DNA of 64,000 nt from Syncephalis fuscata S228. Lineage: Eukaryota; Fungi; Zoopagomycota. The position numbers and the translations under genes were made by a program. The notes under the pieces are model-generated. The model searched no databases and was not told the DNA's origin. It saw nothing but the letters and a program-made list of their open reading frames with translations. This document shows, one piece after another, positions 1 through 64,000 of this stretch; position 1 is the stretch's first letter, and the number at the start of each line of letters is the position of its first letter. The stretch is from NCBI GenBank assembly GCA_025786725.1, contig JAHLTZ010000031.1, positions 62,001-126,000 on the forward strand, in the 5' to 3' direction.

Positions 1-3158
<3,158 letters not shown>

Positions 3159-4092
3159 GACTATCGCCGCCACACCAAACAAACTATCAAGTAGATATAC
3201 AGGTGCACGTAAGCGCTAAGTAGAAAAGAACAAAAGAACGAGACTATTTTGCAATACTAATAGGAAATAAGAGTATGTCACAGGCAGGCAGTTGACAAAA
3301 AGAGTAAATGTAGAAAGCTATTCTCGTTGTTGGCATGTTACTCTCTTTCTGTCTCTCTCTCTCTCTATCGTATGGATAGCGGTGTGTAAAACGGCTACAA
3401 TAATGGACATCACGTGGTCAGATGGCTGGTTGCCACGTCGACAGTTCGAGTAACTGCGCAACAGCAACTATCGCTAGATTCATAATATACAAATAGAAAC
3501 GCATTAACATCGATGTATAGAAGGTAGTCATGCAGTTGACAAAGTAGCAACAGCAACAATAGTAATAATAATAACAATAATAACAAATTTATTTAACATT
3601 AATTGAGTGAATAGAGAAATAACTAATGTAATATTGCTTAATTTACAAATATTTATTTAAATTGCTAATAATTAAAAACTAAACAAAGCTTACTCGAAAC
3701 TTTAATGCATAATTGTACAATCAACAATACAGACTTGTTATTATATTATTAAAGATGAACTAATTATTTGTATGTTGTTTAATGATATTTACTATTAATT
3801 TTATATTTAATTCATTATTGATACGACAGAAATATGTAATTTTAAAATTTATTAATAATAAATTACTTTAATTAAGTATTATTTGTATATGCTTATATTC
3901 TATTAGATTTAATAAAACAATACTCGGCCGCAATAGCAATGATTTGCTAATAAAATTGATATCCTTTTTAGGCAAGATATGGAAATTAGATTAGATTCTT
4001 TTGAATCTATATTGACTCAACATCAATATTTCATCTTTTGTTTTTTTGCCGCTTTATTAATCTCACACTTGTAGATTTCTTGTAACGTCGTC

Positions 4093-6540
4093 ATGCATTC
4101 TTTATTCGTTGCTCGCACTACGGTCTTGCGCCGTACCATCGGATCAGTACGTGCTGTCGCGTTGAATGGCGTGCCACATGCGCCTTTATCATCACCAACG
4201 CAAGCATTACGACCTACTGTGCTGATAACGGCGGTGAATCCATTTTCATTAGCGCAACAAGAACGGTCTTATGCTTCACGCGATGGTGCACGTAAACCAG
4301 CAGGCGGTCAATTTAAGAAAAAGAGAAAACCAGCCGCAACATTAGTTATTAGGCCAGAAACGACACCTCCCTGGCTTGCCATTCCAGACGATGCTGAAGG
4401 ACCTGTTGTAACAGTAAACGAATCAACTTCTACAATTAAAGTCGAAAATGATGAAAAAGAAGCCAATGTATCGATAATAGAACCATGTCCGCAGGAAACA
4501 ATTGATTTGTTACTAACGAGTCCACCTAATGTAGCCTGGTTCCATTACACAGATCTGCCACTTGCCACGCGTGAACAGCTATCTACGTATACGATCAACA
4601 AATTCTTAGCATGTCTAAAACGAGGACGTGGCACTGATACACTACAGCATATGCAACAAGTTATCAATGAAGCAGAAAAGAATGGTAATGTTGATACATC
4701 AACCTATAATACACTATTACATGCTATAGTACGCGATGGCAAGATGATTGAGGCACAACAGTTACTATCACATATGAATAGCTGTGCCATTAAACGCAAT
4801 ACAGTTACGTATAACATTCTTCTCTATGGATATACACGAGCCAATATGAACCGCGAAGCTAAGAATTGTTTTGAGCAATTACGTGCCCAAGAAGACGATG
4901 TCTACCCCGATAGCTATTCCTTTACAACAATGATAGCCGCACTGTGTCGTCGTGGTCTTATTGCCGAAGCAGAAGATCTAGTAATGGAAATGCAAACATC
5001 TGGCTTCCCAATGAATACTCATTTAGAAGAAATAATGTTACGTGGGTATGCATTGGCCAATCGAATTAAAACTGCATTAAGTGTACTTAAAGTGCTTGAA
5101 GCACGTGCTATCAAAGAGACAGCCGCAGCAAAGAACGGTGAATTACCTGAAGGCACTAAACCATATCAATTGTCACCGGGTCTTTATAATGCCATTATTG
5201 GCGCACAATGGCGTGCTAAACCAGATTCACATCGTGTTATGGAGATTTACAATCGCATGCGTTCTCATGGTGTACGACCCAATCCAATGACTTATGCCAT
5301 TACTGAATTGACACCCGATGCCGGATTCAGTATGATGCGTAGCCATAAATGGGAGCCAACAACACAAGAAATGAATATATTCCTTAATGACGCACTAAAA
5401 AAGAATGACTTTACTGGTGCATTTAATATTATACGCGAAGCAGCAAAAGCGCCGGCTATTTCACTGGATGCAACAAGTTATGCCATTCTTATTGATGCAC
5501 AAGTGAAGGCGGGTCAAATTGACGACGCATTTGATTTATTTAAAGATATGCGCGAAGATGGTATTGCGCCTGATACAGTCGTGTATACAACATTACTCGA
5601 TGCATGTGCACGAATTAATGATATTGACCGAGCAAATGCTTTATTTAATGGCATGTTAGATGCCGATGTTACCGTGCGACCCAATATCTACTCCTATAAT
5701 GTTATGCTAGGCATGCTAGCTCGTAAAGGTGATCTGAAACGGGCTCATGAACTAATGGATAGCATGCCAGAACATGGTGTCATTGCCGATGTTCGCAGCT
5801 ACAATACACTGTTAACACTTTATGCGACCAAGAAGGATACTAATGGCGCATGGCAATTATATGAAACGATGAATAAGCAAGGCATTATTCCTGATGTGCA
5901 AACATTCGGCACATTAATGGATCTAAGTGTTAATAAGACAGATTTAGCATTTGGTGAACGTGTATTTAATGCTGCACTTGTTTATCCAACTATTCGTGGC
6001 GAAAGAATACTGGCTCCAATGGCTGCACAGTTAATGCAGCTATCCATTGAAGCAAATCAAGCTGCACGTGCTCAAGCTATTTGGCAGCAATTAAGTGAAC
6101 AGCATATTCAGCCAAATCAGCACTGCATTGCCACTATTCTACAAGCATGTATGCAACAAGGTCATCTAGAAACAGCCCATACTATTTGGAATCAATTGGC
6201 CGAAGACGGTGTTGAAATACGTGATCGAGCACTTAATGCCTATGCCACTATACTACTCGTTGAAGAGCGATGGGATGAAATGCTTAAGGTGTTCAAGTCG
6301 ATGCAAAATACACCATCTGATGAAACACTTGTACCATTCCTGGATAAACTACGTGAAGCAGGCCGTATCGAAGAGGCCAATGAACTATTACGATCAGCAC
6401 GACAAACACCATCTAAGGATGATAGGACATTTGATGATTCAAATCATGAATCAAAAGCATATTCACGACACTCTAACTATTCAGATCGTTACGATAATGA
6501 TAACAACAATAGAAGAAATTATCGTCAAAACCATCGATAG
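4093..6540 (+). CDS. Pentatricopeptide-repeat protein, probably mitochondrial; single exon, 815 aa
   Basis: Tandem ~35-aa PPR motifs (TYNTLLHA, NTVTYNILLYGY, PDSYSFTTMIAALCRRG, PDTVVYTTLLDACAR, PNIYSYNVMLGMLARKG, PDVQTFGTLMD). The N-terminus is Arg-rich and acid-free, like a mitochondrial presequence. Confidence 0.92.
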   Translation: MHSLFVARTTVLRRTIGSVRAVALNGVPHAPLSSPTQALRPTVLITAVNPFSLAQQERSYASRDGARKPAGGQFKKKRKPAATLVIRPETTPPWLAIPDDAEGPVVTVNESTSTIKVENDEKEANVSIIEPCPQETIDLLLTSPPNVAWFHYTDLPLATREQLSTYTINKFLACLKRGRGTDTLQHMQQVINEAEKNGNVDTSTYNTLLHAIVRDGKMIEAQQLLSHMNSCAIKRNTVTYNILLYGYTRANMNREAKNCFEQLRAQEDDVYPDSYSFTTMIAALCRRGLIAEAEDLVMEMQTSGFPMNTHLEEIMLRGYALANRIKTALSVLKVLEARAIKETAAAKNGELPEGTKPYQLSPGLYNAIIGAQWRAKPDSHRVMEIYNRMRSHGVRPNPMTYAITELTPDAGFSMMRSHKWEPTTQEMNIFLNDALKKNDFTGAFNIIREAAKAPAISLDATSYAILIDAQVKAGQIDDAFDLFKDMREDGIAPDTVVYTTLLDACARINDIDRANALFNGMLDADVTVRPNIYSYNVMLGMLARKGDLKRAHELMDSMPEHGVIADVRSYNTLLTLYATKKDTNGAWQLYETMNKQGIIPDVQTFGTLMDLSVNKTDLAFGERVFNAALVYPTIRGERILAPMAAQLMQLSIEANQAARAQAIWQQLSEQHIQPNQHCIATILQACMQQGHLETAHTIWNQLAEDGVEIRDRALNAYATILLVEERWDEMLKVFKSMQNTPSDETLVPFLDKLREAGRIEEANELLRSARQTPSKDDRTFDDSNHESKAYSRHSNYSDRYDNDNNNRRNYRQNHR

Positions 6541-6546
6541 AATTTA

Positions 6547-8465
6547 TTAAAGTAATCCTTGTCTACGAAGATCGTCGTAAGTCTTTTTATTGAACACGTT
6601 GCCATGTTGATCCTCGTATTCTTCAACTGCGTCTTCTTGTTGTCTTTCAACTTTTCTTTCTTTCTTTAATCTTTCCCATACTATTAGTGTATATCATGGA
6701 ATGGGCAAATAAAGACATTATGAACAAATGAATAAATAATGAACAATGAGTCATCTTAATAATATATATAAATAACAATTGTTATACTTACATGCAAATG
6801 CATCTTCAATAAGCGTAATTTCTTGAAAGTGTTTTGTATTAGGAATACCCAAACAACGCATACCATGAGCATGACGCCATTCCTATACGTTATTATCATA
6901 ATGATAGTTAGTAATCCATTAATTAATGCATCATTTATGTTATTGTACCTGGAAATGTCGTTCAAATGCTTTACGGCCCATATAAACAAAATTACCACAA
7001 ATCTCACACGTGTATTCTACGCCCAATCCGTGTAATTTATAAAGCCAATAAGGAATGGGCTTGCCATCCCAGCCTAGAGGCAAATTAAGTGGATTATAGA
7101 CACGTTCTTCATCCTCGTCTTCATCATCGGATACTTGGCCACCATGGCCACCATGACCGGCCATATCACCATCGCCTTCTTGTAATTCCATCTATTGGCG
7201 TTAGTGTTAGTGCTGTATCATAATTAACGGTCTATCTAGTTACCAAACGTTCGTGTTCTGTGAGTGCTTGTTTACGTTCAACGTTGGCTCGTGTGGCTTC
7301 GCGTTGTGCTTCCAGTACTTCAGCGTATTTTCGTACAATGGCTTCTTCAAGGGCCAATTCTCGCTGTTTATCTTGTCCTGCTTCACGTACACGGCGGCGT
7401 GTCTCAGCAAGTTCCTTGCTATTGTCGCCATTCCTTGATTTGCTAAAGCTGCAGCGGCTTTTGCATGTTTGGGTGATTTAAGATGTGCATCAAATACCGT
7501 CTGTTTGGAGTATTGTTTTTTGCCTATTATTAATAATAGTAAATGTTATTAACCACCATTAATGATTTAATTAGCTTGTTTTCAAACTTACATGCTGGAC
7601 AAAATAGTGCATCTTGTTCAGTATCACCTGCTTTATTAACTACATGTTGCCAACCAGGGAATGTACCTGCGTCCCACTGCTCTGTAAACTCTTCTTCTGC
7701 TTCTTGTTTTAGTTCGTCTAGACTCATTAACGGACGTGTTCGATGAAAAAACCTTTCAAAGTAGCTACGTAGATTGTTAAGATAGCTATAGTATTATTAG
7801 ATAAATATGAGTTGTTTTAATTTATATAATATTAATCGCGTATAATAATTTACCTGCGGTATTGACCATTTTTTGAATTACGTGGAATCGCATCAAGTCG
7901 ATCCACTTGTTCTAAATATACGAGATAGCTTACTCGCTTAACATCTTTCAAGTTCAAATACTGTGTATGTAATTCATGTAGATCCAGAAAACGACCATTG
8001 CCTTCTTCACCTGAAAATAAGTGCTCCAATGCTAATAGTTACGATATATTAATTGCTTATTATTTATATATATTTATCATAATTTTAGACAGAATTATGC
8101 GCCTACCTTCCGCATCTTTGTCCCAGTCACGTTGGCGAAACTCAAGTTCAAGTAGTTCGACGGTTTGGTTGGGATTACGACGGTGATAATCTTTTACCGT
8201 GCGTAAACGTTGATAAAACTCACTAAGTTCATCAGTGCCAGACATTGCAGAATCTCGGCTGCCCGTCCGCCATCTGAATCAACATACCATTGTTGTAGGA
8301 TTCGTGATCGCTGCTGTATACGTTCCAAGTATTCCTGTACCCGATGTTCAAGTACAAGTCGTTCTTTAAGCGTTTTGGGCTCTTTTAAATACTCTTCAAC
8401 GATAGCCTGCTCCAATCGTTCCAGCTCTTCGTGCGTATGCCGTGCTGTTCAATAATCGAATCCAT
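6547..8465 (-). CDS. PRP9: Splicing factor 3A subunit 3 (SF3a60/Prp9); multi-exon, with three apparent single-base frameshifts in this sequence
   Basis: [157 protein letters not shown]. Frame breaks near 8442, 8251 and 7433. Confidence 0.93.
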
Positions 8466-8683
8466 GATGCCGACACACGTGCAATCAAAGAAGCGAAAAA
8501 TAAGCGAAGCCACTATAATAATAGCAAGTGGTGGCGGTAATTGAGTAAAAAAGACTAACTTTTAATAAAATACTAATCAAACCAATAGCAATGTTAATAA
8601 TAAGACTAATAATTTTTTGTTTCTATTTTTTTCTCCAGATTCCGCGGCACTTTCGTCTCTTTATACTTTCTTTATTTTTCATC
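8466..8683. promoter_or_regulatory. Putative bidirectional promoter between SF3A3 and eIF4A3
   Basis: Only 218 bp separate the divergent ATGs at 8465 and 8684. It contains a CACGTG near 8476 and an AT-rich core. Function is inferred from geometry only. Confidence 0.5.
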
Positions 8684-10145
8684 ATGTCGTTCGATCATCG
8701 TCAGGACTCGCGATTGAAGTTTGAAACGAGCGAGGACATCAAAATTGCCCCTACATTTGATGCGATCGGTCTTAAAGAAGATTTACTGCGCGGCATCTAT
8801 GCCTACAGTAAGTGAATGGTAGAATGGCTGGTATTAGGCGTAACAGTGCCACTTACTGCTTGCCACTTGCATATACTAGATTTTGAGAAGCCATCGGCTA
8901 TTCAGCAGCGTGCGATCGTGCCGATTGTTAAGGGACGCGATGTAATTGCTCAGGCGCAATCAGGTACCGGTAAAACGGCCACCTTTAGTATCTCGATGCT
9001 TCAATGCGTTGATACAACGCTACGCGAGACTCAAGCGCTTGTGCTATCGCCAACTCGTGAGCTAGCAACACAAATCCAGTCGGTAGTATTGGCACTTGGT
9101 GATTATATGAATGTACAGTGTCATGCGTGTATTGGCGGTACAAGTGTCGGCGAGGACATACGTAAATTGGATCACGGTCAACATATTGTATCGGGTACAC
9201 CAGGTCGTGTTTACGATATGATTCGTCGCCGTAATCTACGCACCCGTAATATTAAAATGCTCGTACTTGACGAGGCTGATGAATTGCTTAATCTTGGATT
9301 TAAAGACCAAATCTATGATGTTTATCGTCATTTACCACCAGCCACCCAAGTTGTTCTATTATCGGCCACTCTACCACAGGATGTACTTGAAATGACCACA
9401 AAATTTATGACAGATCCTATTCGTATTCTTGTTAAGCGTGATGAAATTACCCTCGAAGGCATTAAACAGTTCTTTGTTGCAGTGGAACGCGAAGAATGGA
9501 AATTCGATACTCTTTGCGATCTCTACGATACACTGACCATTACTCAGGCAGTTATCTTTTGTAATACACGTCGTAAGGTAGATTGGCTAACGGAGAAGAT
9601 GCGTGAAGCCAATTTTACCGTTAGTTCAATGCATGGCGATATGACGCAAAAGGATCGTGATTCGATTATGCAAGAGTTCCGACAAGGCAAAAGGTAATTT
9701 GGATACTATGTATTAATATTAATATAAACATTTAATTAATTATGTACTATTTGATAGTCGTGTATTAATTACCACCGATATCTGGGCTCGTGGTATTGAT
9801 GTACAACAAGTGTCACTTGTCATTAACTACGATTTACCACCTAATCGTGAATTGTACATTCATCGGTAAGAGACAAATAGTTATTGATGAAATAATATTT
9901 ACCATAAATTGATATTTAATTAGTATTGGTCGATCGGGTCGTTTTGGCCGTAAGGGTGTGGCTATTAACTTTGTTAAATCAGATGATATTAAAATTCTAC
10001 GGGATATTGAACAATACTACAGTACCCAAATTGATGAGATGCCAATGAACGGTAAGACAATTAAAGACAATTTAAACATTTGACTAACAACAATAATAAT
10101 AATAATGATAACAATAATGATATAATAGTCACGGATCTTATCTAA
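8684..10145 (+). CDS. FAL1: DEAD-box helicase eIF4A-III (exon junction complex core / Fal1); 5 exons
   Basis: [163 protein letters not shown]. These are eIF4A3-specific residues. Confidence 0.95.
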
Positions 10146-10369
10146 ATTGCCGGAAAATAAATAGCAATAAATGATACTAATCTTTAAACCATTAATATAA
10201 CATACACATATGATAATTATTTAAATGAAACACTGTAAATAATAACTATTTTGTCTTTCATTAACTCGTTTTGTTATTGCAGACACGTAAACAATACGTT
10301 TAATTCTTATACGACACATCGATAGCAATAGTCATAGCCGTGTTAGTGGTAATAGTAATAGTAATAATA

Positions 10370-13108
10370 TTAATCACTCAATTGGCGGAAACGATCCTCC
10401 ATTTCCTTGGCCAATTCGGCATAGGTGTTACGTAGTGCTTGTTCGCCATTAGTTGGATCTTCAAATTTCATCGACGATAACTTGTAAAGAATATCGCCCA
10501 TGTTATCACGAATCTGAGCCCAGGTAATCTGGTTTCCAGATGACTCAACCGTACGTACGGCATGCTCGTAGAAGCCAATCATGTTCTTTAGTAGCCACAC
10601 TGTCTTGTAGAATGGACAGCAACGATCGTAGCTTGAGTAGCCGTTTTGTTGTAAAAAGTCGTCCTTGATTAAACGTGCAACTTCAAGGGTAATCTTGTCG
10701 GTTTCTGCCAATCCACTCTATAAAATAGAACAGTATATGTATTAGCACTGTTCTATACAATAATTATTGATTTGGATATAGCCACTAGTACTTACCTTGC
10801 CAACCAATTGAACAATTTCCGATAAATCTTCTTCATTTTGAAGAATTTCTTTGCATTTAACACGTAAATGAACAAATTCTGGCTCTAATTGTTCATAGTA
10901 TGGCTCAAGTGTTTTTTCGTATTTTGAGAACGATAGCGACCAGTTGACCGATGGGAAATGCTTACGTTGGGCCAGCTTCTTGTCCAATCCCCAAAATACT
11001 TGGACAATACCTAGCGTAGACGATGTTACTGGATCAGAGAAGTCACCACCAGGAGGCGATACACTATTATTGCAAACAAATGGTTATGGTTATGGTTAAG
11101 ATATATCGATGCATTCTATAGGCTATGCCATTTTTCAATCTTTTGGTATAGCTGTTTAAATAAAAAGGATACGCTCCAACGACAGTAACACTGCCTTCGC
11201 GTCGAGGATTACCCAGACAGATGGTACGGCCAGCTCGTTCGTAGAAAGAGGCAAGGCGGGCACCTAGATAGGCTGGATAGCCACTATCGGCCGGCATTTC
11301 AGCCAAACGGCCAGAAATTTCACGCAAAGCTTCGGCCCAACGAGACGACGAATCGGCCATCATAGCAGCATTCTTGCCTTGATCACGGAAGTATTCCGAT
11401 AGCGTAATACCTAATTGATCATGGTTAATAGCTAAACAGCAAATTAAAACAATTGACATACCAGTATAGATGGATGCTTCACGAGCAGCTACAGGCATAT
11501 TGGATGTATTGGCCACGAGCGTAGTACGCTTCATAATTGACTCGGCCTTTCCATTGAATTCCGTGGTCAACTGATGTATTATAATAAATTTACAGTTATT
11601 AGTACACAATATGAATGCATTATCAATACATTAGTCACTTACTTGAGGGAAATCCATCAATACTTCAGCCATTTCATTGCCACGTTCACCACAACTATAA
11701 ATAACAAGATTAAACAATGATTAATAGGTAAAATATAACAACAACAGCACTATTAATAATAATTTAGCAATCAACTTACCCAACATAGACAATCACATCG
11801 GAGTTGGAGTACTTGGACAAAGACTGAGAAATTACTGTCTTGCCACAGCCAAAAGCACCAGGAATGGCCGTGGTACCTCCTTGCACACAAGGGAACAAGG
11901 CATCAAGTACTCGTTGGCCGGTAAGTAGTGGATGGTTGGCTGCTAGTTTCTCGGTTACCGGACGTGGCACACGTACTGGCCACATCTGCTTCATCGTAAA
12001 CTTGTGGGTCTGTCCTTCAAATTCAGTCTCGAGTACGACATCCTATTGTTTACTAGTGAATAAATGCTACCATTATACATGCTATACATACATCAATGGT
12101 GTACTGGCCTTTCTCGGCGATATGTGTGATGGTGCCAAGTGCCTTGGGTGGCAGCATAATGGCATGGTTGCTTACAAGCGAGTTTTCAAATACTCGACCG
12201 TAAATATCACCACCGGTAATGTGGTCGCCCACCTAAACAATAGACTAGTCAGTCGATAGTGTCCATTTGTAGCATTGATGACTTGCCTTAAAGTTAATTG
12301 GTTCAAAGTCCCAGCCAATTTGCGTATCAAGGGCCGCTGTGGCAATACCGCGTGGAATGTAAATACTTTCTGATGCTTCTTGAATGGCCTAGTATCATGT
12401 AGTTAGTTGCTGTAGTGTAGCTGTATACCGCTTAGATAGTTTACCTTAAGTGGTCGCTGAATACCATCAAAAATGTTGGTCATAATACCTAATGGTGCCA
12501 TCGTGGCCATCCATATGTTAGTATAGTTTATTAATAATAACCTGTACATCTGATCTACCTGGTCCCAGTTCCACTGACAATGGCTTGCCCGACTTGAGTA
12601 CTGGATCTCCTACCGTTAGACCAGCTAATCATTATTAAGTAGACAACAATGCATAAAAGCATAGATTAATGATATACATTAAAGGATACAAGTTTCTTCG
12701 TAGACTTGGATGGTGGCCTTGTCGCCATCAATACGAATAACTTCACCGACAAGTTCTTCGTGGCCCACTCGTACCTATAAGGTCGTCAATAGGTATATAA
12801 TTAAGCACAATGGGTCATCTTGCTTACCAGTTCGTGCATAGCAGTGCCATACATGTGCTCCGCGATCACGACTAGTCAAGTGGATAAGTATGATGGCCAT
12901 TATTACTGTAGCTATCGTGTAGCGCAGCATTACGTCACTTTCAACTTACCAGGTCCAGATACCGAGAATACACAGCCAAAATCGCTTTCACGGTCGTGAT
13001 CACGATTCAACGGCATAGCCGCATTCGCATTTTCCAAAGCGCCCGCCTATCAAGCGTGTTAGCCACCGACATAGACTATCTATCTACGTATACTCTTCCA
13101 CCTACCAT
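10370..13108 (-). CDS. VMA1: V-type H+-ATPase catalytic subunit A; about 13 introns, no intein
   Basis: First coding exon is the ATG alone (13106-13108), then AGALENA...[31 protein letters not shown], Walker [92 protein letters not shown]. Confidence 0.96.
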
Positions 13109-15638
13109 TGAGTGTCTGAGTAGGAAAGAAAGCTAAAAGATGAAAAGACCGCGCTTAAGGTAGTTTTTTAAAACAACAAGCTTTTTGGTAAAGCGCCACG
13201 ATGACTTGAAAAAAGCGTAAATTGGAACAAAAGTGGTTGAGTAAGTAACAAATGAAGGAAAGAAGGTGATGCTTCTAGTGGATGTATACGCCACACCCAT
13301 ATAAAACACACTCCACCTATTTACCAGTTATGATGGTGTTAATAATACTAATAATGATGGCTGTGGTGGGGTTTAATTGTTAATGGAAGGTGTTTATGAT
13401 AGGAACGATGACACTATTACAACTACTACAACTATGAACTATTGTTATCCATGATAGTAATAGCGACGATAATGATGACGACCATCGTTCACCTGACACA
13501 TCACTCATTCTGTCACCAGATCTTTTCTATTGACGTCATGTTCTAATCACGTGAACTGAATAGCAAAATGGATATGTGGATATGGACTATGTAGCAACAA
13601 CAAGATATAGAACAAACAAGGCTTTAAAGTATAACATAGGTTAAAAAAACAGCATATATATAGTTTATTATTTGCCGACAAAGCATTCTTTCATCGTCTT
13701 GTTGTGTTTGTTAAGTGCATGTTCTTCAAGACTAGTGTCATTTGGAGTATATCGATAAGTAATAGGTAAATTAGGATTATAGTTATAAAGTGGAAACTTA
13801 CGCAGCATCACGCACAGTACAGAGGAAAGTACTGCGGCAAACAGAGCAGATGATGTTTTTGGCTGCTTCGTTCTGTGTGTAGATGACAGTAGACATCAGT
13901 AAATTAGAAAAGATTAGATTGGATTGGATTGAGTTGTTGTTACAATTTGGTCCAATTGATAATAATAGTAATAAAAGTTGTATATTGTTAGCAGTGGTAT
14001 TGATGTATTTATACAGTTGTTGTTTAAATACTTACAACTTTCTTTTGACTAGTACTGCCATCTTTCTTTGCAACCTTTGCATTACGATCACGTCGCATCT
14101 GTGCTTTTGCTCCCTAGAAATAAAACATATTTATACAATAGATAGAAAGAAACACGGATTCAGTATATGAAATAGAATATTATATAAATAAACAAAATAG
14201 TACGATATACAACAAGCAAGAAGGATTGGCGTCTATAGTACGTTGATTCATTGCTTGTGGCGCTACTTGCTGCTCTACCGCTATCTAACTTGTGACGGAT
14301 ACTTACATTACCCATTTTGATCACGACTATGGCAGATTCTTTTGGGAAATAACAGGTAAATGTAACAGGGGGCCAACGCTAGGCAAGTAGAGCTGAGTAG
14401 ATTGGTAAGAAAAGGATGGAGAAAAAGTGTTTTTACATATGCAGCTCATTATTTTTATGGAAATGTACTCTACTCAATCCAGCTTTGCCTGAATCAAGTT
14501 TGTAGATTCAGTACGGTGGCCGCGTGAAAGCAGCGTGATATACACTGACATCATACCCATGATCATTCAACAAGCAATTATACTTACAGTCACTCGGCAA
14601 GTTACCATGCTTTTTCAAGGTGTAACATTAGTGGATTCGTGTCCAAGTAGGTCCCAAGACAGATATGCATGATGCTGTTGCCGTGTTGGCAGGGGGAAGG
14701 ACGCTGCACTGGCAATGGATTTCAACGACATTATTGGTGTTTTGCAAATGTTCGTGTACTCGAAGGATTTTTTCGGCACTACAAAGCGCTAATCAATGCA
14801 TTATATTATTAGTGTTATCGGCAAAAATGGAGGCAAACCTGAACGGCGTGCAACGTCTCTCGCATGACATGGAATAATGCAAGTGGACGGCCAATACCGG
14901 AAAAAACCAATCAGCTACCGCATTTTCTTCTTTGTAATGGAAAGGAAACAATAGCCCCACTCTGCCCATTTACATGCTCTGCTTAAGGCTGCATTCCCAG
15001 TACTCGTTATTCACGCCTTGGAATCATCACCATGATTATCCGCTAATACTGGAAAATAGCTGGCGTACAGTTCTGCATTAGGAGAAATTATTACCATTTC
15101 GATACTATTTAATATCGTCATTATTTTACTGCTATTATTGCCATTATGCTTGCTATACTATTAGTATTGACTATCATATCTATTTTATTTTGCTATTATT
15201 GCCTTTTGTTGTTATGATTATTACATCCGTAGTCAAAAGTATGGATCTTGGTTGAACTCCGACGACGCCCAGGTGTCATACGAATAAAATCGAATGCAGC
15301 ACAGTCAAGGTTACACAAGTATAGCTGACCACACGATTGAAAAGTGACTAGTTGGGCTGTCGATGTAAAATAGCTCTCGCATGATACTGGTTAAGGTTGC
15401 AAATGCTCACCCATATTAGTGCAGTCGATGTTCGTCGCCTCCCAGCACCGTTTGTTCATTCTATTATTTTATTTTACTCTAGCGTGTTTATGGCTTTTTG
15501 TTGTTGTTTGTCTGCTTGATAAACATATAATTAGACCAGCCAGTCGCGCCTATCTATTACGTTACCTATTAGTACGTGCTTTATTATTCTACATCCATAC
15601 ATATCAATACGTCAAGCATATTATATTTATAATTTACG

Positions 15639-16652
15639 ATGGCTGAAGAAGAAGGGTCAATTTACGGCAAGCTCACCTCAGTCGATTATCTTGCTGCCAA
15701 TAATGGTACTATAACCGATATACGAGCACGATTTCATGGTGTTAGAACACAGATAGTACTTGTAATGATAATGTTTGTTATTTTTGCATCCAATACAATT
15801 AAATCGTTTAGCTTGGTTGCCAAACGGCCAAATCAGGTTGCGCCGTGGTGCTGCTTTATAGCAGCGTTGATGGGAGTCATCTACTTGGCCGGATTTACCA
15901 TACCTTCCAATCTACCCGGCGGGCCAAGCTGCAAAACAGTTATTGATGCGGCCTCTGTGTGTCTTACGATTGCCATTATGGCTACAAACACGCTACTACT
16001 TGAGCGGGCATATCTAGCTCATCGATGCAATCGTTGGATGCTTTTTATCGGTGCCGGCCTTATCTTGACTTCTCCCGCTTTCATCATTGTATCTATAACA
16101 AAACTGGAGCCACGGTATAGTCCAGCATCTGGCTGCTACGGCCATTATCCCGACTATTATCCCTATGTGCGTCTTGCCGTTGATGTTCCTGCCAATATTG
16201 TATTTTCTATTTCATTCACCATTGTTATTTATCAGCAGTACCAGCGATTCGGCGATCAGTGCTGGAAACAATTAGCAAAAGAAGGCATTACCACTATGAT
16301 GCTGGTAATTTTATCTAATTTCTTATGTACCATTGGTAATGTGATTCAAGTATTTCACGAAGCAAGCGATGCACTTTTTATTCTAGACTGGTAAGTACAT
16401 AAAATGCGCATAAGAATGCACATACATACATCTGTACATTGCATAGTTGCTCATTTACAGTATAGGGTGCTTATCTCCACATTGCTCGTTCGTAGTACGT
16501 GCAGAATCAATACGCTAAAGGAGGAATCCAACACTAGCAATCATGTTAAGCCAAAAAGCCCAACAAGCCCGACGACATGGCAGTCCATGGGATTCTCCTC
16601 AAAGACGAGTCTCTGCTTTGGCACTATGCACATCAACAACTGTCAGCGCTAA
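15639..16652 (+). CDS. Orphan seven-transmembrane, GPCR-like protein (paralog A); intron 16391-16465
   Basis: Seven hydrophobic segments. LPGGPSC precedes TM3, LLLERAY ends TM3, GC lies in the TM4-TM5 loop, followed by CWKQLAKEGITTM and DW split by an intron. The tail is Ser/Thr-rich. Architecture and intron position match the paralogs at 17047 and 22388. Confidence 0.75.
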
Positions 16653-17046
16653 AGGCCTTAACTTTACAACATCCCATGCGTCACTACATGTATTTCATCG
16701 CTGATTTTACAAGCTTTTCTTTTTTTATTAAACAAATTACATCTCGTTTTAACGATTCATGGCTTTACAGTAAACTATATAAATTCAAAGATGTCACAGG
16801 TATTTTGACTGGCAGATAACACATGCATATGATCTAGCTATAACGCCTCAAGGCAAGCCAGTTTCTCGCCGCAAAGGCAGTGCGGTCATACATGTGGTGT
16901 TTCCTTCAAAAAGCGTGGCCATCACGGGTATGACCATGAAGCTTGCTTTGTAGTCATTTTGATTTACGCTAGTTCTTACAAAAGTTACGAATGTTTTTTT
17001 GTCTACTGCATTTTTATCATTTATTGCATTCTTTTACTGTTTGAGT

Positions 17047-18029
17047 ATGGTCGCACCATATGAACAGTTAGCAGATTTTAATGGATTTGATTATTGGGCA
17101 AATTTCCACTACAGCAGCATCAAAGAAATCCAAGAACACACTAGAGGCGTCCATATCCAACTTATATTCTCTGTGTTTTTAACTGCAGCTGTTTTCAAAA
17201 ACATTTGTCATATTACGCCACTACTGATTCAATATCCGTATAAGTTGGCCGGCTGGTATTGTATGATTGTCATGCTGATGGAATTTATAAGCACTGGAGG
17301 TATCATAATACTACATCATCTACCCAGAGGCCTATCGTGCAAAGTGGTTATATGGAGTGCTCTTATACTAGTACTTGTAGCAAACTTTGCGCTCAACATG
17401 GTAGTATTGGAACGTGCCTACCTTGCATGCCAACGAAATCAAAAAGTACTTATAGCTGGATTAATACTAAACGCAGCGCCAGTAATTGCACACACTACTG
17501 TTGCTATTATTACACGTAACTATAGTTTTAACGCAGAATATGGCTGTCACACTCGACAGCGAGCCTTTATGTATTATATGCGAATTATATTTGATCTTCC
17601 CTTGAATATATTGTTTTCATTGGCTTTTATTATAGCTATTCATCACTATGTTCAAAAGTCAGGTGCTCGATCCTAAAGACACCTAGAACGAAAAGGTATT
17701 ATTGTTATGCTGTCGGTGACTGTCGCAAATATTACCGCTATTATATTGGTTGCCTTTGAAGTGCTTGGACCGCTTTCAGTTATAATGTATAAAGTAGAGT
17801 GGTAGGTAGTGCTTTGCTATGATCCCATAAATTGCTTAGCACATCAATTATTAGGGTAGTTATTTCGTATTTATTAGTGGAAAGTACGATGCGATTCGGA
17901 AAAACCGTTAATAAATCTTCAGCCATTATCGGACGTAACAGCAAATTGCCCAATCAGTCCAACTCGGCAGCTTCATTGGTGCTTACGAAAGAAGAAACTA
18001 AAAACAGATGGGCTGGATTTTTTAACTAA
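17047..18029 (+). pseudogene. Orphan 7-TM GPCR-like paralog B with an in-frame TAA at 17674-17676; intron 17802-17854
   Basis: Shares HIQL, HHLPRGLSC, VVLERAY and YGC. TAA replaces the Trp of the family CW motif, and the frame continues (RHLERKGIIVML...EW|intron|VVISYLLVES) to 18029. Confidence 0.7.
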
Positions 18030-19862
18030 TACTTTATTCCAGCACGTTATTTCATTAGCAATTGTTTACTTGCACCCTATTGCTCAATATAGCTATTTAT
18101 CTTAAAAATGCATAAATGATATGTATAAAACTATTGACAACTATTTGTCAATTTTCATAATCTTTTATAGAGCTATTAAGTTGCCGTCTACCCATATACT
18201 TTTTATTTCCAATACTGCATTTAACCATTTAGTTTTATCATGACGTTGTTATATATTATTTCATTTATTAGTTAATAATCTTTTTGTAAACATTAGATAA
18301 TTTATTAGTTACTCAGTGTGACTTTGTGCTAAATAAATAAATTTTATAACATTTGTACAATTGAACTAGGCATTCATTTTATTGAGCATGAGGTTAATGG
18401 CGAGCAATATTAATGATTTAGTGGTTAAATGACTATTAATCTGTTCTATGATGCACCGACATGTTGGGTAGATTGACTTTTATTATTTCATATTGCATTT
18501 ATTAAGCAATTAAACTCGGCTGTTTATAAATATTGACTGACAGGCTCACATCTCACAATCTACGTCATCACATTTCCCTTTCTCTTTCTTTACACTTGAC
18601 AACATATATCCATTGCATATACTTGTACACTCCATATACACCATCTAAATAGTGTTAGTAGTTGACTGACTACTAGTCAAGTACAAACACCTTTTACACT
18701 ATGTCCTTGCATTGCTCTTTTGTAATCTGACCTTTTTTGCAAATCACTTTCATTGCTCTGATCATTAAAGTTAACAACTTCTTTGACAAGATAAGTGCAT
18801 TTATAGTTTGTTTTATGTTATGCTATATATATATGCTATGAAATCTCGTTTTGTACTCTGTTTTTGTTATGAATTATTGGAAATCTATAGCAAACCAAGA
18901 CATGCAACAGATTTAGCAGAATATAGCCATCACAGCCAACAGGTACTGCTGCTACACATATATAGCAGCAACAGTATAGAAAGCACTGCTAGCATAGTAG
19001 TTGAACAAAAATATTTAGCATCAGTATAGCAGTGTAATCTACTATTGTTGCTACTACTTTTTTTGTCTATTATGCTATATAAATTTAAAGTCAAGATGTT
19101 AATATCACCGCTTGTATTCATGCTATTATATTTTGATTCAAATAATAAACGGCTTTAAAAAAAATTAAGTTTAATACATACTAGCAAGATAAATAATAAA
19201 TGCTGCCATGTAATTACCATACTCATGTTCTACATTTTATTTATTAAGTATATCAATTTATATCGCTACTATGCATATTAAAAAGCACAACTTGTTGCAT
19301 ACATGTTTATTCTATTGCCGTAGCATGCCATTTTACTTTTTTAAGCAATTTAGACAATAATGATAGCATAATAAATTATAATATATCGATATTTGGTGAT
19401 GATAACTAGTTAGTCATTTTCAGGCCGTACAACACTGACGATTGCAGCATATCAATAGCAAATAATTTATAAGTAGTTTAATAAACAATAAAAACAATAA
19501 AATAGGCCAATAATAATCAGGATGATAAATCTATTATTTTATAATCTTCTCCATTTACTATTAATGCTGCGTTTCTTGTGTTAAATGTGTCATTTAGTAA
19601 TAAAGGTTGTCTAATCAGAGTGCAAATTTTACAAGAATATTTCGATATTCACATGTTTCGTACAGATAATTTGAGTTTGTTATGCCCAGTTTTCTAGTAC
19701 GCTTTGGATTCATTAGGTCTACTGCTATAAATGTGTCGTCATCTTCAGATCTATAAAGAACAAATCCACCAACACATGCTATAGAAATTTTAACATAAAA
19801 AGATATATATAGCAGGCGAGGATTTTCAAGCGCTAAATTTAAAGTTTCTACATCGATGTGTG

Positions 19863-21161
19863 CTAGTATAACACCATCGATTGAGCTGTGAACCGTCCAT
19901 CCTCTTTCAGATATAACAAAATTCGATTAGAACCAAATAGCGGCACTGTACCATAAAGACCATCGTTACGTGTCCAAATGGGCTTTGCGTCTTTAATGCA
20001 ATCGTTTGAGTGGCTGCATTCCGTCGAAATCATGGCCAAGCGTATTTCGTCTTTCATATGCTCTTTCAGCATTTCGACATTAAGTGGAGAAGTATGTTCG
20101 ACTAAAACGCGGTTATCATCCAGTTTTTTAACAATGATTTTAAAGTCTTTGAGTACATTAAAGCAAATTTCTCCTTGCATTAGACAGCGCGGACCATATC
20201 CTAGATGACAATTTGAGAACTCCCACACCTTCCATCTGAGTGCAGTTGTGGTATCCAAGTGATGTAATGATCTGATAAATACAGTTGCTGCTTCTTCAGT
20301 AGCTCTTAATAAAAAGGCTTTTCCTTCATGATTTGTAATAGTACCCATGCTTCTTTGACCGTTAGCAAGATCAAAAACACGGGTTTTTTCTAACACAATA
20401 TATTTATCCTTTTCTTTAACTGCTGGTTCTAAATAATTCACCATCATCCAGCGGCCACGAATGCTTGCATTATTGCATAAACAGGAAAATTGACGCGGCC
20501 GCATGGTTGAGACTCGATTCACTGTCCAGATGGAAATGATACATGGCTCCACGTTAGTAAAATCTGCGTTATTTTTTTGTTTAGTAATAGTTACTACAAA
20601 TCTGTCTGATATTAGACATTGGTTTGCGTAATATTTATAGTCCACACCATTCCAAAATAATTTACACAAGCGCCAAAACCGCTTAGTAAATACTTCTTCT
20701 ATTGGTTGGCATTGCTCAGCAATGAAACATTTCCGCGGTTCAGTATGATGATAAACAATTCGTTGCAATATAATAGAACGTGTGTTATCTGGTTCTTCTT
20801 CTGTTAAATCCTTAACTGGATATGGTGTGCTTTTGAGCCAATTTGCATCAGTGGCACGCCGATAGCAAAATGCACGAAACCATTCAATATGCTGATTGCT
20901 CAATTGAGTAATGCTAACTGTTTTCTTGGTTTGTAATGCCAACAGTTTCGATGCACGCACTGTCTTCACATACCAGGCTAGCCATTTTATTTCGTTGCCA
21001 TCAGCAAGATTGTAATACTGCCTATATCGCTGATGCCAGAGATTATTATGTTGGCTAACGCAATACCGCAGCCATTTACTGCAACATGAAAGCAGAACAA
21101 GTGAATTACTGTCAGAAAATGCGGCAACACGTCCAATAACAAGTATAGGAATATGATCCAT
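19863..21161 (-). CDS. F-box-like protein, lineage-specific type; C-terminus probably extends toward ~19.4 kb through frameshifts
   Basis: The N-terminus MDHIPILVIGRVAAF..LVLLSCCSKWLRYCVSQHNNLWHQRY fits the F-box pattern (L-P..I, L...CK.L, LW). It is followed by W..AF.YRRATDANW and a beta-strand-rich region. A shifted frame near 19920 continues plausibly (GWTVHSSIDGVILAHID). Confidence 0.6.
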   Translation of the reverse strand: MDHIPILVIGRVAAFSDSNSLVLLSCCSKWLRYCVSQHNNLWHQRYRQYYNLADGNEIKWLAWYVKTVRASKLLALQTKKTVSITQLSNQHIEWFRAFCYRRATDANWLKSTPYPVKDLTEEEPDNTRSIILQRIVYHHTEPRKCFIAEQCQPIEEVFTKRFWRLCKLFWNGVDYKYYANQCLISDRFVVTITKQKNNADFTNVEPCIISIWTVNRVSTMRPRQFSCLCNNASIRGRWMMVNYLEPAVKEKDKYIVLEKTRVFDLANGQRSMGTITNHEGKAFLLRATEEAATVFIRSLHHLDTTTALRWKVWEFSNCHLGYGPRCLMQGEICFNVLKDFKIIVKKLDDNRVLVEHTSPLNVEMLKEHMKDEIRLAMISTECSHSNDCIKDAKPIWTRNDGLYGTVPLFGSNRILLYLKEDGRFTAQSMVLY

Positions 21162-21865
21162 TGTGCATAAGCAAATAAGGCAAAAAAAGGGACAGTAGTT
21201 AAATTGTCGAAAGCTACTTTATCGATAATACTTTGCTAAAAGATAAAGGATCATAACGCGTAGTTACAATGAACATAGGCTAGACGCGTATTTTGATTAT
21301 ATATATTGTGCGACCTTCAAAGGCCATCAAGCCTTTGAACTAACGCTTCATTTATAATAGAATCACCATGTTCACACCTTGCATTCTATATATCATGACA
21401 ATGGCACTCTATCATATAGGCTTATTTATCCATTATATTGCTTATCTGCATATCATCTACTAATTACATATCATTAGTAAAATTTGTTTATTCTCAACTG
21501 TATTTATCATAGATATCGACTTATTTCACTACCATGCACATTGCAACCTCATCATCGGTATTTGCATACTGCCAATTGCGCAATTATAACATTCTGTACT
21601 ATTTCTTTTTTATTGAATATATGGTGTTAATAAAAAAGGCAAAATCAAAATCTACAACTGAAAAGTAATGTTTATTTATTAACCATTGCACATTGATTAG
21701 CGTATATTATTGACATAAATCAATCGATCAATCTAATACTATTGCTATTTTCTTTAATAAATAGCTAGTGAATATTTAGTAATAGACTTAAAATAGGGAT
21801 TACTATACAATAAAAAACCATCGTATAGATCTCTCATACTAATGTGGTGTTATTTAGTTGTTTAT

Positions 21866-22025
21866 TATTTTATTAGTGAAAAGTATGACACGATTTGGAA
21901 AACCTGTATCAAGTCCTCAGTCATTGTCGGACGTAACAGTAGATTTCTGAACAGTCTAGGCCGGTAGTTTCATTGATACCTCGATAGAAGAAACTACAAA
22001 CGCATGAACCGAATGTTTTAATTAG
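21866..22025 (+). pseudogene. Decayed fragment of the last exon of a 7-TM family gene
   Basis: ttattagtgaaaagtatgacacgatttggaaaa...tcggacgtaacag...agaagaaactacaaac aligns by eye with 17871-18027 of paralog B, but with indels and stops. Confidence 0.7.
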
Positions 22026-22387
22026 CATTTTATTTCATTAGTAATCGTTTTATTTATTGTGCATATAAGTGGCGTTTATGAATTGGAACAATTGCTTATT
22101 GGATCTCATGCTCATTTATAGAATTATTGTGTCATTGGTTGATGCCGATTGTTCGCGCAAAAAGCATGGTGCTTTCATTTTCCGGTTTCAATGATGTTAT
22201 TGCAGTCCCATGTTACACGTATGTCGAATACAAGGCGGGTTTTCTAATTAGCAGCCCTCATAGACAACAAAGGACGAACAGCCCAGCCGCTTGTGCTCCA
22301 TAAATAAAAAGAGATGGTACCCTAAAACGAGACATGTCTTTTTCGATTATAGTATTTGTCAGTTTATTATACTTATTGCTTACAGGC

Positions 22388-23370
22388 ATGGCAGATATCG
22401 ATAAAGAACCCGACATTAATTCATTCGAGTATTGGGCAAATCGGGGCGATCATAGCATTGCAGCAATTCAAGCACGCTCTATCGGTGTACATATCCAGCT
22501 TGTAATCTGCGTAGTATTAATATGGGCATTTGCTCGTAATGTATATCGTGTCTCATCAAACTTGCTAAAAAGCAATGTTAAGCTTGCCTCATGGTGCTGC
22601 TTGGCATCATCATTGTCTGGGTTGATTTCTTTTGGCATTGTATCTATACTGCACCATCTGCCAGGCGGGCCTTCATGCCGGGCACTTATTGCGTGCTGTA
22701 CATTAGGCATGGCATTGTCAAACTTTGCCATCAACGCCATTTTACTTGAACGTGCCTACATAGTACGCCAACGAAGTCGTTGGATACTCGTTATAGGCAT
22801 AATACTTAATGCTATTCAACTAATTACATATGGACTAATATTTTTTGTTGAACTCAAATATGAATATCGCCCCTCTGTGGGTTGTTATGTGAAATTTCCT
22901 TTGTATGGTCCTTATACTCGTTTCTTGGTCGATACACCTCCCGTTCTAGTACCTTCAATAGTATTTATTATGAGTATTTACCAACAGTTTCGACGATTTA
23001 AAAGCGGATGCTGGAGACGATTAATGAAAAACGGGATTATAACTATGATGCTAGTCATCATATCCAATCTATTATTTGCAGTATTGCTGATCACTGATGT
23101 ACTTGACGATTTATCAATGGTACTCTACCCATTTGATTGGTAAGTAAACAGCCGATTATAATTGTTACATGGCTAATATCATTTATTATTAGGATTATTA
23201 CTTCTACCATACTGGTGGAAAACACTATCCGTATTTATAGCTCTGGGCAAGTCTCATCTAACAGTACAGAAACAAGACAAAAGGCAGCTGAACAAGCAAT
23301 TTCTGCACCATTATCTCTTGAATTATTGACAGGCGGCATTACAACTCACATGCCCAGCCACATTATTTAA
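22388..23370 (+). CDS. Orphan 7-TM GPCR-like protein (paralog C); alternative upstream ATG at 22334; intron 23140-23192
   Basis: FEYWAN, GVHIQL, KLASWCC, HHLPGGPSC, ILLERAY, SVGCY, RFLVDTP, IYQQFRRFKSGCWRRLMKNGIITM, and FDW followed by the family intron; seven hydrophobic helices. Confidence 0.75.
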
Positions 23371-23989
23371 TTAAAAACACAAAGCTATTGTACTTTGACA
23401 CCCATATTGTTATTTACTCATTCCACCCCTTCACTTTTAAACACGATTAAACACTCATCCATCATTATTCTATGTGCATTTTAACATATATAATACTGCA
23501 TCCAACATCAGTTAATTTATGTGTAATTATCAACACAAGAACGTAATTAATTAGTTATCTTTATTATTGCTTTAATATATATATATTGTCATTATGATAT
23601 TAATTGTTCAAATGCTATTTATTTAGTCAGATTGGCTATAGTGAGAAGTGGTTGTTTAATAAACTACATTTATAATAACTATATTAATATTAATTTTATA
23701 TCATAGATATGCTTAAAATGCAATAGTAGAATGTTAGAAAATAGAAGAGACCATTCAGATGCAATAATTTATATTGTATGTAGATGCAATAATAACAAAT
23801 GCAAATGACATGGAATTGCGATCAATGGTTTCTAGTAATATTCGACCAATCTTTCTACACATGGTCAACAATAACAATAATTGGCTTCGTGAGTTTTAAA
23901 AAAAATCAAATAGTATGTTATATTCTTTATTTAAAACAATTTATTAACATAACAAATATAGCTCCGTTCATATTCGTATTATTTGTTCT

Positions 23990-24810
23990 ATCAATATAAC
24001 TCAGTGAACAAACTAAGTGCGATATGTCAATATTTATTGATAAAAAAACTGGAGCCATACCGACAGCGGTTATAGACAGCGTATAGTTAATATATAATAA
24101 GACAATAATCATTATAATGAATAGGCAATATCGAACGAGATTAGCAATATTAAAGTTATTAAGCATATATGCGTAAGCAATGAACGGAATTAGTTGACAT
24201 TTATTAGTAATAAAGCTAGAACAAAAATAAAAGCAATTTTGGATAGAGAAAGGCTAGGTGAACATAAAATGATACATAAAATGACAAATGTACGGTAAGA
24301 TAGCATATAAAATAATGTTAAAGTTATAGTACATACAACGCAATGAATGGAATGAGTGAAGTGTAATGGAACATATAAACAATAGAATGTGTCTAGTATA
24401 TCATATAATGATATAAATGAATAGAGTATATATGCATATTAGATATGTGCATATTAGATAATGAAGCTATGCTGATGAGTATTTAATAATTGATGTCACT
24501 CACCACCCATCATTATGTTCAATAGACTGAGTATGTAGTTCAATTACGCGAATGTTATTAAAAATGGTCACATAATTCCCAAAGCACAATAAATGACTAG
24601 TAAGTTGTTTAATGCAAAATAAATACTTTATTTAATTAATAAATGAGATGGTATATACAATATTCTAATACAATCCATAAATTGAATGGCATTATACATG
24701 TAAAGACTATGAGCAAATTGAAATACAGATGAGAAAGTTATTCAAGTGGTGGAATAAAAGAAAGAATAAAAAGCAAATATATTTATAGAACAAGATCAAC
24801 AGTAAAATAA
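23990..24810 (+). repeat. Diverged copy of the AT-rich dispersed repeat family, possibly a non-autonomous transposon
   Basis: Colinear similarity to ~46250-47060, e.g. gttattaagcatatatgc.taagcaat, gagaaaggctaggtga.cataaaatgata, tgatgtca.tcaccaccca, tttaattaataaatgagatg, tcaagtggtggaa. No coding capacity recognised. Confidence 0.75.
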
Positions 24811-25117
24811 GAGGGATGAATATCAATGCATAAACAAATGTCATTATCGTAGAACATGATATTATAATTGACAGCTAAACTTTAAGCGTTAGATTCAGTA
24901 TGTAAGCAACAATGTTTATTAAATGCTAAATAAAATACTTGTAAACATATTTATTTTAAATTACGCCTTTGTATATATGATTAAATATTAATTCATCAAG
25001 AAGAAAGAAAAAGAGTTAACAAAAAAGATTAGTGTAAATGGTTATACCCAACACATAATCTGAGTAAAATAAATGTTTAATATTATTGCTAATGCAGTGT
25101 TCTGTTACATTTAATTA

Positions 25118-25257
25118 ATTCTATTTTATAGAAATAATAATGATATTACATTAATGTTTATTGTAAATGATGATTTAATTGTCAATTATTTAGATCATTA
25201 CAATGGATTGCGTAAAATGATTTACTGCGCTGAATAGAGGAATCCAAATAATACCAA
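25118..25257 (+). repeat. ~140 bp repeat module ending ~97 bp upstream of the STB6-like ATG
   Basis: Matches 33349-33500 (ttctattttat.gaaat.ataatg...atcatta..at.gattgc.taaaatgattta.tgcgctgaat...gaa.tcca.ataatacca). Confidence 0.7.
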
Positions 25258-25353
25258 AAGCACTATTATAAAACTATCATCAGCGTATTAACTTGTATCG
25301 ACGATTTATACACATTTTTTCCTATTATCATTTCTACTTTTAAACCGTCACCT

Positions 25354-28258
25354 ATGACTAGCGCAACTAGCCCGCCCGCTTCCAACCATGGCAACACCCA
25401 AGCCGCTGCTGTAAACTTTGCCCTTGTAGAACGTGCCAAATACGAATCGCTGTGTCTACAACAGCCAGACCGCTTTTCCTATCTTACGTTAGATGCCACG
25501 CTTCCAGGCTACCAAGTCTATCTAGTGGAACAATGGTAAGTCAAACTTTTCGTGGCCATATGTCACTGGAGCCACGGCCCACACTACATTTCGCGACTTT
25601 TAAACATTGACGACCATTAGGGCGCTGGACCGACAACGGTTCTATAAATCGGTTTCTGTATTCACGGGAGACCAACAGCACCAGGTAATTTGCCCCTTGG
25701 CGACCAAACGCACTTGCTAATAATCGGCACGTTGTTGCTGTTATTGGCATGCTTAGGTCAAGGTGTGTGTGGGCCGCACGCAGCTAAACGAAGATTACGA
25801 ACGACTTTGTATTCAGTCGTCGGAACAGGACGCGTTTCGTATTAAAGAGGTCTGTGCATATATATGTAGACTTGTTGGATGCATATTAATTTTTATTTAC
25901 TAAATGATATAGACGTCATTAGGCCGATTTGCCTTTGCTGCTAATTTAAATCGACTAAATACAGCTTTAAATCTTTTGCCCGTGCCAGATGGCGATGTAG
26001 ATGCTGCACTTGGACGATTTGGTCTCAATGTCAATTTACGTCGATTCGGCTGTAGTGGTCGGGGAACACTTTCATTAAAAATGCCCAGGTACTCGATAAT
26101 AATGGCAATAGTTACAAGCATTTATTAGTATATCTAACTGTGTACAGTGAAGCAATAGAAGATTCATTTGAAAATCTGTATCACATTGCCGATAACATAT
26201 CGGTCTATTATGCAGTATGGGAATTGGGCCGCCTTGTGCAAATGGCGCTCTATTTGCTTGGACTGACCAGTACCTACTATGTTGACGGACTGGTATGCGA
26301 TACGACATTGGCGGCAGCAAGACGTTTTGCTAGCGAATACGGCGTAAATGAAAAAGAGGTAATGGCTTATTTGTAGACTGGAGATTATTTAATGATATTG
26401 ATTAAATATTAGTCGGGCGAGGGACCGTTAAATCCATCCAATGTGGCACTTTTGCTAAGTAAAGTAGTCAGTGCACGAAATAACTGTATCTACTGGCTAT
26501 CAAGTCGGTAAAGACCCATTTGATGACCCGGCTGCTCTACTGTCAGGCGTGAAGGCATTCCAGGTAATTAGAATAAATATTGCTGCATAGATTTGACGAC
26601 TTAGCTGTGAAATAGAAAGCAATCGACAGCACGCCAACTGGATGTCTTGACCGATCGACCTGTCGTCTACTGGATAATGCATTCTTGCAACGAGGTGCAC
26701 AAACACTCAAAGTCCATCGGGTAAATGTCTACAATGCATACACATGTTTTAATACTAATCCACAATTTTAGATGTTAAAGTTTAAATTAGATGAGAAAAA
26801 AGGTATTTATTTATTTATTATATAATTAAGTTTAGTGTGTTAATAAGAAAGCTGTTTAGGACACACCCATGCATTGGATGTAGAGACAATGGACTTGGAG
26901 CGCTTTGCCGCCACTGTCCATGGTGTTGATCGATTAAAATATCTCTGGCGTGGCAAGGGGCGTCCTTACAACTTGCCCGAAAGTATACCCGCTGATGCGG
27001 ATATGGGACGACTCGAGCATTATTTGGAGGATATGTTTTTACAAATGCCATCATTACGCGTAAGTTTTATATAGTGCATCATTAGTGTAATTTCCATAAA
27101 TGTTTTGTAGTCAACTGCTGCCACCACAAGTAAAAAGGCAGAGTTTTCACGGCCAGGTCGTCGATTAGGCATTAAAATGTAATGATTTACATATTTCTAT
27201 ATCAAATAATATACTAATGTCAGTGTTATTTAGCCCAAAAGCAAAGACGGTAACGCAACAAAGTGGACAGATCTCGCCTACTGGATTAGGCATATCCTTG
27301 CCGGGATCTACATCGGCAGCGGAAATTGGATTGTCCCTACTTAAACTTGCTCGAGCACAGTAAGGAGCAATTTAAATTAATGGATAATAGTGGGAATACT
27401 GATGGTTGATTTAGCACTGCAGAAAGTAAAGGAAAACAGTCTTATATTAGTGGCCGATCTGAACGAAAGCGTAAACGTATGCATACTCTATCTAGTTAAA
27501 CTGTTTAGCAGATTAACATTTTATTTAATAATAGATCGTAATAACAGAGAGGCTGATAAACAGGAATCAGCTCATCAATCGGTTGATATAACGTATCAGC
27601 GCAAGCAGCATGCATTGAAGTTGCAAAAATCATTTGACTGTATGTCTTCGTTACGCCATCGTGATCGCGCTACAGTGAATGCACAACGGCTACGTCGAAC
27701 AAGATCTGCATCGCCCAATACATTGGAAGATATTGTGCCTATGTAAGTAGTTGGTGTATATTATTTGTACAACATGTTAATCACGATAACTAGAGAACGA
27801 TTACGTATGGATTTCCGTGTTTATGCGCGCTTTGAGGAATATTTAGATTACGAAACACAGCTACTAATAGAAATTAAACAATTAGAGGTAGCAAAGTGTT
27901 GTAATATACGTTTTCATGCTAAATCATTAAATAGACTCTTTCACTTGAGATGGATAAACGGATTGAGCAGTTAGATGAAGTGATTGAAGAGCGATCTCAA
28001 TCCATAGCGGTAAATAGCAAATGGTATTAAATGGGATAGTATTAACTTGGATATTTATTAAAGGACATGCATGAAGCATCCCAAGAAGCATTACAAAAAC
28101 ATCAACAGGTCAATGAAGAAGTGCAGTCAACATTAATGGAGGGATCAAAACTTCAATATGAACTGGGTGTTCTTGAAGAACGATTAAAAGAAGTTGATGA
28201 TTTTATGGATGATTTTGATCAAAAGGCAAGTAATAACAACAATAACAACATAATAACA

Positions 28259-28296
<38 letters not shown>

Positions 28297-28471
28297 TGTG
28301 TATTGATAATGTTATATAATTGGTTTTTATTAAACTAATCGTTTTGTAAAGGCTGATCGACTACAATCCCGACTTCCAAAGTCCAATCCGGCTTTGCCAG
28401 CACGCTACCGGCTATTGCATCAACTATCCGGCATGGGACGCGCAAAGAATGACGGCGACCGAGACGAATGA
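25354..28471 (+). CDS. STB2/STB6 (Sin3-binding protein)-like gene; many short exons, C-terminal coiled coil
   Basis: LPGYQVYLVEQW, VFTGD, LNLLPVPDGD, FGLNVNLRRFGCSGR, AVWELGRLVQMALYLLGL, YVDGLVCDTT, EGPLNPSNVALLL, GYQVGKDPF, DVETMDLERF, RLKYLWRGK, SKLQYELGVLEERLKEVDDF. The last intron is GC-AG (28226-28351). Some internal exon boundaries are approximate. Confidence 0.72.
28230..28296. repeat. Intronic (AAT/AAC)n microsatellite
   Basis: taataacaacaataac...ataataataataataataataataac. Confidence 0.85.
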
Positions 28472-28662
28472 TTAATATTAACATTAATAACCGTAGATTA
28501 CGTGTATCAATAAACATTAATCAGCATCAGTTTACAATATATAAAATAAATTCGTATGCTTATTCAATAAAAGTGAAGATTTGGTTAATATGACAAATAG
28601 CATGAAGAAGTAATAAATCAGAAATAATAGTAATGAAGAGGTTGCAGATAAACAAAAGAGAT

Positions 28663-31600
28663 TTAGGCAAAAGACAAGGTTCCAAGTGCACCGGTAACTA
28701 TGGGTAAAGCAAAAAGTCAGTATACAATAAAGATATTTATGACGTGTCTACAACGTCACATTATTTCTACTTACAACTGGTGCCTGTAGATCGCATAACT
28801 GTACGGAAGCATTGCATCCAGTAGTTATGCTGATCTGCGTTCTCGGCTTGTAAATAATACTTTTTGCCCGACTCGCTGGTGATAACAATAACGCCGTGCA
28901 TTTCGTGAACATTAGATGTTCTGGTATCGATACGATGTTGAAGGACACGTCGGCCTTCTGCTTGTTCCTTGGCCAATACCAATAGATCATCAAACAGGAA
29001 AGCAATACGTGGTTCGGATTTCTCCCAGGATTTTTCACCTTGGTACAGAGATCCTTGGTGGATCAATCGACGGGTGGATGAAATAAACTTGTCATCCAGC
29101 CCATTGAGTGAGCTTTGTACTTGAATGACTGATTCGCGCTGATGTACAAAAAGAAGCCTAATAGAACGATAGTGTATATTAGTATTGGCTTCTTATAGTG
29201 GATTTATAACGTGTACTTACATTAAAGAGCATTCTTTGTCCATACGCTCGAGGTCATCGGCACATAGCTTGATCGTCATATAGTCGGGATCTTCAGGCTG
29301 GTAGAGATCCAACAGCTGAAGGATAAAGGCGTGGTACTGGTGGATACGTCCTTTGGGAGAGGCCAAAAGAGCACGGACGTTAACAAAGCCAGCATTGGCC
29401 GTGCATGCCTAAATAATGGCAAATGCAGCTGTCAGTTATAGCTGTTATTTATTAAATAATAGCCATGCTTACCTTTAATGCACGACGGAAAAGAGTGCTG
29501 CGCTTTTGTAGTTGAACTAGATCAAAGAGCATCTGTGGATATTGGCGCAAGTAGTCCATGTGTAGACGGAGCCAGCGGCACTGTAATAATAATCGTTAGT
29601 ATGTCGATGTTGTTAAATAAATAGTAGTAATAGTTACATTTTGCGTAAAAGCAGAAATTGCATTTTCCATTATACCAGTTTGCTTGCGATCCAATGCACT
29701 ATAATTAAATTAAATATTAATTGTATTATTAATACGATGTATATAATAATTGTAACAATGCCAATTACCTTTGTTCAAGATCTCTTAACAGTTTTTCGTG
29801 ACGTGGAAGTAACTGTTCAATACCACCGAAAATACCAGTAATTTCGTCCTTGGTATAAGAACGATGGATGAAACGGTTCGATTTGGCCGCGTTCAATCGA
29901 AGTGGCTCAATGAAAGCGTTTCTGATCAACTGCAAAGTACGAACAAACTTCTTTTCGGTGGCAATCAAGTTGTAAAGAGCCTTGACACGCTCCTCTTCCA
30001 AATGTTCCAATTCTAATAATAATAATAAAGCATTAGTATAAATTAAATCAATATATTATTTATCATGTATTAACGATACTACTTACCTTCTTCTTCTTCG
30101 CCTAGCCATGCATCGCGATAATCGCAAAAGACATCGACAAAGGTGCTGTAGCCAGATCCTGACTCGACTGTTGGCGATCGCTGCATATTAATAATGCTTT
30201 GTTTCTGCGATGCAGCCGATTTCGATGATTTTCTACGATTAAGCGATTGCTGGTCGTAGGTTGGGCTTGATGGCTGATTAGCAATCTCCGTTTGAAGATG
30301 CGATAGCGAGGTTAGGAGCTGGGTAGCCCGTGAAGGCTTGGGAGGAAGACTGCTCTTGGAGCGACGGCCACCAAGTTGATGTAGCTCTAGTGCACCTAGA
30401 TCTGGTAGTTCACCACTGCTATTGGTGCGACTACGTTCAACTGGAGGCGGAAGAGCTGGGCAGTTATCCGGAGTTGGGTTATCCTCCTTTTGATAGCTTT
30501 CAATGATGCGGTAAACCGAGGCAATGGTCTCTTTTGACACGTAACGGCGTAGTCTTTGTGGTGGCATCAATTCATTAGGATTGCCGTGTTTCGCCTCGGC
30601 TTCGGTGTAGAAAGCCATCTGTGAAGGGTCTTCATAGTCACCTTCATCCTCTTCTTCAATGGTATAGTTGTTTAAAACTGGACTACCACCTGTTTCCAAA
30701 GGAGAAGTGACGGTGAGCTTGGGACTGCGACGGATCTCTGGCAATTGATCGTGCTGTTTAGTCGCGCTATAATGATTCATGCCAAAGGCTTCATCATTAA
30801 TCTCGCCATAGAGCTCATCAAAGTTAATCGCGTGATGCTCAGTTGATTCAGGACCAAAGTCGAATTCGTGATCGAGATATTGATCATCGGCATCGCCCTT
30901 GGAGCGGAAAATCGAACTATTAAGAGCCAAACGGCCGGTAGCCTTGCGAACAAGTCCGGTAAATCCATTAAGTGGGGATCGTTTGTTTTTACCGTTGCCT
31001 TGAGAATCCTTTGATGAAGATGGCTCCATGAAATTAATGACTTGTTCATCATCGTGTTGCAATGATGACATTGGCTATTAATAAAATGTTAGTTATTGTT
31101 TTAATTAACTAATAAAGTGTTCTAATAACTTACTCGGCCATCATATTCTTCGTCTTGGTTAGAGTTGGGACGACCAGAGTATAGGATCCATTGAGCAAAG
31201 TGTGGATCAGCCATAGACATTGCCGTATGGTTAAGGCCATATTCTTGGCGCATACGTGACGCCATAGCTGATTCAATCTTCTTTTCAGACGCAGCTGAGC
31301 TACGTCGCGACATGTCGCGCTGTTGATAAGACGAAGCAATGGATTCCTGGTCAAAGTTGACATTCTGCGCCAGCATAGCTGATTGCTGACGAGCATTAGT
31401 TGCATTTCTATTAATTACAGTTCTAGGTGATCGTGGGCTATTCATCTTTGGTGATAGCATTCCCTTGGGATCGGCCATCATACGAGTATGATCCATGCTG
31501 TTGTGACTGCCATTATTGTGCATGCCTAGACCTCGTGAAGCCGCATCCGTAATCATAACAGTTGGGCTGTGTGGCGAGTATTTATTAGGCGTATGAAGCT

Positions 31601-31981
31601 GATGCCAGTCGCTCATAATCGACGAGGCGGGCGAGTCGGGCATTGAGGTTGGCGTGGGTAGGTCGAAGGTGCCATCGCTTCTCATGGTGCTCGAGGTGAT
31701 GACAGAGAGTCGCTTTCTAACCATAGGCGAATCCTGTGTACGATAAAGGGTGGGTGATGGTGGTACCATAAAATTTGATGGTGCATTGTGTGGCAGGCTA
31801 CTATTACTATTGTTATTGCTATTACTATTGCTATGGCCATTGCTTTATTATTGGGTGTATCGTAATACACAGAGATGGCCGAGGGACGACGGCGTTGGTA
31901 TAACAATTCTGGTACATTACCAGCATCCCTCGCGCCTTCTGGACGAGCGACACCGGCATCAGAATGCTTTCGCGCAAACAT
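28663..31981 (-). CDS. Rho-family guanine nucleotide exchange factor (DH-PH) with long disordered N-terminus; apparent 1-nt frameshift near 31843
   Basis: DH domain: ERVKALYNLIATEKKFVRTLQLIRNAFIEPL, IFGGIEQLLPRHEKLLRDLEQR, LLASPKGRIQQY, EDPDY. PH domain: RRLIHQGSL, RIAFLFDDLLVLAK, KKYYLQAENADQHNYWMQ. A last short exon is inferred at 28697-28663; the alternative stop is at 28767 if the last intron is retained. Confidence 0.82.
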
Positions 31982-33348
31982 TATTGGTATACTGTTAGTA
32001 TTATTATAGTAGTAGTAGTACTATTAGTCTAGGTGGCGACAAATAAAGACAAGTGGCAATTTAACAAGTGACAGTATTAGCAGTGGTAGAGTAACGGTAT
32101 TAGTTGTAGTGGTATTGACGAGCGTTTAAAGACGAATATGTAAATTGAAGGTATATCAAATGGACACAGATGGTTTAGAGTGCCAAAGCGTAAACAAGCG
32201 TAAACAACGAAATAAAGAGAAAGAAATGAAGACAACTGTAAGAAACAAACCGATAATCAATATGACTACGGTTACTACAACTAGGTACAGAAAGATGATA
32301 AAGATGTAGAAAAAAGACAACGCCTGTGGACAGGTCGTTGTTTATTGAATTTAGTACGCCTTGACAGGCATTGGCAATCGCATGGCAGGACTGGCCTTGA
32401 TACTGGAGCGCATGCACTCTGCGGCCAAATAGCATGCGTGAGGCAACCGGTTATTGGTTCATGTGCCTTGATATCCACATGCTTTGTTGTACGAGCGTGA
32501 TGTTGTGTATTAACCAAGCAACAATACAGCATTGGCGCATTATTAACTGCATCCAAGGCAGAGAGCAAATGTGAGTAATAAACAGTTGGCAAACAAGCAA
32601 GGTAAACGAATAGTCCATTCATAATCCTGCCTTGTCACTATCATGCAGTAGACCATAATGTGCCCCGCAAGCGATTATCACCGATATTTCCCGGCATATT
32701 ATTTGTTTCTAACTGGTATTAAATGGAGTTAAGGTGCCATTATTAGTGTCATTGTGTGTTCAACATGTGTGTATGGCGACCAATAATGATCAGATAGCAT
32801 GGCAATTCTATCAATGATAGGTATAAATATTAGTAACACTAATGTATAATAATTGTAATAATAACGTATTTAATAATAAAACTATTTTACTATGACTCCC
32901 TAGCTTTAAACTAGAGACAAAAAGATTTATAACTCAAATAATAAACCGTCCATCAGCTTTTGATGCTGAGAATTGCTATTTGTTGAAGCGGCGCTATGTC
33001 AACTCTGATTAATTCAAGTGGAGCTGAATCAGTCTGCACTATTTTCAATATCCGATATTAGCGTTAATAAATGTTAATCCATGTTATTGTTGCTGTAGAG
33101 TATTCAAAGCATTATAGTTTGATATTTAATGTCTCTCACCATCCAGTTCCATGTTTAGTAGAACAACAAATGTGTAGTTCAATCAAGTAAAGATGTCAAT
33201 TTTGATCTTTTGATGCTGAATCCCATGAGTCTACTAATAAATTACTTAATATTAGTGGGCTATTTTACTTTTACTTTCATATTTTTATTTACTCATTCCA
33301 CTTCCTTTTTCTTATTACTATCTTATCGTTTTATATCCTTTTTAGATA

Positions 33349-33500
33349 TTCTATTTTATGGAAATGATAATGGACAATAATATTACGTTAATATTTATTG
33401 TGAATAATCCTTTAAACACAATCCAATTTAATCAAATCATTACGATCGATTGCTTAAAATGATTTATTGCGCTGAATGGGGGAAATCCAGATAATACCAA
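33349..33500 (+). repeat. Second copy of the ~140-150 bp promoter-proximal repeat module
   Basis: Matches 25118-25257 and ends ~78 bp before the ATG at 33578. Confidence 0.7.
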
Positions 33501-33577
33501 TCATTTAATAAAAATATTACCACTTTAATGTCACATTATCTTCGTGTTTTATTTACAAATCTAAAGTCAGAGGAATC

Positions 33578-35964
33578 ATGGATAATAGTGATACAATAGC
33601 TTTTCGTAATTTCCATGAGGTATAGTCAGAGGCGACTTGTTTATTCTTATAATAACTATTACTGACTAATTAGAAGAAACATATAAGAAAGCCTTCTCAC
33701 CAGCACCACTGGCAACAGGAAACAATGATGAATTGGCAAAAGCAATTTGAAGAGAGCGAGAGAATACGCAATGAAATGGAAGTGCAACTTAGGCGCACCA
33801 AACAGCAATGGCAGGCAGAAGTGGCAGAACTACAATTACAGACCAAGCTCTTAAAACAACAAATACTGGAGGAGCGGCATATACGTAAAAAGGAGCGAAT
33901 GCGTGTTGATTCGCGTCTACAGAAACTTGACACGTTAAGTGTTTATGGTAAAGAATAGAAAAGAAAATAGCAACTTTTATCTAACATCACAAAAAGGCCA
34001 TTCAACTATATTTGGTAGAGAAATATCTGCCTCAATGAATGTTTATCAGCGATTAGATATTGATCAACCATTAGCACCAAGTGAGTAATAGTATGGATAT
34101 TAGTTGGTGGGATATAACTATAATCTATTAGATCATGGCGAGTCATCCTATATTCCGTCAGTTGACCCCTATATGGTGGATATTATACAGTTATTTGAAA
34201 AGAAGGTAAGTTATCATAAGTTATGGCGAGCGAATGTTAATTAAATAAATTAGATGAACGATGCTCATGAGGAAATTAAACGACGCGATGAACAAATCGA
34301 CTTATTGACTAGTCAGATAGAAATGCTGCAGAATGAACCACTTGATACTATACAACGTGTGAATTCTAAAGAAAAAGCAATGCCAAGTCAATCTGAACAA
34401 GAGCTCAAAAAGCAAGCTTTATTCTTAAAAGATCAGTTAATATCGTGCGAACAGGTAACTATTAGCTATGATTATTTAACATCCGATTGGTATAACATTG
34501 GTGTAATTAGAATCTGGCATCAATAAGCAATGAGCGAAATATGCTGGCCAAAACAAATGCAATGCTAGAAAAGAAACTTGATAGAACGAAACAACGAGCC
34601 CATCATGATGCAAGCTCATTGGCTACGCAGAAAAACATAACAGAGTAGGTCGATAGAACAATGAAATAGATGCATTGTTTAATAATGTCCCATATTTAGG
34701 GATATACAAAAGTCATTGGTCAATGAGGTCGATCAAACACGAATGAAATTAAAAACAGAACGACAGTAAGTTAACTGTTTATATACAAATCTACAAGTAA
34801 TAAATAATTGTTATTATCATTTAGACGAAATCAACAATTGGAAAAAACGATACAACAACTTTTACAAGAAGTAAATGATACTAAAAAGTAGGTATTTGTA
34901 ATTAATCAAAAGTTTAATTTTAATAGTAATTATCATAACAATATAACCCAGTGATCGTGATAAACTAATGGCTACATTAAAACAATTTCAACAACAATTA
35001 CGTAGTATTGAGATGATGATGAAAGATTTACATGCCGAGCGGGATAATTTACGTAAATTATACAACCAGGTGATTTTAGATAAGTAAATTAAATTTATTA
35101 TAGATTAATAGTTAAATAGACGACCGATCAGCTTAGTCGATTACAAAGAATTCAAGTTAGTGCAATATTTTATATTTACGCTTATTTATTTAAATAGTAT
35201 GAATCTAGTCTTATTCCAGTAAAACAAAACATGACGGCTATAATGATAATCATGGACTACTTTTGCCGTTATCCGACCCGTATGAATCGAAAAAGCAAGA
35301 AACAGCATTAGCAACGTTAGCGACCGAACGAGACCAGTAAGACATAATAAACAAATACCAATCATACTCGTTCTAACATTGCTTTAGGGCATTATTTAAA
35401 ATAGATCGTCAGAAACAAGAAGTGCAAACGACACGACAACACACCCATGAACTGGAAACTTCATTGTTAAAGCTACGACATGAAAACACGCAATTAATGA
35501 GACACGTACAAAAAGTAGACGATAATCTACATTTATTGGTGGGTCAGATTAATGGACATCAGGTACGTTATAGACAACAATTGACCAGTGCTCCAATAAA
35601 AAGCTGATTTAATTATAGCCATCGTATATGATGACTACATCCGAGTGTAAACACTCTATGGACAAACACGGAACGCGTACTTTTGAACAACCGCCTCAGT
35701 TGTTGTATGACGAGAAAAGTCGGCTACGAACAAAGACGATGTCGAAACGCAACGATAATGATACATCGATAGAAGGCGAGTCATTAATCTCATAAAGACA
35801 ATGCATCCATCTATCAGCATACTCATTGAGATGTATTCATAGGCGATATATTAAATTATAATCATCCATTACCGGTACGAGATCGTATGGAAAAAGAGTT
35901 ACGGCAACTACGCGATGATCTCGACAAATTATTACGTGACACGGATATCTATCACTCTACCTGA
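33578..35964 (+). CDS. Coiled-coil protein with CEP135/Bld10/TSGA10-like motifs; shortened, many short exons
   Basis: The spliced reading gives QRLDIDQPLAP, IPSVDPYMVDIIQLFEKK, EIKRRDEQIDLL and DRDKLMATLKQFQQQLRSIEMMMKDLHAERDNLRKLYNQ, in the same order as motifs I recall from animal CEP135. The existence of the gene is well supported by splice signals; the family call is from memory. Confidence 0.6.
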
Positions 35965-36441
35965 AAAATGTATAATTTTATAAATACCCCACTGAGCAAG
36001 ACATTGATGATATAAATAGCTGTCGTATTAAAAGAAGAATGGCTCTGGTGTAACACAATGGTCATCCTTAGGCCTTTGATCGTTCCTGCATGGCAATGCT
36101 GTTTTGTACTCTACCAATATTGAAGCTGATGGCGGCGATACCGTCTCTATTTTCCTATGGCCAACATCCATTCATAGTCCTGCTCTTGCTTCCTCTCTCT
36201 CCTTCTCTCTTTCATTTCTGGTTTGCCCTTTTTTCTTTCTTAGCATAACAGCATTTGTAGCATTGTGCATTCATACTTTGCATTCCAATCGTTGCAACAA
36301 ACAATTATTTTATTGAATGTTCAATTGATTGATTGATCGTGTACTTGATATCAGCATATCTACTGTATATATTCATATACATTGCATTTTTCTACACTTT
36401 GATAGCTAGTTATTGGTGGTGGGGCCTGTACCACACAGCCT

Positions 36442-37886
36442 ATGGTCGGGAATAAGCTATTCCAGGCGCATGAGCCGCGCACATTAGGTGTTGCTCGTAT
36501 TGTAACGCTTTTACTACTGACAGGCGGTTTATTTACGCTTGGTTATTTTGAACTGCTGCGTATTATCAAACCAGCTATTGCATATCGCGAGACAACAGAA
36601 ACCGATGCTATTTCTGTACCATCAGTAGTATTTTTTGGTGCAAATTCTATACTTACGGGTGCTCGTGTTGTGCTATCACGCACTTGGCCTTCTGCCACTC
36701 AGCAAGGCAATGATACGCAGTCGCTAGTCGTAGATACGCGTGAGATTAATGGTAAAAACAATAAGACAGCCATTTGGGTCCATCCAAGTGCATCAGCTTT
36801 GTTTTATCCAGAGAATGCTCGTGTATCCAGTACAGTTATGGCAAGCATTAGCGTGCGATTAACGTTAGAAGCCGGTCCGAATGCGGCTACTACTATTACC
36901 ACTCGTAATAACACATCAGCGTCGTTTATATCATTTGGTCTGCTACCTACAGATCGCAAATTAACCGAAGATACATTGGCCATATTCGATATGGTCGATG
37001 TGTTGGAGCCGCATTTAATTCAGCGTGCAATACTTGGTACTAATTATGTAATCCGACTACGTGAGCATAGAACAATCATGCCTGAAGGACAGCGTAATGT
37101 GGATTACGATGTTGGCGTAGACGCATTGGATGCCACTACAACAACTACAACGCAATTCACATTGCAGCCAGCACACGAACGAGCTAGCAGCAATGAAGAT
37201 TTGTCATTCCAGTACGTATTGGTGAGCCAGCACACACTTGGTTCGATATGATTAGTTTATTAGGCAGTGCTATTACATTTGCCATGATACTATACACATT
37301 CCTATTTGGTCTTGCACGTTTACGGCCTTGGGGCGTTGTTCAGCGCTATTTACTACGTGGCCATATGCTTGCTCGCTTGCCATCCGGCGTGACTTGGGTG
37401 CCAGTGACTGAGGAAAGCATGTTTGGCACTGAAGGAAAAATAGGCGATGACGGCAGCATGCGTGAAGTCAAAAGCGCAATTCAACGTTCCGAAAGTATTG
37501 ATAGTGCTATTGGTAAAGATACAAGACGGCATACGGCCACTGTACCGCAAGTGGTCCGTATGGCGCAGCGACAACGTGCCATGTCATTTGGCAGTCCTGT
37601 CATCAATAAGAGTCCACGGCGTCATGCGTATCGGCTTTCCGATCCTGATTTTGATCAGCCACCTCCATGGACTGGTGGCACGCCAGAGACACCGCGTGAT
37701 ATTGCACTTATGCATCGGCTCGAATGGATAGAAGGACGCTGGCGCGAAACTCGTACCGATCACGTAACACATATGGCCGGGCTGTCCGATCGACTGGCCG
37801 AGCTGGAAGCATTCCAGCGTCGCGTTGAAATCTTTTATCATGATACCGAACTTTTCGGTGGCAGTAAGAACGAAACAAACAGCTAA
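36442..37886 (+). CDS. Two-TM membrane protein with a large extracellular loop; one gene split by a 1-nt frameshift near 37235
   Basis: TM1 IVTLLLLTGGLFTLGYF, a ~225-aa beta-rich loop with NxS/T sites, then after the shift TWFDMISLLGSAITFAMILYTFLFG-LARLRPWGVVQRYLL, and a C-terminal coil RLAELEAFQRRVEIFYHDTELF. Confidence 0.7.
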
Positions 37887-38124
37887 CCAGCTGCAATGCT
37901 ATGACTTTCAATCAATGCGCTTCAATATTTGCTACTTGCGTGTTTGTCGCGCTGCTTCTTGATGTTAAAACTTTATATTCCATCTTTATTCAAATCATGT
38001 TATCGTCAATGTTGATAAATATCAAAATTGTAAATTAAAATAACACTTGCTATTGTTACTGCCGCTATTATTGATCAACAAAGCACAGAGTAACAATCCA
38101 ATTAAAACAATTTATTATTGCTTA

Positions 38125-38436
38125 TTAATTCTGTTGAGCATTCGTTTGTTGCAATGCTTGTTCCATGCCTGCTAACTGCGCAGCAATGGCTTCGTCGTAT
38201 TTCGTGGCGTTATCACTTTGGCGCAGTTTGCCCAAAGCTGTGCTTAGTTCGGTAACTTGTGCCGAGGATATTCCATCGCCGACCCAGTCCACAGCTTGAA
38301 TTTCTTCCATATGTTGTGTGCCAAACGCAGCAATTACCTAGTGCATGGTTAGTAGTGTCTTAATGACTGCGGCTAAACGCATTACTTCAGATTGGTCAGC
38401 CTGTTGTTGTGCTGGCGGCAAGTGGGTGGCAGCCAT
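38125..38436 (-). CDS. Small (~87 aa) hypothetical protein; 48-nt intron 38338-38385
   Basis: MAATHLPPAQQQADQSE|gtaatg...actaaccatgcactag|VIAAFGTQHMEEIQAVDWVGDG...QTNAQQN*. A perfect ACTAAC branch point and in-frame join link the two ORF-track fragments. Confidence 0.65.
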
Positions 38437-39437
38437 TGTCAATGTTACTATTTCAAAACGAATAAAGCGATATGAGTTCAAAAAGGAAGAGCTATATTTG
38501 ATAAACCAATCATCAACATCTGTAACATGTCGGATACTCGTTGTGTAACTACATAATGCGTATCTATAACGACGTGTAGTATATACATGATACATAGTGT
38601 GTATACAATACTCTATACCTTCTCCATGTTCGTTATATAAGAATGTTGAATTTTTATAAGGAATAAAGAATCATTATCATATGCTTTTAACATTAGACCA
38701 CAAATATGTGTACTTTATATTTTGTCTTTCAATTTACATGCTTTATTTGTTTCAACACTCGTGACCTGTTGAAGAACAAGGTTAAAATGATATTCTAACT
38801 ATATATTTTAAATATCATTTCAATTGAAGTCACGCTGCTATACACAATACAATTATATTGTTTCCTAATAAAATTTTGTTGATAAATTAATTTAAATAAA
38901 AAGCATATTTAATTTTTGAAACATTTAAAATCAATCATTGTTGTTGTTAGCCATGTGTAGAAAAGTAGACTAAAGTTGATAGAAGCCATATTGTAACAAA
39001 GAAGCTATTTTATAATTATTTAATTATGGCTCCGTTAAATGTAATATAGATTTAATCTTTACATATGACAATCTCTATTTATAGCAAGTCTAATTATTAT
39101 TATTATTATCACTATTTTTATCTTTTATCTTTCTTGTTATTGTTTTGTTTGATATTCTAGATACTGAACATCACAATATGAATATGCATATAGTTTTTAT
39201 TATTGAATAAAGAACTGTCGGGAAGCTACTATTGCATTTTATTTAAAATAGATTGAACAGTACGCGTATATACCAAATTACATATTCCGGTATCGTTTAA
39301 AATTGTCACATGACCAATTTGTATTTGATTATTTTATATAGAAACAGTAATAAATCTATTTAAACTATAAAAAAAATTCTTTTTTAATTCAAATTTATTT
39401 AAATATACACTTTAGAATTCAATATTACTCTGCTATA

Positions 39438-40860
39438 ATGACTTTATCATATTTACTAAAAGGCATTGTTCTACTTGCTTTGATTACACGCTGCAATGCA
39501 GCACCGGATAATGTTAACAGCCATCATCGCTAGCTGCTATATCACATCACAACGTCAGTTTATTTGCTGGTATTTCTAATGCATCTAAAGGAAGGCCAAT
39601 GCTATGGAATTCAAACAAACCCAGTATTGCGCCATCCGTAATTTCGTCGGCGCAATGGAGCTACCTTACAACATGGCTAACACGTTTAATATTACTAGTA
39701 TTAATATTAAAGCCAGATCTATTCTGTACACAAATGTCTGTATTAATAAGCAGCTGATAATAGGGGATTAGCCACTTGTTATAATCCAACCAAGTCCAAA
39801 CACAGATTCATGTATGATAATTGAGAGCGTAAATGGTAAAATGGTTTTGTTATTGCCAAATCAGCATAATATTGGACAGCTGGCCATAGAAGCAAAAGAA
39901 AAATCTGCTGCTGGGTGAATTGTCAGTAATGCAAAACCAACTATTCCATGCTCAATGCTAGTTATCTTGGCAAATATGCTATTTATTCAATGATAAAAGA
40001 GCTAGATGCTTAAAACAAAAAATTACTCTCTACTCAATTCTATTTGGGAAAATGGCAATTCCAGGACCAAGCAAAATGATAGGTGCCAAATGCTCAAATT
40101 GGGGACCTTCAGTAACGCTTAAATCAAGTCCAGAAATAATGGCACCTGGCTACGAAATGGTTACAACCACCAACAATAAGAATGAAAAATATAAGATTGT
40201 AGAAAGCGCCTTTTGCCACATCTTATATGGCTGGCTTGGCAGCACTCTACCTTAATCATTGTTTTAGAAACAATATTCCTGACTAAAATTGCAGGAACTT
40301 TGTTCAATTTTCCAAAATACAGCTACGACTTATATGATACTAAATACTAAATTTGTTGGTTCAGTGGCGCATCAAGGCGCAGGGCTGGCTAATGTCTTCC
40401 AAGCTATATCAAAAAAAATTAGTGTTTTTCTTTCGATAATCGAGCTTGGCGATAAATTGAAAACAAAAAAGAGCACGAATGACAGAACAACAGTTATAAC
40501 AATTAAAACGTATTTAATGAAGCAAATTTTTTTAATTAGACAACTTTCGTTCGTATTTATTCATGGTTTCTGTATCGACAAACCAACACACTACATTCAT
40601 GATACAAATGCCAAGCATGTTAGAGCCTTTTTTCTTCCAGATTATTCAGATTAGAACCAAACGAGACTAGGTCAATTAATATTCTTTTTAGTATACCAAA
40701 TTTCTTCTCTATGAAGACCACTGGATATATTTCGGTTACATCGTAATAGATTTAAATCCAATATCAGAAATCAAAGCATCAGCTCAAGCCATCCATGCCC
40801 CTTATTTTAGTGTAAATAGCAATATCAAAAACATTAAAGGACAGCTTGGCATTAATATAT
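39438..40860 (+). pseudogene. Degraded secreted subtilisin-like (S8) peptidase
   Basis: Signal peptide MTLSYLLKGIVLLALITRCNA. Fragments in shifting frames: SNWGP...PEIMAPG, FATSYMAGLAALYL (helix after the catalytic Ser), FQNTA, SVAHQGAGLANVFQAI, IELGD, HWIYFGYIVI, IHAPYF. Many stops; the Asp/His catalytic region is not found. Confidence 0.8.
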
Positions 40861-41487
40861 AACTAAAATAAACGCACAATTAAAATATTTTATTGAAATA
40901 TTGACACACAAAGCACATATTGTAAGCTATACTTACCTAATCAAGTACTATTTTATTATCAAACTAATGCGATTAGCTTGTAAGTGGGATGATATATTAA
41001 GCAGTTATATATTAATTACATGTAACATACTGTCTATAATTAATAATTTGTATCAATAGTTTGCAAGTGACATTATATTAAATAGCTGCGCTTTAAATTT
41101 ATATAATGGATTATACATTTTTACTGGCTTAATATCAACAGGATGTAAATGGAATAGTATAATAATTACTATGTGTTTAATTATTAACATTTATAATTGG
41201 TAAGTGCTATAACACATTGATTAATTATAAACTAAATCTATGCTATTTAATGTGCGTATTAGCAATTTGTAGTGCTAGATGGTAGGTGATGCTGTATATT
41301 AATCAACTATCCACTAAATGTATCCCGTGTACTATGTCTACAATGGCCTTTAGTGACAGCTTGTAAGTGAAGTTATATGATATTGCACATATACTAATTA
41401 AACAATAAGTGCTATATGTATTTACAAATATATGATAATCGATGCATGCAAAATATTGGCACTGGAAGTATAATTGGGTTTTTAACT

Positions 41488-42969
41488 CAATATGCTTTAA
41501 ATACATATTCGACAAAATTTAAGACCATTTGGCTACTGTCGCTCAATTCATCCACACAGCAAGTTCCCACCAATGCCTCAAATAATTTTTAAGCTATTGT
41601 TTATTGCTTGAATTACATTAAACGCCTAACTATTTCGTAATATGCATCGCTATGTGTCTTTCGGTGCAACCATACGACGGCTTAGCTTATCAGTCACTGA
41701 TTCGCCCAATAGCCAGAAAAGACCGGCCAAAAGGTTTGCATCTACACCAGCATAGTATTTATACCGGGGTACTGAAGATTGCATTGCGTGTTTCATAAGA
41801 TTAGTGACATGGCACGGATGTGTACCTGTTCCAATCATGGTCTCGAAGTGATTTTTAAGACCATTGGCTATTTGTTGATATTCTTTTGGATTATTAGTGA
41901 TATCATTTGCATTGTTAGTTTGATCCAGCCCTTCTGCCATAATTTTTACTGAATTTTTTAGTCCTGGTGTATTAATAGAACCTATATTACATGATCGTAA
42001 ATAAAATAGTACATTATTAGACTTTTGTATATTTACCAGGCTCAATCAAAACAACTGCCACTTTGAATGGTGCCAACTCAGAGCGAAGTATCCGCGTCCA
42101 AGACGCAAGCGCTGCTTTGGCAGCTGAATATGATGAACAACAGGGGACGGCAAACCATGACATGATTGAGCCTATATTAATTACGCGGCCTTGTTGGACA
42201 CGAATACGTGGTAAGGCAAGCCGTGTTAGCTCGACAGCACCAAGGAAATTAGTCCAAAGTGCTTGCATCCAATAATCAGCATCCATTTGTTCAGAAACAT
42301 ACGAAATGCCATGTCCTGCGTTATTAATTAATGCCACCAAAGGTACATTGTTGTTATGTAAACATGTCTCAATTTGCTCCCATCCTTGTGCAATCTGGGT
42401 CTTGCCAGCTAGATCCATGATCACTGGGTGGAGGCTGCCGCCATGTATGAATGCTGAATCTTCTGATGCTGCTTGTTCTGAAAGCGATTCAAACTCCTCA
42501 TTCAGCATTTTTATATGAGCACTTTGACGAACAGTTGCTATTACTGTGTATCCCTGACGAGCCAATGTCAATGCAGCATCTTTGCCAATGCCGCTACTGG
42601 TACCAGTGATAATGATAGCTGGGTGGTAGTCAGCATTAGGAACGTGAGTTGGATAGCTAGTGCCTAGGCCAATGGCAGCCATGCCCTGCCAAATAGCATC
42701 TTGTACACAATAGGAAATCATATCGCTGTTGATAACTGGTTCAATGCAAGTAGCTATATCACGGTGTTAATGGCAACAATTGTGTGCAATAGGTAAGTGG
42801 CTGGGAGATGATACGAAAACTACTAGTAAAGTATACTGATAACATAAAAGCGAAAAACACAACTTATCAAGCAGTATTTAACACAATGAATGTGTCATTC
42901 TAAATCATACCGGCTAAACTATTAATGTGTCATATTATGTTGTACACGTTTATGTTTTATGACGCATAA
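41488..42969. repeat. Direct segmental duplication unit 1 (partner 44668-46150, offset ~3180 bp)
   Basis: Near-identical from ~41960 to ~42925 and more diverged over the SDR 3' exon and 3' flank. Confidence 0.9.
41650..42721 (-). CDS. Short-chain dehydrogenase/reductase (17beta-HSD/retinol dehydrogenase-like), copy 1; intron ~41982-42036
   Basis: IIITGTSSGIG (TGxxxGIG), LINNAG, GRVINIGS, YSAAK (YxxxK), LRSELAPFKVAVVLIEPG|SINTP, PRYKYYAGVDA. Confidence 0.9.
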
Positions 42970-44667
42970 TATGTCCAATCACATTTCCTAAAGCTGAAAC
43001 ATTGATTAAATTTATTTTGGCCCTCCAAAAACAAAATTTATTCCAACTAAAGTCGCGCTGCTATACACAACACAATTATATTGTCTCCTAATAAAATTAT
43101 AGTAAAACGAGCTTTATTTGTGTAATAGAACGAGTGGGTGTAAGACAAGCTTTTCCTTCCGCTTACCGCAGACATTATATACGGCGGCGTCTACTAAATC
43201 CTTCACAAATTACACTGCCGCGCATTGAAATATATTGGTAACTGGTTCCATAGACTGGAGTTCCGTTGCAATATATACCTGTACAATTTAATCCATAATA
43301 AAAATCCATAGCTTTGTCACTATTCCCTTCGTTCATACATAGCGATTACATATTGCGAGTTATAATAGTCAATTATGATAATAAGATTTTAATAAAGTAT
43401 TCTGCCAATATTTTATGGCATATATGAATAATTTAATGTTTATATACCACTTTCTTTAAACATAGATCAGAATATAAATAATAACAATGACGTCCAAAAA
43501 GAAAATTAAACAGATATTTTGTTTATTCTTAATAAAATATTATACAGTGATAATTAATTATATGTCTGTACTATTGCTGTATATTCAAAATCAGCAATAC
43601 ATGGCTGAAACGATCAACTACACGTAAGTTAGTGTCTGTGCATTTGTTGTATGTGGCTGGCCAACGTGGGCTGTTTTACACTTAAACGATCGACAATATT
43701 GATAATTAAATGGAATGTTTATTACTGAAAACACTATTACATGTCGCACTACAAACAATACATACGCACGGCTAATTCAAACAAACTGCTCTATGAAATA
43801 TTGACGGCTGCACAGTGCAAAAATGATAAGCTTGCGTGTAAGACGATTGCAAACTCAATAAATTGTTCTTTTCCGTAGCCAAGCCGTAATACAAATTAGA
43901 TACATTGAAAACCCAGTCAGTATATTTCATTTCTTAAAGATAATAATCAGTCTACACAAAGTGGTAAATATTTGTAACAAGATGTAAGCTTGATGCATTT
44001 GATTTGCTGTTTGAGATGCATAGAAATAATGTGAATTGAAGTTGTTGGTGAAAGTAGCAGCAAAGACACAGGAGTGCATTATCCTCGTTTCCGCAAATCC
44101 AATAGACAGTTTGCGCTGCATTGCTGAAATGTTTAAAGACACAGTAAAATAAGGTAAATGAGTTTCTGTAACGTATACACTAAAGTATTGATATTACTAC
44201 GTCATCTGTATAAATGAGAAATTAGCTGAAGTAAAATCACAAAAATACGTCACCATTGTTTTTGTAAAAGCAATAGATTCAGCCTGAGTTGCATAGTTGA
44301 GCTGTATAACAGCATAATGCAATCTGACAGGCAAATTCATATTACATATTTACAAAACCATTACACTGCTACGACATTCGTGTAAATGCTAAACAAACTA
44401 AAGCAAAGTCTAGGCCGAGTATTAGCGCGTTACTAGTATATTGGCACACGTATGCTTTTTGCCGTCTGTGGATGTGTTATTATTAACTTACATTGTACAT
44501 TGGTGGTATAAATCACACAGCATAACATATTGGTGTCTCAACATAACTATAGACTTAAATAGTCTACGCAATACATACAACTAACTAGTGATATCATTAT
44601 CACAGTCTATTTTCTGTCAAATACTCAACACTACCCACTTTATACTTCTATAATTAAACTAAAGGTT

Positions 44668-46150
44668 CAATATACTTTAAATAAATATTTGACAAAATTC
44701 AAGACCATTTGGCTACTGTCGCTCAATTCATCCACACACCAAGTTCCCACCAATGCCTCAAATAATTTTTAAGCTATTGTTTATTATTTTAGTTACATTA
44801 AACGCCCAACTATTTGATAATATGCATCACTATGTGTCTTTTGGTGCAACCATACGACTCCATAATCCATCAATCGCCGATTCACCAAATAACCAGGAAA
44901 AACCGGCCAAAAGGTGTGCATCTACACCAACATAGTATTTATACCGGGGTACTGGAGATTGTATTGCGTGTTTCATAGTATTAGTGACATAGAACGGATG
45001 TATACCCTTTCCAATGTTGGGCTCAAAACAGTTTCTAAGGCCGCTGGTTATTTGTCGATATTCTTTTGGTTCATTGATGGCGTCATTTGCATTGTTAGTT
45101 TGATCCAGCTCATCTGCCATACGTTTTACCGACTTTCCTGGTCCTGGTGTATTAATAGAACCTATATTACATGATCGTAAATAAAATAGTACATTATTAG
45201 ACTTTTGTATATTTACCAGGCTCAATCAAAACAACTGCCACTTTGAATGGTGCCAACTCAGAGCGAAGTATCCGCGTCCAAGACGCAAGCGCTGCTTTGG
45301 CAGCTGAATATGATGAACAACAGGGGACGGCAAACCATGACATGATTGAGCCTATGTTAATTACGCGGCCTTGTTGGACACGAATACGTGGTAAGGCAAG
45401 CCGTGTTAGCTCGACAGCACCAAGGAAATTAGTCCAAAGTGCTTGCATCCAATAATCAGCATCCATTTGTTCAGAAACGCGCGAGACACCATGCCCTGCG
45501 TTATTAATTAATGCCACCAAAGGTACATTGTTGTTATGTAAACATGTCTCAATTTGCTCCCATCCTTGTGCAATCTGGGTCTTGCCAGCTAGATCCATGA
45601 TCACTGGGTGGAGGCTGCCGCCATGTATGAATGCTGAATCTTCTGATGCTGCTTGTTCTGAAAGCGATTCAAACTCCTCATTCAGCATTTTTATATGAGC
45701 ACTTTGACGAACAGTTGCTATTACTGTGTATCCCTGACGAGCCAATGTCAATGCAGCATCTTTGCCAATGCCGCTACTGGTACCAGTGATAATGATAGCT
45801 GGGTGGTAGTCAGCATTAGGAACGTGAGTTGGATAGCTAGTGCCTAGGCCAATGGCAGCCATGCCCTGCCAAATAGCATCTTGTACACAATAGGAAATCA
45901 TATCGCTGTTGATAACTGGTTCAATGCAAGTAGCTATATCACGGTGTTAATGGCAACAATTGTGTGCAATAGGTAAGTGGCTGGGAGATGATACGAAAAC
46001 TACTAGTAAAGTATACTGATAACATAAAAGCGAAAAACACAACTTATCAAGCAGTATTTAACACAATGAATGTGTCATTCTAAATCATACCGGCTAAACT
46101 ATTAATGATGTCACATTATGTTGTACACGCTTTTGTTTTATGACGCATAA
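44668..46150. repeat. Direct segmental duplication unit 2
   Basis: Partner of 41488-42969; ends about 10 bp before the 1.2 kb inverted-repeat arm. Confidence 0.9.
44830..45901 (-). CDS. Short-chain dehydrogenase/reductase, copy 2; intron ~45162-45216
   Basis: Same motifs as copy 1. The exon 1 protein differs only at GHGVSRV versus GHGISYV; exon 2 is clearly diverged. Confidence 0.9.
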
Positions 46151-46159
46151 AAATAATTT

Positions 46160-47359
46160 ATTATCCAATATATATACTGAATATATGCATAAATTTTATA
46201 TTAGTATATACCATTCTATGCTATACTGAATACACCATATTGTTATAGGTTTCAATCACATATAACTCGCTAAATGAATGAACTGAGATTCATTAATAAA
46301 AGCTCTAAAACCAAAAGAACAGCTACAATAGATGACGCGTAGCTATCAGACGATAGAATAATATACAATATTGAATGACAATTGGCTGTGTTAAGGTTAT
46401 TAAGCATATATGCATAAGCAATAAGCGGAATTAGTCGACATTTATTAATAATAAAGCTAGAACAAACAATAAAAGCAGTTTTGGACAGAGAAAGGCTAGG
46501 TGAGCATAAAATGATATATAAAATGATAAATGTACGATATAAAGCATACAAATGATGCTAGAGCTATAGACATACAACGCAATGAGTGGAATGAGTAAAG
46601 TGCGTTGAAATATATAAACAATAGAATGTGTGTAGTATGTCACAGAATAATATATACTGGTATATAATAGTATGGGAATGATATAAATGAGTAGAGTATA
46701 TATGTGTACTGGATATATGCATACTGATGATAAATCTACAATGATAAGTATTCTAAACTTTGATGTCATTCACCACCCACCATCATGTTCACTAGAACAG
46801 ATATTTAGTTCACTGCGTAAATGCTATTAAACATAGTCATTCGACCCCTAAATCACATTAAATGGTTAATAAATTACTTAATGCACAAAAAACAGTTATT
46901 TTTATTTAATTAATAAATGAGATGATATATACGGTATGATAATACATACAGGCATAAATTGAAGTACCGATGAAAAAGTTACTCAAGTGGTGGAACAAAA
47001 CAAATAATAAAACTAATCGCATAAAATCAAGTATATTCATAGAACAATGCCATCAGTAAAGCAATGGCAGCATTAACAAAAAAGTATTCTTAGTGGATTA
47101 CTGTTTAAAAATTACCGTTGCATAATGCTCCTAAGTCAGCACACGTAAAATGCGACCCACTGTACATCCAGAAAGGTAAAGTGATGTCCTACTAGTTATA
47201 TGAATAAATTACACCGTTTTAACAAGTCTGAATTTATTACAATTGTACGCGCATACTATTTAAGTTTTAGTTAGCAATCTACAATTCGTATTTTGTTCGG
47301 ATTTATTTGTTTACCATATTTTTATTTCCAAAAGTAGAGGACGCAGAGTAAAATAGCTT
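46160..47359 (+). repeat. Left arm of a ~1.2 kb near-identical inverted repeat
   Basis: Reverse complement of 57140-58349, with only a few substitutions and small indels seen. Includes the dispersed repeat also present at 24 kb. Confidence 0.92.
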
Positions 47360-47633
47360 ATGCATATTTAAATGTACTAATAAGTCATTGCCTATCTATT
47401 TGATGCAAAATAGCTGATTGAGATAGGCAACGCCGACCCAGCAAAGGCCAATCAATTAAACAATAGGCATTGGTATAGACATCCATATGGCTGCACGACA
47501 TTTGAGCATACATAGCACAAATACAACTGATTTATCTGATGACGGTTTGGTTGTCCTTATAAAAGCAGGATGATTGGTACTTGCAATGCTCAGGCAATAT
47601 ATACGCATTATCCCGCTTTATTATTGTAGCAAT

Positions 47634-48960
47634 ATGGGTTTAGTCACTGTAAATACGCAAGTTTTGTTTGTTAAGCGTCCAGTTGATCAGCAAGATATAA
47701 CTGAGTCGTTTAAAGTTACCACAGGTCCAATACCGCGGCCTACAGAAGGACAAATATTAGTACAAGGTATTTATCCGTCAGTTGATCCAGGAACACGTAG
47801 TAAGTATTTTACATGATTTACAGTATTAGTAGCAAATAGATGAACATTATTTATTATAGCGTGGATGGAGGATAATCCCAGATATAGCGATCTATTAAGT
47901 AAGTGGAATATGACTTGTTTAAAGTACTGACTTTTCTATTTAGCAATGAATGAAGTAATGGTTGGTAATGCTCTTGCAGAAGTCATCGAGTCCAGAAACA
48001 ATGACTATAAAGCTGGTGATATTGTCACTTGTTTTTTAGGTAAATAATTGTAAAATAGTAACAGTACAATGTTTAATAATCATTTATAGACTGGCAAAAA
48101 TACGCAGCTGTTGATACGCAGCTTGTAAGGCGTCTTTTGTAAGTTGTTATTTCTATTTCTATTTATTGATGCTATACAAAGGATACTCAAAAACGTACCA
48201 CTTTCAATAGCGTTTGCTGCTTTTCATATAACTGGCCTAACTGCATACTTTGGCCTGGTTGATAAGTTGAAAACACCGTTTATTAATTGTTAACACAATT
48301 TTATTAAAAACGTTGGTCAAATAAAACCTGGACAGACGGTCGTTATATCTGGAGCAGCAGGAGCCACCGGTAATTTGGCATGTAAGTAAAGGCAAACTAG
48401 AAATACATACATACTAAATTGTAAACGTATTAGTGCAATTCGCTAAAATACATGGCTGCCATGTTATCGGTATTACTGGAGGTTTGGAGAAATGCCGCTA
48501 TCTACCGAAGAGCTTGGTGCCGACGTGGCTCTCAATTATCGTTCTAGCACATTCGAAAATGATTTAGCGGCTGCCACGCCCGATTATGTCAATGTATTTT
48601 TTTGATAATGTGGGTGGTAATATACTGGATGCCGTACTATTGCGTTTAGCACAATTCGGTCGTGTTGTTCTATGCGGTGGCATTAGCCAGTACGATAAAG
48701 CAAAGGACCAAGGCCCAAGTAACTATCTAGAGCCCATTGAACAATCCGGATTCTTCTTGGATTTACCGTTTTTACTTATATAAGTCGCTATGATAAGGCA
48801 TCAAACGAAATTGCCAAATGGCTGGCCGCTGGAAAAATTAAGGTGAAAGTGAATATCAAGGATGAAGACGTGACCAAAGCTCATGAAGCAATGACACAAT
48901 TGTTTTCTGATAATAATACAGGCAAATTGCTAGTAAAGGTCGGATTCGAGCCTATCTGTT
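47634..48960 (+). pseudogene. NADP-dependent MDR oxidoreductase (prostaglandin reductase/CurA-like), probably disabled
   Basis: NTQVLFVKRP, SVDPGTR, VIESRNNDYKAGDIV, TGLTAYFGL, IKPGQTVVISGAAGATG, FFDNVGGNILDAVL, FGRVVLCGGISQY, NTGKLLVKV. Frameshifts near 48503, 48600 and 48740-48780, and one intron (48262-48309) reads AT...AA instead of GT...AG. End coordinate is approximate. Confidence 0.75.
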
Positions 48961-49661
48961 TTTTGAGGGATATAGCTTATCAAGTACCAATTACTATCAT
49001 TTATTGACTACAATATCTTGATTTATCCATAATTTACGATTTGAATAAATTTAAATATTCAGCATTACTTACAATAATATTTGTAAACTAATTACATTCA
49101 AAATAGCTAATTTTATTTTATATAATTATTGCAATTTTTTTGAATATGTAGTAGAATAATTATATAAAATATTTGAAATAATAATGACAATTTTGTAATA
49201 GCCAGCTTGGTGGTTTCTATTTAATATTGGATTTCTATTATGCAAATATTAAGCAATTTACTATTAAATTACATTGAATCAATAATAAATAACTACACAA
49301 TAATATTTGCGCAATTGAACTACGCATTTATTCTATTGAATATATAAATGAGTGGTAAGTGACATCAATCATCAAAATACCTATCATTATGTTCAACATA
49401 TTGAATGCTATTAAATTTAGTCATTTGGCCACCAAACAAACAATAGGATTAAATGATTTGATTATTAAATACAATTCAACAATTATAGTTGTTACATTCG
49501 TGCTTGTTGATGCAAATTAACAGTCTTTTCCATTATTATAAATATATTATAGATACAAATTAAAAAAAACTCAAATATTTATTAAGTTGATTATAAAATG
49601 GCTAATTAAAATGCTTGTATTCAACAATTTAAATCTATACACTATTACTAAAAACGTACTA

Positions 49662-52600
49662 TTACTTAGTACCAACCGAATAAGCAGTTGCGTGCATTTG
49701 TAATCCACTAATATTGGGATTCCAGCGCGTTGGACGACTCTTGCGGCGAAATAGCGTACGCATTGTAGAGTAGAACATGAGGAATACGCCAAACGCAACT
49801 GCGACCAAGTGAATATAAACTGGTGTTTTGTATGAAGTACCAAAAGCAATATTCATGAACGGCACATAGCTGACAAATACGCCAAGTCCAAAGCCGCCCA
49901 ATGCACCATAAAAGTTCATTGGGTTAGAAAACATGTAGCGGCCAAATGGTAATCGGAAACGACATTTGCATGCAAACATGTTAAATATTTGAATTATCAT
50001 TACGCCCATATAATAGGACGTTTGGGCCTGTGCCAATGCTTCCACCTGTTCTTCGGCACTTAAAAAGCGTCCATTACCAATATCCAGCGGTTTGGCGTTT
50101 GGCACATAATATTCGCCAAATATCTTTGCAGAACTTCTGGCAACAGACGGTGTAATGCCGTTCATATAAAGCGCTACAAAGTAAGCGGCAAATGCACCGG
50201 CTGTTTCAATGGTTCCCATTTCCAAGTAAGCCCAGGAAAGTACATTGCTATCAACAAGTACTTCGTCGTCGGTATTTTCAAATGCATCACGCCACCATTC
50301 GCCCGAAAAGAAGTAATTAATGGAATGACGGAACCGTGCACTTCGTGTTGGCGGTATTACTTCACCAGATTCCTCGTCGATTCGACTAGGCAATTGCCGG
50401 GCAAGTTTGCTGCGCAAGCGTATAATGCTTTCTGTCGTGACTGGTTTACGAGGTGGCAGCTTCATCAAACCTTGAGTAGTCTCTGGTTTATCCCAGGCAA
50501 AGCTCAAAGCCATAAAAAGCTCAAAGCCAAGATCAATAACCAAAATAAGAATGGCGGAAAGCGGCAGAGGTACCGGGACGACTATGTACAAGAGGGCAGC
50601 ATATACTTCTGGCATACTGTGCGTGACCGTGTACTGAATCGACTTTTTCAGATTGGTAAAGATGAGACGACCCTCCTCAACACCGCTTACTGTTGAAGCA
50701 AAATTGTCGTCAAGCAAAATCATTGAAGCTGCTTCTTTCGACACGTCAGAGCCAGATATGTTCATAGCAATGCCTAGATCGGCCTTTTTCAACGCTGGTG
50801 AATCGTTCACACCATCACCAGTCACACCGACAATATGACCAAGTGCCTGGGCATGTCGGACAATCTCTAACTTGTGACGTGGAGAAGTGCGTGCAAAGAT
50901 GATTTCACTTTTTGATAAAACACGATCCCAGTCGTCTTCTGTAAACGAATCAATCTGCTCGCCATGAATGACAATTGCTTGATATTCGTGCTCTTCAATC
51001 TCGTCCTCTGGCCGACCAAGACGTTTGGCGACCTGCACCTTCGTTTCAGACAGTATCAAGTTAATCTTGCGACCAATAGCTTCGGCAGTCAATGGATGAT
51101 CACCAGTAACCATCATGACTTGAATACCAGCAGCACGGCAACGGCCAATGGCTTCCCGTACACCATGTTTAGGTGGGTCTTCAAGAGAAACAAGGCCAAC
51201 AAAGCAATAATCACCTGTTGGATAGTTGGTTGGGTCCTTGGTAAACTCGTAATCAGCTGGATATTCACTACTTGGTAATAAAAGCTGAGCAAATGCCAAT
51301 ACACGATGTCCTTTGCTGGCCATGTACTCGTAGATTTCATTGTAGTTCTCCTGATGAGTTGATGTCAATGGCTCTGGTCCATTGTTGGAGAGAATAGATG
51401 AGCAGAGACGTAGAACACGTTCTGGCGCACCTTTAATGTAAAGTGTTAAATCACCATTGGCATGCTTCTTTTGATGGATAGAAAGTGCCCATTTGTTTTC
51501 TGAATTAAATGGAATTTCAAAAACCTTTGGATAGTCATTTTGAGTATTGTCAAAATTATCTAGATGTCTACCAGCAAAGCGAATGAGGCCAGCCTCAGTG
51601 GCGTCAGCTAGAACTTGGCGTTCCTCGACAGGAACATCAGTACGATCAAACTTGGCGCGTGAGCACAGAGTTGAAATGTGTAAAATTTCTGGGATACCAG
51701 GGGCATCGAGTGTTAGCATGTTGGCATCATCTTGGTTGCTGCGTTGAGCTGAATAAAAGTTTTGTGAACTCCAAATGTATGTGACTGTCATTTGGTTACG
51801 AGTAAGTGTACCAGTCTTGTCGGTGGCCAGTAGTGTAATAGCACCCAATGTTTCAACACCTTGCAAATCTTTGACCAACACATTACGATTGGCCATTCGC
51901 TTGGCTGCAAATGTTAAAAGCATTGTCATTGTCGCTGGTAAGCCTTCGGGTACCCAACCAAGAAAGACGCCAATTGCGAAGTTTAAACAGAAACTAACAT
52001 TTCCATTGTAAAGAATTAGACCGGTTATAAAAAATATAACACCAGTAAATGCGGCAATTGAAGCAATAATTTTGACAAATCGGGACACTTCTACGGACAA
52101 TGGACTTTCGGACGACTTTTCGCCAGCCGTCATGCCAGCAATTTGTCCAAGCACGGTATTATCGCCCGTGCGTATAACAATGCCATATCCTTCACCGGCC
52201 ACAGCAAGAGTACCATTAAAGGCAATATTTGTTGCCTCTAGTGGATTTTTGAAATCGTTATTCTTGATACGGGACTGCGGCTCAGATTCGCCGGTTAATG
52301 ATGAATTATCAACCTTAAGATCGGAGGCCGAAAAGATACGTAAATCAGCTGGAACTTTGTCGCCCATACGGACAAAAACAACATCGCCAGGAACAAGTTC
52401 TAACGCTGGTAGCTGATTGAGTTTTGAATCCCGAATGGCGTAACATTTCTGAGGAACCATATTGAGAAAGGATTCTAAAATAGCAGCAGTCTTTTGATGC
52501 TGATAGAACTCGATAAAGGCATTAAGAAATGCAACGCCAAATAGAATAGCACCTAAATAAAGCTAATAATGTTCTAATTAAGTCGCGAGTAATTAAAAAT

Positions 52601-53211
52601 GATACTAATAAACTTACATTGGATTGATTATCAGCTGGATCGATACCGTAAAGAATATACATAAGTACACCGGATATTAATAAAAGCAAGTTAAACAAGG
52701 AGATCAGGTATTTAAAATAGACAACAAGTGGGTGTGTTCGCTTTGGTGGAGTAAGTCGATTGGGACCGTATTCTTCAGTGCGCTTTTGAACAAGCTCCGC
52801 GCTGAGACCTTGACTATTTTCAGGGCGCGATTCGTTGACTAAAACGTCATAATGATTGCTAACTTCATCCAAGGTCATCAAATGTTCATTGATATCGACC
52901 ATCTGCGACTTGCTATTCTTATTTTTACTGGGGGATGATTTAGTTGCATGGTCCTGGGCTTTTGCTGACTTGTTGGATTGCTGAACTAATACGGCGTCTG
53001 AAGATTGTGCCATCCTGGCTGATCGATCTTGCTGAGACGTATTGTTTTCGTAAAAGCTAATATGAGTTCCTTTCTTAATCGTGATTTCGTCGTCTTGTTG
53101 CTCGGTGTGTTGAGCCGGATTCAACGTGTTGTTGTTTTTTTTAAAACTTGTTGACATGTTGCCGGATATATCTGGTTCGATGGTAGTGTCGGCGACGGCC
53201 ACTTGTTTCAT
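49662..53211 (-). CDS. P-type ATPase, P2C (Na+/K+- or H+/K+-ATPase alpha-like); intron 52563-52617
   Basis: DINEHLMTL, YGPNRLTPPK, NLYLGAIL, KVDNSSLTGESEPQ, NPLEATNIAF, VPEGL, LVKDLQGVETLG, DKTGTLT, EIPFNSENKW, KGAPERVL, DPPK, MVTGDHPLTAEAI, IVGVTGDGVNDSPALKKADLGIAM, GVEEGRLIFTNLKKSIQYT. Confidence 0.93.
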
Positions 53212-55479
53212 AGCAACCCAAGAGAATGGGTGTTATTATGGGATATTGCGATTTACTTTAGTGCTAATGCAGCAGCACCCACACACAAGATGAGGCCAGC
53301 TAAGTTGAACACTGACTAATGGCGCCAAGCGCACAAATAGAGAAAATTTTGATTGGATAATCAGCTAATAAACCCAAATGTGAAGTGATTGTAACCAACG
53401 AACGAGTACACAGTTTCCTTGCAATTGAATACGCGTTGATAATCAATTTTTGAGGGGAAGAGTTGGATAGAAGCAGATATACGACAAAATAACGTAGAAC
53501 AAAATTCCACTGTGACAACCGACAATGGTTAGTGAGTAAATGAAGCGTAAACGCGACAGATGATAAGAGAATAACAATAATAGAATCCGATAATTACTTT
53601 TGCTGATTGAACGATATGGCTACTCATTTGGTCTTTATTTTACAAGTATTTATATTGGCTTTAAAGTGAGGCAAGCAGCAAGGCAGCTAATGTTATTGAA
53701 ACGGACATTGCCGACAGCCAGAGTGAGAGAATTCGTCATTTGAGTTAAGCAGCTCTGTATCCCTTTGCCCGAAGGCACTCAACCGCCTGTTGATTTGCCC
53801 ATGGTCACGGCCGTTATTATTAACAATCAGCGTATGTGTCGTTACTAAAGGGAACTAAACAAAACTTGCTGAATTCTTGGCCTATTTTTGTGATGTCAGA
53901 GACCGATTTAGACGACTGATAAGACGGTATTTAGCATTAGGCCAATTTTAGGATTGGCCATTACTACACCTATGCTGGGTAACGGTGCGATAATGATGCA
54001 GTGTCTGTCATGCGATCATTTAAGCATGTGCTTACACACCACACACACATATCACCATTGATGCTATTTCGGCATATTAAAATTTACTTATCAGTATCAA
54101 TCAAAACCAGTACAAATGGGAAAATTAACCAAGCATATGGTATTTTTGTTTTTGATGTGCTTGTATTTCAGCCGAGTCATTACCACAAGCAAAATGGGCC
54201 CATTTGCGCTTGAATGCCGAGACAAATTACCACGGAGCTGGCATAAGCCTTTTGTCTCCGACTTTCTCCATGGTGCGCCCCTACTCCATCGACGATTATT
54301 GTCACTGCCACATGAGCCAAGTTTTCTCCGACAGGGTAGCGAATAGCAAGGAAATTGGCAGCAACATGTCGTAACCAAATATGGATGAACTATTCTTGCT
54401 GTCCAAGTTGCTATTTCTAAACATAATAATAGTGTTTTAACGATAAAGTATTCACAAGTGGATAAAACAAGTAATATTTAATGTAAGATATTTTTATTTA
54501 ATTAACAGTTTCATGATTTTATACACTAACTGGCTACTGTGCATTATTATTGCTATTATTTCAATACTTTGGTAAAGATAACAATGGTATTAATAGTTTG
54601 CATTACTATTACAATTACGCCTATTCACACGACTGTTCGTAAGAATAAATGTATGATAGAATGAGTCCAGTCGTCGTGTTGCTGCATTGTCATTGCTGAG
54701 TGATTTACATGATGGTCAATTACCGATTTGGTGGATATGTGATGAGAATATTGATCAAACAAAGATTGAAACTCAGACAAAGTTAGGAAATTATTCAGAA
54801 TGTGCAAATGCACCCATCTGCTGACTTAACCTAAGGCCAAAGCCAAATATTTTTTTTGCCATTGACTCGCCACAAATACAGGTCAAATTGATGATGTTCC
54901 CCAGGAACGCAGTTTACGCCTTCATTTTATTTACACCCACCTATTAGTGTTTAAGCACACTAAGTGTGTAAATAGAATGTCAGAAAACACTCACAACTAG
55001 CTGACTGTTATTTACAGTAATCAATAGTTCTATTTTAACTAAATAAATAAATATCTAGTTGGCATTATTTTATTAATAAAAAATGGCCATTTTATAGAAA
55101 TACATTGATTATTAGTATATAATAATTCTAATAGCCATTTCCAATTATGCATGTTCGTTATCGCAAATGATAGCAACGACAAAAAACATAGCTCTATTAT
55201 TCAAAACTGTATCCTGTAGTGATAAACATGATGTTACCACGTTATCGGCATATCAGTTCCGACTGTCCCCAATGACGGAACAGCTGGCGGCCAGTCACAT
55301 CTCAAACACATGTACAGACTGATGCCAAAACCATCGTACTATACTCATTTTTATTGCCTATCGAAAGTAGGAGAAAACCACACGTCAACCCTTTCGTGCT
55401 TTTCTTTTTTAAAATAGCCAGACTGTTTATCAAATTTATTTATTTTGTAAAGCAGTGGTGTTCTAAATAACCACTAAAC

Positions 55480-57107
55480 ATGGCTGTGCTGTCGAAAGCA
55501 ACTGAGTCGATGGACCGTGTAAGAAAGCGGCTGGCCCCGTTGGACAAGGATAAGCGTTGGCAGTTGCTTCCTCGCTCGCCAGTCGCCATTCTGGCCCACG
55601 CTTTAAGAGGGGCTGTTCGTATGTAGTCAAAGGCAATCGGTAGACAGGTCAGCAAGCAGACTAACACTAGGGTATACTAGGCGCTCTTACGGTGGCTTAT
55701 GGAGCTCGAGCGGTATTTACCTTTCTACTTCGTCTATTGGCCGTATTGCGGGGAAAGTAAGTTGTATATGTTGATAACAATACAGAAAATTAACGCAAAT
55801 GGTTTTTTGCTTAGAGAGTCCTTACAGGAAGCTCTAGTAGTTGCATTGCGTGGCACGAATACACTACGTTTTAGTGCGACATTTGGCATATTCGCGTTTG
55901 TATGGAAATTGTTTAGTCATGGACTACGGGAAATACGTGGCATTGATGACCGATGGAACAGTTTTGTTGGAGGTTAGTGTACATACTAGATATTTTGTTA
56001 TATGTGTCTTATTTTCCTGATAGGATTTCTTGGTGGATTTGCTTTACTCGTGGAATCACCGCAATATCGTGTTACCTATGCTCAACAGTTTTTTGTTCGG
56101 TAAGTATGAACAAATACCAAGTAAATACAATGGTCACTAACCTGCAATCAAATAGTGCGTTACAGGCATCATATGATTCACTGCATGCACGTAATTTAAT
56201 ATCAATTCCTTATGGTGGTGCAATGCTTTTTATGGCTGCTGGATCGCAAGTGATGTATGCTTATTTGATGAAACCAAATACACTGCCGCGGGATTTTTAT
56301 CAATTTATGGTAAAAGCAGCCCGAGTGCCTGATCCTATTCTTCGATATAATGCACAAAACGTTATTACTGGTCATGTTGATCCGGCCAAGGGCCTAGAGC
56401 TTGTTAAGCGCTACAAGGGCACAGCAGGAAATATAGCGCGAATTGCAGCCATGCCATTGGCTCCTGGCGTCGTTTCCTGTGCGCTAATCCATCCTCAACA
56501 CGATAGTTGTGTTGGAGCAACTGCTGAATGGTGGATACGCGTATTCCAAATGATTGCTCCGGTGTATGCATCGCTCAACCTGGCACCTATGGTCACGCTG
56601 CGTTTCTTCAAATTTATAAAGGAGCCGCTACCATTGTTGCGTAAAGCACTGCTTAACACTTTCCGTTCGGGCAGTTTTCTTGCCACATATGTTGTGTCAT
56701 TCTTAACCCTTATCTGCGCTCATCGCAACATACACAGCTGGATATATCATATTACTGGCCGCCGATTTGCTGATTCAAAATTATTAGCTTACCTATTTTG
56801 CTGGCTTAATGGATTGGCTATTTTTATTGAACATCCCACACGACGGGTCGAGCTGGGGCTTTACGTATTACCGAAGGCTGCTGAAAGTTTATTTGCCGTC
56901 ATGGTGCAAAGACGCTTGGCAGTGGTAATTCCACACGCTGAAGTCGGTTTGTTTGCCGTTGGTATGGGCATTATTATGGTAAGTATTCAAGTATACCATT
57001 ACTGCAATACTCTAACTACTTTTTACTAGTCTTTCTATCAAAGCGAGCCCGAATATTTAACTCCAATGATGCGGCGGTTAATGCGACCGTTCTTTGGCCG
57101 TTTCTAA
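55480..57107 (+). CDS. TMEM135 / Tim17-fold peroxisomal membrane protein-like; ~6 exons
   Basis: HALRGAVR, TLRFSATFGIFAFVWK, RGIDDRWNSFVGG, YAQQFFVR, QVMYAYLMKPNTLPRDFYQF, CALIHPQHDSC, APVYASLN, RSGSFLATY, IFIEHPTRRVELGLYVLPKAAES. Confidence 0.82.
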
Positions 57108-57139
57108 ACATTTTTAATTTCCATTTTATTGATGTTCCA

Positions 57140-58349
57140 AAGCTATTTTACTCTGCGTCCTCTACTTTTGGAAATAAAAATATGGTAAACAAATAAATCC
57201 GAACAAAATACGAATTGTAGATTGCTAACTAAAACTTAAATAGTATGCGCGTACAATTGTAATAAATTCAGACTTGTTAAAACGGTGTAATTTATTCATA
57301 TAACTAGTAGGACATCACTTTACCTTTCTGGATGTACAGTGGGTCGCATTTTACGTGTGCTGACTTAGGAGCATTATGCAACGGTAATTTTTAAACAGTA
57401 ATCCACTAAGAATACTTTTTTGTTAATGCTGCCATTGCTTTACTGATGGCATTGTTCTATGAATATACTTGATTTTATGCGATTAGTTTTATTATTTGTT
57501 TTGTTCCACCACTTGAGTAACTTTTTCATCGGTACTTCAATTTATGCCTGTATGTATTATCATACCGTATATATCATCTCATTTATTAATTAAATAAAAA
57601 TAACTGTTTTTTGTGCATTAAGTAATTTATTAACCATTTAATGTGATTTAGGGGTCGAATGACTATGTTTAATAGCATTTACGCAGTGAACTAAATATCT
57701 GTTCTAGTGAACATGATGGTGGGTGGTGAATGACATCAAAGTTTAGAATACTTATCATTGTAGATTTATCATCAGTATGCATATATCCAGTACACATATA
57801 TACTCTACTCATTTATATCATTCCCATACTATTATATACCAGTATATATTATTCTGTGACATACTACACACATTCTATTGTTTATATATTTCAACGCACT
57901 TTACTCATTCCACTCATTGCGTTGTATGTACTATAGCTCTAGCATCATTTGTATGCTTTATATCGTACATTTATCATTTTATATATCATTTTATGCTCAC
58001 CTAGCCTTTCTCTGTTCAAAACTGCTTTTATTGTTTGTTCTAGCTTTATTATTAATAAATGTCGACTAATTCCGCTTATTGCTTATGCATATATGCTTAA
58101 TAACCTTAACACAGCCAATTGTCATTCAATATTGTATATTATTCTATCGTCTGATAGCTACGCGTCATCTATTGTAGCTGTTCTTTTGGTTTTAGAGCTT
58201 TTATTAATGAATCTCAGTTCATTCATTTTATTCATTTAGCGAGTTATATGTGATTGAAACCTATAACAATATGGTGTATTCAGTATAGCATAGAATGGTA
58301 TATAATAATATAAAATTTATGCATATATTCAGTATATATATTGGATAAT
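57140..58349 (-). repeat. Right arm of the ~1.2 kb inverted repeat
   Basis: Reverse complement of 46160-47359; begins 33 bp after the TMEM135-like stop codon. Confidence 0.92.
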
Positions 58350-58887
58350 GAATCTATAATAATGAATATTTTATAGCTAATGTCACTCACCATCCATCAT
58401 CATGTTCAATAGATTTAATATTATTAAATAAAGTCGTTTTAATCACAAATCATGCTAAATACCTAATAAATTCAATTAGATTGTATAATAATGCAGTTTG
58501 TTTAACTCAATTAACGAGCTTAAAATTAAAAATTAAAATGAAATGGTACATAGCATATGTATATTAGTGCAACAATGATCGACTTCAAATATTTAAAAAA
58601 AATTAAATAGTATGTTACATTCTTTATTTAAATTAATGTACTAACACTATTTTAATAGGAAGCAATATAATTGAACACGAGAATGTTATTGTTAAAAATG
58701 CGGAAAAACAAACTAAACCAAACGAAAAATAAGCAACAACAATTCAAGGCGATGACTTTTGCACGATCACGCGCCACTACTACATAAAACACAACGGCGG
58801 GTAGCAGTCGAATTACAAACGATTAAGTAATCAAGCAAGCAAACAAACAAAAAAACACACAGAAACATAAACATCGTTCTGTCGCAA

Positions 58888-60858
58888 TTATGATACATTA
58901 TCCGGGCTGAAGAAAGAGCGTATTCGATCCTCTTCTGCCTGCTCTGCACGTCTTAATTCTTGGAATGCGCGTTGTAGCTCGATACTTTTGCTATGATGCG
59001 GATCAGCCTTGTCGGGCATGGCCACTGCGTCATGACCACCCTGCTCGAGTTGCTGTACCGCTATCGGACTAGTCTCCACAAGTACATCCGGTCGTGGTAG
59101 AATGCTAATTGTCGATATGGGCGACAATGGACTAGGAAATGCTAATAAATTAGTATCATCTTCATCGCCAACCACATCCGTATCATAAATATTAGACATG
59201 TCGCCGTCTCCATTCTCCGTATACGCATCGGGTGCACCAAGACAACTGAAACCTGAATCAGTACGGCCAGTTGAACCGAAAGGAATACCCAGTAGACCGG
59301 TGCTATTCATCGATGCTGGCAGACTATTTGCCTCACCGGTAGGAGCAGATGAAGGTAATGAAGAAGGTGCAGGGAATCCGGGAGTAATACCAGGTACGCC
59401 GCTCATTCGACGGCCACGACGACGCAACTCTGATAACATAAGCGATCGGGCAGCCTCCAAATCCTCTCGGGCGCGTGACAGATCCTCGCCAAGAGCAATA
59501 CGCGCTGTTGCCCGACGATAATGAGCCTTGGCATCTCCAGGACGGCGTGTAAGTGCTGTATCACAATACTGAATGCACAGTGCATATCTTCGCAGTTTTA
59601 ACGCACAAGCAGCCAAGTTCAGTAAACATACATGGAGTAATTCCTTTGTATCTACACTGACTTCATCGCTTAACTCGTCTACAAATGGCTGATCGTCCGG
59701 CATAGGCTCCAATAGTGTTAAACACATCTCGTAGCGAGCTGTAGCACCTAACCAGTCACCTTCAGAATAAAGACGATTACCCAGTTGGCGTAGTGTCATT
59801 GCTTCTTGTTGTCTTCTGGCAATCGACCACTGCCACCATTGCTCGCCTGTACTTGTAGGTGCACGCTTTTCCAATAGGTGGATATGCAACTCTAGCGGTA
59901 ATGTTTCCAAATCGTTCATAACAGCTGCATCAGCTGGATCAACTGATCGTTGACGTAAATGGTGTTGATGTAATTGATGCAAGCATGAAGATGCACCATT
60001 ACTTGTTGGTAGAGCTGAATTTGGCAGGATAGGCGAGTTTTGAGACGATGACGATGCACCATGATGATGAAATGCATTGGACAAACTTCCTCGTCGACTT
60101 GTACTATGCGAATCTTGTAATCGAAGTGCACGTTCTAATTGTGCAAATCCCTATATTATCATTAATATTGTTATTATTAATAAAATAATTTAATATTAAT
60201 TAATTATATAACTAATCAACTACATAACTAATTAACCGACTTACCTCTGTACATTCTCGTCGAAGTAAAAAACGAGACTGTTCTCCAACACGCATTGATT
60301 TAACAGCCATTTCTAACGCAGCTGCTGTAAATCCACGACCAACTCGTAGTTCAAATGGTCGTCCATGCGGAGTGACATGAGTATCACGTACTAATTCACG
60401 AATAACTACGCGTCGATTGGGTACAGATGCTGTTGCACCATTTTCATGGTCATTGTCTGTATGTGTACCCGATATACCACTATCCATTGATCCACGAGCC
60501 ATAGATTCATTGTTATCATGCTGGTAATGATGCTGAGTATTATTGGTAACGCCATTACTGAGTATAGACATGTCAGGTTGTGTTGCTATGGCTAAGGGCG
60601 GTTCCAAGGCAAATGCACTCATACGTCGTTGTAGAGCGGCCATTGCATAAGCAGGAAATTGATCGACTGCCTCTTCTTCTTCATCTTCTTCATCTTCTCA
60701 TCTCTTCTTCATAATGACCTTCATCCTCTTCTTCATAATGACCTTCATCTTCTTCATATTCATCTTCTTTATCATTTTTTATGATACCTGTACCATTTAC
60801 ATGGTCAATATTATTCATTAACTCGTCTCTTTCTTCTTCTCCTTCCTCTTTCTCCTCC

Positions 60859-60893
<35 letters not shown>

Positions 60894-61289
60894 TTCGATA
60901 GTATTTTCAATATTGTCAGACATCAACGCCATAATCGGTGATTCGGTAACTTCTTTATTGCCTGGTCGAAGCGTATAAAGAGAGAAATGAAATATGGCCA
61001 ATGTATCATCACACCAAGATACAGGTGGTGTTGGCTCACCGTCTTGGGATTGGCTAATTGATATTGATCCATGAATGTTACTACCATCATTGTCATTATC
61101 GCCGACATCATAGCCTGGTACATCGACCGTTTTTAATAGGCCCTCTTCTAGTAAAGAGGATGCCATAGTTGGAGTAGGAGAAATGGAACGACGGCGAGTT
61201 TCAAGTGGTACTGTCAAGCCTCCCGTCATTATATGGCTGGAATCGCTACTGTCGTGGCTATGGCAATCGGTTTTACTAAAACTTGGCAT
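58888..61289 (-). CDS. AIP/AIPL1-like FKBP-TPR co-chaperone with large low-complexity insertions; intron 60151-60244; frame break in the GAA repeat near 60700
   Basis: Split FKBP-like domain (LLKTVDVPG, AIFHF, DTHVTPHGRPFELRVGRGF..LEMAVKSMRVGEQSRF, LPLELHIHLL) followed by TPRs (LRQLGNRLYSEGDWLGATARYE, LLNLAACALKLRRYALCIQYC, AKAHYRRATA). Confidence 0.75.
60662..60897. repeat. GAA/GAG/GAT coding microsatellite (poly-Glu/Asp) with a repeated 24-nt unit (YEEEDEGH)
   Basis: (tct/tcc)n tracts and repeated tcttcttcataatgaccttcatc on the + strand. Confidence 0.85.
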
Positions 61290-61817
61290 TGAGTAGTACG
61301 TATGCTAGATACCGTGGAATCCCCCACAGTAATAACTTTGAGCGTAGTTTAAATGCACTAAGGACTTGCACTACTTGGTCAAGAGCGGAAACAAGTATAG
61401 GATTACAAAAAGAAAATGCAATTGCAGTTTGAGACTCCGGTTGTACAACCAAGTTTTGAGGCAAACAATAAGAGTGTGGCTATTTGTACAATAGTTGATG
61501 CAAGTCGATATTTCACGTCAAAGCAACGCTATCGTATAGAATAGTTTCCAGTATCGTTTTATGCAATAAAACGACAGTTGTGCTTGATTTAATGCTTAAA
61601 CTAGCAGAAAAACAACACTGGTGCTAATTACTAGATACAAAAGATTAACGATAAGCCTAAACAATAAAGAAGATACTAGTAAGATAAAGCGCTAAAAAAT
61701 AAATGATATTAATAAACTAAGAGCATGTGAACTACACAGCAAGAATAAACGACAGTGACAAAACAAGAGCAAACTAAATAGAATGAAGCGGAGTAAAATG
61801 AACCTTCACACGACCAG

Positions 61818-61848
61818 GTGTGTGTGTGTGTGTGTGTTTGTGTTTGTG
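61818..61848. repeat. (GT)n microsatellite
   Basis: gtgtgtgtgtgtgtgtgtgtttgtgtttgtg. Confidence 0.85.
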
Positions 61849-62681
61849 GACGCTTAGATATACAAATGGCAATTGCACTGACAGTGCTTAAATGAAATGG
61901 CAATCTGCAAGTAAACGCGTGCAACCAACCAGAACAGGTCGTTTAAAGGAAGAAAACGACTGGTAATGGTAGTCAGTTGGATGGCAACAAACGTAGCGCT
62001 TCAAAAAGAACAATACAGATAAATGAACGCAAATACAATGAGGCAAGCAGAGCAGGCGTCCAGCTGCAAGTCAAACAAAAGAACAATGGCAATGAAATAG
62101 ACGAGAAAGAGAAGAAGTAGTAGAAGTTTAGTAACAAGCACCTGACTCGCTATGTAGGTGAGCGTGTGGACGGACAAGCATGCTTGTGTTTCGACTATCT
62201 ACAGTGGCAAGGCCTGCCTGTCCATGTTGGTTCCACACTTTGGCCATTCTGCAGAGAAAAAAAGGCGCAACCTGTTCTATTTCGATAGAAATAGCGATAA
62301 CTAACCTGTCATACAGCAATAATAGCCATAAGGCAAATAGAACACTGCAGTAATAGTACAGCGAAATGATAATGGTAATAATCACAATTATTATAGTTAT
62401 TTGTTTACACTGTTTGTGGTCAATGGTGGTACCATAAAACAAGATGATTTTGACATTTCTTAATTAGTAACATAATAGTTTATTGATCTAGTAAATCAAT
62501 AGACAATCCAGGTGATGTCAAAAATACATCTAAACATAAAATGAATGTTTTAGTATTTTGCAGCCAAAAGCTGCTACGTAACTTTGTCCATCTCACTGTC
62601 GATCTATTCGCGCCTATTTGTTTATCCTTATTACTATACGACAACGACAGTATCTGTCTGTGCCAATAACTCTGATCAACA

Positions 62682-64000
62682 ATGGCTCTTCGCATTCCAA
62701 AGGCATCTGCGCCACAACTGTTTAAAGATGGCTACAAGGCAAGTGTAGACGTCATTTGATGGATCGGTTGATTGTTGATTGTTGATTGTAAGCTATGCTT
62801 GCAATGCAATCTGTATGATGTCATTAATACGGATCAAATGATCAAACGCGTTTTACTTGCATATGCTATGCGGTCGTGCTGATGCTTGATGATGCGTTGT
62901 ACTCTGTACTATATTGTGTTTTACAGTGAGATCTAACGATGTGTTTTTTGATCAGCTATTGCAAGGTGTTGATGAGGCAGTATTGCGCAACATTACTGCT
63001 TGTCGCGAACTGACCGAGATTACTCGAACATCTTTCGGTCCTAATGGTAAGTACAAGCAAGTAGAGAAATAAAGATAACATAAAATAATGGATCAGCGAT
63101 GACGAAACTAACCTATATCCATTGACTATATACTAGGCCGTAATAAAATGGTGATCAACTACTTGGACAAGCTATTTGTTACCAATGATGCTGCCACTAT
63201 TATTCGTGAGCTTGAAGTTGTGCATCCAGCTGCAAAGATGCTTGTTATGGCTAGCCAGCAACAAGAGTCGGAATTGGGCGATGCTACAAACTTGGTGATT
63301 GTTATTGCAGGAGAGTTGCTTAAACAAGCTGAAAATCTACTTCGTATGGGATTGCATCCAAGTGAGATTGTGCAAGGATACGAGATTGCTATCCGCAGAG
63401 CCGATGAGATTCTTCAAGGTAAGTAATAACGTTGGTAAATAGCTTATATATTAATATGTGTTTTACCAACTAATTAACTAATTAATTAATAGAATTATCG
63501 GTTGATGCCGTTACTGAGCCACATAATCGTGATCAGCTATACAAGGCAGTCAAGCCAGTTATTGCTGCTAAACAATATGGACACGAAGAACTATTGACCG
63601 ATCTTGTCGTCGATGCATCAATGACGGTGATGCCTAAGAATGCTAGTAACTTTAGCGTTGACTCAGTACGTGTGGTTAAGGTCATGGGCGCAAATGTATT
63701 CGATTCGCGTGTCATTCGTGGTATGGTTTTTAATCGTGAGCCAGAAGGTAAGACAAATGGATAAAATATAGAACAAGATAAATAAGTTACTTATTGCTGC
63801 TATTTAATTAGGTCATATTCGCAAGGTTGAAGGAGCTAAAGTAGCAGTGTTTTCATGTGCTTTGGATATTTCGCAGACGGAAACAAAAGGCACCGTTCTT
63901 ATTCATAACGCCGAGGAAATGTTGAACTTTTCTCGTGGTGAAGAAGAGTCGCTTGAGCGTGCCATTAAAGAATTGGCCGATGCTGGTGTCAAGGTTGTTG
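62682..64000 (+). CDS. CCT8: Chaperonin CCT/TRiC subunit theta; 3' end outside the window; first intron GC-AG 62739-62955
   Basis: MALRIPKASAPQLFKDGYK|LLQGVDEAVLRNI, RTSFGPNGRNKMVINYLDKLFVTNDAATIIRELEVVHPAAKMLVMASQQQESELGDATN, LLRMGLHPSEI, FSVDSVRVVKVMG, QTETKGTVLIHNAEEMLNFSRGEE. Confidence 0.95.

What the first reader, a model, noticed from the sequence alone, without database searches (positions are those of the whole stretch)
33578..35964. Shortened CEP135/Bld10-like centriole protein in an apparently non-flagellated fungus
The ORF track shows only generic coiled-coil scraps here. Joining the short exons gives four ordered motifs: QRLDIDQPLAP, VDPYMVDIIQLFEKKM, IKRRDEQIDLL and DRDKLMATLKQFQQQLRSIEMMMKDLHAERDNLRKLYNQ. 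As I recall them, these parallel animal CEP135 (QRMQIDEPVPP, DPYIADLLQVADNRI, IELREREIERL, ERDELQRMLERFEK..IQSNVKLLTAERDKL..LYNE). The protein is roughly half the length of animal CEP135 and lacks a recognisable N-terminal LRKRLDQLGY-type segment. Established: CEP135/Bld10 links the cartwheel to the centriole wall, is absent from Dikarya, and some Zoopagomycota (Basidiobolus, Coemansia) have centriole-like spindle-pole structures. Inference: this is a retained, repurposed relic of the centriole-to-spindle-pole-body transition.
Basis: partly seen in the sequence, partly recalled or inferred. Interest (0 to 1): 0.8.

Follow-up and report, generated by a model that had tools for sequence, protein, structure and literature searches.

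The report
Possible CEP135 relic in Syncephalis
A real, expressed 14-exon gene in the non-flagellated mould-parasite Syncephalis fuscata encodes a long coiled-coil protein that may be a cut-down relative of the centriole protein CEP135, but I could not test that kinship directly; the same genome does keep the centriole-duplication kinase PLK4 and CEP44.

Summary
The gene is real. Fourteen exons at 33578-35964 (+) encode 557 aa. Exons 1-13 equal the public protein BDF19DRAFT_197075 of Syncephalis fuscata (523 aa). A spliced RNA contig confirms introns 2-12 exactly. The last intron (GC..AG) is seen both spliced and retained.

The CEP135 kinship is untested, neither shown nor refuted. Pfam, PDB sequences, three word-index searches, an exhaustive search with exon 5 and a metagenome scan found only the protein itself. 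No CEP135 or TSGA10 sequence could be brought in by reference, so the animal motifs remain recalled from memory. A language-model feature search put a CEP135 cluster second or third, among unrelated coiled-coil proteins, which is weak.

The context fits a relic. The genome shows no IFT46/57, B9, radial-spoke, SAS-6, STIL, CPAP or CEP76 domains and no delta/epsilon tubulin. It does keep PLK4 with its cryptic polo box, CEP44 and CFAP20.

My estimate is about 45% a divergent, N-terminally short CEP135-family scaffold and about 40% an unrelated lineage-specific coiled coil. The scan noted this stretch before only as the same finding (s1-629978), not on other DNA.

The parts
33578..33619 (+). Exon 1 (annotated start codon, 14 codons); not covered by RNA contigs
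   Evidence: Model. It is identical to the start of public protein P0001. Depth is 0 over 33494-33590.
33674..33947 (+). Exon 2; first long helix (residues 22-104); alternative in-frame ATG at 33725
   Evidence: the contig starts at 33675; helix.
33997..34080 (+). Exon 3; disordered linker holding the QR..ID.P motif (34047-34079)
   Evidence: (joint 33946/33996).
34132..34205 (+). Exon 4; SSY and the first DPY motif at the N-cap of helix 2
   Evidence: (joint 34080/34132).
34254..34454 (+). Exon 5; helix 2 and a linker. Used for the exhaustive representative search.
34511..34644 (+). Exon 6 (coiled coil)
34700..34765 (+). Exon 7 (coiled coil)
34825..34887 (+). Exon 8 (coiled coil)
34952..35069 (+). 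Exon 9; the 39-residue DRD.L ...
35120..35155 (+). Exon 10 (12 codons)
35209..35336 (+). Exon 11; linker with a second DPY motif (35272-35289) at the N-cap of helix 4
35388..35562 (+). Exon 12; helix 4 (residues 388-463)
35619..35775 (+). Exon 13; disordered tail. If intron 13 is retained the frame runs on to a stop at 35795, giving the 523-aa public protein.
35776..35842 (+). Intron 13, GC..AG, alternatively spliced or retained
   Evidence: One search shows a 67-nt skip (depth 74) that fits the GC..AG cut within its stated 6-nt play. It also shows an unspliced 121-nt contig over 35750-35870 (depth 92).
35843..35964 (+). Exon 14; alternative C-terminal 39-residue helical segment and stop

Best explanation
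The locus is a single-copy, expressed gene of Syncephalis fuscata. It encodes a 523- or 557-aa protein, depending on whether the last intron is retained. The protein has four long alpha-helical coiled-coil segments joined by disordered linkers. I think it most likely is a strongly diverged, shortened member of the CEP135/Bld10 family. Such a protein would be a dimeric rod that no longer links a SAS-6 cartwheel to triplet microtubules, because that machinery is missing here. It would instead serve as a scaffold at the nucleus-associated microtubule-organising centre (spindle pole body). It may act there with the other retained centriole-linked proteins, PLK4 and CEP44. Shown: the gene structure, expression, the helical-rod architecture, the organism, and the loss/retention pattern of marker domains. 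Inferred: family membership, dimerisation, location and partners.
For: The gene model and all four motifs are present in order. The model is identical to an annotated protein. Spliced RNA confirms introns 2-12, and intron 13 is seen both spliced and retained. The gene is single copy. AlphaFold gives helices at 22-104, 146-185, 207-369 and 388-463 with disordered linkers; the QR..ID.P-SSY-DPY stretch lies in the first linker and at the N-cap of helix 2, so it is not coiled-coil sequence. An ESM-feature search places a 'Centrosomal protein of 135 kDa family' cluster at rank 3 of all clusters and rank 2 of unnamed clusters, score 0.96. The genome keeps PLK4 (kinase, PB1 and PB2, each above the Pfam cut-off), CEP44 (32.4 bits against a cut-off of 27) and CFAP20. 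Literature precedent: CEP135 family members can be so diverged that direct BLAST fails (C. elegans CCEP-135, PMC9020716; plants, 10.1101/2021.07.25.453666). The spindle pole body of Coemansia, another zoopagomycote, has a nine-microtubule ring of unknown composition (PMC6070874). From memory only, so a lead and not a test: the human CEP135 sequence as I recall it aligns to residues 123-155 and 314-365 in the same order.
Against: No sequence or profile method gave any hit. This covers Pfam on the exons and on P0001, PDB sequences, which by the literature include CEP135 fragments, and three word-index searches at E up to 10. It also covers phmmer of exon 5 against 1.84 billion representatives and the metagenome loci scan. 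The feature-space neighbours also include Spindly, CCDC13, CCDC170, CEP128 and CEP89, and the recognition value (2199) is below the tool's 2300 mark, so that hint is not specific. The known CEP135 partners SAS-6 and CPAP, as well as STIL, were not found in the genome. No N-terminal CEP135-like segment was detected. The animal motifs rest on recall by the same kind of model that made the finding.
Confidence: 0.45

Rival explanations
1. A lineage-specific, fast-evolving coiled-coil protein with no ancestry in CEP135. The motif parallels would be chance, or an artefact of recall. It could still be a structural scaffold (spindle pole, nuclear envelope, septum or vesicle tether), but not a centriole relic.
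For: It is the only protein found in 5.8 billion clusters and 1.84 billion representatives by the searches run. There are no Pfam or PDB matches. The composition is Q/E/K/R/L-rich, typical of generic coiled coils. The atlas neighbours are a mix of unrelated coiled-coil families with a sub-threshold recognition value.
Against: The word-index search sees only proteins of 288-915 aa that share exact 5-mers, and the one exhaustive search used a single 67-aa exon. The blank is therefore weak evidence of orphan status. The first motif block lies in a non-helical, Pro/Tyr/Asp-containing linker, where spurious coiled-coil similarity is not expected. The genome demonstrably retains other centriole-linked genes.
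Confidence: 0.4
2. A diverged member of another known coiled-coil family of the centrosome, kinetochore or spindle pole, for example a CEP57/Ppc89-like, CENP-H-like, CCDC13-like or Spindly-like protein.
For: There are sub-threshold Pfam hits to CENP-H (22.3 bits against 29.9; residues 390-454) and to Cep57_CLD_2 on exon 9 (15.1 bits against 27.1). The top atlas neighbours are Spindly-B and CCDC13.
Against: All of these are below curated cut-offs and cover short helical stretches, which is the usual coiled-coil noise. None explains the linker motifs. The lengths and architectures do not fit; for example, the match covers only profile positions 76-140 of the 202-position CENP-H model.
Confidence: 0.1

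Closest known systems
CEP135 / Bld10p (centriole cartwheel-to-wall and A-C linker protein)
   Same: It is a long, mostly helical rod built of several coiled-coil segments. Its language-model features are near a CEP135 cluster. It co-occurs with PLK4 and CEP44.
   Different: It is about half the length: 523/557 aa against 1140 aa for human CEP135 (10.1101/2021.07.25.453666). No N-terminal microtubule-binding segment is detectable. The partners SAS-6 and CPAP were not found in the genome. The organism has no flagellum genes. No statistically supported sequence match was obtained.
TSGA10 (vertebrate paralogue matching the C-terminal half of CEP135; from my own knowledge)
   Same: It is similar in size and shares the ERD.L-type motif block, as I recall it.
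   Different: As I recall it, TSGA10 lacks the upstream QR..ID.P / DPY block that this protein has. TSGA10 is vertebrate-restricted as far as I know. It was not testable here.
C. elegans CCEP-135 (H06I04.1)
   Same: It is a precedent for a CEP135 homologue missed by direct BLAST and recognised only through iterated searches and coiled-coil architecture (PMC9020716).
   Different: The worm has centrioles, cilia, SAS-6 and SAS-4. Syncephalis shows none of these markers.
Fungal spindle-pole-body coiled-coil scaffolds (S. pombe Ppc89/CEP57-like, Sid4, Pcp1)
   Same: It is a coiled-coil scaffold in a fungus without flagella, and exon 9 gives a weak Cep57_CLD_2 hit.
   Different: There is no match above any cut-off. 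Published surveys report such yeast components as restricted to yeasts (PMC6559791).

Membership tests
CEP135/Bld10 | Significant, reciprocal sequence or profile similarity to known CEP135/Bld10 orthologues | tested here: inconclusive
   No CEP135 sequence could be obtained by reference. Pfam has no hit. The word-index searches, the exon-5 exhaustive search and the PDB searches returned nothing. These searches were limited by length window, exact words or query size.
CEP135/Bld10 | Conserved internal motif blocks in family order (QR..ID.P / DPY upstream, ERD.L ... AERD.L..LYN downstream) | not testable with these tools
   The fungal side is confirmed. The family side is known to me only from memory.
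CEP135/Bld10 | N-terminal microtubule-binding region (human residues 1-190, two-stranded coiled coil 82-144) | tested here: not met
phmmer of residues 1-135 against all PDB sequences at E up to 10 gave no CEP135 chain. Caveat: exon 1 and any further 5' exons are not covered by RNA.
CEP135/Bld10 | Elongated multi-segment coiled-coil rod | tested here: met
   AlphaFold gives helices at 22-104, 146-185, 207-369 and 388-463, and there is heptad periodicity. This feature is generic and not diagnostic.
CEP135/Bld10 | Co-occurrence with the binding partners SAS-6 and CPAP/SAS-4 (the ancestral centriole module) | tested here: not met
   No SAS-6_N and no Tcp10_C (G-box) match in the 29.4-Mb assembly. 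STIL_N is also absent. The scans work exon by exon, so absence is probable but not proven.
CEP135/Bld10 | Localisation to the proximal centriole, or here to the spindle pole | not testable with these tools
   This needs microscopy.
   IFT57 gave only a weak sub-threshold match, apparently coiled-coil noise. IFT46, B9-C2 and Radial_spoke gave none. The eight tubulin loci read as 4 alpha, 3 beta and 1 gamma. The species name is from NCBI.

The most novel reading that the evidence does not exclude
Syncephalis, a zoopagomycote without flagella, has lost the cartwheel and triplet-microtubule machinery: SAS-6, STIL, CPAP and delta/epsilon tubulin. It still runs a remnant of the centriole duplication and centriole-to-centrosome module at its spindle pole body. 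That remnant would consist of PLK4 with an intact cryptic polo box, CEP44, this CEP135-like rod, and perhaps an SPD-2/CEP192-like tandem-ASH protein. These would be the first molecular components proposed for the 'degenerate centriole' seen by electron microscopy in zygomycete spindle pole bodies.
Probability: 0.3. Interest if true: 0.8.

Novelty: new variant of a known kind. Interest (0 to 1): 0.58.

Why it matters
How the fungal spindle pole body arose from a centriolar centrosome is an open question. Published gene surveys compared only Dikarya with one chytrid and concluded that centriole-assembly proteins are absent from non-chytrid fungi (PMC6559791, source data read). Electron microscopy shows a nine-microtubule ring of unknown composition in the Coemansia spindle pole body (PMC6070874). 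If this protein is a CEP135 relic, then together with the PLK4 and CEP44 genes verified here it gives concrete, taggable candidates for that intermediate structure. If it is not, it is one more orphan coiled-coil gene. In that case the interesting part of the story moves to PLK4 and CEP44, which stand on Pfam evidence.

Tried and rejected
1. Pfam on ten exon pieces and on P0001 gave only sub-threshold coiled-coil noise.

2. PDB sequence searches with the whole protein and three parts gave no CEP135 chain.

It found only P0001. That gave me a reference for the protein but used the only job, so the whole protein was never searched exhaustively.

4. Three word-index searches (whole protein, 100-360, 300-365; E up to 10) found only the protein itself. 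One call failed on a parameter limit.

5. The metagenome loci scan found nothing.

7. The joined 557-aa model was built only inside scripts and sent to no search tool. Exon 14 was searched only by reference, in Pfam.

8. Supplements of a BLD10 paper held only plant coding sequences. The alignments I looked for were figure files not held as text (e.g. S4 Fig of PMC9020716, a TIF), so no CEP135 residues could be read from the literature.

9. I tried to verify the TBC1D31 note. The locus I examined (C24:99-100 kb) is an ordinary small TBC gene, so TBC1D31 remains unverified.

10. I first thought the two CFAP20 copies differed by introns. The alignment shows near-identical redundant contigs that differ by four 1-nt indels.

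11. I did not run a fold search on the model, because long single helices give meaningless structural matches.

Full report
WHAT IS THERE

The window is AT-rich (about 37.5% G+C) and dense in short introns. Reading the three forward frames across 33500-36050 and joining them at canonical splice sites gives 14 exons. The 13 introns are 48-67 nt long. All are GT..AG except the last (35776-35842), which is GC..AG. The open frame is 1674 nt, or 557 aa.

An exhaustive phmmer search with exon 5, given by reference, returned one protein out of 1.84 billion representatives: P0001, 523 aa, 100% identical. P0001 equals my exons 1-13 and then reads into intron 13 to a stop. NCBI names it 'hypothetical protein BDF19DRAFT_197075 [Syncephalis fuscata]'. 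That also identifies the organism and agrees with earlier notes of this scan.

The gene is single copy in the 29.4-Mb assembly.

EXPRESSION AND SPLICING

One public run (X1) holds 55% of the sampled words of the genomic stretch. I read that share as about what spliced RNA would give.
- Its 1513-nt contig lies on exons 2 to 13, with eleven skips at exactly the modelled borders of introns 2-12, all GT..AG.
- A twelfth skip of 67 nt fits the GC..AG intron 13 within its stated 6-nt play.
- An unspliced 121-nt contig crosses the same intron.

The gene is therefore transcribed. Introns 2-12 are proven, and the last intron is alternatively removed. Its removal gives a 557-aa form with a helical 39-residue tail. 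Its retention gives the 523-aa public form.

The contig stops at the 5' border of exon 2, and nothing covers exon 1. The N-terminus is therefore unverified. An in-frame ATG at 33725 is an alternative start.

THE OBSERVATION

AlphaFold run on the single sequence gives four long helices (22-104, 146-185, 207-369, 388-463) separated by low-confidence linkers.
- The QR..ID.P-SSY-DPY stretch sits in the first linker and at the N-cap of helix 2, so it is not coiled-coil sequence.
- A second DPY caps helix 4.
- The 39-residue block is exon 9, inside the longest helix.

THE FAMILY ASSIGNMENT

Here the tools failed me, and I say so plainly.
- Pfam gives only sub-threshold noise.
- phmmer against all PDB sequences, with the whole protein and with residues 1-135, 100-235 and 290-420, finds no CEP135 chain.
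- Three word-index searches at E up to 10 find only the protein itself. These see only proteins of 288-915 aa that share exact 5-mers, so human-sized CEP135 is outside their reach.
The whole protein was never searched exhaustively.
- A metagenome scan found nothing.
I left it out.

No CEP135 or TSGA10 sequence entered the session. My own recollection of human CEP135 agrees with them, and would make two collinear blocks of roughly 30-35 bits each. But it comes from the same kind of source, so it is a lead and not a test.

The only independent hint is the ESM-feature search. A 'Centrosomal protein of 135 kDa family' cluster ranks third overall and second among unnamed clusters at 0.96. It sits beside Spindly, CCDC13, CCDC170, CEP128 and CEP89, and the recognition value is below the tool's reliability mark.

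THE ORGANISM AND ITS CENTRIOLE GENES

Exon-wise Pfam scans of the whole assembly found no match for:
- SAS-6_N, the CPAP G-box, STIL_N, CEP76-C2 and the ALMS motif;
- IFT46, B9-C2 and Radial_spoke.

IFT57 gave only a weak sub-threshold match, which I read as coiled-coil noise. The eight tubulin loci read as four alpha, three beta and one gamma, with no delta or epsilon. This fits a fungus without flagella and without a cartwheel or triplet machinery. The caveat is that short exons lower sensitivity.

The same method does find the following:
- PLK4, at contig C179. The kinase domain scores 105 bits. PB1 lies in two exons of 32 bits each (64 bits read through), and PB2 scores 61 bits. All are above their cut-offs.
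- CEP44, at 32.4 bits against a cut-off of 27.
- CFAP20. From my own knowledge it also survives in plants without cilia, so it proves little.
- A protein with at least three tandem ASH-type Ig domains that gives sub-threshold Cep192_D2/D3/D4 and ASH hits. This is only a lead.

LITERATURE

Reviews tie loss of centrioles to loss of SAS-6, SAS-4 and BLD10/CEP135 (PMC3144413). The survey usually cited for fungi compared four Dikarya with one chytrid and no zygomycete (PMC6559791, table read). The spindle pole body of Coemansia reversa carries a ring with nine microtubules whose composition is unknown (PMC6070874).

CEP135 homologues can be extremely diverged. The C. elegans one needed iterated PSI-BLAST (PMC9020716). 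For plants, 'conserved residues are rare' (10.1101/2021.07.25.453666).

Recent structures place the CEP135 N-terminal part in the A-C linker with WRAP73, TBC1D31 and POC1 (PMC12506977). Fly Cep135 residues 250-352 bind Ana1/CEP295 (PMC13422256).

I found no paper in the held library that reports centriole proteins in Zoopagomycota.

MECHANISM, WITH ODDS

I put about 45% on a diverged, shortened CEP135-family rod. Its cartwheel and wall partners would be lost, and it would now serve as a dimeric scaffold at the spindle pole body, possibly with PLK4 and CEP44. The gene, its RNA, the rod architecture and the gene-content pattern are shown. Family membership, dimerisation, location and partners are inferred.

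I put about 40% on an unrelated lineage-specific coiled coil, and about 10% on another coiled-coil family.

Two family features were tested and not met: the N-terminal segment and co-occurrence with SAS-6/CPAP. I therefore do not file it as a CEP135 member. I call it a CEP135-like candidate.

VERDICT

The decisive test is a profile comparison with real CEP135/TSGA10 sequences, and it remains to be done.

Whatever that test shows, PLK4 with its cryptic polo box and CEP44, in a zoopagomycote that lacks SAS-6, STIL and CPAP, are worth a follow-up of their own.

Noticed in passing
L013 = G000:C179:102138-105446 (kinase ORF 472-858; PB1 1354-1902; PB2 1874-2371 in locus coordinates): A PLK4 gene with kinase domain, Plk4_PB1 and Plk4_PB2 (the cryptic polo box), all above Pfam cut-offs. 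It sits in a genome where SAS-6, STIL and CPAP domains were not found. What the kinase does without its known substrates is unexplained.
   Followed up: partly
L015 = G000:C306:206448-209618 (ORF 1312-2049): A CEP44 domain scores 32.4 bits against a cut-off of 27. This is a second centriole-lumen protein retained in this fungus.
   Followed up: partly
L028 = G000:C350:303769-307041 (ORFs 28-699, 690-1316, 1357-1911): A protein with at least three tandem ASH-type Ig-like domains gives sub-threshold hits to Cep192_D2, D3 and D4, ASH and HYDIN/CFAP65 Ig domains. It is a possible SPD-2/CEP192-like protein, which would be the natural partner of the PLK4 polo box. This is not established.
   Followed up: partly
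L017 (G000:C19:1-2689) against L018 (G000:C24:509197-512523); also L051 (C114) against L050 (C24): The assembly holds redundant contigs. The CFAP20 gene on C19 and on C24 is near-identical apart from four 1-nt indels that break the frame on C24. A TBC gene is likewise duplicated on C114 and C24. These are probably haplotigs or unpolished duplicates, so copy numbers in this genome should be read with care.
   Followed up: partly
window 35776-35842: A GC..AG intron is both spliced and retained in the RNA contigs. This gives two C-termini, and the public annotation has only the retained form.
   Followed up: yes
window 31770-33577: There is an unusually long (1.8 kb) stretch without convincing ORFs between the upstream minus-strand gene and exon 1. 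The RNA contig ends exactly at the exon 2 acceptor, so further 5' exons cannot be excluded.
   Followed up: no
G000 tubulin loci L001-L012: The tubulin complement reads as four alpha (two in tandem on C113), three beta and one gamma, with no delta or epsilon tubulin.
   Followed up: partly
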